Assembly: GCA_023391835.1 (NCBI GenBank)
Contig: JAEWAE010000020.1
Span: forward strand, 1 to 57,140
From: Bacillota bacterium
Lineage (GTDB): Bacteria; Bacillota; Clostridia; Oscillospirales; Ethanoligenentaceae
Length of the DNA stretch: 57,140 nucleotides
Direction: 5' to 3'
Each line of letters starts with the position of its first letter. Position 1 is the stretch's first letter. A model generated the notes under the pieces. It searched no databases and had not been told where the DNA came from. It saw nothing but the letters and a program-made list of their open reading frames with translations. This document shows, in pieces, positions 1-57,140 of this stretch. Both the position numbers and the translations under genes were made by a program.

Positions 1-93
1 TATGGGCCCGGCGGCATGGCCGGAAAAAATGTGCACAAAAACCCGCCGGGCGGCGAAAAAACGCAGCCCGGCGGCTTTTATCGGCGGTGCCGG

Positions 94-432
94 TCAGGCC
101 CGGCTGTTGGCCGCCTTCAGATGCGCACTGGCGTACGCATATTTCCAGTTCTCGCCGTCCATTTCCTCGGCACGGCAGGTTTCTTTCTGCCGGCTGAGAT
201 ATACGGCATAGGAAACACCCGCGCAGGGATATTCCATTTCCAGCGTTTCGGGCTCCTTGGCAAACACCACGCCCGTGAACTGGCACATGCCGCATTTGCC
301 TGCGCAGTCGAGCTTCTTATAGTAATCACAGAGTTCGCAGTTGAGCATACCCATCATCCTTTTCCGGTCACTCGTGAGGCCATTTCTTTTGTTCATTTGC
401 ATTGTACTGCCTTTGTACCGGAAGAGCAACAA
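94..432 (-). CDS. small cysteine-rich hypothetical protein (CxxC…CxxxCxxC cluster); true start probably internal (MLNCELC…, around nt 345)
   Basis: The minus-strand ORF has normal amino-acid composition (K/E/D-rich) and a Cys cluster CELCDYYKKLDCAGKCGMC. The overlapping plus ORF 16..477 is low-complexity. An AAAGGA motif lies 8 nt before the third in-frame ATG. Confidence 0.35.
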   Translation of the reverse strand: MLLFRYKGSTMQMNKRNGLTSDRKRMMGMLNCELCDYYKKLDCAGKCGMCQFTGVVFAKEPETLEMEYPCAGVSYAVYLSRQKETCRAEEMDGENWKYAYASAHLKAANSRA

Positions 433-505
433 AACATTTTGGCCGTAAAACGGGATAATGGACGCTTCTATTGTTAATATGGTTTATTTGCAAAGCCACG
501 CCGGG

Positions 506-1453
506 TCAGCCGCTGCCGGCAGCCAGATAGCGGCAAATGCCGTCGGCCAGCCCCTGCGCCATTTTCTGCCGGTACGCATCGGTCTGCATGAGCGCGTCCT
601 CGTCGGGGTTTGAGAGGAAGCCCATTTCCACCAGCACCATCGGCCGGGTGCACCAGTTGAAGCCGGTCATGTCGCTGCGCTCGGAAAAGCCACGGTTTTT
701 CGCGCCGGTGGCGGCGATATAGCTGTCGAGCAGATAGCCGCCCGCCCGGCGGCTTTCGCGCAGCAGCGCCGCGTCGCGGATGAACTGCCCGCCCGGGATG
801 AGCATGGTCGCCCCGTGGACGGAGGCGGAATCCGTGCTGTCGGCATGCAGCCGCACGAAAAGGTCGGCATGGCAGTCGTTGGCCATCTGGGCCCGCTGGA
901 TATTGCCGATATTGCCGCCGTTGTCGGTGCGGGTCATCACCACGGTCACGCCCCGGGCCTGCAGCAGCCCGCGCAGCTTCAGGGCGACCGCCAGATTCAG
1001 CCCATACTCCGGTACGCCGGTCTTCACGCCCGTGGCGCCGCCGGGATTTTTGATCTTCATCACGTCCGACCCCGGCGCCTCGGCCTCGCGGGTCAGATCC
1101 ACCTTCTGCTGGTGGCCGGGGTCGACGCATATCACCTTGCCGGCCAGCGTGCCCGACGGGACGGAGGAATCGGTCGCCGGGGCCGGCGAAGCAGCCGCCG
1201 CGGAAGCAGCCTGGGACGCGGCGGAAACGGACGCCGGTGCGGAAGACAACACAGATGCTGCGGATGTTTCCGAGGAGACGGCGGAAGCGGCGCCGGCAGA
1301 TGAAGAAGCACCGGGCGCATGGCCCGCCCCCGTGCCGCAGGCGCCGAGTATAAGCGCCAGCGTCAGCCCGGTCAGCAACGCCCGCAGGCACAGACGGTTT
1401 GAATGATCCAACGGGCAGCCCTCCTTGCGGCGGCGGCAGCCGCCTGTTTGCAT
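506..1453 (-). CDS. N-acetylmuramoyl-L-alanine amidase (Amidase_3/CwlD-AmiC family), probable lipoprotein with Ala/Ser-rich linker
   Basis: Amidase_3 motifs are present (VICVDPGH…, …VRLHADS…, GATMLIPGG). An N-terminal lipobox LALILGAC is followed by a low-complexity A/S-rich linker. The start is uncertain (1453 or 1504); the ORF-track extension to 1576 is unlikely. Confidence 0.7.
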   Translation of the reverse strand: MQTGGCRRRKEGCPLDHSNRLCLRALLTGLTLALILGACGTGAGHAPGASSSAGAASAVSSETSAASVLSSAPASVSAASQAASAAAASPAPATDSSVPSGTLAGKVICVDPGHQQKVDLTREAEAPGSDVMKIKNPGGATGVKTGVPEYGLNLAVALKLRGLLQARGVTVVMTRTDNGGNIGNIQRAQMANDCHADLFVRLHADSTDSASVHGATMLIPGGQFIRDAALLRESRRAGGYLLDSYIAATGAKNRGFSERSDMTGFNWCTRPMVLVEMGFLSNPDEDALMQTDAYRQKMAQGLADGICRYLAAGSG

Positions 1454-1613
1454 TACAAGGGAATAGCCGGCGGATTTTCCGCTTTGGCGGAAACACCCTT
1501 GCATCCGGCCGCATTTCCCGCCATAATAAAGAAAAACGGTATGCAAACGGAAACGGGATGTTTCAAAAAGAATCAAGATTCATTTGCGACAGCCCTATGA
1601 GGAGGTTCTTAAA

Positions 1614-2396
1614 ATGCACGATGTCAAAACCGGTGCGGATATCCGCTATCTTTTCCACAGCGGGTTTGCGGTGGAAACGCCGCGCCACCTGCTTATTTTC
1701 GATTACTGGCGCGACGAGCCCGACTCCGGCGGCCGGGGGCTCGCCGCCGGGGTCGTGGAACCGGCGGAGATTGCGGACCGGGACGTTGTGGTGTGTGTCT
1801 CCCACCGCCACTCCGACCACTATAACCCGGTGATCTTCACCTGGCGTAGCAGGGTGCCGAAGATCCGCTATGTGCTGCCGCCGGACGTGCGCCCGCCCGA
1901 GGGCGTGCCGGGTGTGCTCGCCACCCGGGCCGGGGAATCGTACGACGGCGGCGATTTCACGGTGCGCACGCTGCGTTCCACCGACGAAGGGGTCGCCTAC
2001 GCGATGGAAATCGACGGGCTGCGCATTTTCTACGCGGGCGACCTCAACTGGTGGCACTGGGAAGGCGAGCCCGACGCGGACAACCGCCGCATGGGCGAAG
2101 ATTTCCGGCGGGAAATCGACCGGCTGGAGGGGCAATCTTTCGACCTGGCGTTTTTCCCCCTCGACCCCCGGCTGGAAACCCAATACGCCTGGGGGTTCGA
2201 CTATTTCATGCGCCACACCCGCACGGCCATGGTTTTCCCCATGCATTTATGGGAAAAATACGACACCTGCGGCCGGCTGCTTCGGGATGAAATCTCCGCC
2301 CCCTACCGCAGCCGGGTGCAGACCGTGACCCACAGGGGTCAGCTTTTCCACTACGAGCCGGCAAACGGTGGAAACGGAGTGCCGCAAAAGGACTGA
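1614..2396 (+). CDS. MBL-fold metallo-hydrolase
   Basis: It carries the HxHxDH-like motif (VSHRHSDHYNP) and a metallo-beta-lactamase fold pattern. A GAGGAGG SD lies 8 nt upstream of the ATG at 1614. Confidence 0.75.
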   Translation: MHDVKTGADIRYLFHSGFAVETPRHLLIFDYWRDEPDSGGRGLAAGVVEPAEIADRDVVVCVSHRHSDHYNPVIFTWRSRVPKIRYVLPPDVRPPEGVPGVLATRAGESYDGGDFTVRTLRSTDEGVAYAMEIDGLRIFYAGDLNWWHWEGEPDADNRRMGEDFRREIDRLEGQSFDLAFFPLDPRLETQYAWGFDYFMRHTRTAMVFPMHLWEKYDTCGRLLRDEISAPYRSRVQTVTHRGQLFHYEPANGGNGVPQKD

Positions 2397-2448
2397 CGCC
2401 TTTGCAGACACTCGCAAAAAGCCCTCTCGGGCATTTCCCGAACGGCTC

Positions 2449-2811
2449 TCAGTCGAGGATTTCGAGCCAGTAGCCGTCCGGATCCTCGATAAAGTAAAGA
2501 TCCATGGCGCGGTTCTCAAAGCAGATGCAGCCCATGCGTGCGTGCAGCTCGTGGGCTGCTTTTTTATCCGGCACGCGAAAGGCGATATGCGACTCGTTTT
2601 CGCCCAGGTCGTAGGGGCCTTTATGGTCGCGCAGCCAAGTCAGCTCCAGGCGGAAATCCGTCTGCCCGTCACCGAGATAGACCAGCTCGAAGCTGCCGTC
2701 CGGCGCCTTTTTACGGCTCACTTGTGTAAGACCCAGCGCCTCTTTGTAAAACGCGATACTGCGGCCGGGGTCGGCGACGTTGATATTGCAGTGTAAAAAG
2801 CGGGATTGCAT
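2449..2811 (-). CDS. VOC family protein (glyoxalase/bleomycin-resistance fold)
   Basis: A 120-aa protein with a glyoxalase-like pattern (…IAFYKEALGL…, HIAFRV…). An AAGGAGG SD lies 7 nt before the start. Confidence 0.75.
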   Translation of the reverse strand: MQSRFLHCNINVADPGRSIAFYKEALGLTQVSRKKAPDGSFELVYLGDGQTDFRLELTWLRDHKGPYDLGENESHIAFRVPDKKAAHELHARMGCICFENRAMDLYFIEDPDGYWLEILD

Positions 2812-2840
2812 ACAGGTTCCTCCTTGTCATAGGCGCCGGT

Positions 2841-3788
2841 TTATTTCACCAGCCCCACATAGCGGCCGTAGCCGGCCCTCTCCATTTCTTCCAGCGGGAT
2901 AAATCGCAGGGCGGCGCTGTTGATGCAGTAGCGCAGTCCGCCCCGGTCGGCGGGGCCGTCGGGGAACACATGGCCCAGATGGGCGCCGCTGCCCGCGCCG
3001 CGCACCTCGGTGCGGCACATGCCGTGGCTGTCGTCCGCGTGCTCGGTGACGGCAGCGGGGTCGATGGGCCGGGTGAAGCTGGGCCAGCCGCATCCGGAGT
3101 CGAACTGGTCGCCCGACACGAAAAGCGGCTCGCCGCTGATGCCGTCCACATAGATGCCCTTTTGCCGATTATCCCAATAGGCGTTGCGAAACGGCGGCTC
3201 CGTGCCACTTTGCTGCGTGACGGCAAACTGCTCGTCGGTGAGCAGCCGGCGCAGCTCCTCTTCCGTGGGCCGGGCGGGGGGCGGGGCCTCCCGCAGGCGG
3301 GCGAGATTCACATGGCAGTAGCCGCCGGGGTTTTTGTCGAGGTATTCCTGGTGATAGTCCTCCGCCGGCCAGTAGCCCGCCAGCGGACACACTTCCACGG
3401 CGATGGGGCGGCTGTAATCCGTCTGACGGGCCCGGATATACCGCCGGGCGGTTTCGCCGTCCCGCGGGTCGCGGTAATAGATGCCGGTGCGGTACTGGGT
3501 GCCGCTGTCACCGCCCTGATGGTTGACGGCGGTGGGGTCGATGACGCGGAAAAGATGCCCGCAAAGCGCCCACAGGGTCAGCACCCCGGGGTCATACACG
3601 ATGTGCACCGTCTCGGCGTGACCGGTCCGTTTGAGTTCCTCATAGGCAGGCGCCTCAGTGTGCCCGTTGGCATACCCCACGTCGGTGGCCGTCACGCCGT
3701 TCACGCGGGAAAAATAGGCCTGGGTCCCCCAGAAACAGCCACCTGCCAGCCAGATTTCCGCGCCGGGGCCGGTTTGTTTTTCCGTCAT
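2841..3788 (-). CDS. msrAB: bifunctional peptide-methionine (S)-/(R)-S-oxide reductase MsrA/MsrB
   Basis: The N-terminal MsrA active site GCFWG and the C-terminal MsrB motifs CGWPSF…RYCINS are both present in one 315-aa ORF. Confidence 0.9.
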
Positions 3789-4172
3789 TGGTCTGCCGCC
3801 TTTCTGCGCCCCCGCTCCGCGGCGGGGGAAACTTCCGTTTTCATTGTATCACCTCCGGCGCGGGGGCACAATACGGCACCTGGAGGCTTCTCTTATATTG
3901 CCGCGTTTGCGCGTGCGTATGACATTTTTCACCTTGCCATTTGCCCCCGGGCGTGCTACACTCGTAGAGCCTATCCATCATAAGGGGGCGCGGAAACAAC
4001 GGGCCGATTTCCCGCCGGGCAAGGCGGATATTCCGGCCCTTGACCGCGCTGGAATGCGAAAAATCAGCCGCCGGGTCGGCAACTCTTTATTTTGCGGGCA
4101 GGCTCTGAGTCTGCGCCCCCAAGGGTGGCACATATGCCCGCGTGTCGGGCAGCGGAAAGGAACGGACGACAT

Positions 4173-4358
4173 ATGGAAACGGAAGAACAAAAGCCGGTAT
4201 CGTGGGAAGCCTTCGTGCAGGGCGATGTGGTCAACTTTTTTAACGATCACCAGATCGAAAAGCTGACCGTCGACGACGGCAACGGCAACAAGGCCAAGCT
4301 CAGCCGTCTGAAAGACTGCGGCATCAAAATCGAAAGCTCTTCCACCACCACCATCTGA
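4173..4358 (+). CDS. small hypothetical protein (61 aa)
   Basis: The ATG is preceded by AAAGGAACGG and the ORF is followed by a strong terminator hairpin. No recognisable family. Confidence 0.4.
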   Translation: METEEQKPVSWEAFVQGDVVNFFNDHQIEKLTVDDGNGNKAKLSRLKDCGIKIESSSTTTI

Positions 4359-4366
4359 CGCTTCGC

Positions 4367-4405
4367 CAAAAGGCGGCCGCTCCCGAGGGGACGGCCGCCT
4401 TTTGC
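4367..4405 (+). terminator. rho-independent terminator hairpin (AAAGGCGGCCG…CGGCCGCCTTTT)
   Basis: A perfect 11-bp GC stem with a T-run lies directly after the stop of the 4173..4358 ORF. Confidence 0.5.
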
Positions 4406-4461
4406 AAACCCCGGGCCCGATATTGCACACCGGGCCGGGGCATGCTATGATAGAGTAAATA

Positions 4462-4474
4462 CGAACGACGTTCG
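4462..4474. promoter_or_regulatory. LexA/SOS-box-like palindrome CGAACGACGTTCG upstream of dinB (non-canonical N3 spacing)
   Basis: A perfect 6-1-6 palindrome with GAAC/GTTC half-sites lies about 50 nt upstream of the dinB start, just downstream of a TATGAT -10-like hexamer. Confidence 0.3.
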
Positions 4475-4522
4475 CACTTTGAGCATCCGGCCGCGTGCCC
4501 GCGGCGGGAAGGAGGGACCGGT

Positions 4523-5755
4523 ATGGGCGAGCGCACCATCCTGCACGCCGATCTCAACGCCTTTTATGCCAGCGTGGAGTGCCTGGACCGGCCGGAGCTG
4601 CGCCGGGTGCCCATGGCCGTGGCGGGCGACGAGGCGCAGCGCCACGGTATCATCCTCGCCAAAAACGATCTGGCCCGGGCCTGCGGGGTGCAGACCGCCG
4701 AGCCCATCTGGCGCGCCCGGGAAAAATGCCCCGCCCTCGTCACCGTGCCACCCCGGCACGGGGTCTATCAGCGCTATTCGCTGCTGGTGCGGGGCATCTA
4801 TCAGCGCTATACCGACCGGGTGGAAAGTTTCGGCCCCGACGAGGCGTGGCTCGACGTCACCGGCCAGCCGGAGGAGGGGCGGGCCTTCGCCGATTTCCTG
4901 CGCGGGACGGTAAAAGCCGAAACGGGTCTGACCGTTTCGGTGGGCGTGTCGTGGAATAAAATATTCGCCAAGCTCGCCTCCGACCTTAAAAAGCCCGACG
5001 CCACCACCGTCATCGACCGGGGCAATTACCGCGCCGTCGTCTGGCCGCTGCCGGCCCAGGCGCTGCTCTTTGTGGGCCGGGCCACCGCCCGCACGTTGCT
5101 GCGCTACGGCATCCGCACCATCGGGGATATTGCGGCGGCCGACCCGGAAAAACTCCGCCGCGTCCTAGGCCGTCACGGGCGGGAGCTGTGGGTCTATGCC
5201 ACGGGGCGGGAGGATTCCCCCGTCGCCCGGTACGCCGACCCGGAGCAGATCAAGTCGGTGGGCAACAGCGTCACCCTGCCCCGGGATGTGGAAAGTCTGG
5301 CCGAAGCCGGCCGGATCGTGCTGGAGCTGGCCGAAACGGTGGCCGCCCGACTGCGGGCCCGGGGGCTGCGGTGCCGCACGGTGCAGGTCACGATGAAAGA
5401 CTGCCGTTTCCACACCGAGGAGCGGCAGGCCCCCGTGGAGCCGGCCGCCTGCACCACCGACGCCATTGCCGCCAAGGCCATGGAGCTGCTGGCCAAAAAC
5501 TGCGACTTCCGGCCCCCGCTGCGGCTCATCGGCGTGCGGGCCTGCGACCTGACCGACGCCGCCGAGGGGGAGCAGTTGACTTTCCGCGACCTGGACGGCC
5601 GCCGCGAGCGCATGGAGCAGCTTGAGCGCAGCATCGACACGCTGCGCAGCCGCTTCGGGCCGGACGCGGTCAGGCGGGCCGTCTTTCTGCCCGACTCCCG
5701 GCGGGGAAAACCGGGGGAGCCCGCCCCGGGCGAAGCGAAAAAGCCGGACGCTTAA
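4523..5755 (+). CDS. dinB: DNA polymerase IV (Y-family translesion polymerase)
   Basis: Matches the Y-family N-terminus (ILHADLNAFYASVE) and the pol IV domain order. A GGAGGG SD lies 6 nt upstream. Confidence 0.9.
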   Translation: MGERTILHADLNAFYASVECLDRPELRRVPMAVAGDEAQRHGIILAKNDLARACGVQTAEPIWRAREKCPALVTVPPRHGVYQRYSLLVRGIYQRYTDRVESFGPDEAWLDVTGQPEEGRAFADFLRGTVKAETGLTVSVGVSWNKIFAKLASDLKKPDATTVIDRGNYRAVVWPLPAQALLFVGRATARTLLRYGIRTIGDIAAADPEKLRRVLGRHGRELWVYATGREDSPVARYADPEQIKSVGNSVTLPRDVESLAEAGRIVLELAETVAARLRARGLRCRTVQVTMKDCRFHTEERQAPVEPAACTTDAIAAKAMELLAKNCDFRPPLRLIGVRACDLTDAAEGEQLTFRDLDGRRERMEQLERSIDTLRSRFGPDAVRRAVFLPDSRRGKPGEPAPGEAKKPDA

Positions 5756-8046
5756 TCCGGCTCACCGAAGGCCATGGAGCCGATGAAATTTTCTTCAAAA
5801 TCCGGCCGGTCGGCCATCTCGATATAGCGCATGCGCCGGGCGGTTTCGTCGGCCAGCGCCGCGGCCCCGCGGGAAACAAGGCACAGCCGGGCGCCCTCGC
5901 CGGCCGCGTTGCCCACCGACTCCGTACGATCCCGCAGCGCCGGAGGCAGCAGCCCCACCGCGAAGGCGGAATCCAGTCGCATATAGCTGCCGAAACCGCC
6001 CGCCACCAGCACCCGCGACACCTCGCCCGGCCCGATGCCGGAGTGTTGCAGCAACAGGCTCACACCGGCGCGGATGGCGGCTTTGGCCAGCTGCACCTGC
6101 CGCACGTCCCGCTGGGTGAACACGACGGCTGCCCGCCCCGGGGATGCCGGCACGAGGGTGAAAGCCCGCTCGTCCCCTATGCGGGTCAGGCGGGCGGCCA
6201 GGTCGGGCCGCAGACCGGCGGTTTCTTCGGGCGCACGCATCCGGCCCGAAGCCTCCACCACCCCATGACGGAAAAGCTGCGCCGCCGTATCCAGCACACC
6301 GGAGCCGCAGATGCCCGCGGCCGGGCCCCCGCCGATGACCTCGCATACCGGGTCGGCGTCGAAATTCACCCGACTGACGGCGCCGGGCACCCCGGCCATG
6401 CCGCAGCGGATGCCGCCGCCCTCGAAGGCCGGCCCGGCCGCCGCCGCGCAGCAGTTGAGCGTTTCCCGTCCGCCCAGGACGATTTCACCGTTGGTGCCAA
6501 GGTCCAGGAACAGCACCGGCTTCGGTGCCTGCGGCACGTCGCAGGCCACCAGCCCCGCCGTGATATCCGCCCCCACAAAAGCCGACACTCCGGGCAGGAT
6601 ATCCACCGGGCCGCCGACGGGCAGCCCCGTTTCCGCCGCGGTCAGCTCCATCCCCCCGGTGAAAGCAGGGGTGTAGGGGGCTTCCGCCATGGCTCCGGCG
6701 GGCGCCCCCAGCAGCAGGTGGAGCATGACCGTGTTGCCCGCCGCCGTCAGGCGGCCGATTCCCGCCGGGTCAAGCCCCCGGCGGGCGCAAAGTGCCCGAA
6801 GCATGTCGCCGAGCTGCCCGACGATGAGCGTGCGCAGTCGCTCGCCGCCGTCGGGGTGTTCCCGTACATACTGCAGGCGGGTAATCACGTCCGCCCCGTA
6901 GGGCCGCTGGCGGTTGAGGCCGCCCAGACGTTCCACCGCCGCACCGGTGCGCAGGTCGACAAGCGCACAGGCCACCGTGGTGGTGCCGATATCCACCGCC
7001 GCGCCGAAAGGCCGCCCGGCGGCAGTTACCGGGTCGGGGACAAAATCCGCCGCCCGGCCGGCCAGCGCCACCGGGCCCGAGGAAGCGGGGGCGTCGGGCA
7101 CGCGCAGGCGCAGCGGTTTTTTCACTGTCACCCGGCAGGCCAGCCGCACCCCGTCTTCCAGTTCCCGGGCGGTCAGCAGCCGCCGGTCCTCCGGCGAGGG
7201 AGCGGGCGCGCCGCAGGGAAAAATCACCCGACACTTGCCGCATACGCCCCGGCCGCCGCAGGGGCTCTCGCCCAGAAGGCCCCGGGCACGCAGCATTTCC
7301 AGCAGGTTTTCCCCCCGCCGGGCGGCGATACGGATTTCGCCCGCGGCCGTTTCGGCCGTCACCGTCACGGTTTCCTCCGCACCGGCGCGATAGGGGCAGC
7401 CCGCGCAGGGGCAGGCCCCGCAGCCCGCCGGCCCGGCACAGACACCCCGGCCGATGCCGTAGACCGCCGTCGCCGTTTTGAGCGGCGACAGTGCGCCGGA
7501 GGGGCCGAGGCGCACCCCGAGTTTTTCCGCCCGGGGCAGGCAGGCGAGCACGGCGGCCTGCTCCTCCAGCGCCCAAGGGCCGTCGCCGGGGGCGAAGCGC
7601 CCGGTGAGCGCAAGGCCCCGCGCGGCGGCATCATCGGCCAGACGGCGCGCCACAGCCGCGCCGAGCTTTTGCAGCGTGCACACGGCGAAACCGTCCGCCG
7701 CCATGGCGGCGGGGTAATCCCCGGCGGCAAAGGCGTCGCGGATATGGCCGTCGATTGCTTCCCCCACCGTACAGAGGGTGACGGCCGTCTCGCCGCACCC
7801 GGCAAACGCGCCGACTGGGAAGCCCCGGGCGAACACCGCGCCGTTTGCAAGCTCCAGCCGGTCCTCACTCCGCCCGGTGACGCGCAGGATGCGTACCGCC
7901 GCCGCGGGGTGCAGCAGCGGTCGGCAGCGGGCCATTTCCCGCTCCGCCAGCCGGCACAGCTCCGCGCCCGGCTCGGGGCCGGCCTGCATGGTACACAGCA
8001 CTGCCTGCACATCCACCTCACCCGGTATATCCTGCCACTGCCGCAT
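5752..8046 (-). CDS. RACo-like corrinoid activation protein: N-terminal MetH-type B12 activation domain + 2Fe-2S ferredoxin domain + ASKHA (DUF4445) ATPase domain
   Basis: There is a plant-type 2Fe-2S motif (CGGRGVCGKCRV) and an ASKHA fold with DIGTTTV, DLGTNGE and GGFG motifs. The N-terminal roughly 200 aa resemble the methionine-synthase reactivation domain. The ATG at 8046 is preceded by GGGAGG. Confidence 0.75.
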   Translation of the reverse strand: MRQWQDIPGEVDVQAVLCTMQAGPEPGAELCRLAEREMARCRPLLHPAAAVRILRVTGRSEDRLELANGAVFARGFPVGAFAGCGETAVTLCTVGEAIDGHIRDAFAAGDYPAAMAADGFAVCTLQKLGAAVARRLADDAAARGLALTGRFAPGDGPWALEEQAAVLACLPRAEKLGVRLGPSGALSPLKTATAVYGIGRGVCAGPAGCGACPCAGCPYRAGAEETVTVTAETAAGEIRIAARRGENLLEMLRARGLLGESPCGGRGVCGKCRVIFPCGAPAPSPEDRRLLTARELEDGVRLACRVTVKKPLRLRVPDAPASSGPVALAGRAADFVPDPVTAAGRPFGAAVDIGTTTVACALVDLRTGAAVERLGGLNRQRPYGADVITRLQYVREHPDGGERLRTLIVGQLGDMLRALCARRGLDPAGIGRLTAAGNTVMLHLLLGAPAGAMAEAPYTPAFTGGMELTAAETGLPVGGPVDILPGVSAFVGADITAGLVACDVPQAPKPVLFLDLGTNGEIVLGGRETLNCCAAAAGPAFEGGGIRCGMAGVPGAVSRVNFDADPVCEVIGGGPAAGICGSGVLDTAAQLFRHGVVEASGRMRAPEETAGLRPDLAARLTRIGDERAFTLVPASPGRAAVVFTQRDVRQVQLAKAAIRAGVSLLLQHSGIGPGEVSRVLVAGGFGSYMRLDSAFAVGLLPPALRDRTESVGNAAGEGARLCLVSRGAAALADETARRMRYIEMADRPDFEENFIGSMAFGEPD

Positions 8047-8236
8047 ACGCACACCTCCCGCGGGTTTCCCGCCGCGTGTTCCAAATTCATGAATTTGCTG
8101 CCATTATACCATGAAAGACGCTCCGCGGCACGTCGGGCGCATATTTTCTGCCGTGCCTTCGGGCCCGGTTTATGATACAATAAGGACAAAGCGCCGGGTG
8201 GGCATTGGCCCGGCGACGAAAAAAGGAGTCTTTCAG

Positions 8237-8683
8237 ATGAGCAAGATCGATCAGGTGCGCGCGGATATGATGAAGGCCCTCAAGGCCCGTGACACGGTAC
8301 GCAAGGACGCGCTTTCCATGCTGCTGTCGGCACTGAAGGCCAAGGCCATCGACAAGCGGGCCGACCTTACCGAGGCGGAGGAAAACGAGATCGTCCTGCA
8401 CGAGATCAAGCAGCTCAAAGAGACGATGGAGCAGATCCCGGCCGACCGGGCCGAAATGATGGAAGATTGCAAAAAGAAGCTGGCGGTCTATTCCGAATTT
8501 GTGCCGCAGCAGATGAGCGCGGAAGAGATCGAGGTCGTTATCACCCAGGTGCTCGGCGAGCTCGCAATCGCGGCGCCCACCCCCCGCGACAAGGGACGCA
8601 TCATGAAATCCCTGATGCCCCGCGTGAAGGGCCGGGCGGACGGCAAGCTGGTGAACGAATTGCTGGGCAGGCACTTCGCGTAA
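8237..8683 (+). CDS. yqeY: GatB/YqeY domain protein
   Basis: YqeY-like sequence (…MKALKARD…, LSALKAKAID…). An AAAAGGAG SD precedes the ATG at 8237, so the upstream extension in the ORF track is unlikely. Confidence 0.8.
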   Translation: MSKIDQVRADMMKALKARDTVRKDALSMLLSALKAKAIDKRADLTEAEENEIVLHEIKQLKETMEQIPADRAEMMEDCKKKLAVYSEFVPQQMSAEEIEVVITQVLGELAIAAPTPRDKGRIMKSLMPRVKGRADGKLVNELLGRHFA

Positions 8684-8701
8684 AGAGAAAGGCGGCGCGG
8701 C

Positions 8702-9682
8702 ATGGCGGATTCCCTGCGGTTTCGCACCCTTCTCTACGGCCCGGACGGCGTGGATATTTCCGACTTCGTCACGCCTGAAATGCTCCGGCAGCCCGGCCGG
8801 ATATGCTGGGTGGATGTGACCGACCTGAGCCGGAAGGATGAGATCGGCGCGCTTTGCCGAATGGGCGGGCTTCACCGGCTGATTGCGGAGGATATCCTCG
8901 ACACCGGGCAGATGGTCAAGCTGGACAATTACGACGACTGCCTGTTCCTGGTGCTCAAGATGCTCGATTACAACCGCGGCTCGTCGGATATCACGACCGG
9001 GCACGTGGGCATCGTGCTCAAGGGTCGGTGCGTCTTTTCTTTTCAGGAAAACGACGGCGATATTTTCGCCCGGGTGCGGGATCACATCCTCACCGGGCGG
9101 GAGGGCGTGCGCGCCCAGGGGCCGGATTTCCTCTGTTACGAGCTGATCGACACGGTGGTGGACAACTGCTTCACCGTGCTCGACGACCTGGGCGACGTGG
9201 CCGACGAGTTGGAAGAGGAGCTCATCGCCCGCCCCGACCGGCTCACGCTGTCGCGCATCTATTTTGTCAAGCGCAAGCTGATGTTCCTGCGCAAGTCGGT
9301 TTTCCCCCTGCGCACCCTCATCGGCAATCTCATCCGCACCGGCTCGCCGCTCATCGGCGACGGAGTGCGCATCTATTTTCACGACATTTACGACCATCTG
9401 GTGCAGATTGCCGACTCCATCGAGACCTATCAGGATATTCTGTCAAACATGCTCGACACCTTCCTGTCGAGCATCAGCAACCGCACCAACGACACAATGA
9501 AGATCCTGACCATCTTTTCCACCATCTTCATCCCGCTGACTTTCCTGGCGGGCATCTACGGCATGAATTTTAAAAACATCCCCGAGCTGTCGATGCCTTA
9601 CGGATACGTGCTTTTCTGGGTCATTTCGCTGATCATCGCCGTGGTGATGCTGCTGTTTTTCCACCATAAAAAGTGGCTGTGA
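8702..9682 (+). CDS. corA: magnesium/cobalt transporter CorA
   Basis: The YGMNF signature (GIYGMNF) and two C-terminal TM helices are present. Confidence 0.9.
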   Translation: MADSLRFRTLLYGPDGVDISDFVTPEMLRQPGRICWVDVTDLSRKDEIGALCRMGGLHRLIAEDILDTGQMVKLDNYDDCLFLVLKMLDYNRGSSDITTGHVGIVLKGRCVFSFQENDGDIFARVRDHILTGREGVRAQGPDFLCYELIDTVVDNCFTVLDDLGDVADELEEELIARPDRLTLSRIYFVKRKLMFLRKSVFPLRTLIGNLIRTGSPLIGDGVRIYFHDIYDHLVQIADSIETYQDILSNMLDTFLSSISNRTNDTMKILTIFSTIFIPLTFLAGIYGMNFKNIPELSMPYGYVLFWVISLIIAVVMLLFFHHKKWL

Positions 9683-9688
9683 GCGCAC

Positions 9689-10384
9689 TCAATTAAACTC
9701 CACCGGCACCGGGCCGGCCAGCGTGAGGCTCCCCGGCGTCACCGCGCACTCCCGGGCCAGCAGGTGCACGCCCGCCGCCCGGGCCTGACGCAGTGCGGCG
9801 CCGAATTCCGGCTGGGTGCTCCAATTGGGCTCAAAGCGCCGCACGCCCTGCATCTGGATGACAAAGACCAGGTAGGCAAGGTAGCCCTGTGCCGCGGCGA
9901 GGCAGGCTTCCCGCACATGTTTGAGCCCCCGCTCGGTGGGCGCGTCGGGGAAACGCGCCGTGCCGTCCGCCTCAAGGGTCACGCCCTTGATCTCGGCGAA
10001 AGCCCGGCGGGGGCCGCTTTCCAGATAAAAGTCGAAGCGGGAGCGGTCGAAAACCGTCTCGGGCCGCACAAGCGTCACCGGGCGCAACCCCGGCAGACGC
10101 AGCCGGCCCGCCGCCACCGCTTCGCCGAAAACCCGGTTGGGCGCCCGGGAGTCGAGGTTGATGAGCTTCCCCAGCCGGTCGACGCACACCAGTGTGAAGT
10201 GTGTGCGCCGGGCAGGGCCGGAAGCCGGCGCGAGCCACACGGGGTAACCCGGCACCAGCAGTTCCCGGCAGCGGCCGGTGTTGGGCACATGGGCGGTCAC
10301 TTCCGTTCCGTCCAGCTGGCACCGGGCCACGAACCGATTGGGCCGCGCGATAAATTCGGCCCGCCGCACCTCGCCGTATTCCAT
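9689..10384 (-). CDS. sfsA: sugar fermentation stimulation protein SfsA
   Basis: SfsA family N-terminus (RFVARCQLDGTEVTAHVPNTGR…) with a typical length of about 231 aa from the internal Met. Confidence 0.85.
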   Translation of the reverse strand: MEYGEVRRAEFIARPNRFVARCQLDGTEVTAHVPNTGRCRELLVPGYPVWLAPASGPARRTHFTLVCVDRLGKLINLDSRAPNRVFGEAVAAGRLRLPGLRPVTLVRPETVFDRSRFDFYLESGPRRAFAEIKGVTLEADGTARFPDAPTERGLKHVREACLAAAQGYLAYLVFVIQMQGVRRFEPNWSTQPEFGAALRQARAAGVHLLARECAVTPGSLTLAGPVPVEFN

Positions 10385-10522
10385 ACCGTATCCCGCCTTT
10401 TCGCGGCGGCTCCGGCCCGAGTCTTTCTTGGGACCGCCGTCGATTTCTCTTCCCATTATAAAGGCGGCGGCCGCCCGGCGCAACCGGCAGCGGCCGCCGC
10501 CTTATGTCAGAAGGAGACTGCC

Positions 10523-11509
10523 ATGCTCTGCGATTCCCCCTGTACCCTCTGCCCCCGCATGTGCCGCGCCGACCGGCGCACACAGACCGGTTTCTGCAAC
10601 TGCGGCCTGAAACCGAAGGTCGCCCGGGCCGCGCTCCATTTCTGGGAAGAACCCTGCCTGAGCGGCACCCGGGGCAGCGGCGCCGTCTTTTTCAGCGGTT
10701 GCACGCTGCGCTGCGGCTACTGCCAGAACGCTCGCATCAGCGCCGGCGGCTTCGGGGCGGAAATTTCCGAGGCCCGGCTCGCGGAAACATTCCTTGAGCT
10801 GCAGGAGCAGGGCGCCCACAACCTCAACCTCGTGACGGCCACGCAGTATCTGCCCGCGGTGCTGCGGGCGCTGGGCATGGCCCGCCCCCGGCTGCACATC
10901 CCGGTGGTCTATAACTGCGGCGGCTACGAGCGGGTGGAAACCATCCGCGCCCTGAAAGGCTGCGTGGATATATTTCTGCCCGATTTCAAATATATGAGCC
11001 CGGCTCTGGCGGGGCGGTATTCCCACGCGCCGGATTACCCCGCCGTCGCCGCGGCCGCCGTCAAAGAGATGGCCGCCCAGACGGGGGCGCCCGTTTTCGG
11101 CCCCGACGGGCTGATGCGTAGCGGGGTCATCGTACGCCATCTGGTGCTGCCCGGCGCCCGGCGGGATTCCATGGCCGTGCTGGGGTGGCTGCACGACAAT
11201 CTGCCCGCCGGTTCGTTCCTGCTCAGCCTGATGAGCCAGTATACGCCCTATCAGGCGGTCGACGGCTGCCCGGAGCTGAGCCGACGGGTCACGACTTTTG
11301 AATATGAGTCGGTGGTGCGGGAAGCGCTGCGCCTCGGGCTGACCGACGGTTACCGGCAGGAAAAGACCAGCGCCCGGGAAGAATACACCCCTCCCTTCGA
11401 CTTGGAGGGCGTGGTGCAGAGTGCGCCGTCGGAAGCGGACAAAAAAAGGCCCCTTCGGAGAAGGGGCGGGAATCAGAATATAAATAAAATGAAAGAGGAG
11501 GAGAAGTGA
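10523..11509 (+). CDS. radical SAM protein (PflA/anaerobic-activase-like, CxxxCxxC)
   Basis: The CGYCQN radical-SAM cluster motif follows an N-terminal Cys cluster, and an AAGGAG SD lies 6 nt upstream of the ATG. The long upstream extension in the ORF track overlaps sfsA on the other strand and is not coding. Confidence 0.8.
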   Translation: MLCDSPCTLCPRMCRADRRTQTGFCNCGLKPKVARAALHFWEEPCLSGTRGSGAVFFSGCTLRCGYCQNARISAGGFGAEISEARLAETFLELQEQGAHNLNLVTATQYLPAVLRALGMARPRLHIPVVYNCGGYERVETIRALKGCVDIFLPDFKYMSPALAGRYSHAPDYPAVAAAAVKEMAAQTGAPVFGPDGLMRSGVIVRHLVLPGARRDSMAVLGWLHDNLPAGSFLLSLMSQYTPYQAVDGCPELSRRVTTFEYESVVREALRLGLTDGYRQEKTSAREEYTPPFDLEGVVQSAPSEADKKRPLRRRGGNQNINKMKEEEK

Positions 11510-11538
11510 TGAAAAAGATCACGCTTATAGGATACCGG

Positions 11539-12951
11539 TCAGATATGAAATGCCTGTGAACATCCCGTAAACGAAGGGAAAATTCGATGTGAAATCTGTG
11601 TAAAGCCCGCGGTGAAATAGGACGCGCGGATGCCGGTGGCAATCTGGGCGGGCGTGGCCTGCGCCAGCACCCGTGTACCCGCGAAGCGGTAAAAGACCGC
11701 TCCCATGGCGGCGGTGCCAGTGACCTGCCCGACCGTACGGGAAAGATTGAGCAGACCCGAGGCCACGCCTCGCTGCTCAGGGCGGGCCGAAGCGATCACT
11801 TCGGCATTATTGGGCGTCTGGAAAAACGCGAGGCTGCCGTTGAAGCAGAAAAGCGTCACGGCAAAGCGCGCCACTCCGGTGTGCAGCGACAGGGTGGCCA
11901 TGGCGAACGTGCCGGCCGTAAAGGCAAGCACCCCCAGATTCATCACGCGAAACGAGCCGAAGCGGGCGGCCAGGCGGCTGGCCACGGGGGTGAAAATCGT
12001 GCAGCCCACCGGCCCCACGGTCATCAGCAGCCCGCACGTCAGTGTGGAATAGCCCAGCCCCTGCTGCAGGTAAAACGGCACGATCAGCCAGTTGCCGGTG
12101 ATGACCGTATACACCAGCACGCTCACCGCGAGGCTCGCACTGAACGTGCGGCCGCGGAACATCGACAGGCGCACCAGCGGCTCGGCGGCCCGGTGCTCCC
12201 GCACTAAAAAGCCGCCCAACAGCAGGGCGGCGCCTGCAAACAGCGCGGCCACCGACCCGGTGAAGCCCGTGTCCTCCGCCCGGGTGATGCCCAGCACGTA
12301 AAGCGACAGCGCCACGGTCAGCAACAGCATGCCCGCAAGGTCAAACCGTTCCCCCGCGGCGACAGGCGGCAGGGGCGGGAAAAGCAGGGCCAGCGCAAAG
12401 GCCGCGACCCCCAGCGGGATGTTGAAAAAGAAAAGTGCCCGCCAGCTGAAAAAGTGCAGCAGCACGCCGCCCACCGTCGGCCCCAGCGCAAACCCCACGG
12501 GCAGCATGGCGGTGACCATGGCCATGCTGCCGAGAATTTTTTCCCTGGGCATCAGGTCGCCCACCAGCGCGAAGGAAAGAGCCATCAGTACCGCGCCGCC
12601 CACCCCCTGCAGCGCACGCATGGCAATGAGCATGCCGATGGAGCGCGACAGCCCGCAGCCCAGGGCCGCGGCCGTGAAAACAGCCACCCCGATGAGAAAG
12701 ATGCCTTTTTTGCCCAGAATGTCGGCGATGCGCCCCACCCCGACGATCAGCGCCGTGACAGCCAGCATATAGCTGAGCATCACCCACTGCACGGACGAAA
12801 AGCCCGTGTGCAGCGTCTGAGAAATCGTCGGCAGGCCGATGTTGACGATATTGGTATCCACCGCCGCCATCAGCGTGCTCAGTGAGAGCACCAAAATGGT
12901 CCGCACCGGATGTTCCCGGCTGGCGGTCCCCGAAAAGGCCGTCCGTGTCAC
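11539..12951 (-). CDS. MFS transporter, DHA2/EmrB-like drug:H+ antiporter (14 TMS class)
   Basis: Hydrophobic periodicity and MFS motifs over 470 aa. A GAAAGGGG SD precedes the start. Confidence 0.85.
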   Translation of the reverse strand: MTRTAFSGTASREHPVRTILVLSLSTLMAAVDTNIVNIGLPTISQTLHTGFSSVQWVMLSYMLAVTALIVGVGRIADILGKKGIFLIGVAVFTAAALGCGLSRSIGMLIAMRALQGVGGAVLMALSFALVGDLMPREKILGSMAMVTAMLPVGFALGPTVGGVLLHFFSWRALFFFNIPLGVAAFALALLFPPLPPVAAGERFDLAGMLLLTVALSLYVLGITRAEDTGFTGSVAALFAGAALLLGGFLVREHRAAEPLVRLSMFRGRTFSASLAVSVLVYTVITGNWLIVPFYLQQGLGYSTLTCGLLMTVGPVGCTIFTPVASRLAARFGSFRVMNLGVLAFTAGTFAMATLSLHTGVARFAVTLFCFNGSLAFFQTPNNAEVIASARPEQRGVASGLLNLSRTVGQVTGTAAMGAVFYRFAGTRVLAQATPAQIATGIRASYFTAGFTQISHRIFPSFTGCSQAFHI

Positions 12952-13134
12952 ATGGCATAACCCCTTTCATCCGGCGCGGCATGCGTCTTTGTTATTGTAT
13001 ACTCTTCCCGCCCCCAAGGCAACGTCCGGCGGAAAAATCGGCTTCCGGCGGAATTTGTGGTATAATGGGCGAAAGAATATAGTCAGAAGGACGGACCGGG
13101 CGGCGCGCGGCACCCCCCGAAAGGAGTATGCTCT

Positions 13135-14016
13135 ATGGCTGACACACCTTTAAGACCCTCTGTGGGATTCATCGGCACCGGCGTGATGGGCGGCGGCATG
13201 GCGATGAATCTGCTGCGGGTGGGGTATCCGCTCACAGTCTATAACCGCACCCGGCAAAAGGCCGAGCCGCTGCTCAAAGCCGGCGCCGTGTGGGCCGAGA
13301 CTCCCGGCCGGCTCGCGGCGCAGGTCGATGTCGTCATTACCATGGTCGGCTACCCCCGCGACGTCCAAGAGCTCTATCTCGGCACGGACGGCATCCTCGC
13401 AAATGCCCGGCCAGGCACGCTTGCGATCGACATGACCACTTCCAAGCCCTCGCTCGCCGTCCGCATCGCGGCCGAGGCCGCACAGCGGGGCATCGACGCG
13501 CTGGACGCCCCGGTCTCCGGCGGGGACGTGGGCGCCCGGGACGGCACCCTTTCCGTCATGGCGGGCGGTAAAAAAGAAGCCTACGACCGGGCGCTGCCGC
13601 TTTTCGAGGCCATGGGCAAGACCCAGGTCTATCAGGGCGGGCCGGGGGCCGGCCAGCACGCCAAGATGTGCAACCAGATCGCTATCGCCGCCAACATCAT
13701 GGGCGTGTGCGAGGCGCTGGGCTACGCCGAGCACGCCGGGCTCGACCCCGAGACCATGCTGCGTTCGGTGGGCGGCGGGGCCGCGGCGAGCTGGCAGCTG
13801 GCGGCCTACGCGCCCCGTATTCTCAAAGGCGACTACAAGCCCGGCTTCTATGTCAAGCACTTTATCAAGGATATGCGCATCGCACTGGAAGAGGCCCACG
13901 CCATGGGGATGGAAACCCCGGCGCTTGCGCTCGCCGAGTCGCTTTACGAGAAGCTGTCGGCGCAGGGCATGGACAACGACGGCACCCAGGCGCTTTTCCG
14001 CCTTTATGAGCCCTGA
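13135..14016 (+). CDS. NAD(P)-dependent oxidoreductase, 3-hydroxyisobutyrate/2-hydroxy-3-oxopropionate reductase family
   Basis: A Rossmann GxGxxG (GFIGTGVMGG) and the HIBADH catalytic region (…DAPVSGG…) are present. Confidence 0.85.
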   Translation: MADTPLRPSVGFIGTGVMGGGMAMNLLRVGYPLTVYNRTRQKAEPLLKAGAVWAETPGRLAAQVDVVITMVGYPRDVQELYLGTDGILANARPGTLAIDMTTSKPSLAVRIAAEAAQRGIDALDAPVSGGDVGARDGTLSVMAGGKKEAYDRALPLFEAMGKTQVYQGGPGAGQHAKMCNQIAIAANIMGVCEALGYAEHAGLDPETMLRSVGGGAAASWQLAAYAPRILKGDYKPGFYVKHFIKDMRIALEEAHAMGMETPALALAESLYEKLSAQGMDNDGTQALFRLYEP

Positions 14017-14271
14017 CGGGCATGCCGTTTAGCCTTCTCACATTGCCCGGGATACTGCGCGGGGTACGGGGTACAATGATACTCTGTTTCACCAAAAGAG
14101 TGAATTGGCGCTGTAAACGCCGCCTGTCGTTTTACGGCAGGTATAAAAGTGTGGATTTTATCCGCATTCTTGCAATAATTTGATCGCATGAAGGCGAGTT
14201 TCCGTGTTATGTCAACCAATTTCAGATAACTGGGGCGGCCGTGACGGGCCGTTTCCGGACGGGGATATCGT

Positions 14272-16101
14272 ATGACGTGGGAATCTGTCCTGCAGGCGGT
14301 GAACCGCCTTTTTCAGCAGACGGGCACGCTTTTCCGTTCCGCCCCCTCCTCCTGGCAGGGAGCGCTGGGGAATTCGGCCGTCTATTATACCATGGCCGTG
14401 CGCTGGATACTGCCGGTGCTGGCGCTGCTGATCGTGCTGCGCTGCGTGCTGCCGCTGGCAGGCGGGCGGCGCGCGCGGCGGGAATGGGGCAGCCTGATCA
14501 TGCCCGGCGGGCAGCCGCTGCCTCTGACCCATTGGGAAAATTCCGTCGGCCGCAGCCGCCTGAGCGACGTGGTCATCCGGCTGCCCTTTATTTCGCGCAG
14601 CCACGCGGTGGTCACCTTCCGCGACGGGGAATGGTCGGTGGCCGACCTGGGCTCCAAGGGCGGCGTGAAGGTCAACGGTCGGCCCGCCGAGGCGTGCACG
14701 CCGCTTCATTCGGGCGACACGCTGTCGCTGGCCGGGCTGGATCTGATTTTCCGTGACCGGCAGACCGAGGCCCCGGCGGAGCCGGCGGGGCACGCGGCAT
14801 GGGGCCGGCCATACCCGGCCGCTACGCTGCTGATGCTGACGGTCTTCCAGCTGCTGGGTGCCTTCCAGCTGTGCTTTGCCAAGGGCGGCACGGTCGCGGG
14901 GCAGACGCTGCCGGTTTTCGCCATATTCATCGGCACCGAGTGGCTCTATCTGGCTCTGGCCCGGTGGCGGCGGGTCTTTTCGGAGCTGGAGCTGCTGGCA
15001 TTTTTCCTGTGCGGCGTGGGGCTGTGGGGGGTGGCGGCCGCCGCGCCAGCCCAGCTCGGCCGGCAGGCGGCGGCTATCCTGCTGGGGCTTGCGGCTTTTT
15101 CGGCGCTTGGCTGGCTCATCCGGGATCTTGACCGGGCGCGCACGCTACGCCTAGTGCTGCTCGCGGCCGCGGTGCTGCTGATGATCGCCAACCTGCTGCT
15201 GGCGCACACAGTCAACGGCGCGCGCAACTGGATCATCCTGGGGCCGGTGCGGTTCCAGCCCATGGAGTTTGTCAAGATCGCCTTTGTCTTTTCAGGCGCG
15301 GCGACGCTCGACCATCTGCTCACCACCCGCAGCCTGACCTCTTTCCTGATTTTCACCGGGGCGTGCATCGGCACGCTGGCCTTCATCAAGGATTTCGGCA
15401 CGGCGCTGATCTTTTTCTGCGCGTTTCTGGTCATCGCTTTCATGCGTTCCGGCGACTGGCGGACTCTTGCGCTGATACTCGCGGGCGCGGGGCTGGGCGG
15501 CGGCGCCGTCGTCACCTTCATCCCCTATGTATCCTCCCGGTTTTCGACGTGGGGCCATGTCTGGCAGCACGCGGATTCCACCGGGTTCCAGCAGACCCGC
15601 ACGATGATCGCGCTGGCAAGCGGCGGGCTGCTGGGTGTGGGCGGCGGCAAGGGGTATCTAGTCAAAGTCGCGGCCGCCGACACCGACCTGGTTTTCGGCG
15701 TCATCGGGGAAGAGTGGGGGCTTGTCATCGCGGGGCTTGCGGTGCTGGTGGTCGCCTTCTGGGCGTTTTACGCCTTCTCGCGGGTGGAGGGCTGCCGCTC
15801 CTCCTTTTACGCCATCGCCTCCTGCGGAGCCGCCGCCATTCTGCTGATGCAGACGGCTCTCAATATGTTCGGCTCGGTGGATATCCTGCCGCTGACGGGC
15901 GTGACGCTGCCCTTTGTGTCAAACGGCGGCTCGTCGATGGTGGTGTGCTGGTGCCTGCTGGCGCTTATCAAATCCGCCGACCGGCGTTTCGGCACCGAAA
16001 AACCGCCCCGGCGGGGCTATGCCGCCGCACGGGACGGGGGAGACGCGGACGGCAGGGACGAAACCGATGACACCCTGGATGAAACGAGGCCGATTCCATG
16101 A
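14272..16101 (+). CDS. FHA-domain-fused FtsW/RodA/SpoVE (SEDS) family peptidoglycan glycosyltransferase
   Basis: An N-terminal FHA domain (…SRSHAVVTFRDGEWSVADLGSKGGVKVNG…) is followed by about 10 TM SEDS helices. Confidence 0.85.
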   Translation: MTWESVLQAVNRLFQQTGTLFRSAPSSWQGALGNSAVYYTMAVRWILPVLALLIVLRCVLPLAGGRRARREWGSLIMPGGQPLPLTHWENSVGRSRLSDVVIRLPFISRSHAVVTFRDGEWSVADLGSKGGVKVNGRPAEACTPLHSGDTLSLAGLDLIFRDRQTEAPAEPAGHAAWGRPYPAATLLMLTVFQLLGAFQLCFAKGGTVAGQTLPVFAIFIGTEWLYLALARWRRVFSELELLAFFLCGVGLWGVAAAAPAQLGRQAAAILLGLAAFSALGWLIRDLDRARTLRLVLLAAAVLLMIANLLLAHTVNGARNWIILGPVRFQPMEFVKIAFVFSGAATLDHLLTTRSLTSFLIFTGACIGTLAFIKDFGTALIFFCAFLVIAFMRSGDWRTLALILAGAGLGGGAVVTFIPYVSSRFSTWGHVWQHADSTGFQQTRTMIALASGGLLGVGGGKGYLVKVAAADTDLVFGVIGEEWGLVIAGLAVLVVAFWAFYAFSRVEGCRSSFYAIASCGAAAILLMQTALNMFGSVDILPLTGVTLPFVSNGGSSMVVCWCLLALIKSADRRFGTEKPPRRGYAAARDGGDADGRDETDDTLDETRPIP

Positions 16102-17438
16102 AGATACTTTCCCGGCGCGGGGCCATTCTGCTGGCGTTTCTGCTGGCCTTTTTGGTCGGTTTCGGCGTATTCGCACGCGATTACACGGCCAAGGCCGCCA
16201 CTTGGGTGAAATACCCCGCCAACAAGCATTATTATGTCAACGGCCAGCCCATCGTGGGCACGGTTTATGACCGCAACGGCCAGGTGCTGGCCCAGACAGT
16301 GGGCGGCGTGCGCAAATATAACGCGAACGCCGTCATCCGCACCGCGCTGATGCAAGATATCGGCGACTCGGCGGGCAATGTTTCCACCGGCGTGCAGGTG
16401 GTTTTCGCCAACCGGCTCAGCGGCTGGAACCTGGTGAACGGGGCCTTCCGGCTGAACACCGCAGGCAAGGATATCCGCCTGACCCTCGACGCCGACCTGT
16501 GCGCCACGGCCTATCAGGCGCTGGCGGGGCGCAGCGGCACGGTGGGGGTCTATAATTACCGCACGGGCGAAATCCTGTGCATGGCCAGTTCTCCCTCTTT
16601 CGACCCCGAAAATCCGCCGGACGTGAAGGCAAACGCCGCGGTCTACGAGGGGGTCTATCGCAATCGCTTCCTGTCGGGCACCTATACACCGGGGTCGGTG
16701 TTCAAACTGGTCACCTCTGCGGCGGCCATCGACACCATCTCGGATATCAACCAGAAGACTTATACCTGCACCGGCGTGCTCACGATCGGGCCGGATAAGG
16801 TCACCTGCCCCGAGGTGCACGGCACGGTGAATTTTAAGGAGGCGCTGGCCGACTCCTGCAACGTGGCCTTCGGCCAGATTGCCTTGCAGTTGGGCAGCTC
16901 GACGCTGCAAAGCTACGCCGAAAAAGCCGGATTCAATTCCGCTCTGAAGGTGGACGGCATCCCCACCGTGGCGGGGAAAGTGGATCTTTCCAAGGCCAAG
17001 GGAGCCAATCTCGCCTGGGCGGGCATCGGGCAATACACCGACACGGCCAATCCGCTCAATTTCATGGCCTATGTGGGGGCCATCGCCAACGGCGGCGTGC
17101 GGGTCGATCCGCGTATCCTCACCGACTCCACAAGCCCCACCGCGCAGGTGCTTTCCGCCCCCACGGCCAAGCAGTTGGGCGACATGATGCGCAACGACGT
17201 GGTGAGCAATTACGGCGACAGCCGATTCAAAGGGCTGCAGCTATGTGCCAAAACCGGCACCGCCCAGCTGGCGCCGGGGCAGAAATCCGACTCGTGGTTT
17301 GCGGGCTACATGGCCCGCAGCGACTGCCCGCTGGCCTTCGTGGTGGTGGTGGAACACGGCGGCTGGGGCATTTCGGCCGCGTCGCCCATCGCAGGCACGG
17401 TGCTGCAGGCCGCCGTAAAAAAATATGCCGGGAAATGA
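16098..17438 (+). CDS. class B penicillin-binding protein (transpeptidase), translationally coupled to upstream SEDS gene
   Basis: SxxK (SVFK), SxN and KTG(T) motifs are present with an N-terminal TM anchor. There is a 4-nt ATGA overlap with the upstream gene. Confidence 0.85.
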   Translation: MKILSRRGAILLAFLLAFLVGFGVFARDYTAKAATWVKYPANKHYYVNGQPIVGTVYDRNGQVLAQTVGGVRKYNANAVIRTALMQDIGDSAGNVSTGVQVVFANRLSGWNLVNGAFRLNTAGKDIRLTLDADLCATAYQALAGRSGTVGVYNYRTGEILCMASSPSFDPENPPDVKANAAVYEGVYRNRFLSGTYTPGSVFKLVTSAAAIDTISDINQKTYTCTGVLTIGPDKVTCPEVHGTVNFKEALADSCNVAFGQIALQLGSSTLQSYAEKAGFNSALKVDGIPTVAGKVDLSKAKGANLAWAGIGQYTDTANPLNFMAYVGAIANGGVRVDPRILTDSTSPTAQVLSAPTAKQLGDMMRNDVVSNYGDSRFKGLQLCAKTGTAQLAPGQKSDSWFAGYMARSDCPLAFVVVVEHGGWGISAASPIAGTVLQAAVKKYAGK

Positions 17439-17442
17439 CCGG

Positions 17443-18552
17443 TCAGAATATTTCGCGCCCCGCGAGCTTATAGTCGGCCAGCGCGAGCTTGTGCGGGATG
17501 TCGAGCCCATAGGGGCACGCGGGCAGGCATTTGCCGCAGCCGGTGCAGGCGTCGACCCGTACCGTCAGGCGGGCATAGCGGTCACGGGCGAGCTGCCGGT
17601 TGCCGAACCAGTATTTGAGCCGCTCGGCCAGCGCGTATTCGGCGGTGTTTTCCACCTCGCCCCGGGCCATCTGACGGTCGTAATACCCCTCGCAGGCAAA
17701 AACTTCCGGGATGTCGATGCCCTCGGGGCATGTGCAGCGGCCGCACTGACGGCAGACGTAATGGCCGAGCTCCGGCGCCGACCGGAAAAGCGCCTGCTCT
17801 TCCTCCGGGGTCATGGGCCGGTACTGCTCCGCCCAGGCGAGATCCTGCGTGAGCATCCGTTCGCTGTTGACGCCCGTGACCACCACCGACACCGGGCGGC
17901 TGAAAGCATAACGGAACGCCTGCTCCGGCGAGCGATAGAGAAACCCGTCGGCCAGCGGCTTCATCAGGATGACGCCCGCCTGCTTCTGACGGGCAAGCGG
18001 CAGCAGATCGTTCTCGATTTCGGGGTAATTGAAGCGGTCGTAATAGTTGACCGTCGTCATCACCGCGTCGAAACGGTCCCGCCGCAGGGCCTCGGTCAGC
18101 GGGCCCGGCCACCCGTGCATGGATATGCCCACGAAACGGATTTTTCCGGCCTTTTTGGCCTCCATCGCCGCCTCGTAAGCGCCGCCCGGGGCGAGGATCG
18201 TGTCAAGCTCGCCGACAGAGGCCACGGCGTGCATCAGCAGCCCGTCGAGCCAGTCGGCGCCCAGATCCCGCAGGATGGTATCGATTTCCTTTGCCGCCCC
18301 GGCCTTGTCGCGGGCGTTGATTTTGGAAACCAGAATGAACTCGTCGCGCCGCCGCATGACCGCGCGGCCGATTTTCCGTTCGGATTCCCCGTCGCCGTAG
18401 CTGTGGGCTGTCTCGATGTAATTGCCCCCCGCGTCCAGATAGCGGTTGAGCAGTTTTTCCGCCTCCCGGGCCGGGATTTCCAGCAAATGGTACCCTCCGA
18501 AACCCAGAATCGACGTCCGCAGGCCGGTTTTGCCAAATTCTCGGTATTCCAT
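17443..18552 (-). CDS. aldo/keto reductase fused to C-terminal 4Fe-4S ferredoxin domain
   Basis: An AKR N-terminus (…EFGKTGLRTSILGFGG…) is followed by two CxxCxxCxxxCP clusters. A GGAGGA SD precedes the internal ATG at 18552. Confidence 0.8.
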   Translation of the reverse strand: MEYREFGKTGLRTSILGFGGYHLLEIPAREAEKLLNRYLDAGGNYIETAHSYGDGESERKIGRAVMRRRDEFILVSKINARDKAGAAKEIDTILRDLGADWLDGLLMHAVASVGELDTILAPGGAYEAAMEAKKAGKIRFVGISMHGWPGPLTEALRRDRFDAVMTTVNYYDRFNYPEIENDLLPLARQKQAGVILMKPLADGFLYRSPEQAFRYAFSRPVSVVVTGVNSERMLTQDLAWAEQYRPMTPEEEQALFRSAPELGHYVCRQCGRCTCPEGIDIPEVFACEGYYDRQMARGEVENTAEYALAERLKYWFGNRQLARDRYARLTVRVDACTGCGKCLPACPYGLDIPHKLALADYKLAGREIF

Positions 18553-18749
18553 GGAATACTTTCCTCCGCTTCCGGGCCGGATGAGCTGCTTCACGGCCCT
18601 TTTGGCCTCATTATAACACAATCGGCCCCGCCGGCATACTGCAAAATTGCGTATCCGCAAAGTCCAGAAAGTTGCCGGCGGGGAGCCGGGATGCTGTACT
18701 GAAAAGGTACGGCTGATTCATGCGATTTCTGTCGAGGGGACTTCTATGC

Positions 18750-20309
18750 ATGCAAGATAAAAAGACGCCGCTTTACCACTTTTTGACCGACCGGGGCGAT
18801 TTTAAATGGAAAATGGCGGTCAAGTCGGTGCTGGCGGGTGCGCTGGCAGGCCTGCTGGCCGTGCTTTACCGTCTGGCCACCGAGAAGGGCACCGACCTGG
18901 CAGTCGCCGCCTACGGCTATATGAAGCTGCACCCCCTGTTGCTGCTCGGCTGGGGGGCGGGGGCATGTTTGGTCGGGCTGCTCATCGCGTGGCTGATTCG
19001 CTGGGAACCCATGGCCGCGGGCGGCGGCGTCCCCCAGGTGGAGGGGGTCGTGCTGTACGGGCTTAAAATGCGCTGGTACGCCGTCATCGCCGTGCGCTAC
19101 ATAGCCGGCATCCTGGGGTCGCTTTTCGGCCTTTCCTTCGGGCCGGAAGGGCCCTCCATCCAGATGGGCGCGGCCGTCAATCAGGGCGTCTCGCAAAAGC
19201 TGTGCAAGACCAGACTCGAGAAGAATTATCTCGTGACCGCGGGCGCGGCCGCCGGGCTGACGGCCGCCTTCAGCGCGCCGCTGACGGGCATGATTTTCGC
19301 GCTGGAGGAAATCCACCGCAGCTTTTCTCCCATCATTCTGCTGTCGGCCACCACGGCGTCGCTGATGTCCGATTTCATATCGAAATATTTTTTCGGCCTG
19401 CAGCCGATCCTCTATTTTCAGAATGTGCCGCAGCTGCCGCTGCATTTGTATATCTGGCTGCTGCCGCTGGGCATTTTTGTGGGGCTTATGGGCGTGGTCA
19501 CCAATTACGGCATGCTGCTGTTCCAGAGCCTTTACAATAAAATTCCCCTGTGGCTGCGCCCGCCCGTCGCGCTGCTGCTGGCCATCCCCTGCGGGCTTCT
19601 GCTGCCCGAAGTACTGGGCGGCGGGCGCAATCTCATCCCCATCGTCGAGCAGGCCCGCTACTCCCTCGCCGTCGTGGCGCTGCTGCTGGCGGTGAAAATC
19701 CTGTTTTCCTGCACCAGCTTCGGCAGCGGCACACCCGGGGGTATTTTCATGCCCATCATCGCCATCGGCGCCCTGTCGGGCAGCGCTTTCGGGCTGGCGG
19801 CGGTGCCGATGGGGCTGCCGGCACGGTTTCTGCCGGTATTCGTCGTGTGCGCCATGGCGGGCGGACTCTCTTCCTCGGTGAAGGCGCCGGTGACGAGCAT
19901 CGTGCTCACCGCCGAGCTCACCGGCTCCTTCGTGCATATCCTGCCGGTGGCCATCTGCACCTTCACGGGGCTGCTCATATCCGACCTGTGCCGCACCCAG
20001 CCGCTCTATGAGGCGCTGCTGCGCCGTTTCATCGTCAAGAATGGCTATGAGCGCACCGACGACCGCCGCGGCGAGCTGCTGGAATTCCCCGTGGAATTCG
20101 GCAGCGCCGTCAGCGGCAAACCGCTCAAGGCGGTGGCCTGGCCGGCCGGTTCCCTCATCGTCGCCGTGCGCCGCGGGTCGGAAGAGCTCATTCCCCGGGG
20201 CGACACCCGTCTGATGCCGGGCGATTACCTGCTCATGCTCGCGCCCCGCAACAAGGACTATCTGGTCAAGCGGAAAGTCAAGCGCCTGTGCCGCGCCGTG
20301 GGCAAATAG
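18750..20309 (+). CDS. ClC family voltage-gated chloride channel / H+-Cl- antiporter with C-terminal TrkA-C/RCK_C domain
   Basis: GPEGP and GxFxP-type selectivity motifs are present with a C-terminal soluble regulatory domain. The start may be 18720 instead. Confidence 0.85.
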   Translation: MQDKKTPLYHFLTDRGDFKWKMAVKSVLAGALAGLLAVLYRLATEKGTDLAVAAYGYMKLHPLLLLGWGAGACLVGLLIAWLIRWEPMAAGGGVPQVEGVVLYGLKMRWYAVIAVRYIAGILGSLFGLSFGPEGPSIQMGAAVNQGVSQKLCKTRLEKNYLVTAGAAAGLTAAFSAPLTGMIFALEEIHRSFSPIILLSATTASLMSDFISKYFFGLQPILYFQNVPQLPLHLYIWLLPLGIFVGLMGVVTNYGMLLFQSLYNKIPLWLRPPVALLLAIPCGLLLPEVLGGGRNLIPIVEQARYSLAVVALLLAVKILFSCTSFGSGTPGGIFMPIIAIGALSGSAFGLAAVPMGLPARFLPVFVVCAMAGGLSSSVKAPVTSIVLTAELTGSFVHILPVAICTFTGLLISDLCRTQPLYEALLRRFIVKNGYERTDDRRGELLEFPVEFGSAVSGKPLKAVAWPAGSLIVAVRRGSEELIPRGDTRLMPGDYLLMLAPRNKDYLVKRKVKRLCRAVGK

Positions 20310-20357
20310 CTGCCCCACGGCAATTTCAGTCATACTTATCGGTTGCAGACAGACGCA

Positions 20358-20400
20358 AAGCCGCCGTCATCCGGTCAAACCGGACAACGGCGGTTTTTTA
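20358..20400 (+). terminator. rho-independent terminator (GCCGCCGT…ACGGCGG + T-run)
   Basis: A hairpin plus TTTTTT lies after the ClC gene, in the convergent gap before htrA. Confidence 0.5.
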
Positions 20401-20463
20401 TGGCAACGGCGGCACCCGCCGCCCGGATGCCGGGGAGCGGGTGCCGACCGGGAGGGTGGAGGG

Positions 20464-21939
20464 TCAGCCGGTCAGACCGTAATTGGAGCTGTTATCCGAG
20501 CTGCCCGAGCCGTAGCCGTAGCTGCCGCTCTGACGGGAGGATGAAGACGAAGAGGACGACGTGGTGGTGCCCTTATCCTCCGCAAGCTTGACGGTGACCG
20601 TCAGGGTCTTGCCGGTGGAGGTACGGTAAACGGTCAGCTGCATGGTCTCGCCGGACTTGTGCTTGCTCTCGATCTGATAGAGACCGTCGAAGGTGGTGAC
20701 GGCCGTGCCGTCGGCCTTGGTGATAATGTCGCCGGCCTGGATGCCCTGCGCGGCCGCGCTGCTGCCGCTTTCCACCGAGCGGACGAGCAGGCCCGCCGGG
20801 TAGCCGAAGGCGCTGGCACGATCGGAGTCAATGGCGGTGACGGAAACGCCCAGCTTCACCCGGCCGGTGACATAGCCGTACTGGATGATATCGTTGACTA
20901 CGGGCTGGGCGGTGTTGATGGGGATGGCGAAGCCCATGCCCTCATAACCGGTGGCGGAAATTTTGGAGGATGTGATGCCGATGACCTGCCCCTCCATATT
21001 GACCAGCGCGCCGCCGGAGTTGCCGGGGTTGATGGCCGCGTCGGTCTGGATGAAGGTCTCGGTGTAACCGCTCTCGGTGGTGAGGGTGCGGTTGGCGGCC
21101 GACACGATGCCCGAAGTCACCGAGCCGGAAAACTCAATGCCGCCCGGGTTGCCGATGGCGAGCACCGACTCGGCGGCGGTCACCTGGTCGGAATTGCCGA
21201 AGGTGGCGGCGGTCAGGCCCGTGGCGCCGATTTTGAGCACGGCCAGATCGGTGCGGGTGTCGGAGCCGACGACCTTGGCGGTGTATTTTTTATTGTTCGC
21301 CAGCACCACTTGGACACTGGAAGCCCCATCGATGACGTGCTCGTTGGTGATGATGTAGCCGTCGGCGCTCATGACGATGCCGGAGCCCTCCGAACTGGGC
21401 GACACCGAGTTGGACGTGTAGCTTTCGATGGTGACGATGGAGTCTTTGACTTTATTATAGACCTGCTGAGCGGTGGAGGTGGAAGTCACGGCGGTATTCT
21501 GCACCTGGAGCGCCGCCGTGGAGGTGCTGCTCGAAGCGGCGGACGACGCGGAGTAAAGGCTGCCGCCCCGGCCGAGGCTCACGGCGCCGAAGCCCGCCAG
21601 CCCGATGACCGCCACCGCCAGCAGGGAGCCGACCCCCGCCAGCACCAGCTTGCGCACCCCGACCCGGGCACGCAGCGCTGGCAGCCAGTTTTTCCGGCGG
21701 GGGCCCGGCCCCTCGCCCACGGGCGCGCCGCCCATGCCGGAGGCATCCTCTGCGGAAGAGGCGGAAAAGTTGTAGGGCTCATCCGGCACCGCGCCGCCGG
21801 TGTCGGAAGCCGCCCGGGCACCGCCGTCAGCCTGCTCATTGGAGCCGCCGGCCGACTCGTCAAAAATTTCCCGGTAAGACACATCCCCGTCGCCGGGCTG
21901 TGCGTTACGGCCGCTGTGAGAGAAGTCTTTGTATTCCAT
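20464..21939 (-). CDS. HtrA/DegP-like trypsin-family serine protease with PDZ domain and Ser/Thr-rich tail
   Basis: The S1C catalytic motifs GNSGGAL and HVIDGAS are present with a PDZ domain. The C-terminus is low-complexity S/T-rich, and the N-terminus has a TM segment after an acidic region. An AGGAGG SD precedes the ATG at 21939. Confidence 0.85.
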   Translation of the reverse strand: MEYKDFSHSGRNAQPGDGDVSYREIFDESAGGSNEQADGGARAASDTGGAVPDEPYNFSASSAEDASGMGGAPVGEGPGPRRKNWLPALRARVGVRKLVLAGVGSLLAVAVIGLAGFGAVSLGRGGSLYSASSAASSSTSTAALQVQNTAVTSTSTAQQVYNKVKDSIVTIESYTSNSVSPSSEGSGIVMSADGYIITNEHVIDGASSVQVVLANNKKYTAKVVGSDTRTDLAVLKIGATGLTAATFGNSDQVTAAESVLAIGNPGGIEFSGSVTSGIVSAANRTLTTESGYTETFIQTDAAINPGNSGGALVNMEGQVIGITSSKISATGYEGMGFAIPINTAQPVVNDIIQYGYVTGRVKLGVSVTAIDSDRASAFGYPAGLLVRSVESGSSAAAQGIQAGDIITKADGTAVTTFDGLYQIESKHKSGETMQLTVYRTSTGKTLTVTVKLAEDKGTTTSSSSSSSSRQSGSYGYGSGSSDNSSNYGLTG

Positions 21940-22079
21940 AAGGATAACCTCCTGTCGGGTCTTGTTTTCTTTTGGTGCCTTTAGTATACCGGGCAAATTT
22001 GACAGGCGTTTGAACGGAATGCGTCCGGTTTGCAAATGTATTTTTGCCGAATTGTGAACGGCCGCGGGGAAAAAACGTT

Positions 22080-22094
22080 ACGTTACCGTAACGT
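22080..22094. promoter_or_regulatory. perfect 7-1-7 palindrome ACGTTACCGTAACGT, flanked by AACGTT half-repeats, in the divergent htrA/lacI-family regulator intergenic region
   Basis: The palindrome was read directly and is the only strongly AT-rich symmetric element in the region. It is a candidate operator. Confidence 0.3.
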
Positions 22095-22132
22095 TATATT
22101 AACGATATTATCTATAAATATATCGGTTATTA

Positions 22133-22162
22133 TTGCGTTATGCTGTCGTACTGTGGTATACT
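22133..22162 (+). promoter_or_regulatory. candidate sigma-A promoter (TTGCGT-N18-TGgTATACT extended -10) for the LacI-family regulator
   Basis: Hexamers read from the sequence, about 30 nt upstream of the start. Confidence 0.35.
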
Positions 22163-22191
22163 GTCCGTGTGATTTATATCGGGACGGAGGG

Positions 22192-23190
22192 ATGCGGATG
22201 CGCACGGAAAAGCCGCGCATGGCGGATATTGCACGGGAGCTGGGGATTTCCACCATTTCGGTCAGCCGGGCGCTGGCCGGCCAGGAGGGCGTGAGCGACG
22301 AGCTGCGCCGCCGGATTGTGCAGAAGGCTGCCGACATGGGTTATTTCCGCGCCGCTCACACCCTCGACGGCAGCCGGGTGCTGGTGCTCCACCAGAAACC
22401 CCTGGTGCAGGACAACGGCAATTTCAGCCGTATCCTGCAGGGTGTGGAGCAGGAACTGCAGCAGGCCGGCTGCGAGTATGACCTGGCTTTTGTGGATAAG
22501 GAAAAACAGCTGAGCGGCATACTCCCGTGCAAGGTGCGCAAGGGGGTGCCCTACGCCGCCGTGCTGTATATCGGCGGCTTTGACGCCGCCTATGTGCGCC
22601 GGCTGAGCACGCTCATCGGCAGCGCCGTGTGCTGCACCGGCTATTCGCCCGCCGCGGAATGCGACGGGGTGTGGTATCATTTCAACCGCGCCGCGTGGCG
22701 GCAGTGCGACTATCTGCTCGCCCGGGGGCACCGGCGCATCGGCTATGTGGGCAATAGCCTGGGCTATGTCAGCCGGGAAAAAATCGCGGGCATCACCATG
22801 GCGCTGGGTGCCGCGGGCCTTGCGGCGGACGAGCGCTTTTTCTGCCCGTCGATGGAGGATTTTTCCGCCCGTCTGTGCGGGCTGATCGAAAAGGGCGAAG
22901 GCCCCACGGCGCTGATATGCCAATGGGATTACACCGCCGTGCAGGTCGTCAAGGCGCTCCACGACCGGGGCCTGCGTGTGCCGGAGGATGTGTCGGTGAT
23001 GGGCTTCGGCGACACGGAAATGGCCGCGCTGAGCATCCCCGCTCTCACCACCTGCGACCCGCATATCGACTGCGTCTGCCGCACCGCCGTGGAGCTGCTC
23101 CGCCGGCGGCTGCGCGAGCCGGAGCGGCCGGTGGAAACCGTGCTGATCGACAGCACGCTGGTGGAGCGCGACTCCGTCCGCCCGCTGTAA
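22192..23190 (+). CDS. LacI family transcriptional regulator
   Basis: An N-terminal HTH (MADIARELGISTISVSRAL) is followed by a periplasmic-binding-like sugar-binding domain. A GGAGGG SD lies upstream. Confidence 0.85.
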   Translation: MRMRTEKPRMADIARELGISTISVSRALAGQEGVSDELRRRIVQKAADMGYFRAAHTLDGSRVLVLHQKPLVQDNGNFSRILQGVEQELQQAGCEYDLAFVDKEKQLSGILPCKVRKGVPYAAVLYIGGFDAAYVRRLSTLIGSAVCCTGYSPAAECDGVWYHFNRAAWRQCDYLLARGHRRIGYVGNSLGYVSREKIAGITMALGAAGLAADERFFCPSMEDFSARLCGLIEKGEGPTALICQWDYTAVQVVKALHDRGLRVPEDVSVMGFGDTEMAALSIPALTTCDPHIDCVCRTAVELLRRRLREPERPVETVLIDSTLVERDSVRPL

Positions 23191-23224
23191 GCCGGGTCAT
23201 CCGTGACAGGAAAGGGGTTTTCCA

Positions 23225-24970
23225 ATGGGGGAAAACATCGTCTTTCGATTTATTCGGCAGCATAAGTTCTCGTATATTGCCGGCATCCTGTTTATGCTGC
23301 TTGCGTCCTATGTGCAGACGCTTTTTCCGAAAGTGCTGGGCGACACGGTGGATATTCTCAAAGACCGGCATTTCGCCGCGGCCGCCGTCTATCGCAACAT
23401 CGGCTTCATCCTGCTCATCGCCGCGGGCACCTTTGTGTTTACCTACCTGTGGCGCAATCTGGTCGTCGGCAACGCCCGCCGGCTGGAATGTGACCTGCGG
23501 GAGGAGCTTTTCGGCCATTTCCAGGTCCTTTCGCCCGAGTTTTACAGCACCCGCAAGACCGGCGACCTCATCGCCTATGCCATCAACGACATAAACGCCG
23601 TGCGCATGACCTTCGGCCCGGCGCTTGCCATGTCTGTCAACGGCGTCGTCGTGTGCTGCATATCGGTGTGGTCGATGGCCCACGCGGTCAACTGGGGGCT
23701 AACGCTGCTGGCGCTGGTGCCGGTGCCGCTGATGGTGGCCATCATGATCCGCATCGGGCAGCTGGTCAAGCAGCGTTTCCGCCGCGTGCAGGAAACCTTC
23801 GCCTCCATTTCCGACCGTGTCAACGAAAACATCAACGGCAGCCGGGTCATCAAGGCCTATGCCCAGGAGGATGCCGAGGTGATGCGTTTTGAGACGCTCA
23901 ACGCCCGCATGCGCGACTCGAATCTGGGCATGGTGCGGGTTTCCTCGGTGCTGTCGCCGCTCATCGAGCTGTGCTTCACGCTCAGCTTCGTGCTCAACCT
24001 TATCCTCGGCGGCAATCTGGTGCTCCGGGGACGCATCTCGCTGGGCGATTTCGTGGCCTTCAACGGTTATCTGACGATGATTCTGGCACCCATCCTTTCC
24101 ATCGGGCGGGTCATCACCATCTTCCAGCGCGGCATGGCATCGCTTGGGCGGCTCAACGACATCCTGAAGGTGCCGCCCAAGCTGCGCGACACCGGCCGCG
24201 TGACGCGGCTGCCGGCGGATTACGCCATCCGCATCCACGACCTTTCCTTCACCTACCCCGGCGCGTCGGAAGAGTCGCTGCGCCACATTTCCCTGGATGT
24301 GCCCAAGGGCCACACGCTGGGCATCGTGGGCCGCACCGGCTCGGGCAAAAGCACCCTGTGCAGCCTGCTGCTCAAGCTCTATAACGTGGAGGACGGCAGG
24401 ATCTTTTTCGGCGACACCGACATCAATTCCCTGCGGATAGAGACGCTGCGCGGCTCCTTCGGCTTCGTGCCGCAGGACACTTTCCTTTTCCGGGCCTCCA
24501 TCGCCGATAACATCCGCTTTTTCAGCCCCGACTATTCCGACGAGGCCGTGCGCCGGGCCGCCCGCGACAGCTGCATCGAAAAAAGCATCCGCACGCTGCC
24601 CGGCGGCTTTGCCACCGTGTTGGGCGAGCGGGGCGTCAATCTTTCCGGCGGGCAGAAGCAGCGCATCGCCATCGCCCGGGCGCTGATCCGCGACCCGAAA
24701 ATTCTTATGCTCGACGATTCCCTCTCGGCGGTGGACACCGTCACCGAAACCGCCATTCTTGAAAACCTGCGCCGGCTGCGGCAGGGCAAAACCACCCTCA
24801 TCGTCGCCAGCCGCATTTCGGCGGTGATGCAGGCCGACGAAATTCTCGTGCTCGACGGGGGCGAAATCAAAGAACGCGGCACCCATGAGCAGCTGCTGCG
24901 GGAAGGGGGGCTTTACCGTGAAATCTACGACTACCAGTTCCGCGCCGAAAGCGCCGACGACGCCTCATAA
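23225..24970 (+). CDS. ABC transporter ATP-binding protein/permease (type I exporter half-transporter)
   Basis: Six N-terminal TM helices precede an NBD with Walker A GRTGSGKST, the LSGGQKQR signature and Walker B ILMLDD. Confidence 0.9.
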   Translation: MGENIVFRFIRQHKFSYIAGILFMLLASYVQTLFPKVLGDTVDILKDRHFAAAAVYRNIGFILLIAAGTFVFTYLWRNLVVGNARRLECDLREELFGHFQVLSPEFYSTRKTGDLIAYAINDINAVRMTFGPALAMSVNGVVVCCISVWSMAHAVNWGLTLLALVPVPLMVAIMIRIGQLVKQRFRRVQETFASISDRVNENINGSRVIKAYAQEDAEVMRFETLNARMRDSNLGMVRVSSVLSPLIELCFTLSFVLNLILGGNLVLRGRISLGDFVAFNGYLTMILAPILSIGRVITIFQRGMASLGRLNDILKVPPKLRDTGRVTRLPADYAIRIHDLSFTYPGASEESLRHISLDVPKGHTLGIVGRTGSGKSTLCSLLLKLYNVEDGRIFFGDTDINSLRIETLRGSFGFVPQDTFLFRASIADNIRFFSPDYSDEAVRRAARDSCIEKSIRTLPGGFATVLGERGVNLSGGQKQRIAIARALIRDPKILMLDDSLSAVDTVTETAILENLRRLRQGKTTLIVASRISAVMQADEILVLDGGEIKERGTHEQLLREGGLYREIYDYQFRAESADDAS

Positions 24971-26729
24971 GCGCCAGACCTTCCGCCGTCTGCTGGCGCT
25001 CAACCGCCCGGAGCTGCGGCGCATCATTCTGGCGGCGCTGTGCGTGCTGCTGGTCAACGGCGCGCTGCTCATCAAGCCCTATATTCTCAAGGTCGTCATC
25101 GACGATTTTCTCACCCGGCGCGCCGCCCAGCATGGGCTGTATTCCCTCACCGCCATGGGTGTGCTCTATTTTGCGGTGGTGCTGCTCAGCGGCTTTTTTG
25201 GCGTCGCGCAGGTCAACCTCATCAACACGGCGGGGCAGAATATCATGCGCACTCTGCGGGGGAGGGTCTTCCGCACCATCCAGTTCCTGCCGCTGCGGTT
25301 TCTTGACAAGACCTCCTCCGGCAGCCTCATCACCCGGGCCACCAACGACGTGGAGGCTTTGAGCGAGTTTTACACCGACGTGCTCATCAGCCTGTTTCAG
25401 GATGTCTTCCTCATTCTGGGCATCATCGGCGCCATGCTGGCGATGGATGTGCGGCTGACGCTGGTGTCTTTCTGCGTCATCCCGGTGATGCTCACCATCA
25501 TTTTCCTCATGCGCACCAAGGTCAAACGGAATTTTCAGAAAATGAAAGCCCTCATCGGGCACATCAACGGCTTCATGGCGGAAAATCTCGCGGGCATGAA
25601 GACCGTGCAGATTTTCCACGGCGAAGCGGAAAAGCACCGGGAATTCCACGCTCTCAACGGCGAGTATTATGCGGTGACAAAATTCCAGGTCTGGCTCAAC
25701 AGCATCCTTAAGCCGGCAACCACCGTCTTTCAGAATCTGGCCATTTCGCTGCTCATCTGGTACGGCATGGGCAAAATCGCCGCCGGCACTCTTGAGATCG
25801 GCGTGCTCTACGCCTTCACCACGTATATCCGCCAGTTTTTCGACCCCATTTCAGATCTGGCCGACAATTACACCAACATCCAGTCGGCCTTTGTGTCGGC
25901 CGACCGCATTTTGGAGCTGCTGGATCAGCAGAACTCGCTGGAGGACCTCGACCGGGGGCAGAGCGCCGGGCGCATCGCAGGCGAAATCGAGTTCCGGCAT
26001 GTCTGGTTTGCCTACAGCGGGGAAAACTGGGTGCTCAAAGACGTGAGCTTCACGGTGCCCAAAGGTCGCACCGCCGCCTTCGTGGGTGAGACCGGCGCCG
26101 GCAAAACCACCATCATCAGCCTTATCAGCGGCTTTTACCGCGTCCAGCGCGGAGAAATCCTTATCGACGGGGTGAATATCGACTCCATCAAAAAGCGTGA
26201 CCTGCGGCGCAACATCGCCGTGGTGCTGCAGGATGTATTCCTCTTTTCCGACACCATCGCGAGCAACATCACCCTCAACGACCCCATACCGGAAGAGACT
26301 GTCCAGCGGGCGGTGGACGCCGCCTGCGCCCGCGAGTTTGTCGACGGCCTGCCCGGGGGCATCCGTGAGCCGGTGATGGAGCGGGGCAACACCCTGTCGG
26401 CCGGCCAGCGCCAGCTGATTTCCTTCGCGCGGGCCATTGCCCACGACCCGGCCGTCATCGTGCTCGACGAGGCCACCGCCAATATCGACTCCCACACCGA
26501 GCAGCTTATCCAGCGGGCCATCGACCACATGGCGAAGGACCGTACCGCCCTGATCATCGCCCATCGGCTTTCCACCATCCGGGGTGCCGACCGCATCATC
26601 GTGCTCCAGAATGGCCGCATCGTCGAGACGGGCACCCACGCGGAGCTGATGGCCGCCGACGGCTATTACCGCCATATGGAGGAAGAGGGGCTCAGCGGCG
26701 AGGCGTCCCTGTCGGCCGCCGGGGCCTGA
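24885..26729 (+). CDS. ABC transporter ATP-binding protein/permease (partner half-transporter of heterodimeric exporter)
   Basis: TM domain plus NBD ([24 protein letters not shown]). The start is ambiguous: the ATG at 24885 overlaps the upstream gene, while the GTG at 24918 follows a GGAAGGGGGG SD. Confidence 0.85.
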
Positions 26730-26778
26730 GCGCGTCCGGCCCCAAACCTCAATCCGACCGAAAAAGCGAGGCTGTATC

Positions 26779-27309
26779 ATGGAACTGCAAACCACACGCA
26801 CCATCCTGCGCCCATGGGAAGAATCGGACGCACCGACTCTCTATGAATACGCCCGCGACCCGCGGGTGGGCCCGGCGGCGGGCTGGCCGCCCCACACAGA
26901 CGTGGAAAACAGCCGGCAGATCATTCGGGACATACTGTCGGCGCCCGAAACCTACGCCCTCATGCTCCGGGAAGGCGGCGGCCCCGTCGGGTGCGTGGGC
27001 CTCAACGGCTATACACCGGGCAAAATGAGCGCCGAGGTCGGCTACTGGCTCGGCGTACCCTACTGGGGCCGGGGTCTGATACCGGAGGCCGTGGGGGAGC
27101 TCATCCGCCACGCCTTTACGGATCTGGGGCTGGAAACGCTCTGGTGCGGCTATTATGAAGGCAATGAAAAATCCCACCGCGTCCAGCAAAAATGCGGCTT
27201 CCGCTATCACCATACGAATGCCGAAACGCCCTGCCCCCTGCTGCATGAGACCCGCACGGAGCATTTCAGCCGCCTCACCAAAGAGCAGTGGGCGGCAGGC
27301 GCTAAATAA
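26779..27309 (+). CDS. GNAT family N-acetyltransferase (RimJ/RimL-like)
   Basis: GNAT fold motifs and a length of 176 aa. Confidence 0.85.
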
Positions 27310-27346
27310 AGCCGGCATGAGCGGCCTTTCCCGCCGTGCCGGCTTT
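27308..27346. terminator. bidirectional terminator hairpin (AAAGCCGGCA…TGCCGGCTTT)
   Basis: Lies between convergent GNAT and HAD genes. Confidence 0.5.
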
Positions 27347-27366
27347 AAGCGACGCGGCCGCCGCGT

Positions 27367-28209
27367 CTACAGCGTGGGCAGCACCTGCGACAGCCAGCGG
27401 GCCACACCGTCCCGGTCGTGGGCGTCGGTCATGTAAGCGGCCGCCTGCCGGCAGAGGGGCGTAGCGTTGGCCACCGCCACCCCGGCGCCCACGAAGGCGA
27501 GCATGGGGGCGTCGTTATCCCCGTCGCCGAAAGCGGCGGTCTCTTCCGGCGAAATACCCAGCCGCTGCAGCAGCGCCGCCAGCGCGCGGTGCTTGCCGCC
27601 CCGGCTGTCGGATATTTCGATAAAGCACGCCCGCGACGCGGTGAGATAAATGCCGGGCACGCGCCGTTCCAACTCGGCCCATATGCGGCGGCGGAATTCC
27701 TCGTCGGTGAAAGACAGGTCAATGGTGTCAAGGGTGCTCCGCCGGGCACGGATAAAGGCAAGGATATCCGCCACCGGACGGCGGGTATCCCGGATATAGC
27801 CCACGCCCCATGCGGAAACGCCGAAGGCCGCCGGGTCGGCATAATAGGCGGCCGAGCAGTAGGGCACGCCGTCCTGCAGCGCCTCGCAGGCCACCGTGCC
27901 GGACTCCACCGCTTCCCCCGCCACCGCCAGGATGCCGTCCACCGCCTCGGGACGCAGCCGGTGACGGAAAAGGCACCGTCCCTCCGGCAGCGCATACGCA
28001 GCGGCGCCGTTGGAGGTGATGGCGAAACGGATGCCCGGCAGGTCGGTCACTTCCCTGGGCAGGGAGGTGAAGGGCCGGCCGCTGGCGATGATCACTTCCC
28101 GCCCGCTGCGGATCATCTCGCCGATGGCCGCGCGGTTGCGGGGGGAAAGCCGGCCCTCCCCGTCGAGAGTGGTACGGTCGAGATCCAGCGCAATGCAGCG
28201 AATGGCCAT
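27367..28209 (-). CDS. Cof-type HAD-IIB family hydrolase
   Basis: HAD motif I (ALDLDRTTL) and motif IV (GDGDND) are present. An AAAGGAAG SD precedes the ATG at 28209. Confidence 0.85.
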   Translation of the reverse strand: MAIRCIALDLDRTTLDGEGRLSPRNRAAIGEMIRSGREVIIASGRPFTSLPREVTDLPGIRFAITSNGAAAYALPEGRCLFRHRLRPEAVDGILAVAGEAVESGTVACEALQDGVPYCSAAYYADPAAFGVSAWGVGYIRDTRRPVADILAFIRARRSTLDTIDLSFTDEEFRRRIWAELERRVPGIYLTASRACFIEISDSRGGKHRALAALLQRLGISPEETAAFGDGDNDAPMLAFVGAGVAVANATPLCRQAAAYMTDAHDRDGVARWLSQVLPTL

Positions 28210-28248
28210 GGCAGGCACTTCCTTTCCGATGGATACGGGCGGCGCCGG

Positions 28249-28277
28249 TTGAAAAAGCCGCCGGGGCGGGCTATACT
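28249..28277 (+). promoter_or_regulatory. candidate sigma-A promoter TTGAAA-N17-TATACT for yjbQ
   Basis: The hexamers and 17-nt spacer were read directly. They lie 60 nt upstream of the ATG. Confidence 0.4.
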
Positions 28278-28336
28278 GGGAGCAGGAGCGGCAGGCGCCG
28301 CCCCGCTTTTTTTATAATTTTAAGGAGAAATGGGAC

Positions 28337-28732
28337 ATGCTCGACTGCTATCGTCTGCAGACCGACCGGGAGGGGTTTATCGATATCACCGGCCCGGTGG
28401 AAGAATCCCTGCGCAAAAGCGGCGTGCACGAGGGGATCTGCGTGGTCTACTGCCCCCACACGACCGCGGGAGTCACCATCAACGAGAATGCCGACCCCGA
28501 CGTGCGCCGCGACCTGCTGCTGGGGCTAAGCCGGGCGCTGCCCGACCGGCCGGATTTCCGCCACGCCGAGGGCAACTCCGCCGCACACCTCAAGGCCTGC
28601 TGCGTAGGCTCCAGCGTGACCATCCCCATCGCCGACGGCGGGCTGGTGCTGGGCACCTGGCAGGGCGTCTATTTTGCCGAATTCGACGGGCCGCGCCGGC
28701 GCGGCTTTTACGTTAAAATTCTGGCCGGATGA
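28337..28732 (+). CDS. yjbQ: YjbQ/UPF0047 family protein (secondary thiamine-phosphate synthase enzyme)
   Basis: Characteristic YjbQ sequence (…HTTAGVTINENADP…, SVTIPI…GxWQG). Confidence 0.85.
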   Translation: MLDCYRLQTDREGFIDITGPVEESLRKSGVHEGICVVYCPHTTAGVTINENADPDVRRDLLLGLSRALPDRPDFRHAEGNSAAHLKACCVGSSVTIPIADGGLVLGTWQGVYFAEFDGPRRRGFYVKILAG

Positions 28733-29816
28733 GTGGCAGCGCCGAAAAAACGGCCGCGTGAAGCACCCGGCGCAGCCGCAGCAGCGGGTTTTGCTCCCGG
28801 GTGGGATGCACCCGGTTGGTGAGCAACAGCACATACAGCCCCGTCTCGGGCGAAACCAGCAGGTGAGTGCCGGTGAAACCGGTGTGGCCAAAGGCACGGG
28901 GGTCGGCAAACGCCCCGGCGCAGCTGGTGTAGCCGCCCGCCAGCTGAAAGACCAGCCCCCGGTTTTCGGCCATGCCGGGCGTATAATTGCGGATGGCCGC
29001 CCGCAGCGTGGAGGGTGCAAGGTAGCGGCCCCGTGGCGTTTCGCCGCCGCAGGCGAGCATCTGCGCCAGACGGATGCCGTCCGTCAGGTCGGAAAAGACC
29101 CCCGCGTTGCCGCTCACCCCATTCAGGAACCGGGCGTTTTCGTCGTGGACGACCCCGCGCAGCCATTCGCCGGTGGCCGGGTCCCTCTCGGTGAAGGCGG
29201 CATGGGTCGCCTGGGATGGGTCGACCAGCCGCCCCCCGTGCAGCGGGTGGTAACCGGTGGCGGTCATCCCCAGCGGGCCGAAAACCGCCTCCCTGGCGAT
29301 ACGGTCCAGCGGTGCCGAAAAGATGCGCTCGAGGATCTTGCCCAGCAAAATGAAGCCCATGCAGCTGTAAATCACCGCCGACCCCACGGGAGCCGCCAGT
29401 GGCGCGCGCAAAATGGCCGCCGCCGCGTCCTCCGGCGAAGCGGCGGTCTGCTCAAGCGGCAGCGCGGCGGGCAGCCCCGCCGTGTGCGTCAGCAGGTGAA
29501 ACAGCGTGATGCTCCGTTTATCCGCCGGCACCGGGCCGAGATAGCGGCCGATGGTGTCCGCCAGGTCGAGGGTGCCGTCTTCCAGCAGCCGCAGCGCGGT
29601 CAGTCCGGCGGCATACACCTTGGTCAGCGAGGCCAGGTCATATGGGGTGTGCACCGTCACCGGCTCGGCCTCGGGCGTGTAGGAAGTAACCCCCCAGGCC
29701 TCGCACACATAGACATGGTCGCGCACGCCGATTACCAACGCCGCCGACGGCACGGCCCGGGTGTGCACGGCCTCACTGACCAGAGATGCCGCCTTTTGAA
29801 ATCGTGGGTCCGTCAT
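28713..29816 (-). CDS. serine hydrolase, beta-lactamase/esterase (class C-like) family
   Basis: The S-x-x-K nucleophile motif SLTK appears near the N-terminus and the length fits this family. The ATG at 29816 is preceded by AGAGGGCGGG. The ORF-track N-terminal extension is unlikely to be coding. Confidence 0.8.
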   Translation of the reverse strand: MTDPRFQKAASLVSEAVHTRAVPSAALVIGVRDHVYVCEAWGVTSYTPEAEPVTVHTPYDLASLTKVYAAGLTALRLLEDGTLDLADTIGRYLGPVPADKRSITLFHLLTHTAGLPAALPLEQTAASPEDAAAAILRAPLAAPVGSAVIYSCMGFILLGKILERIFSAPLDRIAREAVFGPLGMTATGYHPLHGGRLVDPSQATHAAFTERDPATGEWLRGVVHDENARFLNGVSGNAGVFSDLTDGIRLAQMLACGGETPRGRYLAPSTLRAAIRNYTPGMAENRGLVFQLAGGYTSCAGAFADPRAFGHTGFTGTHLLVSPETGLYVLLLTNRVHPTREQNPLLRLRRVLHAAVFSALPLIRPEF

Positions 29817-29976
29817 ATAACCCGCCCTCTTTTCTTTCGCTACCTCTATGATACCGCACAAGGAACGCGAAAACAAGCACAGGGGGCACACTCCCCCCAC
29901 GGGTTGTGCGGGGCTGACGGCCCGGAGCCTGTTTGACGGAATGCCTGCATTTTTTGCCCCGACATGAAAAAAAGCC

Positions 29977-30006
29977 TTGACATCCGGTTCCGGAATGGGA
30001 TACAAT
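29977..30006 (+). promoter_or_regulatory. near-consensus sigma-A promoter TTGACA-N18-TACAAT
   Basis: Read directly; it drives the 49-codon ORF below. Confidence 0.45.
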
Positions 30007-30062
30007 ACCATTGTTGCGGCGGATTGCGCCGCCTGAATTTATGACAAAAGGAGGTGGGCAGT

Positions 30063-30212
30063 ATGATTCTTCTCAATCGCTTGGGTGGGAAATACCGTGT
30101 CGTGCTGGCGGGCGTCGAGCGCATCGGCGGCGTTGTGACGGCATTCTCGGCTTTTTCGCGTGTGGGTACGGATGATTGCTGCCCGCCCGTTTCCGATACC
30201 GGTCCGGTCTGA
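30063..30212 (+). CDS. unannotated small ORF (49 aa, MILLNRLGGKYRVVLAGVERIGGVVTAFSAFSRVGTDDCCPPVSDTGPV) with strong SD AAAGGAGG
   Basis: Below the 60-aa cut-off of the ORF track. It has an AAAGGAGG SD 8 nt upstream of the ATG, its own consensus promoter, and is followed by a perfect terminator. Confidence 0.4.
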   Translation: MILLNRLGGKYRVVLAGVERIGGVVTAFSAFSRVGTDDCCPPVSDTGPV

Positions 30213-30234
30213 CCCGGCCTATGCGGATGCGTGC

Positions 30235-30267
30235 AGCCCTTCTCCGTTCCCGGAGAAGGGCTTTTTT
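30235..30267 (+). terminator. rho-independent terminator (AGCCCTTCTCC-gttccc-GGAGAAGGGCT + TTTTTT)
   Basis: An 11-bp perfect stem plus T-run lies between the small ORF and the ABC exporter gene. Confidence 0.55.
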
Positions 30268-30304
30268 GCGTCCTTTTTCGTCACTTTAGAAAGGGGGATA
30301 CCCT

Positions 30305-32137
30305 ATGTCCGGAAAATCCCGCCGCACCGCCGGCTTTATCGGGACGATGATCCGACCCGTGCTGCCCCTGTTTTTCGCGGCGGGCGTGTGCCTGCTGCTC
30401 AGCACCGCCCTCAACACGCTGATTCCCCAGGCGGTCAGCGTCGCCATGGATACCCTCGCCGCCGGCCGGCCGGCGGATATTTCCCCGGCCGTGCTCGGCC
30501 GGCTGGGCCTTGCGCATGCTTCGCCCGGCACCGTACTGTGGCTGTGCGCCGGTGCCGTGCTGCTCTCTTCGCTGCTGGCGGGGGTGTGCAGCTACGGCAG
30601 CCAGCTCAGCGCCGCCAAGGGCTCCGAGACGGCCGTGCGCGGCCTGCGGGACCGGCTGTTCGCCCATATCCAGCGGCTGCCCTATCTGTGGCACACCGGC
30701 AATCAGACGGGTGACATCATCCAGCGCTGTACGTCGGATGTGGACGTCGTGCGCAGTTTCGTGGGTTCCCAACTGCTGGAGGTGGTGCGCACCGGCATCC
30801 TCGTCACCCTCACGACCATCGTGATGGCCCTGATGAACTGGCGGATCACGCTGGTGGCCGTGTCTTTTCTCGTCGTTATCTTTTTCTACTCGGTGCTGTT
30901 TTACGGCCGCATCGCCGGGCGGTTCCTTGAAGCCGACGAGTCGGAGGGGCGTCTTTCCTCCATCACGCAGGAAAATCTCACCGGCGTGCGGGTGGTGCGC
31001 GCCTTCGGGCGGGAGCGGTATGAGACCGCGCGCTTTAAGCGGGCCAACGACGAATTCGCCGACCTCTGGCTGCGGCTCGGGCAGCTGCTCAGCGCTTACT
31101 GGAGTCTGGGCGACCTCATCACCGGGCTGCAGATCCTGACGGTCTCGGCCGTGGGCATCTGGCAGACGGTGCAGGGTGCCATCACACTGGGCCAGTTTCT
31201 GGCCTTTGTTTCCTACGACACCATGCTGATCTGGCCGGTGCGCTCGATGGGGCATGTGCTTTCCGAAATGAGCAAGACGGGCGTGTCGCTGCGCCGGATT
31301 CAGTACATCCTCGATTCCCCGGCGGAAGAGGAGCCGCCCGACGCGCTGGAACCGCCCATGACCGGCGACATCGAGTTTTCCCACGTGAGCTTTGCCTTCG
31401 GGGAGGGCCAGCCGGTGCTGCGGGACGTGAGCCTGCGCATCCCGGCGGGGAGCACCTTCGCCATCCTCGGCGGCACGGGCAGCGGCAAATCCACCCTCAT
31501 GCACCTGCTCGACCGGCTGTATGATCTGCCGCCCGGCAGCGGCACCATCACTGTCGGCGGGGTGGATATCCGCCGCATCCGCCGCGCCCACCTGCGCCGG
31601 AATATCGGCATGGTGCTGCAGGAGCCCTTCCTTTTTTCCCGCACCATTGAGGAAAACATCCGGGCGTCCCGGCCGGATGCCGGACGCGAGCCGGTGCGCC
31701 GCGCCGCGCAAATCGCCGCCGTCGACGGCGCGGTGATGGAATTTCCCGACGGCTACGACACCATGGTGGGCGAGCGGGGCGTCACCCTTTCCGGCGGACA
31801 GAAGCAGCGGGTGGCCATCGCCCGCATGCTGATGCAGCGGGCGCCTATCCGGGTATTCGACGATTCCCTGTCGGCCGTGGACACCGAGACCGACGAAAAG
31901 ATCCGCGCCGCCCTGCGCCGGCAGGGCGGGCCAGCCACCACCATCCTGATTTCCCACCGCGTCACGACGCTGATGCAGGCCGACCGCATCCTCGTGCTGG
32001 AAAACGGCCGCGTGGCGGAAAGCGGCACCCACCGCGAGCTGCTGGCCCGGGGCGGCATTTACCGCAAAATTTACGACGTGCAGGCGGGGCGGGATGAGAC
32101 CGACGCGACAAAGGAGGCACCCGGCGATGGGATATGA
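30305..32137 (+). CDS. ABC transporter ATP-binding protein/permease (type I exporter half-transporter)
   Basis: TM domain plus NBD (GGTGSGKST, LSGGQKQR, VFDDSLSAVD). Confidence 0.9.
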   Translation: MSGKSRRTAGFIGTMIRPVLPLFFAAGVCLLLSTALNTLIPQAVSVAMDTLAAGRPADISPAVLGRLGLAHASPGTVLWLCAGAVLLSSLLAGVCSYGSQLSAAKGSETAVRGLRDRLFAHIQRLPYLWHTGNQTGDIIQRCTSDVDVVRSFVGSQLLEVVRTGILVTLTTIVMALMNWRITLVAVSFLVVIFFYSVLFYGRIAGRFLEADESEGRLSSITQENLTGVRVVRAFGRERYETARFKRANDEFADLWLRLGQLLSAYWSLGDLITGLQILTVSAVGIWQTVQGAITLGQFLAFVSYDTMLIWPVRSMGHVLSEMSKTGVSLRRIQYILDSPAEEEPPDALEPPMTGDIEFSHVSFAFGEGQPVLRDVSLRIPAGSTFAILGGTGSGKSTLMHLLDRLYDLPPGSGTITVGGVDIRRIRRAHLRRNIGMVLQEPFLFSRTIEENIRASRPDAGREPVRRAAQIAAVDGAVMEFPDGYDTMVGERGVTLSGGQKQRVAIARMLMQRAPIRVFDDSLSAVDTETDEKIRAALRRQGGPATTILISHRVTTLMQADRILVLENGRVAESGTHRELLARGGIYRKIYDVQAGRDETDATKEAPGDGI

Positions 32138-33959
32138 CGAGACCGAATACACCCGATCATTCGACATCCGCATTTGGCGCGGCCTGATGCGCTACATCCG
32201 CCCCTACCGGGGCATGCTGCTGACCGTCGTGGCGCTCAACTTCGCGGGGGCGGCTTTCGACATCACGCAGCCGCTTTTCCAGCGCTATGCCGTCGACCAT
32301 TTCATCACCGGCAAAAGCACGGCCGGGCTCGCGGGCTTCTGCGCGCTTTACGCCGCGGTCGTGATCCTCATGGCCGCCGTGGTGCTCATCTTTACCCGGC
32401 TTTCCATGCGCATCGACACCCACATGGGGCGGGATCTCAAGCAGGCCTGCTTCGAGCACCTGCAGACCCTGTCGCTGTCATATTATAACGTCACGCCCGT
32501 GGGCTATATCCTGGCCCGGGTGATGAATGACACCGGGCGCATCTCGGGGCTGCTGGCCTGGAACCTGCCGGATATCCTGTGGTCAACGGTCTATGTGCTG
32601 GGCACCTTCGCCGCCATGCTGGCCCTCAACCCCAGGCTGGCGCTGCCGGTGATGCTGCTCATCCCCGCGCTGGCGCTGCTCACCGCCTATTTTCAGGACC
32701 GCATCCTGCACTGGAACCGCCGGGTGCGCAAGCTCAATTCCAAAATCACCGGCGCCTACAACGAGGGCATCACGGGGGCCCGCACCTCCAAGACGCTGGT
32801 CATCGAGGACGCAAACTTCGCGGATTTTTCCCGTCTGACGGGGGAAATGCGTGAATCCTCCATCCACGCCGCGCGGCTCAACGCCATTTTCATGCCCGTG
32901 GTGCTGTCGCTGAGCGCGGTGGCCACGGCGGTGGTGCTCATCCGCGGCGGCTACCTGACAATGCAGCACCGCATGCTCATCGGCACCCTGTCGGCCTTCG
33001 CCACCTATTCGGTGAGCATTTTCCAGCCCATCCAGCAGATCGCCCGCAACCTTTCCGAATTCATTTCGGTGCAAACCAACATCGAGCGGGTCACCGGGCT
33101 GCTGGATGAGAAGCCCCGGATCGTCGACACCCCCGCCGTGGTGGCGAAATACGGCGACGCCTTCCACCCCAAGCCGGAAAATTGGGAGCCTATCCGCGGC
33201 GACATCGAATTCGACGACGTGAGCTTCCGCTACCCCGACGGCGGGGAGGACGTGCTGACCCATTTCTGCCTGAAGATCCCCGCCGGCTCCACCGTGGCCA
33301 TCGTGGGCGAGACCGGCGCCGGCAAAAGCACGCTGGTCAACCTGGCCTGCCGGTTTTTCGAGCCCACCGGCGGGCGGGTGCTCATCGATGGGCGGGATAT
33401 AAGGCAGCGCAGCCAGCTGTGGCTGCACAGCGCTATCGGCTACGTGCTGCAGAGCCCGCATCTTTTTTCGGGCACGGTGATGGAAAATATTCGTTACGGC
33501 CGGCTCGACGCCACCGACGACGAAGTGATCGCCGCCGCCCGGGCCGTGAGCGCCGACACGGTGGCGGCCCGGCTGCCCCACGGCTACGACACCGACGTGG
33601 GCGAGGGGGGCGACCTGCTTTCCACCGGGGAAAAGCAGCTGATATCCTTCGCCCGGGCGGTGCTGGCCGACCCGCGTGTCTTTGTGCTCGACGAGGCCAC
33701 CTCTTCCATCGACACCCGCACCGAGCAGCTTATCCAGCAGGCCATTGCGAAAATCCTGCGGGGGCGCACCTCCTTCCTCATCGCCCACCGGCTGTCCACC
33801 ATCCGCCACGCGGATAAGATCCTCGTGGTGCACGCGGGGCACATCGTCGAGCAGGGCACTCACGAGGAGCTGCTGGCCCGGCGCGGCGCCTACCATTCAC
33901 TCTATACCCGGCAGTTTGCCGACGAAGCCACCGATCGGGCGCTGGGGGGAGAAGCCTGA
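32127..33959 (+). CDS. ABC transporter ATP-binding protein/permease (partner half-transporter)
   Basis: TM domain plus NBD (GETGAGKST, LSTGEKQL, FVLDEAT). It overlaps the upstream gene by 11 nt, and an AGGAGGC SD lies before the ATG at 32127. Confidence 0.9.
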   Translation: MGYDETEYTRSFDIRIWRGLMRYIRPYRGMLLTVVALNFAGAAFDITQPLFQRYAVDHFITGKSTAGLAGFCALYAAVVILMAAVVLIFTRLSMRIDTHMGRDLKQACFEHLQTLSLSYYNVTPVGYILARVMNDTGRISGLLAWNLPDILWSTVYVLGTFAAMLALNPRLALPVMLLIPALALLTAYFQDRILHWNRRVRKLNSKITGAYNEGITGARTSKTLVIEDANFADFSRLTGEMRESSIHAARLNAIFMPVVLSLSAVATAVVLIRGGYLTMQHRMLIGTLSAFATYSVSIFQPIQQIARNLSEFISVQTNIERVTGLLDEKPRIVDTPAVVAKYGDAFHPKPENWEPIRGDIEFDDVSFRYPDGGEDVLTHFCLKIPAGSTVAIVGETGAGKSTLVNLACRFFEPTGGRVLIDGRDIRQRSQLWLHSAIGYVLQSPHLFSGTVMENIRYGRLDATDDEVIAAARAVSADTVAARLPHGYDTDVGEGGDLLSTGEKQLISFARAVLADPRVFVLDEATSSIDTRTEQLIQQAIAKILRGRTSFLIAHRLSTIRHADKILVVHAGHIVEQGTHEELLARRGAYHSLYTRQFADEATDRALGGEA

Positions 33960-34034
33960 TCCCATCGGCCGGATGCCATTGAACCGGACTCGCTGTCCCG
34001 CCGGGTGACCGGCGGGATTTTTTTATCCCCGGGG

Positions 34035-34063
34035 TTGACAGCGTCGAACGGCCGGTATAAGAT
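34035..34063 (+). promoter_or_regulatory. candidate promoter TTGACA-N17-TAAGAT for the AbrB-like/ABC operon
   Basis: Read directly. Confidence 0.4.
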
Positions 34064-34074
34064 AAAATAAGTAG

Positions 34075-34102
34075 TTATACTATTCATACTAATCATACAA
34101 TT
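34075..34102 (+). repeat. three tandem ~9-bp direct repeats (TTATACTAT / TCATACTAA / TCATACAAT) between promoter and SD
   Basis: Read directly. A candidate operator for the SpoVT/AbrB-type regulator encoded immediately downstream. Confidence 0.3.
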
Positions 34103-34116
34103 GAGAAGGCGATCGG

Positions 34117-34347
34117 ATGAAACATCCCAAGGGCAAATACGCCTGGACGGTCAAAGTCGGGGAAAAAGGGCAGTTTGTCATCCCCAAAGAGGCGCGGGAT
34201 CTATTCGACATCCACCCCGGCGATACGCTCATCGTGCTGGCCGACGAAAAACGAGGCATTGCCATTCCGCCCAAATCCACATTTGCCATGTTCTTTGAAC
34301 GCATTTTTGCCGAGAATGGGCCGAAAGCCGGGGAGAAGTCAAAATGA
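34117..34347 (+). CDS. AbrB/MazE/SpoVT family DNA-binding protein
   Basis: Swapped-hairpin AbrB-N signature (…KVGEKGQFVIPKEARDLFDIHPGDTLIVLADEKRGIAI…). The stop overlaps the start of the next gene (ATGA). Confidence 0.75.
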   Translation: MKHPKGKYAWTVKVGEKGQFVIPKEARDLFDIHPGDTLIVLADEKRGIAIPPKSTFAMFFERIFAENGPKAGEKSK

Positions 34348-35186
34348 TTCCACTGGAAGTACACAATCTGTGTAAAACCTACCCCTCCTTTCAGCTGCAT
34401 GACCTGTCGTTCACCCTCGCGGCGGGCAAAATCACCGGCTTTGTGGGACGCAACGGCGCCGGCAAGAGCACCACGCTCAAGAGTCTTTTCCACATGGTGC
34501 ACCCGGAAAGTGGAGAAATCCGATTTTTCGGGCAGGATTTTGCCGCCCACGAGCTGGAAATCAAGCGCCGGGTCGGTTTTGTCACCGGCGGCGTGGATTT
34601 TTACCCCCGCAGCCGGCTGCGCGCCATCACCCGCGTCACACGGACGTTTTACCCGAACTGGGATGAGGCGGGCTATGAACGGTGCCTGGCCCGCTTCGGG
34701 CTGGATGAGCGAAAGACCCCGGCCCAGCTTTCCACAGGTATGCAGATCAAGTACGCGCTGACGCTGGCCCTTTCCCACCGGGCGGAGCTGCTCATCCTCG
34801 ACGAGCCCACCAGCGGCCTCGACCCGGTCTCGCGGGACGAGCTGCTCGACCTTTTCCTGAGCCTGTGCGGCGAGGGTGTGACCATCCTTTTTTCCACCCA
34901 CATCATTTCCGATCTCGACAAGTGCGCGGACCGCATCCTGTATATTCAAAACGGTTCGCTGCTGGCCGACAGCGATCTGCCCGCATTTGTGGGGAGCTAC
35001 CGGCTGGCGGATGACACCGCCTCCGACCCGCTCCCCGAGTCGGTGCGGCGGCAGGCGCTGGGAACGCGCCGCACCAAAACGGGCCGCTCGCTGCTGCTCC
35101 CCGCCGCCGCGGCCGAAAGAATCCCCTCCCGCCCCGCCGGGCTGGAGGAGATCATGGTGCATCTGGAACGGAGGGAGGACACATGA
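34344..35186 (+). CDS. ABC transporter ATP-binding protein
   Basis: Walker A GRNGAGKST, signature LSTGMQIK, Walker B LILDEPTSGLD. Confidence 0.9.
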   Translation: MIPLEVHNLCKTYPSFQLHDLSFTLAAGKITGFVGRNGAGKSTTLKSLFHMVHPESGEIRFFGQDFAAHELEIKRRVGFVTGGVDFYPRSRLRAITRVTRTFYPNWDEAGYERCLARFGLDERKTPAQLSTGMQIKYALTLALSHRAELLILDEPTSGLDPVSRDELLDLFLSLCGEGVTILFSTHIISDLDKCADRILYIQNGSLLADSDLPAFVGSYRLADDTASDPLPESVRRQALGTRRTKTGRSLLLPAAAAERIPSRPAGLEEIMVHLERREDT

Positions 35187-35833
35187 AACACCTGCTTTAT
35201 AAAGAGCTGACGCTGTCGCTGCACCCCACCGCGCCGCTTTTTCTGCTGCTGTCGGCGATGCTGATTATCCCAAATTACCCCTATTACGTCGTTTTCTTTT
35301 ACACGGGGCTCGCGGTATTTTTCACCTGCCTGAACGGCCGGGAAAATCACGACGTGGCCTACTCGGTGCGGCTGCCCGTGGCCAAGCGGGATATCGTGCG
35401 GGCGCGGTTTGCCTTCGTCGTGCTGCTGGAGGCCGCCCAGCTGCTGTGCGCCGTGCCCTTCGCCCTGCTGCGCCAATCCATGCCCGTGCCCCGCAATCAG
35501 GTAGGCATGGGCGCCAACCTGACCCTTTTCGGGCTGTCGCTGGTGCTGCTGGGCCTATTCAACCTCATTTTTTTCACCATCTATTACCACCGGGATGTCA
35601 ACCAGGTGGGCAAAGCCTTCGGCTGGGCCACCGTGGGCGTGAGCCTTTATATGGTCGTGGCCGAAACCGCCGACCATGCCGTCCCCTACATCCGCAATAC
35701 GCTCGACACCAACGAGCCGCTCTTTTTAGCCCCCAAACTGGCCGTGCTGGCCGGCGGGCTGCTGATTTACGCCCTGTGCACGGCCGTCGCCTATCGCCGG
35801 TCGGTGCGCAGCTTCGAAGCGCTTGACTTGTAG
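35183..35833 (+). CDS. ABC-2 family transporter permease (6 TM)
   Basis: Hydrophobic 216-aa protein translationally coupled to the ATPase by an ATGA overlap. Confidence 0.7.
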   Translation: MKHLLYKELTLSLHPTAPLFLLLSAMLIIPNYPYYVVFFYTGLAVFFTCLNGRENHDVAYSVRLPVAKRDIVRARFAFVVLLEAAQLLCAVPFALLRQSMPVPRNQVGMGANLTLFGLSLVLLGLFNLIFFTIYYHRDVNQVGKAFGWATVGVSLYMVVAETADHAVPYIRNTLDTNEPLFLAPKLAVLAGGLLIYALCTAVAYRRSVRSFEALDL

Positions 35834-35837
35834 ATGC

Positions 35838-35874
35838 AAAGGCGGGCCCGCCTGCAAAAGGAGGGCCCGCCTTT
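35838..35874. terminator. GC-rich bidirectional terminator region (two GGCGGGCCCGCC-type palindromes)
   Basis: Lies between the convergent permease and patatin genes. Confidence 0.45.
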
Positions 35875-36727
35875 ATGACTGTGCGTCGGTCAGAAAGGCC
35901 GGGATGGCCGCTGCGTCCCCGCGGCCCTTGCGATACATGGCGTCCATGCGCCGGCGGCTGCGGGTGAGGGTTTTCATGCCGCAGATGTTGTCGGGCGCGA
36001 TAAGGAGCACCCGCCCCTGGCGGGCGTATTCCTGCGCCAGAGCAACCTCCTGGTTATACAGGTCGGCACGGGCCAGCAGCCGCCGAGCCGCCTGCGGGTA
36101 GCTTTTTTCCAGCCGGCGGGCCAGACGGGCATCTCTTTCCGGCGAGCGCTGGAAATCGGCCGGCCGGGTCAGCACGACCACCACCCGGTCGCACCCGTCG
36201 TCAAAAGCCTTCCGCACCGGCACCGGGTCGGCCAGCCCACCGTCGAAATAGGGCACGCCGCCGATCTCATAGGGCCGGCAGACCAGCGGCAGGCTGGAGG
36301 ACGCTTTTAGAATATGGTAGCTGTCGGGGCCCATATCCCGTTTGTCGAAATACTGCACCGCACCGGTGAGAGCGTTGAGCGCCACCACCTTCATCACGGC
36401 AGGGGAGGCGCGGAAGGCGTCGTAATCCAGTGGATTTTCGCCGTCGTGATTGGAAAGCCCGCTGTATACATAGTCGAGATCGATATAGGAGCCCGTGTAC
36501 AGCAGATTGTGCAGGCTCATATAGCGGCGGCGGAAGGAATATTCCATATAAAAGTGATAATTCCGCCCCGGCTGCCCGGCCAGATAGGAGGCAATGTTGG
36601 CGCTGCCCGCCGACACGCCGATGCAGTAGTCAAATCGGATATGCCGCTCCATGCAGCAGTCGAAAACCCCGGCGCCATAGATGCCCCGCATCCCGCCGCC
36701 CACATCCACGATCCCCACCATGGGCAC
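35873..36727 (-). CDS. patatin-like phospholipase family protein
   Basis: Oxyanion GGG(x)RG (VDVGGGMRG), the GxSxG nucleophile (GVSAG) and the DGG catalytic Asp are all present. Confidence 0.85.
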   Translation of the reverse strand: MPMVGIVDVGGGMRGIYGAGVFDCCMERHIRFDYCIGVSAGSANIASYLAGQPGRNYHFYMEYSFRRRYMSLHNLLYTGSYIDLDYVYSGLSNHDGENPLDYDAFRASPAVMKVVALNALTGAVQYFDKRDMGPDSYHILKASSSLPLVCRPYEIGGVPYFDGGLADPVPVRKAFDDGCDRVVVVLTRPADFQRSPERDARLARRLEKSYPQAARRLLARADLYNQEVALAQEYARQGRVLLIAPDNICGMKTLTRSRRRMDAMYRKGRGDAAAIPAFLTDAQS

Positions 36728-36793
36728 CGCCCCTTTCCCGTACGGACGTTCGAACGAGCCGCCCTTATTGTATCACAAACCCCGGCCGGGCGT

Positions 36794-36833
36794 CAAAAAG
36801 AGGGGCGGCGGGAAAATTCCGCCGCCCCTCTTA
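36794..36833 (-). terminator. rho-independent terminator for nrdD (13-bp perfect stem AGAGGGGCGGCGG/CCGCCGCCCCTCT + T-run on minus strand)
   Basis: Read directly; lies 15 nt after the nrdD stop. Confidence 0.55.
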
Positions 36834-36848
36834 TACCATGGCGTCGCG

Positions 36849-39281
36849 TCACGCCAGCTCTTCGGTATATTTTTTGATGTTGGAAGCGTTGGCAAACCGG
36901 GCGATCTCTCCGCCGCGGATGACGATAAGAGTCGGGGCCTGCCGCACGCCGAAATTCTGCACAAGCTCCGCGTTTTCTTCCGCGTCCACCGTCTGGTACC
37001 TGACCCCGGCCTTGTCGAGTATGGACTTGGCCATGCGGCAGTTGGGGCAGGTCTTGGTGGTGAAAAGATAGACCGCTTCCGCCTCGGCCGGCTTTTCCTC
37101 CGTCTTCTCGGCCGCGGGCTGCTCGGCCACGGGCTGCTCGGGCAGCGGGCCGGTGTGGGTCAGATTCGAATGCAGCGGGTCGAAAAGCTTGCGCTCGCGG
37201 TATTCTTCGGCCTTGCCGTCGTTCCAGTTCTGCACCGGGCGGTAATAGCCGGTAATGCGGCTGTAGACCTCGGCCGGCTTGCCGCATTTCGGGCAGGTGA
37301 ACTGCTCGCCCGCCAGATAGCCGTGATCTTTGCAGATGGAGTAGGTCGGCGACAGGGTGTAATAGGGCAAACGGTAATTTTCGGCGATTTTGCGCACCAG
37401 ATTGGCGGCCGATTTCCAATCCGGCAGCTTTTCGCCGAGGAAGGCGTGGAACACCGTGCCCGAGGTGTAAAGGGTCTGCAGATCGTCCTGCATATCCAGC
37501 GCTTCGAAAATGTCGGCGGTGTAGCCCACCGGCAGCTGCGAGGAGTTGGTGTAATAGGGTGTGTGACCTTTTTCGGAAGCCGTAATGATGTCGGGGTAGC
37601 GTTCCACATCGTGCTTGGCCAGACGATAAGATGTGGACTCCGCCGGGGTGGCTTCGAGGTTATACAGGTCGCCGTACTGTTCCTGATAGTCGGAAAGCCG
37701 CTCCCGCATGTGGTTGAGCACATCCTGGGTGAACTGCCTGGCCTTTTCGTGGGTCAAATCCTCGCGAATCCAGTTGGCGTTGAGGCAGGCCTCGTTCATA
37801 CCAATCAGCCCGATGGTGGAAAAATGATTCTCAAAGGTGCCGAGATAGCGCCTGGTGTAGGGGTACAGACCCTCCTTGAGCAGGCGGGTGATGATGGTGC
37901 GCTTGATTTTGAGGGAACGGGCCGCCACATCCATCATGTGATCCAGCCGCTCGTAAAAGTCCGCTTCGTTCTCGGCCAGATAGCCGATGCGGGGCATATT
38001 GATGGTCACAACGCCCACCGAGCCGGTGCTTTCGCCGCTGCCGAAAAAGCCGCCCGACTTCTTGCGCAGCTCCCGCAGATCCAGCCGCAGACGGCAGCAC
38101 ATGCTGCGCACGTCGTTGGGCTCCATGTCGCTGTTGATATAGTTGGAAAAATACGGTGTGCCGTATTTGGAGGCCATTTCAAACAGAAGCCGGTTGTTTT
38201 CGGTCTCGGACCAGTCGAAATCCTTGGTGATGGAGTAGGTGGGAATGGGGTATTGGAAGCCGCGGCCGTTGGCGTCGCCCTCGATCATGGTCTCGATGAA
38301 GGCCTTGTTGACCATATCCATCTCGGGCTTGCAGTCTTTATATTTGAAATCCATTTCCTTGCCGCCGACGATGGCCGGCAGCTCCGCCAGATCGTTCGGG
38401 ACCGTCCAATCCAGCGTAATGTTGGAAAACGGAGCCTGCGTGCCCCAGCGGCTGGGGGTATTCACGCCGTAGATGAAAGACTGGATGCAGTTTTTTACGT
38501 CGTAATACGAAAGATGATCTGCCTTGACAAACGGGGCGAGGTAGGTGTCGAAGGAAGAAAATGCCTGGGCGCCCGCCCACTCATTCTGCATGATGCCCAG
38601 GAAGTTGACCATCTGGTTGCACAGCGACACCAGATGCTTGGCGGGGGCGGAGGTGATCTTGCCGGGTACGCCGCCCAGACCCTCCTGGATCAGCTGTTTA
38701 AGGCTCCAGCCCGCGCAGTAGCCGGTGAGCATCGACAGGTCATGGATGTGCATATCCGCGTTGCGGTGGGCGTCCGCGATCTCTTCGTCATAAATTTCCG
38801 ACAGCCAGTAATTGGCGGTGATGGCGCCCGAGTTGCTCAGGATCAGGCCGCCCACCGAATAGGTGACGGTGGAATTTTCCTTCACCCGCCAGTCGGTAAG
38901 TTTGACATAGCTGTCGACCACCTGCTTGTAATCGAGAATGGTCGATTTCATGTTGCGGATCTTTTCCCGCTGTTTGCGGTAAAGGATATAGCATTTTGCC
39001 ACGTCGCTGTAGCCCGCCTGGCTGAGCACCGACTCGACGCTGTCCTGGATGGCTTCGACGCCGATGCGGCCTTCCTGGATCTTCGACTCGTAATCCGATG
39101 TCACTTTCAGCGCCAGCAGGTCGATAATGTCGGGGTTATACTGTTTTTCCATCGCGTCGAACGCTTTGCGAATGGCGGTACTGATTTTGGAAAGATTAAA
39201 ATCCACCACAGCCCCGTCGCGCTTCACTACCTGATACATCTGTCGACCCTTCCTCTTCATTGTCGTTTTACATTCCGTCAA
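36849..39281 (-). CDS. nrdD: anaerobic ribonucleoside-triphosphate reductase (class III RNR) with N-terminal ATP-cone and fused C-terminal glutaredoxin/NrdH-like thioredoxin-fold domain
   Basis: The domain order is ATP-cone (MYQVVKRDGAVVDFNLSKISTAIRKAF), then the NrdD core with zinc ribbon (CPKCG) and glycyl-radical motif RITGYY. An acidic linker then leads into a CPNC thioredoxin-fold domain (…VYLFTTKTCPNCRMAKSILDKAGV…). Confidence 0.9.
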   Translation of the reverse strand: MTECKTTMKRKGRQMYQVVKRDGAVVDFNLSKISTAIRKAFDAMEKQYNPDIIDLLALKVTSDYESKIQEGRIGVEAIQDSVESVLSQAGYSDVAKCYILYRKQREKIRNMKSTILDYKQVVDSYVKLTDWRVKENSTVTYSVGGLILSNSGAITANYWLSEIYDEEIADAHRNADMHIHDLSMLTGYCAGWSLKQLIQEGLGGVPGKITSAPAKHLVSLCNQMVNFLGIMQNEWAGAQAFSSFDTYLAPFVKADHLSYYDVKNCIQSFIYGVNTPSRWGTQAPFSNITLDWTVPNDLAELPAIVGGKEMDFKYKDCKPEMDMVNKAFIETMIEGDANGRGFQYPIPTYSITKDFDWSETENNRLLFEMASKYGTPYFSNYINSDMEPNDVRSMCCRLRLDLRELRKKSGGFFGSGESTGSVGVVTINMPRIGYLAENEADFYERLDHMMDVAARSLKIKRTIITRLLKEGLYPYTRRYLGTFENHFSTIGLIGMNEACLNANWIREDLTHEKARQFTQDVLNHMRERLSDYQEQYGDLYNLEATPAESTSYRLAKHDVERYPDIITASEKGHTPYYTNSSQLPVGYTADIFEALDMQDDLQTLYTSGTVFHAFLGEKLPDWKSAANLVRKIAENYRLPYYTLSPTYSICKDHGYLAGEQFTCPKCGKPAEVYSRITGYYRPVQNWNDGKAEEYRERKLFDPLHSNLTHTGPLPEQPVAEQPAAEKTEEKPAEAEAVYLFTTKTCPNCRMAKSILDKAGVRYQTVDAEENAELVQNFGVRQAPTLIVIRGGEIARFANASNIKKYTEELA

Positions 39282-39433
39282 GCCCCTCGGGATGCCGCTG
39301 CAAAAGCCGTACCCCCCAGGTTATCGGCGCCGGCGCGGCCTTTTCCACCCCGCGGCCGAAAACACCGGAGAACCGCACCGTTGCGCCGCTCCCCGGGTCA
39401 TGCCCCCGTCATGGGGGATGTTATTGAATTGAA

Positions 39434-39449
39434 GCGCTATATATTGTGC
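39434..39449. promoter_or_regulatory. NrdR-box-like palindrome GCGCTATATATTGTGC just downstream of nrdD promoter -10 (minus-strand TGTTATAAT at 39464-39472)
   Basis: Matches 13 of 16 positions of the NrdR consensus acaCwAtATaTwGtgt. The minus-strand extended -10 TGTTATAAT and a -35 TTGTGC at 17-nt spacing were read directly. Confidence 0.35.
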
Positions 39450-39526
39450 TTTATTGCTGCTATATTATAACACGGCCAGGCGGCCCGCACAAGACATAAC
39501 GCCAGTTTATTTTCTTCCTTCTCTTC

Positions 39527-39562
39527 AAAAAAACGGAGCACCCCAATGGAGCGCTCCCCAAA
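39527..39562 (-). terminator. terminator-like hairpin + T-run after the 39581..40240 gene
   Basis: GGAGC…GCTCC stem followed by a T7 run on the minus strand. Confidence 0.35.
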
Positions 39563-39580
39563 ATTGGTTGCGGCTTCCAC

Positions 39581-40240
39581 TCACGACAGCGGCGTGCCGC
39601 AGTATTCACAGGGGACGGTCCGGCCTGCCGGGATGACATTGCGGGCACCGCAGCCGGGGCAGACCGTTGCTTTCATCGCGGCCGTTTCCTGCACAACCGC
39701 TTCGGGTGTTTCCTCCGCCGGGGCCGGCCGGGGCTTCACAATCTCCCGGTCGGTGTCGTGGATATAGGCGCCGGCGAAATACCCGATGTCGATCATCTTC
39801 TGCAGATCCCGCCGTACGATTTCATAGGGCAGCGCCATAGCGGCCGCGATATTGTCCAGCGATGTCTGTTCCTGATTGATCACCAAGTCAATATATTTTC
39901 TATATTTTCGGGCGTTCGCTTTCATCCGGCGGGAAACAAACAGCAGGCACACTCCGCCGCCGCCGAAAAGGACCGTCGCCGCGATCATACCAAATACGGG
40001 GTCGCCGCCGCTCGACGTATCCAGATTGCCTGTCAAGCCGCCCAGAAGATAAAAAGCAGCCATGGCGATGAGGACCCAGCCGACGATGCCTACGGTTTTA
40101 CTGCTTTGGAAGGTGACGGACTTATCCTGCCCCATTTTCATACACAGCAGCACGAGCCCTACCGGCCAGAAGAGGACCAGAAGAATGACGACCGCTTTCC
40201 AGGATATACTTTTACTCTGAGACAGATGGGCGGACTTCAT
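39581..40240 (-). CDS. membrane protein with cytoplasmic wHTH-like segment (…EIVRRDLQKMIDIGYF…) and C-terminal zinc ribbon (CPGCG…CEYCG); paralog of next gene
   Basis: Two to three N-terminal TM helices and a C-terminal C-x2-C-x14-C-x2-C motif. A GAAGGGGGC SD lies upstream. Confidence 0.6.
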   Translation of the reverse strand: MKSAHLSQSKSISWKAVVILLVLFWPVGLVLLCMKMGQDKSVTFQSSKTVGIVGWVLIAMAAFYLLGGLTGNLDTSSGGDPVFGMIAATVLFGGGGVCLLFVSRRMKANARKYRKYIDLVINQEQTSLDNIAAAMALPYEIVRRDLQKMIDIGYFAGAYIHDTDREIVKPRPAPAEETPEAVVQETAAMKATVCPGCGARNVIPAGRTVPCEYCGTPLS

Positions 40241-40253
40241 GTCGTTGCCCCCT

Positions 40254-40817
40254 TCACTGCAGCTGAGTGCCGCAGTAATCGCATGTTCCCTGGATCCCCT
40301 TCGGGCGGGAATTGGCCGCGCCGCAGCCGGGGCAGGTCACCGTCTCCATCTCGGCCTCGGCGGTCTTTACCTGCACCCGCACCGGGTCGGCAGCCTCAGG
40401 CTGCGGCTGACCGATCACAATCAGGTCGTTGCCCCGGTCGATCTGCGCATTTGCAAAAAAGCGGGAATCGATCATCTTCTGCAGATCACGGGTGACAAAA
40501 TCCACAGACTGCGAGGAGGCGGTGGCAAGCTGGGTGATTGCAAAGATATGTTCCACCGAAATGAGATTGACATACTGTTTAAAACGGCGAAGCCTGCGCT
40601 TGGTCCGCCAACCGTACGCTGCTAGCAGAACTCCTGCCGCCGCGAAAGCGGCAAAAATCACCGCCAGCATCACCTGCGACCCGGGCGTCGCGCTCCCCGG
40701 GTCGGCCAGCACCACGATAAAACAGATCAGGAAAAAACCGCCGATCAGGTACCCGAAGATACTGGCCATCTTGCCCGCCACTTTGGCGGCCCCTACCGCC
40801 ACTTTAGACGTATCCAT
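40254..40817 (-). CDS. membrane protein with wHTH-like segment (…FVTRDLQKMIDSRFF…) and C-terminal zinc ribbon (CPGCG…CDYCG); paralog of previous gene
   Basis: It has the same architecture and shares motifs with the 39581..40240 gene. The ATG at 40817 follows AGAGGGGGA and lies 1 nt after the stop of the upstream gene. Confidence 0.6.
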   Translation of the reverse strand: MDTSKVAVGAAKVAGKMASIFGYLIGGFFLICFIVVLADPGSATPGSQVMLAVIFAAFAAAGVLLAAYGWRTKRRLRRFKQYVNLISVEHIFAITQLATASSQSVDFVTRDLQKMIDSRFFANAQIDRGNDLIVIGQPQPEAADPVRVQVKTAEAEMETVTCPGCGAANSRPKGIQGTCDYCGTQLQ

Positions 40818-40818
40818 C

Positions 40819-41499
40819 TCAAAATCCCCCTCTTCTGCCCGCATCCGGCCGCGTCAGCAGCTTCTGAAGCTGCTCCATGCTCCGCTCGATATCCGACGGG
40901 GGCGTGTCGGCACGCCCCAATGCCTGTTCCAGCTCAGCCATCCGTGTCCGTATTTCATCCGCCGGCCGATGCACGCCGGGCTGGCCGGCCAGACGGGCCG
41001 CTTCACTGAGCGCCCGCAGCCGGCCGCCATAAGGCGTTCCGCCGAAATCGGCCGTCAATCGGTTCAGCGCTGTCCCAATCGGCTCCATGGTTGAATCGGA
41101 GCCGGCATGGCGGTCAACGGCGGCAACCCGGATGGAAAAATACAGCAGCAGCACCGCCGCCAGCGCCGCCGCGGCAAACAGCAGCACACTGACCAGCACA
41201 AAGCGGTTCACATGGCGGCCGAACATGCCGGACAGACACGCGCACACCACCGTCGCAATGAAATAGAGCCCCAGCACCGTCGAAATCCCGGCGCGCGCCA
41301 GCAGTGGATGGAACGCCCCGGGCAAACGCCGAAGCGCCGCCACTCCCCCCAAAAGCATCGCTTCGGCAAAGAGCACCGTGCCCAGTGCCCAGCCCGTCAC
41401 AGCGGTCTTTGAAAAATCCGCCAGAAAATACACGCACAGGGTGGCCCCAATCAGGATGACTCCCGCGCACCACCCCAGCAGACTCCGGAGCTTATCCAT
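40819..41499 (-). CDS. polytopic membrane protein (4-5 TM) with C-terminal coiled-coil soluble region
   Basis: Hydrophobic N-terminal 140 aa, then a charged helical tail (…EIRTRMAELEQALGRAD…SMEQLQKLL…). A GGGAGAG SD precedes the ATG at 41499. Confidence 0.55.
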   Translation of the reverse strand: MDKLRSLLGWCAGVILIGATLCVYFLADFSKTAVTGWALGTVLFAEAMLLGGVAALRRLPGAFHPLLARAGISTVLGLYFIATVVCACLSGMFGRHVNRFVLVSVLLFAAAALAAVLLLYFSIRVAAVDRHAGSDSTMEPIGTALNRLTADFGGTPYGGRLRALSEAARLAGQPGVHRPADEIRTRMAELEQALGRADTPPSDIERSMEQLQKLLTRPDAGRRGGF

Positions 41500-41504
41500 T
41501 CCAT

Positions 41505-42818
41505 TCACTCTCCCTGCAGTCTTTCTCCGCATTCGGGGCAGAATTTTGGAGTGCCCGCGATCGTAGCGCCGCACTTGGGGCAGGCCTTGACCAGCGGCGC
41601 GCCGCACTCGGGGCAGAATTTTGCCGCGGGCTCAACGTCCGCACCACACTTGGGGCACTTTTTCGGCAGCGGCTTGCCGCACGCCGGGCACTTATCGGCG
41701 TCATCCGGCATATCGGCCCCGCAGGCCGGGCAGGGATGGTACGGTTTGCCGCATGCCGGGCAAAATTTTACCGTGCGGGCAAACAACGCACCGCATCGGC
41801 TGCAGGTCGCCCGGTCCGTATCCTTCGCTCCACCGGCCCCGGGCCCGGGCTGATCGGTGTCAAACCCGCAGTGGGGGCAAAAACGCGCATTCGGGTCCAT
41901 CACCGTCTGGCAGCGGGGGCACTGCCTGCTCTCGGCGGTGTGGATATTCCCGGCGATGCTGCCGGCCTGACTGCCGAACGCTCCGCCGATACCCACGCCC
42001 ATCCCCAGCCCGATACCGGCGCCCATCAGGCCCGACTGCCCGCTGCCCGGATTCGTGGCGGCGCCTTCCAGTGTATCGAATGAACGCTCCTGCACATAAT
42101 TGTAGCCGACGATATTCATTTCCGCCCGCTTGGCCAGAGCATCCTTGAGCTTTTTGACGGCGGAGTCGTCCTCCGGTACATTGATGTCGTTGACAAAAAA
42201 GTTGATCAGGTGGATGCCGTATTCGTCCAGAACCGGGACCATCCGTTGCTGGAGAAAATCGGAAATTTCCTCCAGATAGGCGTTTATTTCCAAAACGCTG
42301 ATTCCCTTTTGCACCAGATAGGACGAGATGGCGTCTTTCGCCTTGGTCAAATACAGCCCCCGGAAATATTGCACAATGTTGGTTTTGTCAAAGGTGGGCA
42401 GAGTACCCACCAGTCTGGTCAGGAAACGGCGGGAATCGCCGATCTGAACGCCGAACTGGCCATAGGACCGCACCGGCACAAACACCTGATATTTCGGGTC
42501 CTGCAGTTGGATGGGTGTGGGCGTGCCCCACTTGATATCAAGCGAAACGGCCTTGTTTATGTACCAGACCTCCGCCGTGAAAGGGGATCGTCCGCCAAAG
42601 GGCAGATTGACGAGCTTGCTGAGCAGCGGAATGTTGGCCGTTTCCAGCGTGTGCCGGCCGGGGCCGAGCACATCCATCGCCTGCCCGCCCTTAAACAGGA
42701 TCGCCTCCTGCGATTCGTTGACAATCAGCTGGGTCCAGGTGCCCAATTCCTCACTGGGGTATTTCCATGCAAACACATCGGGGTTGCCGTTGTATTTGAG
42801 CACTTCCACAATCGCCAT
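41505..42818 (-). CDS. SPFH/band-7 domain protein (YdjI/COG4260 'virion core protein'-like) with Gly-rich linker and five tandem C-terminal zinc ribbons
   Basis: The N-terminal roughly 250 aa match an SPFH fold (…AILFKGGQAMDVLGPGRHTLETANIPLL…). The C-terminus has 5x (C-x2-C-x10-12-C-x2-C). Confidence 0.8.
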   Translation of the reverse strand: MAIVEVLKYNGNPDVFAWKYPSEELGTWTQLIVNESQEAILFKGGQAMDVLGPGRHTLETANIPLLSKLVNLPFGGRSPFTAEVWYINKAVSLDIKWGTPTPIQLQDPKYQVFVPVRSYGQFGVQIGDSRRFLTRLVGTLPTFDKTNIVQYFRGLYLTKAKDAISSYLVQKGISVLEINAYLEEISDFLQQRMVPVLDEYGIHLINFFVNDINVPEDDSAVKKLKDALAKRAEMNIVGYNYVQERSFDTLEGAATNPGSGQSGLMGAGIGLGMGVGIGGAFGSQAGSIAGNIHTAESRQCPRCQTVMDPNARFCPHCGFDTDQPGPGAGGAKDTDRATCSRCGALFARTVKFCPACGKPYHPCPACGADMPDDADKCPACGKPLPKKCPKCGADVEPAAKFCPECGAPLVKACPKCGATIAGTPKFCPECGERLQGE

Positions 42819-42855
42819 AAAATCCCCGCCTTATTGTAATGAGCTTTCACGGCCA

Positions 42856-42897
42856 TTTCCTATTATAAGGAAGTCGGGATGGCATTACAATAGGAAA
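42856..42897 (-). promoter_or_regulatory. minus-strand promoter TTGTAA-N17-TATAAT for the SPFH operon, embedded in nested inverted repeats (ATTTCCTATT / CATTACAATA)
   Basis: Forward ATTATA (42862-42867) and TTACAA (42885-42890) give the -10 and -35 on the minus strand. The inverted-repeat arms were read directly. Confidence 0.4.
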
Positions 42898-43010
42898 TAC
42901 GCGTGCCCGGCACATTTCGGCCCCGATGCTCCGCCGGCCCTTTCTTGCTTTTTGGACGAAAACGGTTTATTCTGAAATTATATATCCGTCATCCGCAGGG
43001 AGGGTCTGTC

Positions 43011-43718
43011 GTGTACGAATTGCAAAGCCGGGTGTATGTGAGCCGTGCCGACGCCGGGGGGCGCATGAAATTTGCGGGTGCCGTCGAGATCATGCAGGAT
43101 TGCTCCCAGATGTGGCTGGAGTCCGAGCCGGCGTTCCGGCAGTTTTTGGCCGAGCGGGGGTTGGGGATGTTTCTGACGTCCCGTCAGGCCGACGTCGTCC
43201 GCCTGCCGCGCTATGGCGAGCCCTTCACCGTGCGCACCTCCATCTATGACGCCAACGCGTTTTTCGGCTACCGCAACACCGTGCTGTACGGCGGCGACGG
43301 GCAGCCTTGCGTGCGCAGCTGGTGCATAGGCGCCTTTGTGTCGCTGCAGACGGGGCGGCTTGCCCGTCTGCCCGCGGAACAGCGGGCGCGCATCACAATC
43401 GACCCCCGGGTGGATATGGAGTATCTGGATAAAAAAATCCCCGTGCCGGAGCTGCCCGGCCGGGAGACAGACCCGATCCCCGTCCGGCGCTCCGACATTG
43501 ACCTCAACCGCCACATGAACAACGCCCGCTATGTGGAAGCCGCCCTGGAGTGCCTGCCGGAGGATTTCTCCATCCGCCGCATGCGGGTGGAATACAAAAA
43601 GCCCGCGCGGTACGGCGACCGGCTTCACCCCCTGTGCATCGACACGGCGGACGGGACGCATCTGGTGCTGCTGCGCGACGACGCGGGCTCGCCGTATGCC
43701 GTGCTCGAATTTTCGTGA
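43011..43718 (+). CDS. acyl-[acyl-carrier-protein] thioesterase (FatA/FatB-like, double hotdog)
   Basis: Acyl-ACP thioesterase family pattern with the conserved catalytic region (…[12 protein letters not shown]…). A GTG start at 43011 follows GGAGGG, so the longer ORF-track start at 42903 is less likely. Confidence 0.75.
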
Positions 43719-43767
43719 CGCGGCGGATGTCCCGCCGGCTTCGGGCCGCAGAAAGGATGAATTCATC

Positions 43768-45021
43768 ATGGGAACCAGTTCTTCCCGCCGTTATACCATC
43801 GCGGTGGCCGGCACCGGCTACGTGGGGCTCTCGATCGCCGTGCTGCTGGCACAGCACCACAAGGTGTACGCCGTCGACATCCTGCCGGAAAAAGTCCGGC
43901 AGATCAACGCCGGGAAATCCCCCATTCTCGACCGGGAAATTCAGGATTTTCTGACCAACCGCAAGCTCGACCTGACCGCCACGCTGGATGGCGTCACCGC
44001 CTACCGGCAGGCGGATTTCGTAGTGATTTCCACCCCCACCAACTACGACCCGGATAAAGACTTTTTCGACACCAGCTCCGTGGAGTCGGTCATCGGACTT
44101 GTGACCAAGATAAACCCCCGGGCCGTGCTGGTGGTCAAATCCACCGTCCCGGTGGGCTTCTGCCGGGCGGCCCGGCGTAAATACGGCGCCGACCGGCTGC
44201 TGTTTTCGCCCGAGTTCCTGCGCGAGGGGCGGGCGCTTTACGACAACCTGCACCCCAGCCGCATCATCGTGGGCAGCCCCAAGGAGCAGCCGGAGCTCAA
44301 GGAGGCGGCCCGTGTGTTTGCCGGGCTGCTCGCCGAGGGCGCGGTGAAGGAGGACATACCCACGCTTTTCCCCGACCTGACGGAGGCGGAGGCCATCAAG
44401 CTGTTTGCCAACACCTATCTGGCGCTGCGGGTGAGCTTTTTTAACGAACTGGACACTTACGCCGAGGTGCGGGGGCTCAGCACCCGGCAGATCATCGAGG
44501 GCGTGGGGCTGGACCCGCGCATCGGCAATTTTTACAATAACCCGTCCTTCGGCTACGGCGGCTACTGCCTGCCCAAAGACACCAAGCAGCTGCTGGCCAA
44601 CTATAACGACGTGCCCCAGAATATCATCGGCGCCATCGTGGAGGCCAACCGTACCCGCAAGGATTTCATCGCCCATCAGGTGCTGGAAAAGGCCGGCTAC
44701 TCGCCCTCCAGCGACTACGACACCGCCCGCGAGAAGCACGTGGTCGTCGGCGTATACCGGCTGACGATGAAGGCGGGCAGTGATAATTTCCGCCAGTCCT
44801 CCATCCAGGGGGTCATGCGGCGCATCAAGGCCAAGGGTGCCGAGGTGATCGTCTATGAGCCCACGCTCAAAGACGGCACGACCTTTTTCGGCAGCCGCAT
44901 CGTCAACGATCTTGGGCGCTTCAAGGCGCTTTCCCAGGTCATCCTGGCCAACCGGTATCACGATGATCTGAAGGACGTGCGGGACAGGGTCTACACGCGG
45001 GATATTTACGCCAGGGATTGA
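43768..45021 (+). CDS. ugd: UDP-glucose 6-dehydrogenase (nucleotide-sugar dehydrogenase family)
   Basis: An N-terminal Rossmann GTGYVG and the catalytic Cys region ([10 protein letters not shown]) are present. The ATG at 43768 follows GAAAGGA. Confidence 0.85.
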
Positions 45022-45037
45022 GCGGGAGGAGACGCGG

Positions 45038-46162
45038 ATGTACGATTATCTGATCGTGGGGGCGGGGCTTTTCGGCTCCGTTTTCGCCCATGAGGCACGG
45101 CAGAGCGGCAAGCGCTGCCTGGTCATCGACCGGCGAGCCCATGTGGGCGGCAATATTTACACCGAGGAAGTTGCGGGCATCCAGGTGCACCGCTACGGTG
45201 CGCATATTTTCCACACGAGCAACCGGGAAGTGTGGGACTATGTCCGCCGGTTCGCCGACTTCAACCACTATATCAACAGCCCCGTCGCCGTCTATGGGGA
45301 CGAGCTGTACAACCTGCCCTTCAATATGAATACCTTCCACGCCATGTGGGGGGTCGTCACCCCCGCCCAGGCAAAGGAAAAGATCCGGGAGCAGGTGGAG
45401 GCGGCCGGCATCGGGCAGCCGCGCAATCTGGAAGAGCAGGCCCTGTCGCTGGTGGGGCGGGATATTTATGAGAAGCTCGTCCGCGGCTACACCGAAAAAC
45501 AGTGGGGCCGCCCGGCGGATGAGCTGCCCGCATTTATCATCCGGCGGCTGCCGGTGCGCTTCACCTATGACAACAACTATTTCAACGACCGCTACCAGGG
45601 CATCCCCGTGGGCGGCTACACGCAGATTGCCGAGAAGCTGCTCGCGGGCACCGAGGTGCGCCTGGGGGTGGACTTTTTTGCCGACCGGGCCAAATGGGAA
45701 TCCGCCGCCCGCAAAATTGTGTTCACCGGCATGATCGACGCATATTACGGCTACCGCTACGGGGCGCTGGAATACCGCAGCCTGCGTTTCGACACCCGGG
45801 TGCTCGACGAGGAAAACCACCAGGGCAACGCGGTGGTCAACTACACCGCCCGCGACGTGCCCTACACCCGCATCATCGAGCACAAACATTTCGAGCTGGG
45901 CTGTCAGGGCGGCTACCCGGAGCCCAACCCACGCACAGTGGTCACCTGGGAATACCCCGCCCCCTGGGAGCGCGGCGCGGAGCCTTATTACCCCGTCAAC
46001 GACGAAAAAAACACCCGGCTCTATGCCCGATACCGGGAGCTTGCGGACAAAGAGCCCCGCGTGATATTCGGCGGCCGGCTCGGCATGTACCGCTACTTCG
46101 ACATGCACCACGTCATCGCCGCGGCGCTCCACTGCGTGCGGCAGGAGCTGGCCGGTTCCTGA
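45038..46162 (+). CDS. glf: UDP-galactopyranose mutase
   Basis: FAD-binding N-terminus YDYLIVGAGLFGSVFA and Glf family motifs throughout. Confidence 0.9.
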   Translation: MYDYLIVGAGLFGSVFAHEARQSGKRCLVIDRRAHVGGNIYTEEVAGIQVHRYGAHIFHTSNREVWDYVRRFADFNHYINSPVAVYGDELYNLPFNMNTFHAMWGVVTPAQAKEKIREQVEAAGIGQPRNLEEQALSLVGRDIYEKLVRGYTEKQWGRPADELPAFIIRRLPVRFTYDNNYFNDRYQGIPVGGYTQIAEKLLAGTEVRLGVDFFADRAKWESAARKIVFTGMIDAYYGYRYGALEYRSLRFDTRVLDEENHQGNAVVNYTARDVPYTRIIEHKHFELGCQGGYPEPNPRTVVTWEYPAPWERGAEPYYPVNDEKNTRLYARYRELADKEPRVIFGGRLGMYRYFDMHHVIAAALHCVRQELAGS

Positions 46163-46255
46163 GGCTTCGCGCGGTGCGCAAAACGGTCCGAATGCAGGCT
46201 GTGAAAAGCAGTTTGTCATTTTGGGCCGTATTTTTATGAATTTTGGGGGTGGCGA

Positions 46256-46310
46256 TTGTAGGCGGACCCGAAGTATTGTATAATACAGGGGTTATGGATG
46301 CAGCCCCTGT
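46256..46310 (+). promoter_or_regulatory. candidate promoter TTGTAG-N17-TATAAT (with TG extension) followed by 7-bp leader hairpin ACAGGGG…CCCCTGT
   Basis: Read directly; it lies upstream of the permease gene. Confidence 0.35.
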
Positions 46311-46348
46311 GCGGGAATATTTCAAATACAACTGAAGGGGATTTCAAC

Positions 46349-47719
46349 ATGGAAAACGGGTTGAAGGAAAAGTACGGCCTGCTCACCGCGGTGGCCATGG
46401 TGGTGGGCATCGTCATCGGCAGCGGCGTCTTTTTCAAGGCGGAGGCCGTGCTCAAGGCCACGGGAGGCGACATGCCCCTGGGCATCGCGGCGTGGATCAT
46501 CGTCGGGCTGATCATGATCATCTGCTCCTGCACCTTCGCCATACTGGCCACCCGGTATGAAAAGATCAACGGCATCGTCGATTATGCCGAAACCATGGTC
46601 GGCCGGCATTACGGCTATTATGTCGGCTGGTTCATCACGACGATTTACACACCCGCGCTCACCGGCATTCTGGCGTGGGTCTCGGCCCGTTTCACCTGTG
46701 TGCTGCTGGGGTGGGATATCACCGGCGGTTCCTGCATGGCCATTGCCTGCTTCTATCTGGTGGCCAGCTATGCGGTCAACGCACTTTCCCCCATTCTGGC
46801 AGGCAAATTTCAGGTCTCCACCACGGTGATCAAGCTGGTGCCCCTTGTGCTGATGGGCGTTGTCGGCACGGCCGTGGGTCTTTACAACGGCCTGACGGTG
46901 CAGAATTTCACCCACGCGGTCAGCGGCAGCGTCCGCACGGGCGGCGGGCTTTTCGCCTCGGTGGTGGCCGTCGCCTTTGCCTATGAGGGCTGGATCATCG
47001 CCACTTCCATCAACGCGGAGCTTAAAAATGCCAAGCGGAATCTGCCTCTGGCGCTGATCATCGGCTCGCTGATCGTGGTGGTCGTCTACATACTTTATTA
47101 TATCGGGCTCGCGGGCGCCGTGCCCACCGCCGAGCTGATGAAAAACGGCCAGACGGGCGCCAGGCTCGCGTTTGAGAATCTTTTCGGCACCGTGGGCGGG
47201 TCGCTGCTTTTCATCTTCATCATCATTTCCTGCCTGGGCACCCTGAACGGACTGATGCTGGGCTGCACCCGCGGCATGTATTCGCTCGCCATCCGCGGCG
47301 AAGGGCCGGCCTGCCGGGCTTTCAGTCAGGTGGACCCGGCGACGAACATGCCCGGCAATTCCGCCATCGTCGGGCTGCTGCTGGCGGCCTTCTGGATGCT
47401 GTATTTTTACGGGGCGAATCTGGCGCCGCATCCATGGTTCGGGCCGTTCTGCTTCGACATGTCGGAACTGCCCATCATCACGCTGTACGCCGGGTATATT
47501 CCCATTTTTCTGCGCATGATGATGCGGGAAAAGGACCTGGGCGTTTTCAAGCGCTTCGTGCTGCCCGTGCTCGCCCTGCTGAGCTGCCTTTTTATGATGG
47601 TGGCAGCCTGCATCGCTCACGGCATCTCGGTTGTCTTTTATCTCATCATCTTCGCCGTCATCATGTGCGTCGGCGCTCTGCTGCGGCATTCCTCCCGGGC
47701 GGCCGAGCCGACTGCATAA
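46349..47719 (+). CDS. APC family amino acid permease
   Basis: Twelve TM helices and the GSGVF motif. A GAAGGGGA SD precedes the ATG at 46349. Confidence 0.85.
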   Translation: MENGLKEKYGLLTAVAMVVGIVIGSGVFFKAEAVLKATGGDMPLGIAAWIIVGLIMIICSCTFAILATRYEKINGIVDYAETMVGRHYGYYVGWFITTIYTPALTGILAWVSARFTCVLLGWDITGGSCMAIACFYLVASYAVNALSPILAGKFQVSTTVIKLVPLVLMGVVGTAVGLYNGLTVQNFTHAVSGSVRTGGGLFASVVAVAFAYEGWIIATSINAELKNAKRNLPLALIIGSLIVVVVYILYYIGLAGAVPTAELMKNGQTGARLAFENLFGTVGGSLLFIFIIISCLGTLNGLMLGCTRGMYSLAIRGEGPACRAFSQVDPATNMPGNSAIVGLLLAAFWMLYFYGANLAPHPWFGPFCFDMSELPIITLYAGYIPIFLRMMMREKDLGVFKRFVLPVLALLSCLFMMVAACIAHGISVVFYLIIFAVIMCVGALLRHSSRAAEPTA

Positions 47720-47740
47720 AGAGCCGGGAAGGAGCGCCTC

Positions 47741-47950
47741 TTGCTCTCGAGCGACGGGCTTGACCGGTGGGCGCCGGCATACGACCAAAGCGTTCGCCAA
47801 TGCGAAGAGGCTGGTGAATACCCCTTTGCCGGGTATGGGGATACGCTGCGCGCGATTTACCGCGCCGTGCGCTCCGGGGCCGGCGTGGCCCGGAATGAGC
47901 CGATGTCGCCGGCATACCCGTCGGCAGTTGAAAGGAAGGCTGCATCTTGA
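47741..47950 (+). CDS. possible small protein (69 aa, TTG start) translationally coupled to the GH20 gene
   Basis: A GGGAAGGAG SD lies 6 nt before the TTG, and its stop overlaps the TTG start of the downstream gene (TTGA). No recognisable family, so this could be non-coding. Confidence 0.3.
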   Translation: MLSSDGLDRWAPAYDQSVRQCEEAGEYPFAGYGDTLRAIYRAVRSGAGVARNEPMSPAYPSAVERKAAS

Positions 47951-49830
47951 AGCTGCACTGGATCAATCAAACCGGAAATACCATCGACGGGGACCTGCAG
48001 GCGATCCGTGAGGTGATGCGGGATCTGCCCGTCACGGAGACGGATGGCGGCGTGCCGGTCCGGCTGACACACTGCGACAAGGGGCTGCAACTGACCCGCA
48101 CTCCCGACGGCTGGGCGCTTGCCTATGCCGACCGCACGGCGCTGATGCGGGCGGTCGGCCTGCTCGGCGGGGGTGAAAAGCTGCCCGACACGGTGGAAGA
48201 GACGCCCGCTTTCACCACGCTGGGGACGATGGTGGACTGTTCCCGCAATTCCGTGCCCACGGTGGACACCGTCAAGCGTCTGTGCCGCATTCTCGCCCGC
48301 ATGGGCTTCAACACGCTGATGCTCTACACCGAGGATACTTACGAGCTGCCCGGGCACCCCTATTTCGGCTACATGCGCGGGCGCTATTCGGCCGAGGAAC
48401 TTCAGGAATGTGATGCCTACGCCGCGGAGCTGGGCATCGAGCTTATCCCCTGCATCCAGACGCTGGCCCATCTCAACGCCGCGCTGCGCTGGCCGGAATT
48501 TTCTCCGCTTGTCGACTGCAACGACATCCTGCTGGCCGACGACGAGCGCACCTATGTGCTCATCGACGAGATGGTGGGTGCCATGGCCTCCCATCTGCGC
48601 AGCCGCCGCATCCACATCGGCATGGATGAGGCGCATATGCTGGGGCTGGGCGAGCATCTGCGCCGCCACGGCTATCAGAGCCCCACCGAAATCATGCTCC
48701 GCCATCTGCGCCGGGTGGTGGAAATCTGCAAGAAGCACGGCTACGAGCCCATCATGTGGAGCGACATGTTTTTCCGTCTGGGCGGCCACGGCTACTACGA
48801 CCGGGATAATCGCATCGGCGACGCAGTCATCCGCACGGTGCCCAAAGAGGTCACGCTCACCTACTGGGATTATTACCAACTGGACGAGTCGGTCTACGAT
48901 TACATGATCGAGCAGCACCAAAGGTTTCCCAATCCGCTGCTTTTCGCGGGCGGCGCGTGGGCCTGGCTGGGGCTGCTGCCCATCCAGCGCTTCAGTCTCG
49001 CTTCTTCCCGCAAGGCGCTGAGCAGCCTGCGCCGGCACGGCGTCACCCAGGCGATTGTCACGGTCTGGGGCGACAACGGCGGCGTCTGCCCGCCCTTTTC
49101 CGTGATGCCGACCGTCCAGCTGTATGCCGAGGCCTGCTGGCGGAGCGATTTGTCGGATGAAAATCTGGCTCCGCGGCTGCACGCCTGTGCGGATATGGAT
49201 TTTGAGGCATTTATGGATCTGGAAACGCCCCAATTCCTGCCCGGGCGCGACCCGGAGGATGTTTCCGCCGTGAACCCGGCCCGGTATCTTTTCTATCAGG
49301 ACGTATTGTGCGGGCTTTTTGACCGGCATGTGCAGCCCGGCACGGCGGAGCATTTCGCCCGGTGCGCCCGGCAACTGACGGCCAACCGGAAAAAGTGCCC
49401 CCGCTGGGGCTATCTTTTTGACACCGCCGCGGCTTTTTGCCGGGTGCTGGAGCTCAAAGCCGACATGGGCGTGCGGCTCAAGGCAGCTTATGACGCAAAA
49501 GACCGACAGACGCTCGACACCATCGCCAACCGGGATATTCCCCGTCTGCTGAAACGGCTGGAAAATTTCCAGCGTCTGCTTTTCACCCAGTGGACGACCG
49601 ATTTCAAGGTCTTCGGCATGGATGTGCAGGATATCCGCATCGGCGGGGTGCGCGCCCGCGTCGAGCGGGCGGCCGCGCGGGTCAACGACTATCTGGCGGG
49701 GCGCATCGACGCCATCGACGAGCTCACGCAGGAACGTCTGTATTACGACGGCCGCGGTGAAGGGGAAGACCGGCCGCTGTTTTTCCGCCAGCAGAGCTGG
49801 CACGACGCCGTCACGCCGGGCGTGCTGTAA
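47947..49830 (+). CDS. GH20-family beta-N-acetylhexosaminidase-like glycoside hydrolase (intracellular, no signal peptide)
   Basis: TIM-barrel start …GTMVDCSRNSVPT…LMLYTEDTYEL… and an HIGMDEA catalytic-region analogue of GH20 HIGGDE. A TTG start follows AAAGGAAGG. Confidence 0.7.
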   Translation: MKLHWINQTGNTIDGDLQAIREVMRDLPVTETDGGVPVRLTHCDKGLQLTRTPDGWALAYADRTALMRAVGLLGGGEKLPDTVEETPAFTTLGTMVDCSRNSVPTVDTVKRLCRILARMGFNTLMLYTEDTYELPGHPYFGYMRGRYSAEELQECDAYAAELGIELIPCIQTLAHLNAALRWPEFSPLVDCNDILLADDERTYVLIDEMVGAMASHLRSRRIHIGMDEAHMLGLGEHLRRHGYQSPTEIMLRHLRRVVEICKKHGYEPIMWSDMFFRLGGHGYYDRDNRIGDAVIRTVPKEVTLTYWDYYQLDESVYDYMIEQHQRFPNPLLFAGGAWAWLGLLPIQRFSLASSRKALSSLRRHGVTQAIVTVWGDNGGVCPPFSVMPTVQLYAEACWRSDLSDENLAPRLHACADMDFEAFMDLETPQFLPGRDPEDVSAVNPARYLFYQDVLCGLFDRHVQPGTAEHFARCARQLTANRKKCPRWGYLFDTAAAFCRVLELKADMGVRLKAAYDAKDRQTLDTIANRDIPRLLKRLENFQRLLFTQWTTDFKVFGMDVQDIRIGGVRARVERAAARVNDYLAGRIDAIDELTQERLYYDGRGEGEDRPLFFRQQSWHDAVTPGVL

Positions 49831-49852
49831 AGCGTGGCTTCGTCGCCGAGCA

Positions 49853-49896
49853 AAAAACCGCCCTTCGCCCGATCGGGGAGCGAAGGGCGGTTTTTT
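49853..49896. terminator. bidirectional rho-independent terminator (AAAAAACCGCCCTTCGC…GCGAAGGGCGGTTTTTT)
   Basis: Lies between the convergent GH20 and ADP-ribosylglycohydrolase genes. Confidence 0.55.
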
Positions 49897-51469
49897 ATGC
49901 CTCCGGTGCCGGGCCGACAGGGGCGCCTCCCGCCTCCGGCGACCGCCCGGCGTTTTGAAAAAGTGTCACCGGGATGATCCCCCGGGTAGGCCGCCCGCGG
50001 GAAGCGATCGACAGCATCAGGTCATACCGGCTGTCGGGGAGCGTCTCGGGCGGCTGCAGGGCAAAGACCGCCGTGGCCGTGCCGATCATGCGGTGGCAAA
50101 GGCTCATGGCGCTGCGGGGGCCCGGCAGCACCCGCCACCCATCGGGCAGGTGCCAGCTCAATTCCAGCCACTGTTGCTGGGGGACGCTGTTTTCCACCGT
50201 CAGCGTCAGGCGCATTTCCCGCCCCGGGCGGACAAAAGGCTCGCCGCCGTAATCCAGACGCGCCCGGAAAATCACGAAATCATAATCGAGCACGAAAGGC
50301 CGCTCCCACCGCTCGCGATAATTTTCCTGTTCCCAGTAAGAAATCAGCTCCGGCCGGTAAAAAAGCGCGGCCGGTTCCCGCATGTCGATGGTATAGCCCT
50401 GCGGGCCGAGGATGTCGCACCACCGGCCGAGAAATTGCGGCGCCAGCCGCAGGATGCGCCCGGTCAACTCGGTCACGGTGTCGGGCACCGACAGACCCAC
50501 ACGGCTGCCGTGCTCGGTGCGGTCGATGCACAGCGTGGCGATGCGGTCGCCCACGGGGCCGGCCCACTTGGGGTCGATGCCGCCGGCGCCCAGCAGAATG
50601 CCGAGGGTGGCCCCCAGTGTGCCGGCGGTGCAGTCGGCGTCCTCCCCGCATCCGGCGGCGATGCACAGGCTTTGGCCGAAATCCCCGCCGCCGTAAAGCC
50701 ACGCCATCACGGTCAGCCCGATGTTGGCGGGGGCATCCCACCCCACAGGCCCCACCGGGATATCGGGGTCCATTTCCTCCCGCGGGGTACCGGCGCCGAA
50801 GCTGCTGGGGTATTGCCGCAGGATCTTTTTGCGGGCCGCCCGCCAGTCGAGCCCTTCACGGCGGCACGCCTGCGCCGTGCGCACCGCGCCCGCCACGCCG
50901 CAGTCGGCAGGCAGATACGACAGCCCGATGTGCAGCAGCTCCTCCGGGTCGGCCGATGCAAACGCGGCGATCTGCACCGCGGCGAAAAATATCTCGCCGT
51001 AAAGCCCCTCGCCGCTGTGGTCGACACAGCCGTCCTCGCGGGCAAGCCGCGCCGCGATTTCCGGGTGCCCCGGGGCCAGGCAGGCCCACAGCTCGGAGCG
51101 GATAAAGCAGCCGCAGCTGTCACGGTTAGGGTTTCCCACCTCCCCCGAAAAAGGCGGCACCAGCCCCATGCGCAGATTGTTTTTGCCCGCGCCGTATTCC
51201 GACCAGTTGGGCACCACGAACGACAGCCAGTATTCCGCCAGGATGGCCGCATTGAGCTGCCGGCCGTACCGTTCGGCCGCGTTGAGCCACACCAGCTGCA
51301 GATCCAGGTCGTCGTTGGGCACCGGCCCGCGGGAAAGATCCTGCGTGTAAAACGTCACGTCAAACACGCCTCGTTTACCCTCAAACGGGGCCCCCAGTGT
51401 GCCTCCGATGCATTTGCCCAGCCAGCAGCCGGCCACCTTGTCGCGGTATTGTGCCAGTGAAAGACGCAT
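49895..51469 (-). CDS. ADP-ribosylglycohydrolase family protein with ~270-aa C-terminal extension
   Basis: The N-terminal 300 aa show the ADPRH fold (…GCWLGKCIGGTLGAPFEG…, …GEDADCTAGTLGA…). The ATG at 51469 follows ACGGGGGG. Confidence 0.8.
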   Translation of the reverse strand: MRLSLAQYRDKVAGCWLGKCIGGTLGAPFEGKRGVFDVTFYTQDLSRGPVPNDDLDLQLVWLNAAERYGRQLNAAILAEYWLSFVVPNWSEYGAGKNNLRMGLVPPFSGEVGNPNRDSCGCFIRSELWACLAPGHPEIAARLAREDGCVDHSGEGLYGEIFFAAVQIAAFASADPEELLHIGLSYLPADCGVAGAVRTAQACRREGLDWRAARKKILRQYPSSFGAGTPREEMDPDIPVGPVGWDAPANIGLTVMAWLYGGGDFGQSLCIAAGCGEDADCTAGTLGATLGILLGAGGIDPKWAGPVGDRIATLCIDRTEHGSRVGLSVPDTVTELTGRILRLAPQFLGRWCDILGPQGYTIDMREPAALFYRPELISYWEQENYRERWERPFVLDYDFVIFRARLDYGGEPFVRPGREMRLTLTVENSVPQQQWLELSWHLPDGWRVLPGPRSAMSLCHRMIGTATAVFALQPPETLPDSRYDLMLSIASRGRPTRGIIPVTLFQNAGRSPEAGGAPVGPAPEA

Positions 51470-51539
51470 AAAAAAGCCCCCCGTCTTAATTTTCCCCCTC
51501 AGTATAGCGGGAAAAAGCCGGGGGTACCATGGACGCTTT

Positions 51540-52421
51540 TCAGAGGTTTGTGGGCTTTTTTCGGAAACTGCAGCGCAGCTGCCCCGGCGTAGCGCCGGTG
51601 TATTCCCGGAAGGCCTGATAAAAACGTTTCCGATCCCGGCACCCGACCCGCAGGGCGATCTCTTCCACACTCTCGTCGGTGGTCTTTAGCAGCCGCACGG
51701 CTTCCTGCATCCGTTTTTCGTGGATATACTCCGTCAGCGTACGGCCGCAGGCCTCACGGGACACGGTGCTGAAATACGACGGGGTATAAAAGCTTTTCCG
51801 GGCAAGCTCGGTGAGCGTGAGAGGCTCGGCGTAATTTGCCTCGATATACCGCAGAATTTCCGGCGGCAGCCGGGGGATATGGCGCAGAAAACCCGGCTCT
51901 TCCACCGCCTGCATGCGGCGGAAAATGCGGGTCAGAAGCACCTCCATATAGCCCTTGAGGGCCGCCCGGTAGCCCGTCTGGCGCAGGGCCGATTCCCGCG
52001 CCATCGCCGTGAGCAGCGCCTCCGTGTCGTGCGTTTCCCCGCCGGCAAAGGAAATATGGGGCACAGTGTGATCGAGTGCGCCCGCGAATTCCTCAAAAAG
52101 CGAGAGATTGAGGAAATCCGCGGCGTTTTCGGCGTGGAGCAGCTCGTCGCCGAGGAACTGCGGCTGCAGCAGCACATTGACCAGCCGCATCTCCGGCCGG
52201 GTCGAAAACGCATGGGACTGCCCGATGCCGATGAAGAAAAGATCCCCCCGGCTCATGGGCGCCCGCAGGCCCACCATGGTGTGCACGCCCGAGCCGGAAA
52301 TCACATACGCCATTTCCATAAAATCGTGGGTGTGCTCCGCCTCGGTGCCCTGGGACGTGTAACCGTATATACGGATTTTCTCATCCGGCTGGATGGACTC
52401 GGCCGCCCGATAGGTCTGCAT
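51540..52421 (-). CDS. AraC family transcriptional regulator (cupin sensor + HTH)
   Basis: C-terminal AraC HTH pair (…LTELARKSFYTPSYFSTVSRE…, …IALRVGCRDRKRFYQAFREYTG…). Confidence 0.85.
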   Translation of the reverse strand: MQTYRAAESIQPDEKIRIYGYTSQGTEAEHTHDFMEMAYVISGSGVHTMVGLRAPMSRGDLFFIGIGQSHAFSTRPEMRLVNVLLQPQFLGDELLHAENAADFLNLSLFEEFAGALDHTVPHISFAGGETHDTEALLTAMARESALRQTGYRAALKGYMEVLLTRIFRRMQAVEEPGFLRHIPRLPPEILRYIEANYAEPLTLTELARKSFYTPSYFSTVSREACGRTLTEYIHEKRMQEAVRLLKTTDESVEEIALRVGCRDRKRFYQAFREYTGATPGQLRCSFRKKPTNL

Positions 52422-52606
52422 GCCGCCGCCTCCCACAGGCCGTCATTTGCCGTACGGTTCAGATTCCAGCCCGGCTTGGTTTTTGGCAGGATAATCCGCC
52501 GCACGTTGGCGACGCTGCCGGTAAAGGGCCTCGCCTTGATCTGGCCGCCGGCATGGTTCCGGTACGAAAACCGCGGCTTTCGTCGAGGCCGCCGCTTTTG
52601 TTATAG

Positions 52607-52635
52607 AGTATACAGCCCCGCTTTCCGCCTGTCAA
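52607..52635 (-). promoter_or_regulatory. consensus minus-strand promoter TTGACA-N17-TATACT about 180 nt upstream of the AraC gene
   Basis: Forward TGTCAA (52630-52635) and AGTATA (52607-52612) are separated by a 17-nt spacer. Confidence 0.4.
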
Positions 52636-52759
52636 TTTATGCCGCCGTCGGGTATAAATGGCTGCATATGCCGAAAAGGACCGCCGCCAACCGCATACGG
52701 ATGCGATTTGCGGCAGCCCCTCTGTTGTAAAGCCGTTCGGGAGGGTCAAACGCACGATT

Positions 52760-53896
52760 TTACACCGGCAACTGATTTTTTTTCGCGATATCGTAAATGA
52801 TGTGCCGCATCTCATCCTGGCCGGCTTCCATATCGCGCACCAGCTTGAACTGGTTGCGTGCCCGGTCGAGGTTGTGACGTTCCCGCTGGATTTTGAAATA
52901 CACGTCGCCGTCGAGATAATCGGCCAGAAACCGCATGCCGCATTCAAAGGTCATCAAAACGGCGGCAAACGGCATCTGCCGCAGTTCCGCGACCGTGAGG
53001 GATGCGCCCGCGGCGTCGATAAAGCCCTCGGCAAAGCAGCGGAAAAGCTCCTTGTCGAACCGGACCTTCGACAGGTCGGGCTCATCCTCTTCCGCCGTGG
53101 TGGCGCCGGAGCGGATGGCGTCGCCGAAATCGTAAAGGGCCGTCCCCGGCATGACGGTGTCGAGGTCGATGACGCAGATGCCCTCGCCGGTGCGGTCGTC
53201 GATCATCACGTTGTTGAATTTGGTGTCGTTGTGGGTCACCTTGCAGGGGATCTCCCCACGTTCGAGCATCCGCACCAGACGGCCGCACTCGCCGGCGCGC
53301 CGCCGCACAAAGTCGATTTCCTCGCCCACCTCGCCGGCCCGGCCGGCCGTGTCTTTCCGAACGGACTGGTTAAAATTCCACAGCCGTACCTGCGTGTTGT
53401 GGAAATCCGGTATGACTTCATAGAGGCTGGAGGCGTCGAAGTCGCTGAGGTAATTCTGGAACTTGCCGAAGGCAAATCCGGAGGAATAAAAGTGGCGGCT
53501 GTTTTCGACGATCTGATAGGTCCTGGCGCCCTCGATGAACACATAGGCACGCCAGTACTCGCCGGATTCCGTGCGGTAAAAGGCGCACCCGTCGGCCGTG
53601 GGCACGAGGATGAGCGTTTCCCGCTCCGGCGAGCCGCCCCGCGCCAGTATTTTGCGGTGGATATGGCCCGTGACCAGCTCGATGTTGCGCATGAGCTTCT
53701 CGGGCTCGTGAAAAATATAGGTGTTGATGCGCTGCAGGATATAGCGGCGGGCCGTATGGTCCGGCTGCTCGAAAGAGACCGCATAGGTGTCGTTGATGTG
53801 CCCGCAGCCATAGGGCCGCGCCCCCGTAAACCGGCCCGGCATGGCGAAATGCCCGACGATCTGCGCAAAATCCACCGTTTCATCCGTGTCACTCAT
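52760..53896 (-). CDS. N-acetylhexosamine 1-kinase-like (NahK/APH phosphotransferase family)
   Basis: APH fold with an HNDTKFNN catalytic loop and a DLD metal motif. The overall pattern resembles NahK as I recall it, which is not a database hit. The ATG at 53896 follows GGGAGGAGAGA. Confidence 0.7.
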   Translation of the reverse strand: MSDTDETVDFAQIVGHFAMPGRFTGARPYGCGHINDTYAVSFEQPDHTARRYILQRINTYIFHEPEKLMRNIELVTGHIHRKILARGGSPERETLILVPTADGCAFYRTESGEYWRAYVFIEGARTYQIVENSRHFYSSGFAFGKFQNYLSDFDASSLYEVIPDFHNTQVRLWNFNQSVRKDTAGRAGEVGEEIDFVRRRAGECGRLVRMLERGEIPCKVTHNDTKFNNVMIDDRTGEGICVIDLDTVMPGTALYDFGDAIRSGATTAEEDEPDLSKVRFDKELFRCFAEGFIDAAGASLTVAELRQMPFAAVLMTFECGMRFLADYLDGDVYFKIQRERHNLDRARNQFKLVRDMEAGQDEMRHIIYDIAKKNQLPV

Positions 53897-53928
53897 GGAA
53901 TATTCTCTCCTCCCGGCAGGGCGCGGCG

Positions 53929-54858
53929 TCAGCCGTTGGGCCCCCAAAGTTTCTGCGGATACACGCCCGTGTCGATCAGGTGGCGGATGGCCTCCACCAC
54001 CCGCGGCTTATCCGCGCGGTAGGTGACGCCGTACCATTTTTCGCCGGAGGGCAGCACCTGCACCGTGGCGTCCCCCCGGTCGATGGCCTCGCTCACGACG
54101 CTGGGCAGAAAATACTCCGCTTTTTCGATGCAGTCCCGGCTCTGCGTGAGGAATCGGCCGAACCCCGCTTCCATGGCATCGAATATGCCGGTGTCGAGCC
54201 CCCACAGATTCATCGACACGATGCTGCCGTGGGGGAGGGCGACCCAGTTTTCCCCGTCGAGGGTATACTCGGCGCCGCCGCCGGCTTTGCGGATCTTGGT
54301 GCGTTCCTGCACGCGGGTCAGGGTGCCGTCCGGTGCCACGTCGCATACGCCGCGGGCGACGGTGCCGTGCTCGGTCAGGGTGTTTTCCAGCACGAAACCG
54401 ACCATGGCGTAACGGCGGGGCCGGGGCTGCTTTTCGGGCAGAGCGGAAAGAAACCGGCTGATTTTTTCAAACGAGGCTGGGCCGTAAAAATCATCCGCAT
54501 TGATGACCGCGAAAGGCGTTTTGACCACATCCCGGCAGCAGAGCACGGCGTGGGCCGTCCCCCAGGGCTTTAGGCGCCCCGCCGGCACCGCAAATCCGGC
54601 CGGCAGGCAGGCATCCAGTTCCTGATAGGCGTAGGCCGTTTCCACATACCGGCCGATGCGGTCGCCGATGACCTTGCGGAACGGGGCCTCGATATCCTTT
54701 TTTATGATAAAAACGACTTTACCGAAACCGGATTTTATGGCATCATATAAGGAGTAATCAATGATGATTTCCCCGTTCGGCCCCACGGGGTCGATCTGCT
54801 TAAGGCCGCCGTAACGGCTGCCCATGCCGGCTGCCATGACGACGAGTGTGGGTTTCAT
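53929..54858 (-). CDS. sugar-phosphate nucleotidyltransferase family protein
   Basis: N-terminal NTP-transferase signature MAAGMGSRYGGLKQ. It overlaps the downstream kinase by about 30 nt. Confidence 0.65.
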   Translation of the reverse strand: MKPTLVVMAAGMGSRYGGLKQIDPVGPNGEIIIDYSLYDAIKSGFGKVVFIIKKDIEAPFRKVIGDRIGRYVETAYAYQELDACLPAGFAVPAGRLKPWGTAHAVLCCRDVVKTPFAVINADDFYGPASFEKISRFLSALPEKQPRPRRYAMVGFVLENTLTEHGTVARGVCDVAPDGTLTRVQERTKIRKAGGGAEYTLDGENWVALPHGSIVSMNLWGLDTGIFDAMEAGFGRFLTQSRDCIEKAEYFLPSVVSEAIDRGDATVQVLPSGEKWYGVTYRADKPRVVEAIRHLIDTGVYPQKLWGPNG

Positions 54859-54918
54859 GATACATGCCGCCTCCTGATTTTTGAAATAAGCCCTCTGAAT
54901 GCTGCGGGAGCGATCGAA

Positions 54919-55803
54919 TTGGAATACATCCGGACTGTGCTGAAAAGCGACTTTGCCATCGAGTCGATTGTGAGTCTACACTATTTTGAATTCGCCCGGG
55001 ATTATATCTTCGAGGGCGAAAGCCACGACTTCTGGGAATTTGTCTATGCCGACACGGGCGAGGTGGAGGTCATGGCGGACACCGACGGCTACCGGCTCAA
55101 ACAGGGGGACGTCATTTTCCACCGCCCCAACGAGTTCCACAACCTGTGGGCCAACGGCCGTATCGCGCCGAATCTGATCGTCATCTCCTTCTGCTGCCAT
55201 TCGCCCGCCATGGCCTTTTTTGAAAAAAAAATATTTCATGTGGCGGATGCCGAAAGGCAGCTGCTGACCCGCATTGTGCAGGAAGCGAAGCAGACCTTTG
55301 CGTCGCCGCTGAACGTTTCTTCCCTGCGCAAGCTCGAGCCGCGGGAAAAAGCTCCCCTGGGCGGCGAGCAGCTTATCCGCATGATGCTGGAAGCGTTCCT
55401 CATCCTGCTGATGCGGCGCAACACCCAGGTCAAAAGCGTCGCCCGCCTGTCGTCGGCCGTACGGGAACGGTCGGACGGAAACATCGCCCGGAAGGTGGCA
55501 CGGTATCTTTCCGCCCGCGTCTGCGGCAGTCTCACTTTTGAGGAGGTCTGCGATGCCCTGCACATGAGCCGGACCAATCTCAAGACCATTTTCAAATCCG
55601 CCACCGGCCAGTCGGTGATGGAATATTACCGGGGACTCAAGATTGAGGAGGCCAAGCGGCTGATCCGGGAAACGGACCTCAATTTCACCCAGATTGCCGA
55701 TAAGCTGGGCTACTCGTCGATCCACTATTTTTCCCGGCAATTCAAAAACGTGACCGGCACGACCCCTTCGCAATACAGCTGCTCCGCCAAGCTGTTCCTC
55801 TGA
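54919..55803 (+). CDS. AraC family transcriptional regulator (cupin + HTH)
   Basis: C-terminal AraC HTH signature (…IADKLGYSSIHYFSRQFKNVTGTTPSQY). Confidence 0.85.
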   Translation: MEYIRTVLKSDFAIESIVSLHYFEFARDYIFEGESHDFWEFVYADTGEVEVMADTDGYRLKQGDVIFHRPNEFHNLWANGRIAPNLIVISFCCHSPAMAFFEKKIFHVADAERQLLTRIVQEAKQTFASPLNVSSLRKLEPREKAPLGGEQLIRMMLEAFLILLMRRNTQVKSVARLSSAVRERSDGNIARKVARYLSARVCGSLTFEEVCDALHMSRTNLKTIFKSATGQSVMEYYRGLKIEEAKRLIRETDLNFTQIADKLGYSSIHYFSRQFKNVTGTTPSQYSCSAKLFL

Positions 55804-55938
55804 CCCGGTCCGCTGTCATTATACCGCAGGGGGCCGGCAAATGCTTTGCCTTCCCAGCCGCATATTTTGTCAAATCGGCCGGTCCCCTGTCGGCGTCATT
55901 TCGGGCCGCCGTTATTTCAAATTCAGGAGGGTGTTCGG

Positions 55939-57138
55939 ATGAATCAGACGTTTCTTTCCCAGTTTCCGCCTGCGCTGTCGCAGAAAATGGTCGAAATCCG
56001 GCGTCAGCTTCATCGTCGGCCGGAGCTGGCGCTCCACGAAACCGCGACGGCGGAGTACATCGAGACCCGGCTGCAGGAGCTGGGCATACCCTGCGCCCGC
56101 TGCGCCGGCACCGGCGTGGTGGGGCTGATCGACGGGGGCGGCGACACGACGATCGGCATCCGGGCCGACATCGACGCGCTGCCCGTCAGTGAGCAAAACG
56201 ACATTTCCTACCGTTCGGAGCACCCGGGCGTCATGCACGCCTGCGGGCACGACGGGCACGTCGCCATGGCCCTGGGTGCGGCGGAGCTGCTTGGCCGGAT
56301 GAAGCGGGAGGGGCGGCTGCCGGGCCGGGTCAAGCTGCTTTTTCAGCCCGCCGAGGAACAATTCGGCGGCGCCCAGCGGATGATCGACGCGGGGGCGCTG
56401 CATCATCCGGACGTGCAGGCCGTCGTCGCGCTGCACATCTGGCCCGCGTTGGAAAAAGGCCGCGTCTTTTGCCGGGAGGGCTGCGTGATGGCCTCCAACG
56501 ACCGGGTCAGGATTACCATCCGCGGCAGCGGCGGCCACGGGGCCATGCCCCAGCTTTGCCGCGACGCGCTGACGGCGGGCTGCCAGGTCATCGGCGGGGT
56601 CCAGACCTTCCTGACGCGGGAGCTGGACCCTCAGGAGCCTCAGGTCGTGACGTTCGGCACCTTCCATTCCGGCACCACCTACAACATCGTGTCCGACCGG
56701 ACGGTCATCGAGGGCACCGTGCGCACGGTCAGCGAGACCACCCGCACCAAGATTGAAAACCGGATGGGCGAAATTGCAAAGGGCATCTGTGCGGCTATGC
56801 ATGTGGAATGCGATTTTGAATATATCCGCCAGTTCCCGCCCACCTTCAATCACCCGGCGCTGACCCTCCTGTGCCGGCAGGCAACTGCGGACGCGCTGGG
56901 GGAATCCCGCACCGGGAGCTTCGACAGACCCTTTATGACGGCGGAGGATTTCGCCTGTTTCGGCAATTGCGTCCCCGCATTTTTGGGCTTCCTCGGCGCA
57001 AGGGAGCCGGAGCGCGACTATCCGCTGCACCACGCCCGGTTTAATTTTGACGAAAATCTTCTGACCGTGGGCGCCGCCTTCGAGGCGGCCGCCGCGCTGC
57101 GCTTTTTGCAGAGCGGCGGACTGCCGGCCGTGGAGTGA
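55939..57138 (+). CDS. M20 family metallopeptidase / N-acyl-L-amino-acid amidohydrolase (hippurate hydrolase-like)
   Basis: M20D motifs (HACGHDGH, …GGHGAMP…). A CAGGAGGG SD precedes the ATG at 55939. Confidence 0.85.
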   Translation: MNQTFLSQFPPALSQKMVEIRRQLHRRPELALHETATAEYIETRLQELGIPCARCAGTGVVGLIDGGGDTTIGIRADIDALPVSEQNDISYRSEHPGVMHACGHDGHVAMALGAAELLGRMKREGRLPGRVKLLFQPAEEQFGGAQRMIDAGALHHPDVQAVVALHIWPALEKGRVFCREGCVMASNDRVRITIRGSGGHGAMPQLCRDALTAGCQVIGGVQTFLTRELDPQEPQVVTFGTFHSGTTYNIVSDRTVIEGTVRTVSETTRTKIENRMGEIAKGICAAMHVECDFEYIRQFPPTFNHPALTLLCRQATADALGESRTGSFDRPFMTAEDFACFGNCVPAFLGFLGAREPERDYPLHHARFNFDENLLTVGAAFEAAAALRFLQSGGLPAVE

Positions 57139-57140
57139 CC

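Follow-up and report, generated by a model that had tools for sequence, protein, structure and literature searches.

The locus and its exporter genes

Two ABC transporter genes with a short leader unit directly upstream were analysed in a stretch of DNA of 57,140 nt, called the window here. The leader unit is composed of a promoter, an SD, a small open reading frame (ORF) and an intrinsic terminator. Four segments, numbered 1 to 4, are distinguished in its RNA; P1 is the helix between segments 1 and 2. The features are listed below, all with window coordinates.

29977 to 30006, + strand: sigma-70-type promoter, with TTGACA at 29977-29982, an 18-nt spacer and TACAAT at 30001-30006 (11/12 match)
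30016 to 30032, + strand: small 5' stem-loop, GCGGCG/CGCCGC, near the transcript start, from MFE folds; its sequence is not conserved
30047 to 30074, + strand: segment 1, with the leader SD, the GGGCAG flank, ATG 30063 and codons 2-4; predicted 5' strand of P1
30047-30054, + strand: leader SD AAAGGAGG, 8 nt upstream of ATG 30063
30063 to 30212, + strand: leader ORF, 49 codons plus TGA (30210-30212); predicted translated sensor, product not conserved
30152 to 30156, + strand: T5 tract directly 5' of segment 2, from inspection of the sequence
30164 to 30195, + strand: segment 2 (2a and 2b), inside the 3' part of the ORF; its predicted partners are segment 1 or, via 2a, the terminator 5' arm
about 30164-30182, + strand: 2a, ACGGATGATTGCTGC, the 5' portion of segment 2
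30178-30195, + strand: 2b, the anti-SD block, GCTGCCCGCCCGTTTCCG, which is also the "CCPP" codons; the 3' portion of segment 2
30232 to 30247, + strand: segment 3, the terminator 5' arm and 3 nt upstream of it; predicted partner of 2a at 30167-30182 (-14.6 kcal/mol)
30235 to 30268, + strand: intrinsic terminator (segments 3:4), with a perfect 12-bp stem at 30235-30262, a 4-nt loop TTCC and T6 at 30263-30268
30290 to 30298, + strand: ABC1 SD AAAGGGGGA, upstream of ATG 30305
30305 to 32137, + strand: ABC1, a half-transporter of 610 aa with ABC_membrane and ABC_tran
32127 to 33959, + strand: ABC2, a half-transporter of 610 aa with ABC_membrane and ABC_tran and its own AAGGAGG
33995 to 34018, + strand: operon-end terminator

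The first-pass annotation of this DNA had reported a TTGACA-N18-TACAAT promoter, an SD at good spacing, a 49-codon ORF and a textbook terminator. All four were recovered, and the ORF encodes precisely the peptide that had been quoted. The distance from terminator to exporter had been given as 38 nt. The gap is indeed small, but the count had started from an end coordinate of 30267, and the ABC1 ATG lies 42 nt past the terminator stem and 36 nt past the T-run. The terminator itself begins 22 nt downstream of the leader stop codon. Only two promoter-like sites were found in the 6 kb searched. None stands between the leader terminator and ABC1, where 42 nt leaves no room for one. An Rfam search with the leader returned no family match, only three chance-level matches far under the gathering scores (E 0.16-5.2).

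The two exporter genes had been described as coupled, and the ABC2 ATG (32127) does overlap the ABC1 stop codon (32135-32137) by 11 nt. In ABC1 the signature is canonical (LSGGQ) and Walker B is degenerate (FDD); in ABC2 it is the signature (LSTGE) that is degenerate, and Walker B (LDE) is canonical. The closest bacterial structures to the pair were TmrAB, BmrCD and TM287/288, at about 300 bits. Judged by these motifs, ABC1/ABC2 is an asymmetric heterodimeric exporter with one degenerate nucleotide-binding site. Besides ABC_membrane and ABC_tran no domain was found in the two proteins, and in particular no C39 peptidase domain. The neighbours of the unit (a beta-lactamase-fold protein, YjbQ, a HAD hydrolase and an acetyltransferase) include no modification genes.

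Three further observations were made in the window. The gene for the beta-lactamase-fold protein (PBP4B/AmpH-like; 28713-29816, - strand) adjoins the unit, and the same fold was found in the related lineage L165 on the opposite side (6742-7845, - strand). This neighbour could be there by chance or through a functional link. A second exporter pair of the ABC_membrane/ABC_tran type lies 3.5 kb upstream (23225-26729, + strand), directly after an ORF at 22030-23190 (+ strand), and has no promoter, leader ORF and terminator unit of this kind. At 39676-39581 (- strand), a 31-codon ORF, MKATVCPGCGARNVIPAGRTVPCEYCGTPLS, has two CxxC pairs and is zinc-ribbon-like; it is accompanied by an SD and, at 39557-39535, by a hairpin resembling a terminator.

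Recurrence of the unit in related lineages

In 10 further lineages, promoter, SD, ORF and terminator likewise stand in this order ahead of the orthologous ABC pair, and the flanking genes differ. The contigs of nine ABC1 orthologue clusters were compared, and the unit was found directly 5' of the ABC pair in L163, L164, L165, L167, L169, L173, L175, L176 and L177; the contig of L166 carries no upstream sequence. A scan for ABC1 in genome and metagenome contigs gave only relatives at most 52% identical. Of about 160 loci with such relatives, L020 alone showed the architecture in a heuristic scan. ABC1 identities of the unit-bearing lineages were 81, 79, 77, 67, 63, 63, 63, 62 and 62%, and 48% for L020. 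Since the unit is kept while its surroundings change, the leader travels with this group of ABC orthologues, and its recurrence in 10 other lineages shows that the unit is more than a chance arrangement.

The carriers were Oscillospiraceae or Caproiciproducens-like organisms and one member of the Lachnospiraceae (L020). In a large protein collection, several ABC1 orthologues, from 81 down to 62-64% identical, were named Caproiciproducens, Caproicibacter or Ruminococcaceae. The species of the window was also present in activated-sludge metagenome contigs (L081, L082).

Across the lineages, TTGACA and TAnAnT could be aligned in 10 of 11. AAAGGAG and the ATG were invariant in 11 lineages, at a spacing of 6-11 nt. 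A terminator stands between the leader ORF and ABC1 in every lineage with the unit, conserved in structure and different in sequence. A tract of T4-T6 was present at the place equivalent to 30152-30156 in 9 of the 10 lineages inspected, the exception being L176. This tract may be a putative RNA polymerase pause site that synchronises ribosome loading, by analogy with the NusG-dependent TTNTTT sites of B. subtilis leaders (PMC6851288). A hairpin in a position comparable to that of the small 5' stem-loop was also found in L165 and L175. Most lineages had in common an (A/T)TGTTG motif about 4-10 nt 3' of the -10 box (window 30010-30016, alignment columns about 62-68), which may mark the context of the transcription start or an operator.

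Other leaders were seen in front of related exporters. The 64%-identical pair of L168 has a different, shorter leader with a terminator, about 100 nt upstream of the ABC genes. The more distant pairs of L003 and L005 have different short leaders with terminators, about 60 nt upstream, and in L003 the terminator lies inside a 22-codon ORF. Among these exporters, attenuation may thus be widespread and evolve fast.

The leader ORFs of the 11 lineages had lengths of 49, 49, 46, 42, 46, 35, 32, 41, 23, 19 and 33 residues. Their peptides could not be aligned and had no motif in common. An exhaustive phmmer search of 1.84 billion representative proteins matched the peptide of the window only to the cluster of its own species, the four other matches being long repeat proteins. 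A word-indexed peptide search likewise found only the same-species cluster, and searches of Pfam and NCBIfam with the peptide gave no match. Between the window and L163, L164 and L165, the interior of the ORF was 62-64% identical at the nucleotide level and the third codon positions of ABC1 63-66%, so that the ORF interior diverges like synonymous sites; identity was 89-94% from the SD to the ATG and 91-97% in the terminator.

The Cys-Cys-Pro-Pro end of the peptide coincides with a block that is conserved as nucleotides. Its codons are the anti-SD block CTGCCCGCCC, which starts in all three frames across the lineages and is read elsewhere as LLPA, LPV, LSV or SPPA. In L165 the nucleotides of the block are kept, and an indel of 1 nt turns the reading into LLPAR, so that CCPP is lost. 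CCPP was therefore rejected as a peptide motif. A weak "A-F-S" motif was rejected as well, because it stems from the T4-T6 tract, which encodes Phe in any frame. Motifs of the type Arg/Lys-x-Arg/Lys (+x+) were frequent among the leader peptides and not universal; a function for them is speculative.

The reading frame itself is kept. From the ATG served by the SD, it is open through segment 2 in every lineage, for which the chance product is about 1.3e-4 (seven independent lineages). The stop codon always falls 2-35 nt past the anti-SD block and 20-59 nt ahead of the terminator. Gene callers predict the leader ORF in several assemblies. Within the species, 6 of 7 substitutions in the ORF were at third codon positions, and the changes were 5 synonymous and 1 non-synonymous; this third-position bias hints at some constraint on the peptide. 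Three of these substitutions were C-to-T changes opposite G in predicted helices. An open frame together with an invariant ribosome-binding site fits a translated sensor with a dispensable product. In the first-pass annotation, a peptide that is not conserved while its nucleotides are had been taken to mean that the ORF is not coding. The comparison with relatives gave that pattern, with RNA elements kept and the peptide not, but the rule proved too strict, since the open frame and the ribosome-binding site are conserved.

Alternative pairings of the leader RNA

In the MFE structure of the leader, 30053-30074 (the 3' half of the SD, the AUG and codons 2-4) was paired with 30164-30187 in the 3' part of the ORF. 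The duplex of this helix, P1, had -20.8 to -32 kcal/mol in 10 close lineages, with z of -1.4 to -4.2 against a shuffled 3' part of the ORF; it was weak in L020 (-10.9 kcal/mol). Its flanks covary (GGGCAG/CTGCCC, GGACAG/CTGTCC and GGGCAAAAG/CTTTTGTCC), and RNAalifold recovered the helix independently. Cognate pairs were more stable than non-cognate ones in a permutation test (p=0.007; this and the following permutation p-values are approximate, as the lineages are related). P1 is predicted to be an anti-antiterminator that also closes the leader's own ribosome-binding site.

A search for alternative antiterminator folding, as proposed in the first-pass annotation, revealed a second partner for segment 2: 2a (30167-30182) pairs with 30232-30247. 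For this fold, segment 1 was masked, as it would be by a bound ribosome, and the RNA ended at the terminator 5' arm. The 5' arm then paired just 5' of the anti-SD block, slightly overlapping it, in about 8 of 10 lineages; L176 was a borderline case, and the 5' arm of L169 found its best partner further upstream. In sequence, 2a mimics the terminator 3' arm of its own lineage, as seen for the window (CGGATGATTGCT vs CGGAGAAGGGCT), L173 (TCAGAAGTACTTTT vs TCAGAGGTGCTTTT) and L177 (TATCGGGATCGT vs CATCAGGAGCGT).

Testing duplex energy against shuffled sequence gave no significant result for the partner of the 5' arm in this GC-rich RNA. In its place, cognate and non-cognate assignments were compared by permutation. 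With seven lineages, the cognate assignment of 2a to the 5' arm was the most stable of all 5040 permutations (approximate p=0.0002). With eight lineages and several definitions of the compared stretches, approximate p-values were 1e-4 to 1.5e-3, against 0.26-0.53 for control stretches of equal size.

P1 and the antiterminator share 30167-30182 and are thus mutually exclusive. The antiterminator (-10 to -20 kcal/mol) is weak beside the terminator, which was kept in every full-length MFE structure. With the terminator thermodynamically dominant in all full-length folds, the switch must be kinetic. Taken together, the 1:2, 2a:3 and 3:4 pairings make up a four-segment attenuator with an anti-antiterminator, an antiterminator and a terminator. 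L169 and L020 fit this model less well.

A hairpin that would sequester the SD of ABC1 was also considered and rejected. It pairs CCTTTTTC (30272-30279) with GAAAGGGG (30291-30298) at -8.4 kcal/mol, with a z of -0.8, and is not conserved. If real, it would act as in vmlR and tlrB and keep read-through transcripts silent.

Proposed mechanism and known systems

We consider it likely, judging from the sequences and their predicted folds, that the operon of the heterodimeric ABC exporter is gated by the unit, acting as a ribosome-dependent (leader-ORF) transcription attenuator. A regulatory leader ORF with an attenuator was one of two readings offered by the first-pass annotation. It gains support from the conserved order of promoter, SD, ORF and terminator, from the lack of room for a separate promoter and from the covarying SD:anti-SD helix and the likewise covarying antiterminator.

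A strong, probably constitutive promoter would produce a leader RNA of about 250-255 nt with the four interacting segments. With no ribosome on the leader, segments 1 and 2 would pair and shut its ribosome-binding site, segments 3 and 4 would form the terminator, and transcription would stop 36-42 nt ahead of ABC1, leaving the operon off. Fast translation would have the same outcome: a ribosome keeping pace with RNA polymerase would cover segment 2 as segments 3 and 4 emerge, and the terminator would form. Segment 2a would be left free by a ribosome that is held on segment 1, at the start codon or the codons right after it, or that queues behind a stall situated 5' of segment 2. Free 2a would capture the 5' arm of the terminator, and polymerase would continue into ABC1 and ABC2. 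We infer both the translation of the ORF and the kinetic order of these events. With its ribosome-binding site closed by P1, the leader could be open to translation only co-transcriptionally, during the brief time before segment 2 is made.

By analogy with B. subtilis bmrB-bmrCD, the signal would be slowed or arrested translation, caused for instance by ribosome-targeting antibiotics, and the exporter would remove such compounds. Early arrest of translation in the ORF is the probable inducer. It is favoured as the signal because, with leaders as short as 19 and 23 codons, 2a would be freed only by stalls at the first few codons. More specifically, and tentatively, the leader might be a dedicated sensor of arrest in initiation or early elongation that switches on an inducible efflux module, responding for example to lincosamides, pleuromutilins, streptogramin A, or macrolides at N-terminal +x+ motifs. 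Read-through would in that case call for a loaded ribosome that is arrested at or close to the start codon. If true, anaerobic Oscillospiraceae and Lachnospiraceae living in guts and digesters would possess a widespread inducible efflux module that had so far gone unrecognised.

Other explanations can be weighed against this evidence. That RNA elements alone are conserved, and the peptide not, would also be expected of an untranslated regulatory RNA, a riboswitch or protein-binding attenuator with an incidental ORF, in which a ligand or protein chooses between P1 with the terminator and the antiterminator; P1 is a long-range closing helix as in aptamer domains. Against such an RNA stand the AAAGGAG and ATG, invariant at a spacing of 6-11 nt in 11 lineages, and the frame that is always open across segment 2 and closed ahead of the terminator. 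The region enclosed by P1 moreover ranges from about 57 to 147 nt and drifts as neutral sequence, which makes it ill suited to a ligand pocket, and no Rfam family matched. We regard this explanation as unlikely. It is quite improbable, too, that the leader is a translated switch of another polarity or site, with segment 1 pairing to segment 3 upon a late Pro-Pro stall in segment 2 (a sensor of EF-P or proline), or a simple report of ribosome availability for initiation. In favour of such a switch, the SD region could pair with the 5' arm at -17 to -20 kcal/mol in the clade of the window and in L175, and Pro-Pro is found in segment 2 of the window, L163, L164 and L167. However, this 1:3 pairing had no cognate specificity across lineages (approximate permutation p=0.58), for which it was rejected as the antiterminator, and it was weak in L173, L176, L177 and L169; Pro-Pro is missing from L165, L169, L173, L175, L176 and L177. 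An attenuator that senses one amino acid was rejected because no codon run is common to the lineages.

The other reading of the first-pass annotation, in which the ABC pair serves a Cys-Cys-Pro-Pro peptide that is secreted or modified, was not supported. As an independent gene for a small protein or exported CCPP peptide, the ORF would be accompanied by an ABC pair that exports the product or gives immunity and is expressed via leaky read-through. The strong ribosome-binding site, the self-contained unit, the predictions of gene callers in several assemblies and the within-species ratio of 5 synonymous to 1 non-synonymous change would all suit such a gene. We nevertheless find it very unlikely. 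The peptide has no homologue beyond its species, its counterparts are unrelated peptides of 19-49 aa without a common motif, and CCPP is the anti-SD block, whose frame varies by lineage and which in L165 keeps its nucleotides and loses CCPP through the 1-nt indel. The set has no signal peptide or double-glycine-type leader in common, and the locus shows neither a C39 peptidase domain nor modification enzymes. With no conserved precursor either, a RiPP or bacteriocin locus was rejected. Most likely, the 49-codon ORF is the sensor of a conserved switch rather than a peptide gene.

The striking Cys-Cys-Pro-Pro motif would then be a by-product of an RNA pairing element, which calls for caution in the mining of small ORFs and RiPPs. 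To our knowledge, efflux regulation in anaerobes such as Caproiciproducens-like Oscillospiraceae is essentially unstudied, and the defined segments permit asking which translation stresses induce these exporters.

Classical attenuators of amino-acid operons, of the trpL type, are built on 1:2, 2:3 and 3:4 pairings, and a fast ribosome on segment 2 favours termination. The present leader shares the four-segment topology. It differs from them in that no codon run for a single amino acid is shared among the lineages, exporters are regulated, and segment 1 is the ribosome-binding site instead of regulatory codons.

The leaders of vmlR, tlrB/yxjB, lmo0919 and mef/msrD, antibiotic-responsive uORF attenuators of Firmicutes, are alike in that a stalled uORF ribosome blocks an anti-antiterminator and an antiterminator replaces the terminator (10.1101/2025.01.13.632840; PMC6851288; PMC10314930). 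The T-tract just 5' of segment 2 is reminiscent of the NusG-dependent pause sites in this group. In contrast to the leader described here, they control ABC-F proteins, methyltransferases or MFS pumps and have much shorter uORFs. In several of them an extra hairpin masks the main gene's SD, whereas the candidate for such a hairpin is weak in the window and not conserved.

The system most fully comparable is B. subtilis bmrB (yheJ)-bmrCD, in which induction by chloramphenicol, erythromycin and lincomycin needs translation of bmrB (PMC4191407). Both have a short leader ORF (about 53 codons there, 49 here), a heterodimeric ABC exporter with one degenerate ATP site (PMC4191407), an intrinsic terminator ahead of the exporter genes, three alternative structures and, as the proposed signal, the position of the ribosome on the leader. 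The same attenuation logic has been described for vmlR, tlrB and ytbDE (10.1101/2025.01.13.632840; PMC6851288). In bmrB, the anti-antiterminator, antiterminator and terminator are all inside the ORF (nt 60-162; PMC4191407), whereas here the terminator lies 22 nt past the stop codon and the leader's own SD and start codon supply the 5' strand of the predicted anti-antiterminator. The peptides and RNAs have no sequence relation, judged for the peptide by Pfam, NCBIfam and phmmer searches, and the ABC proteins are only generically related (about 300 bits). Induction has been shown for bmrB; the leader described here is known from its sequence.

The leader had no match by name or family in the sources searched and is absent from Rfam. 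It is functionally of the bmrB-bmrCD kind and, strictly speaking, falls outside the bmrB family. Leader-ORF attenuators in control of multidrug-type ABC exporters are few, and the unit is a well-supported addition to them.
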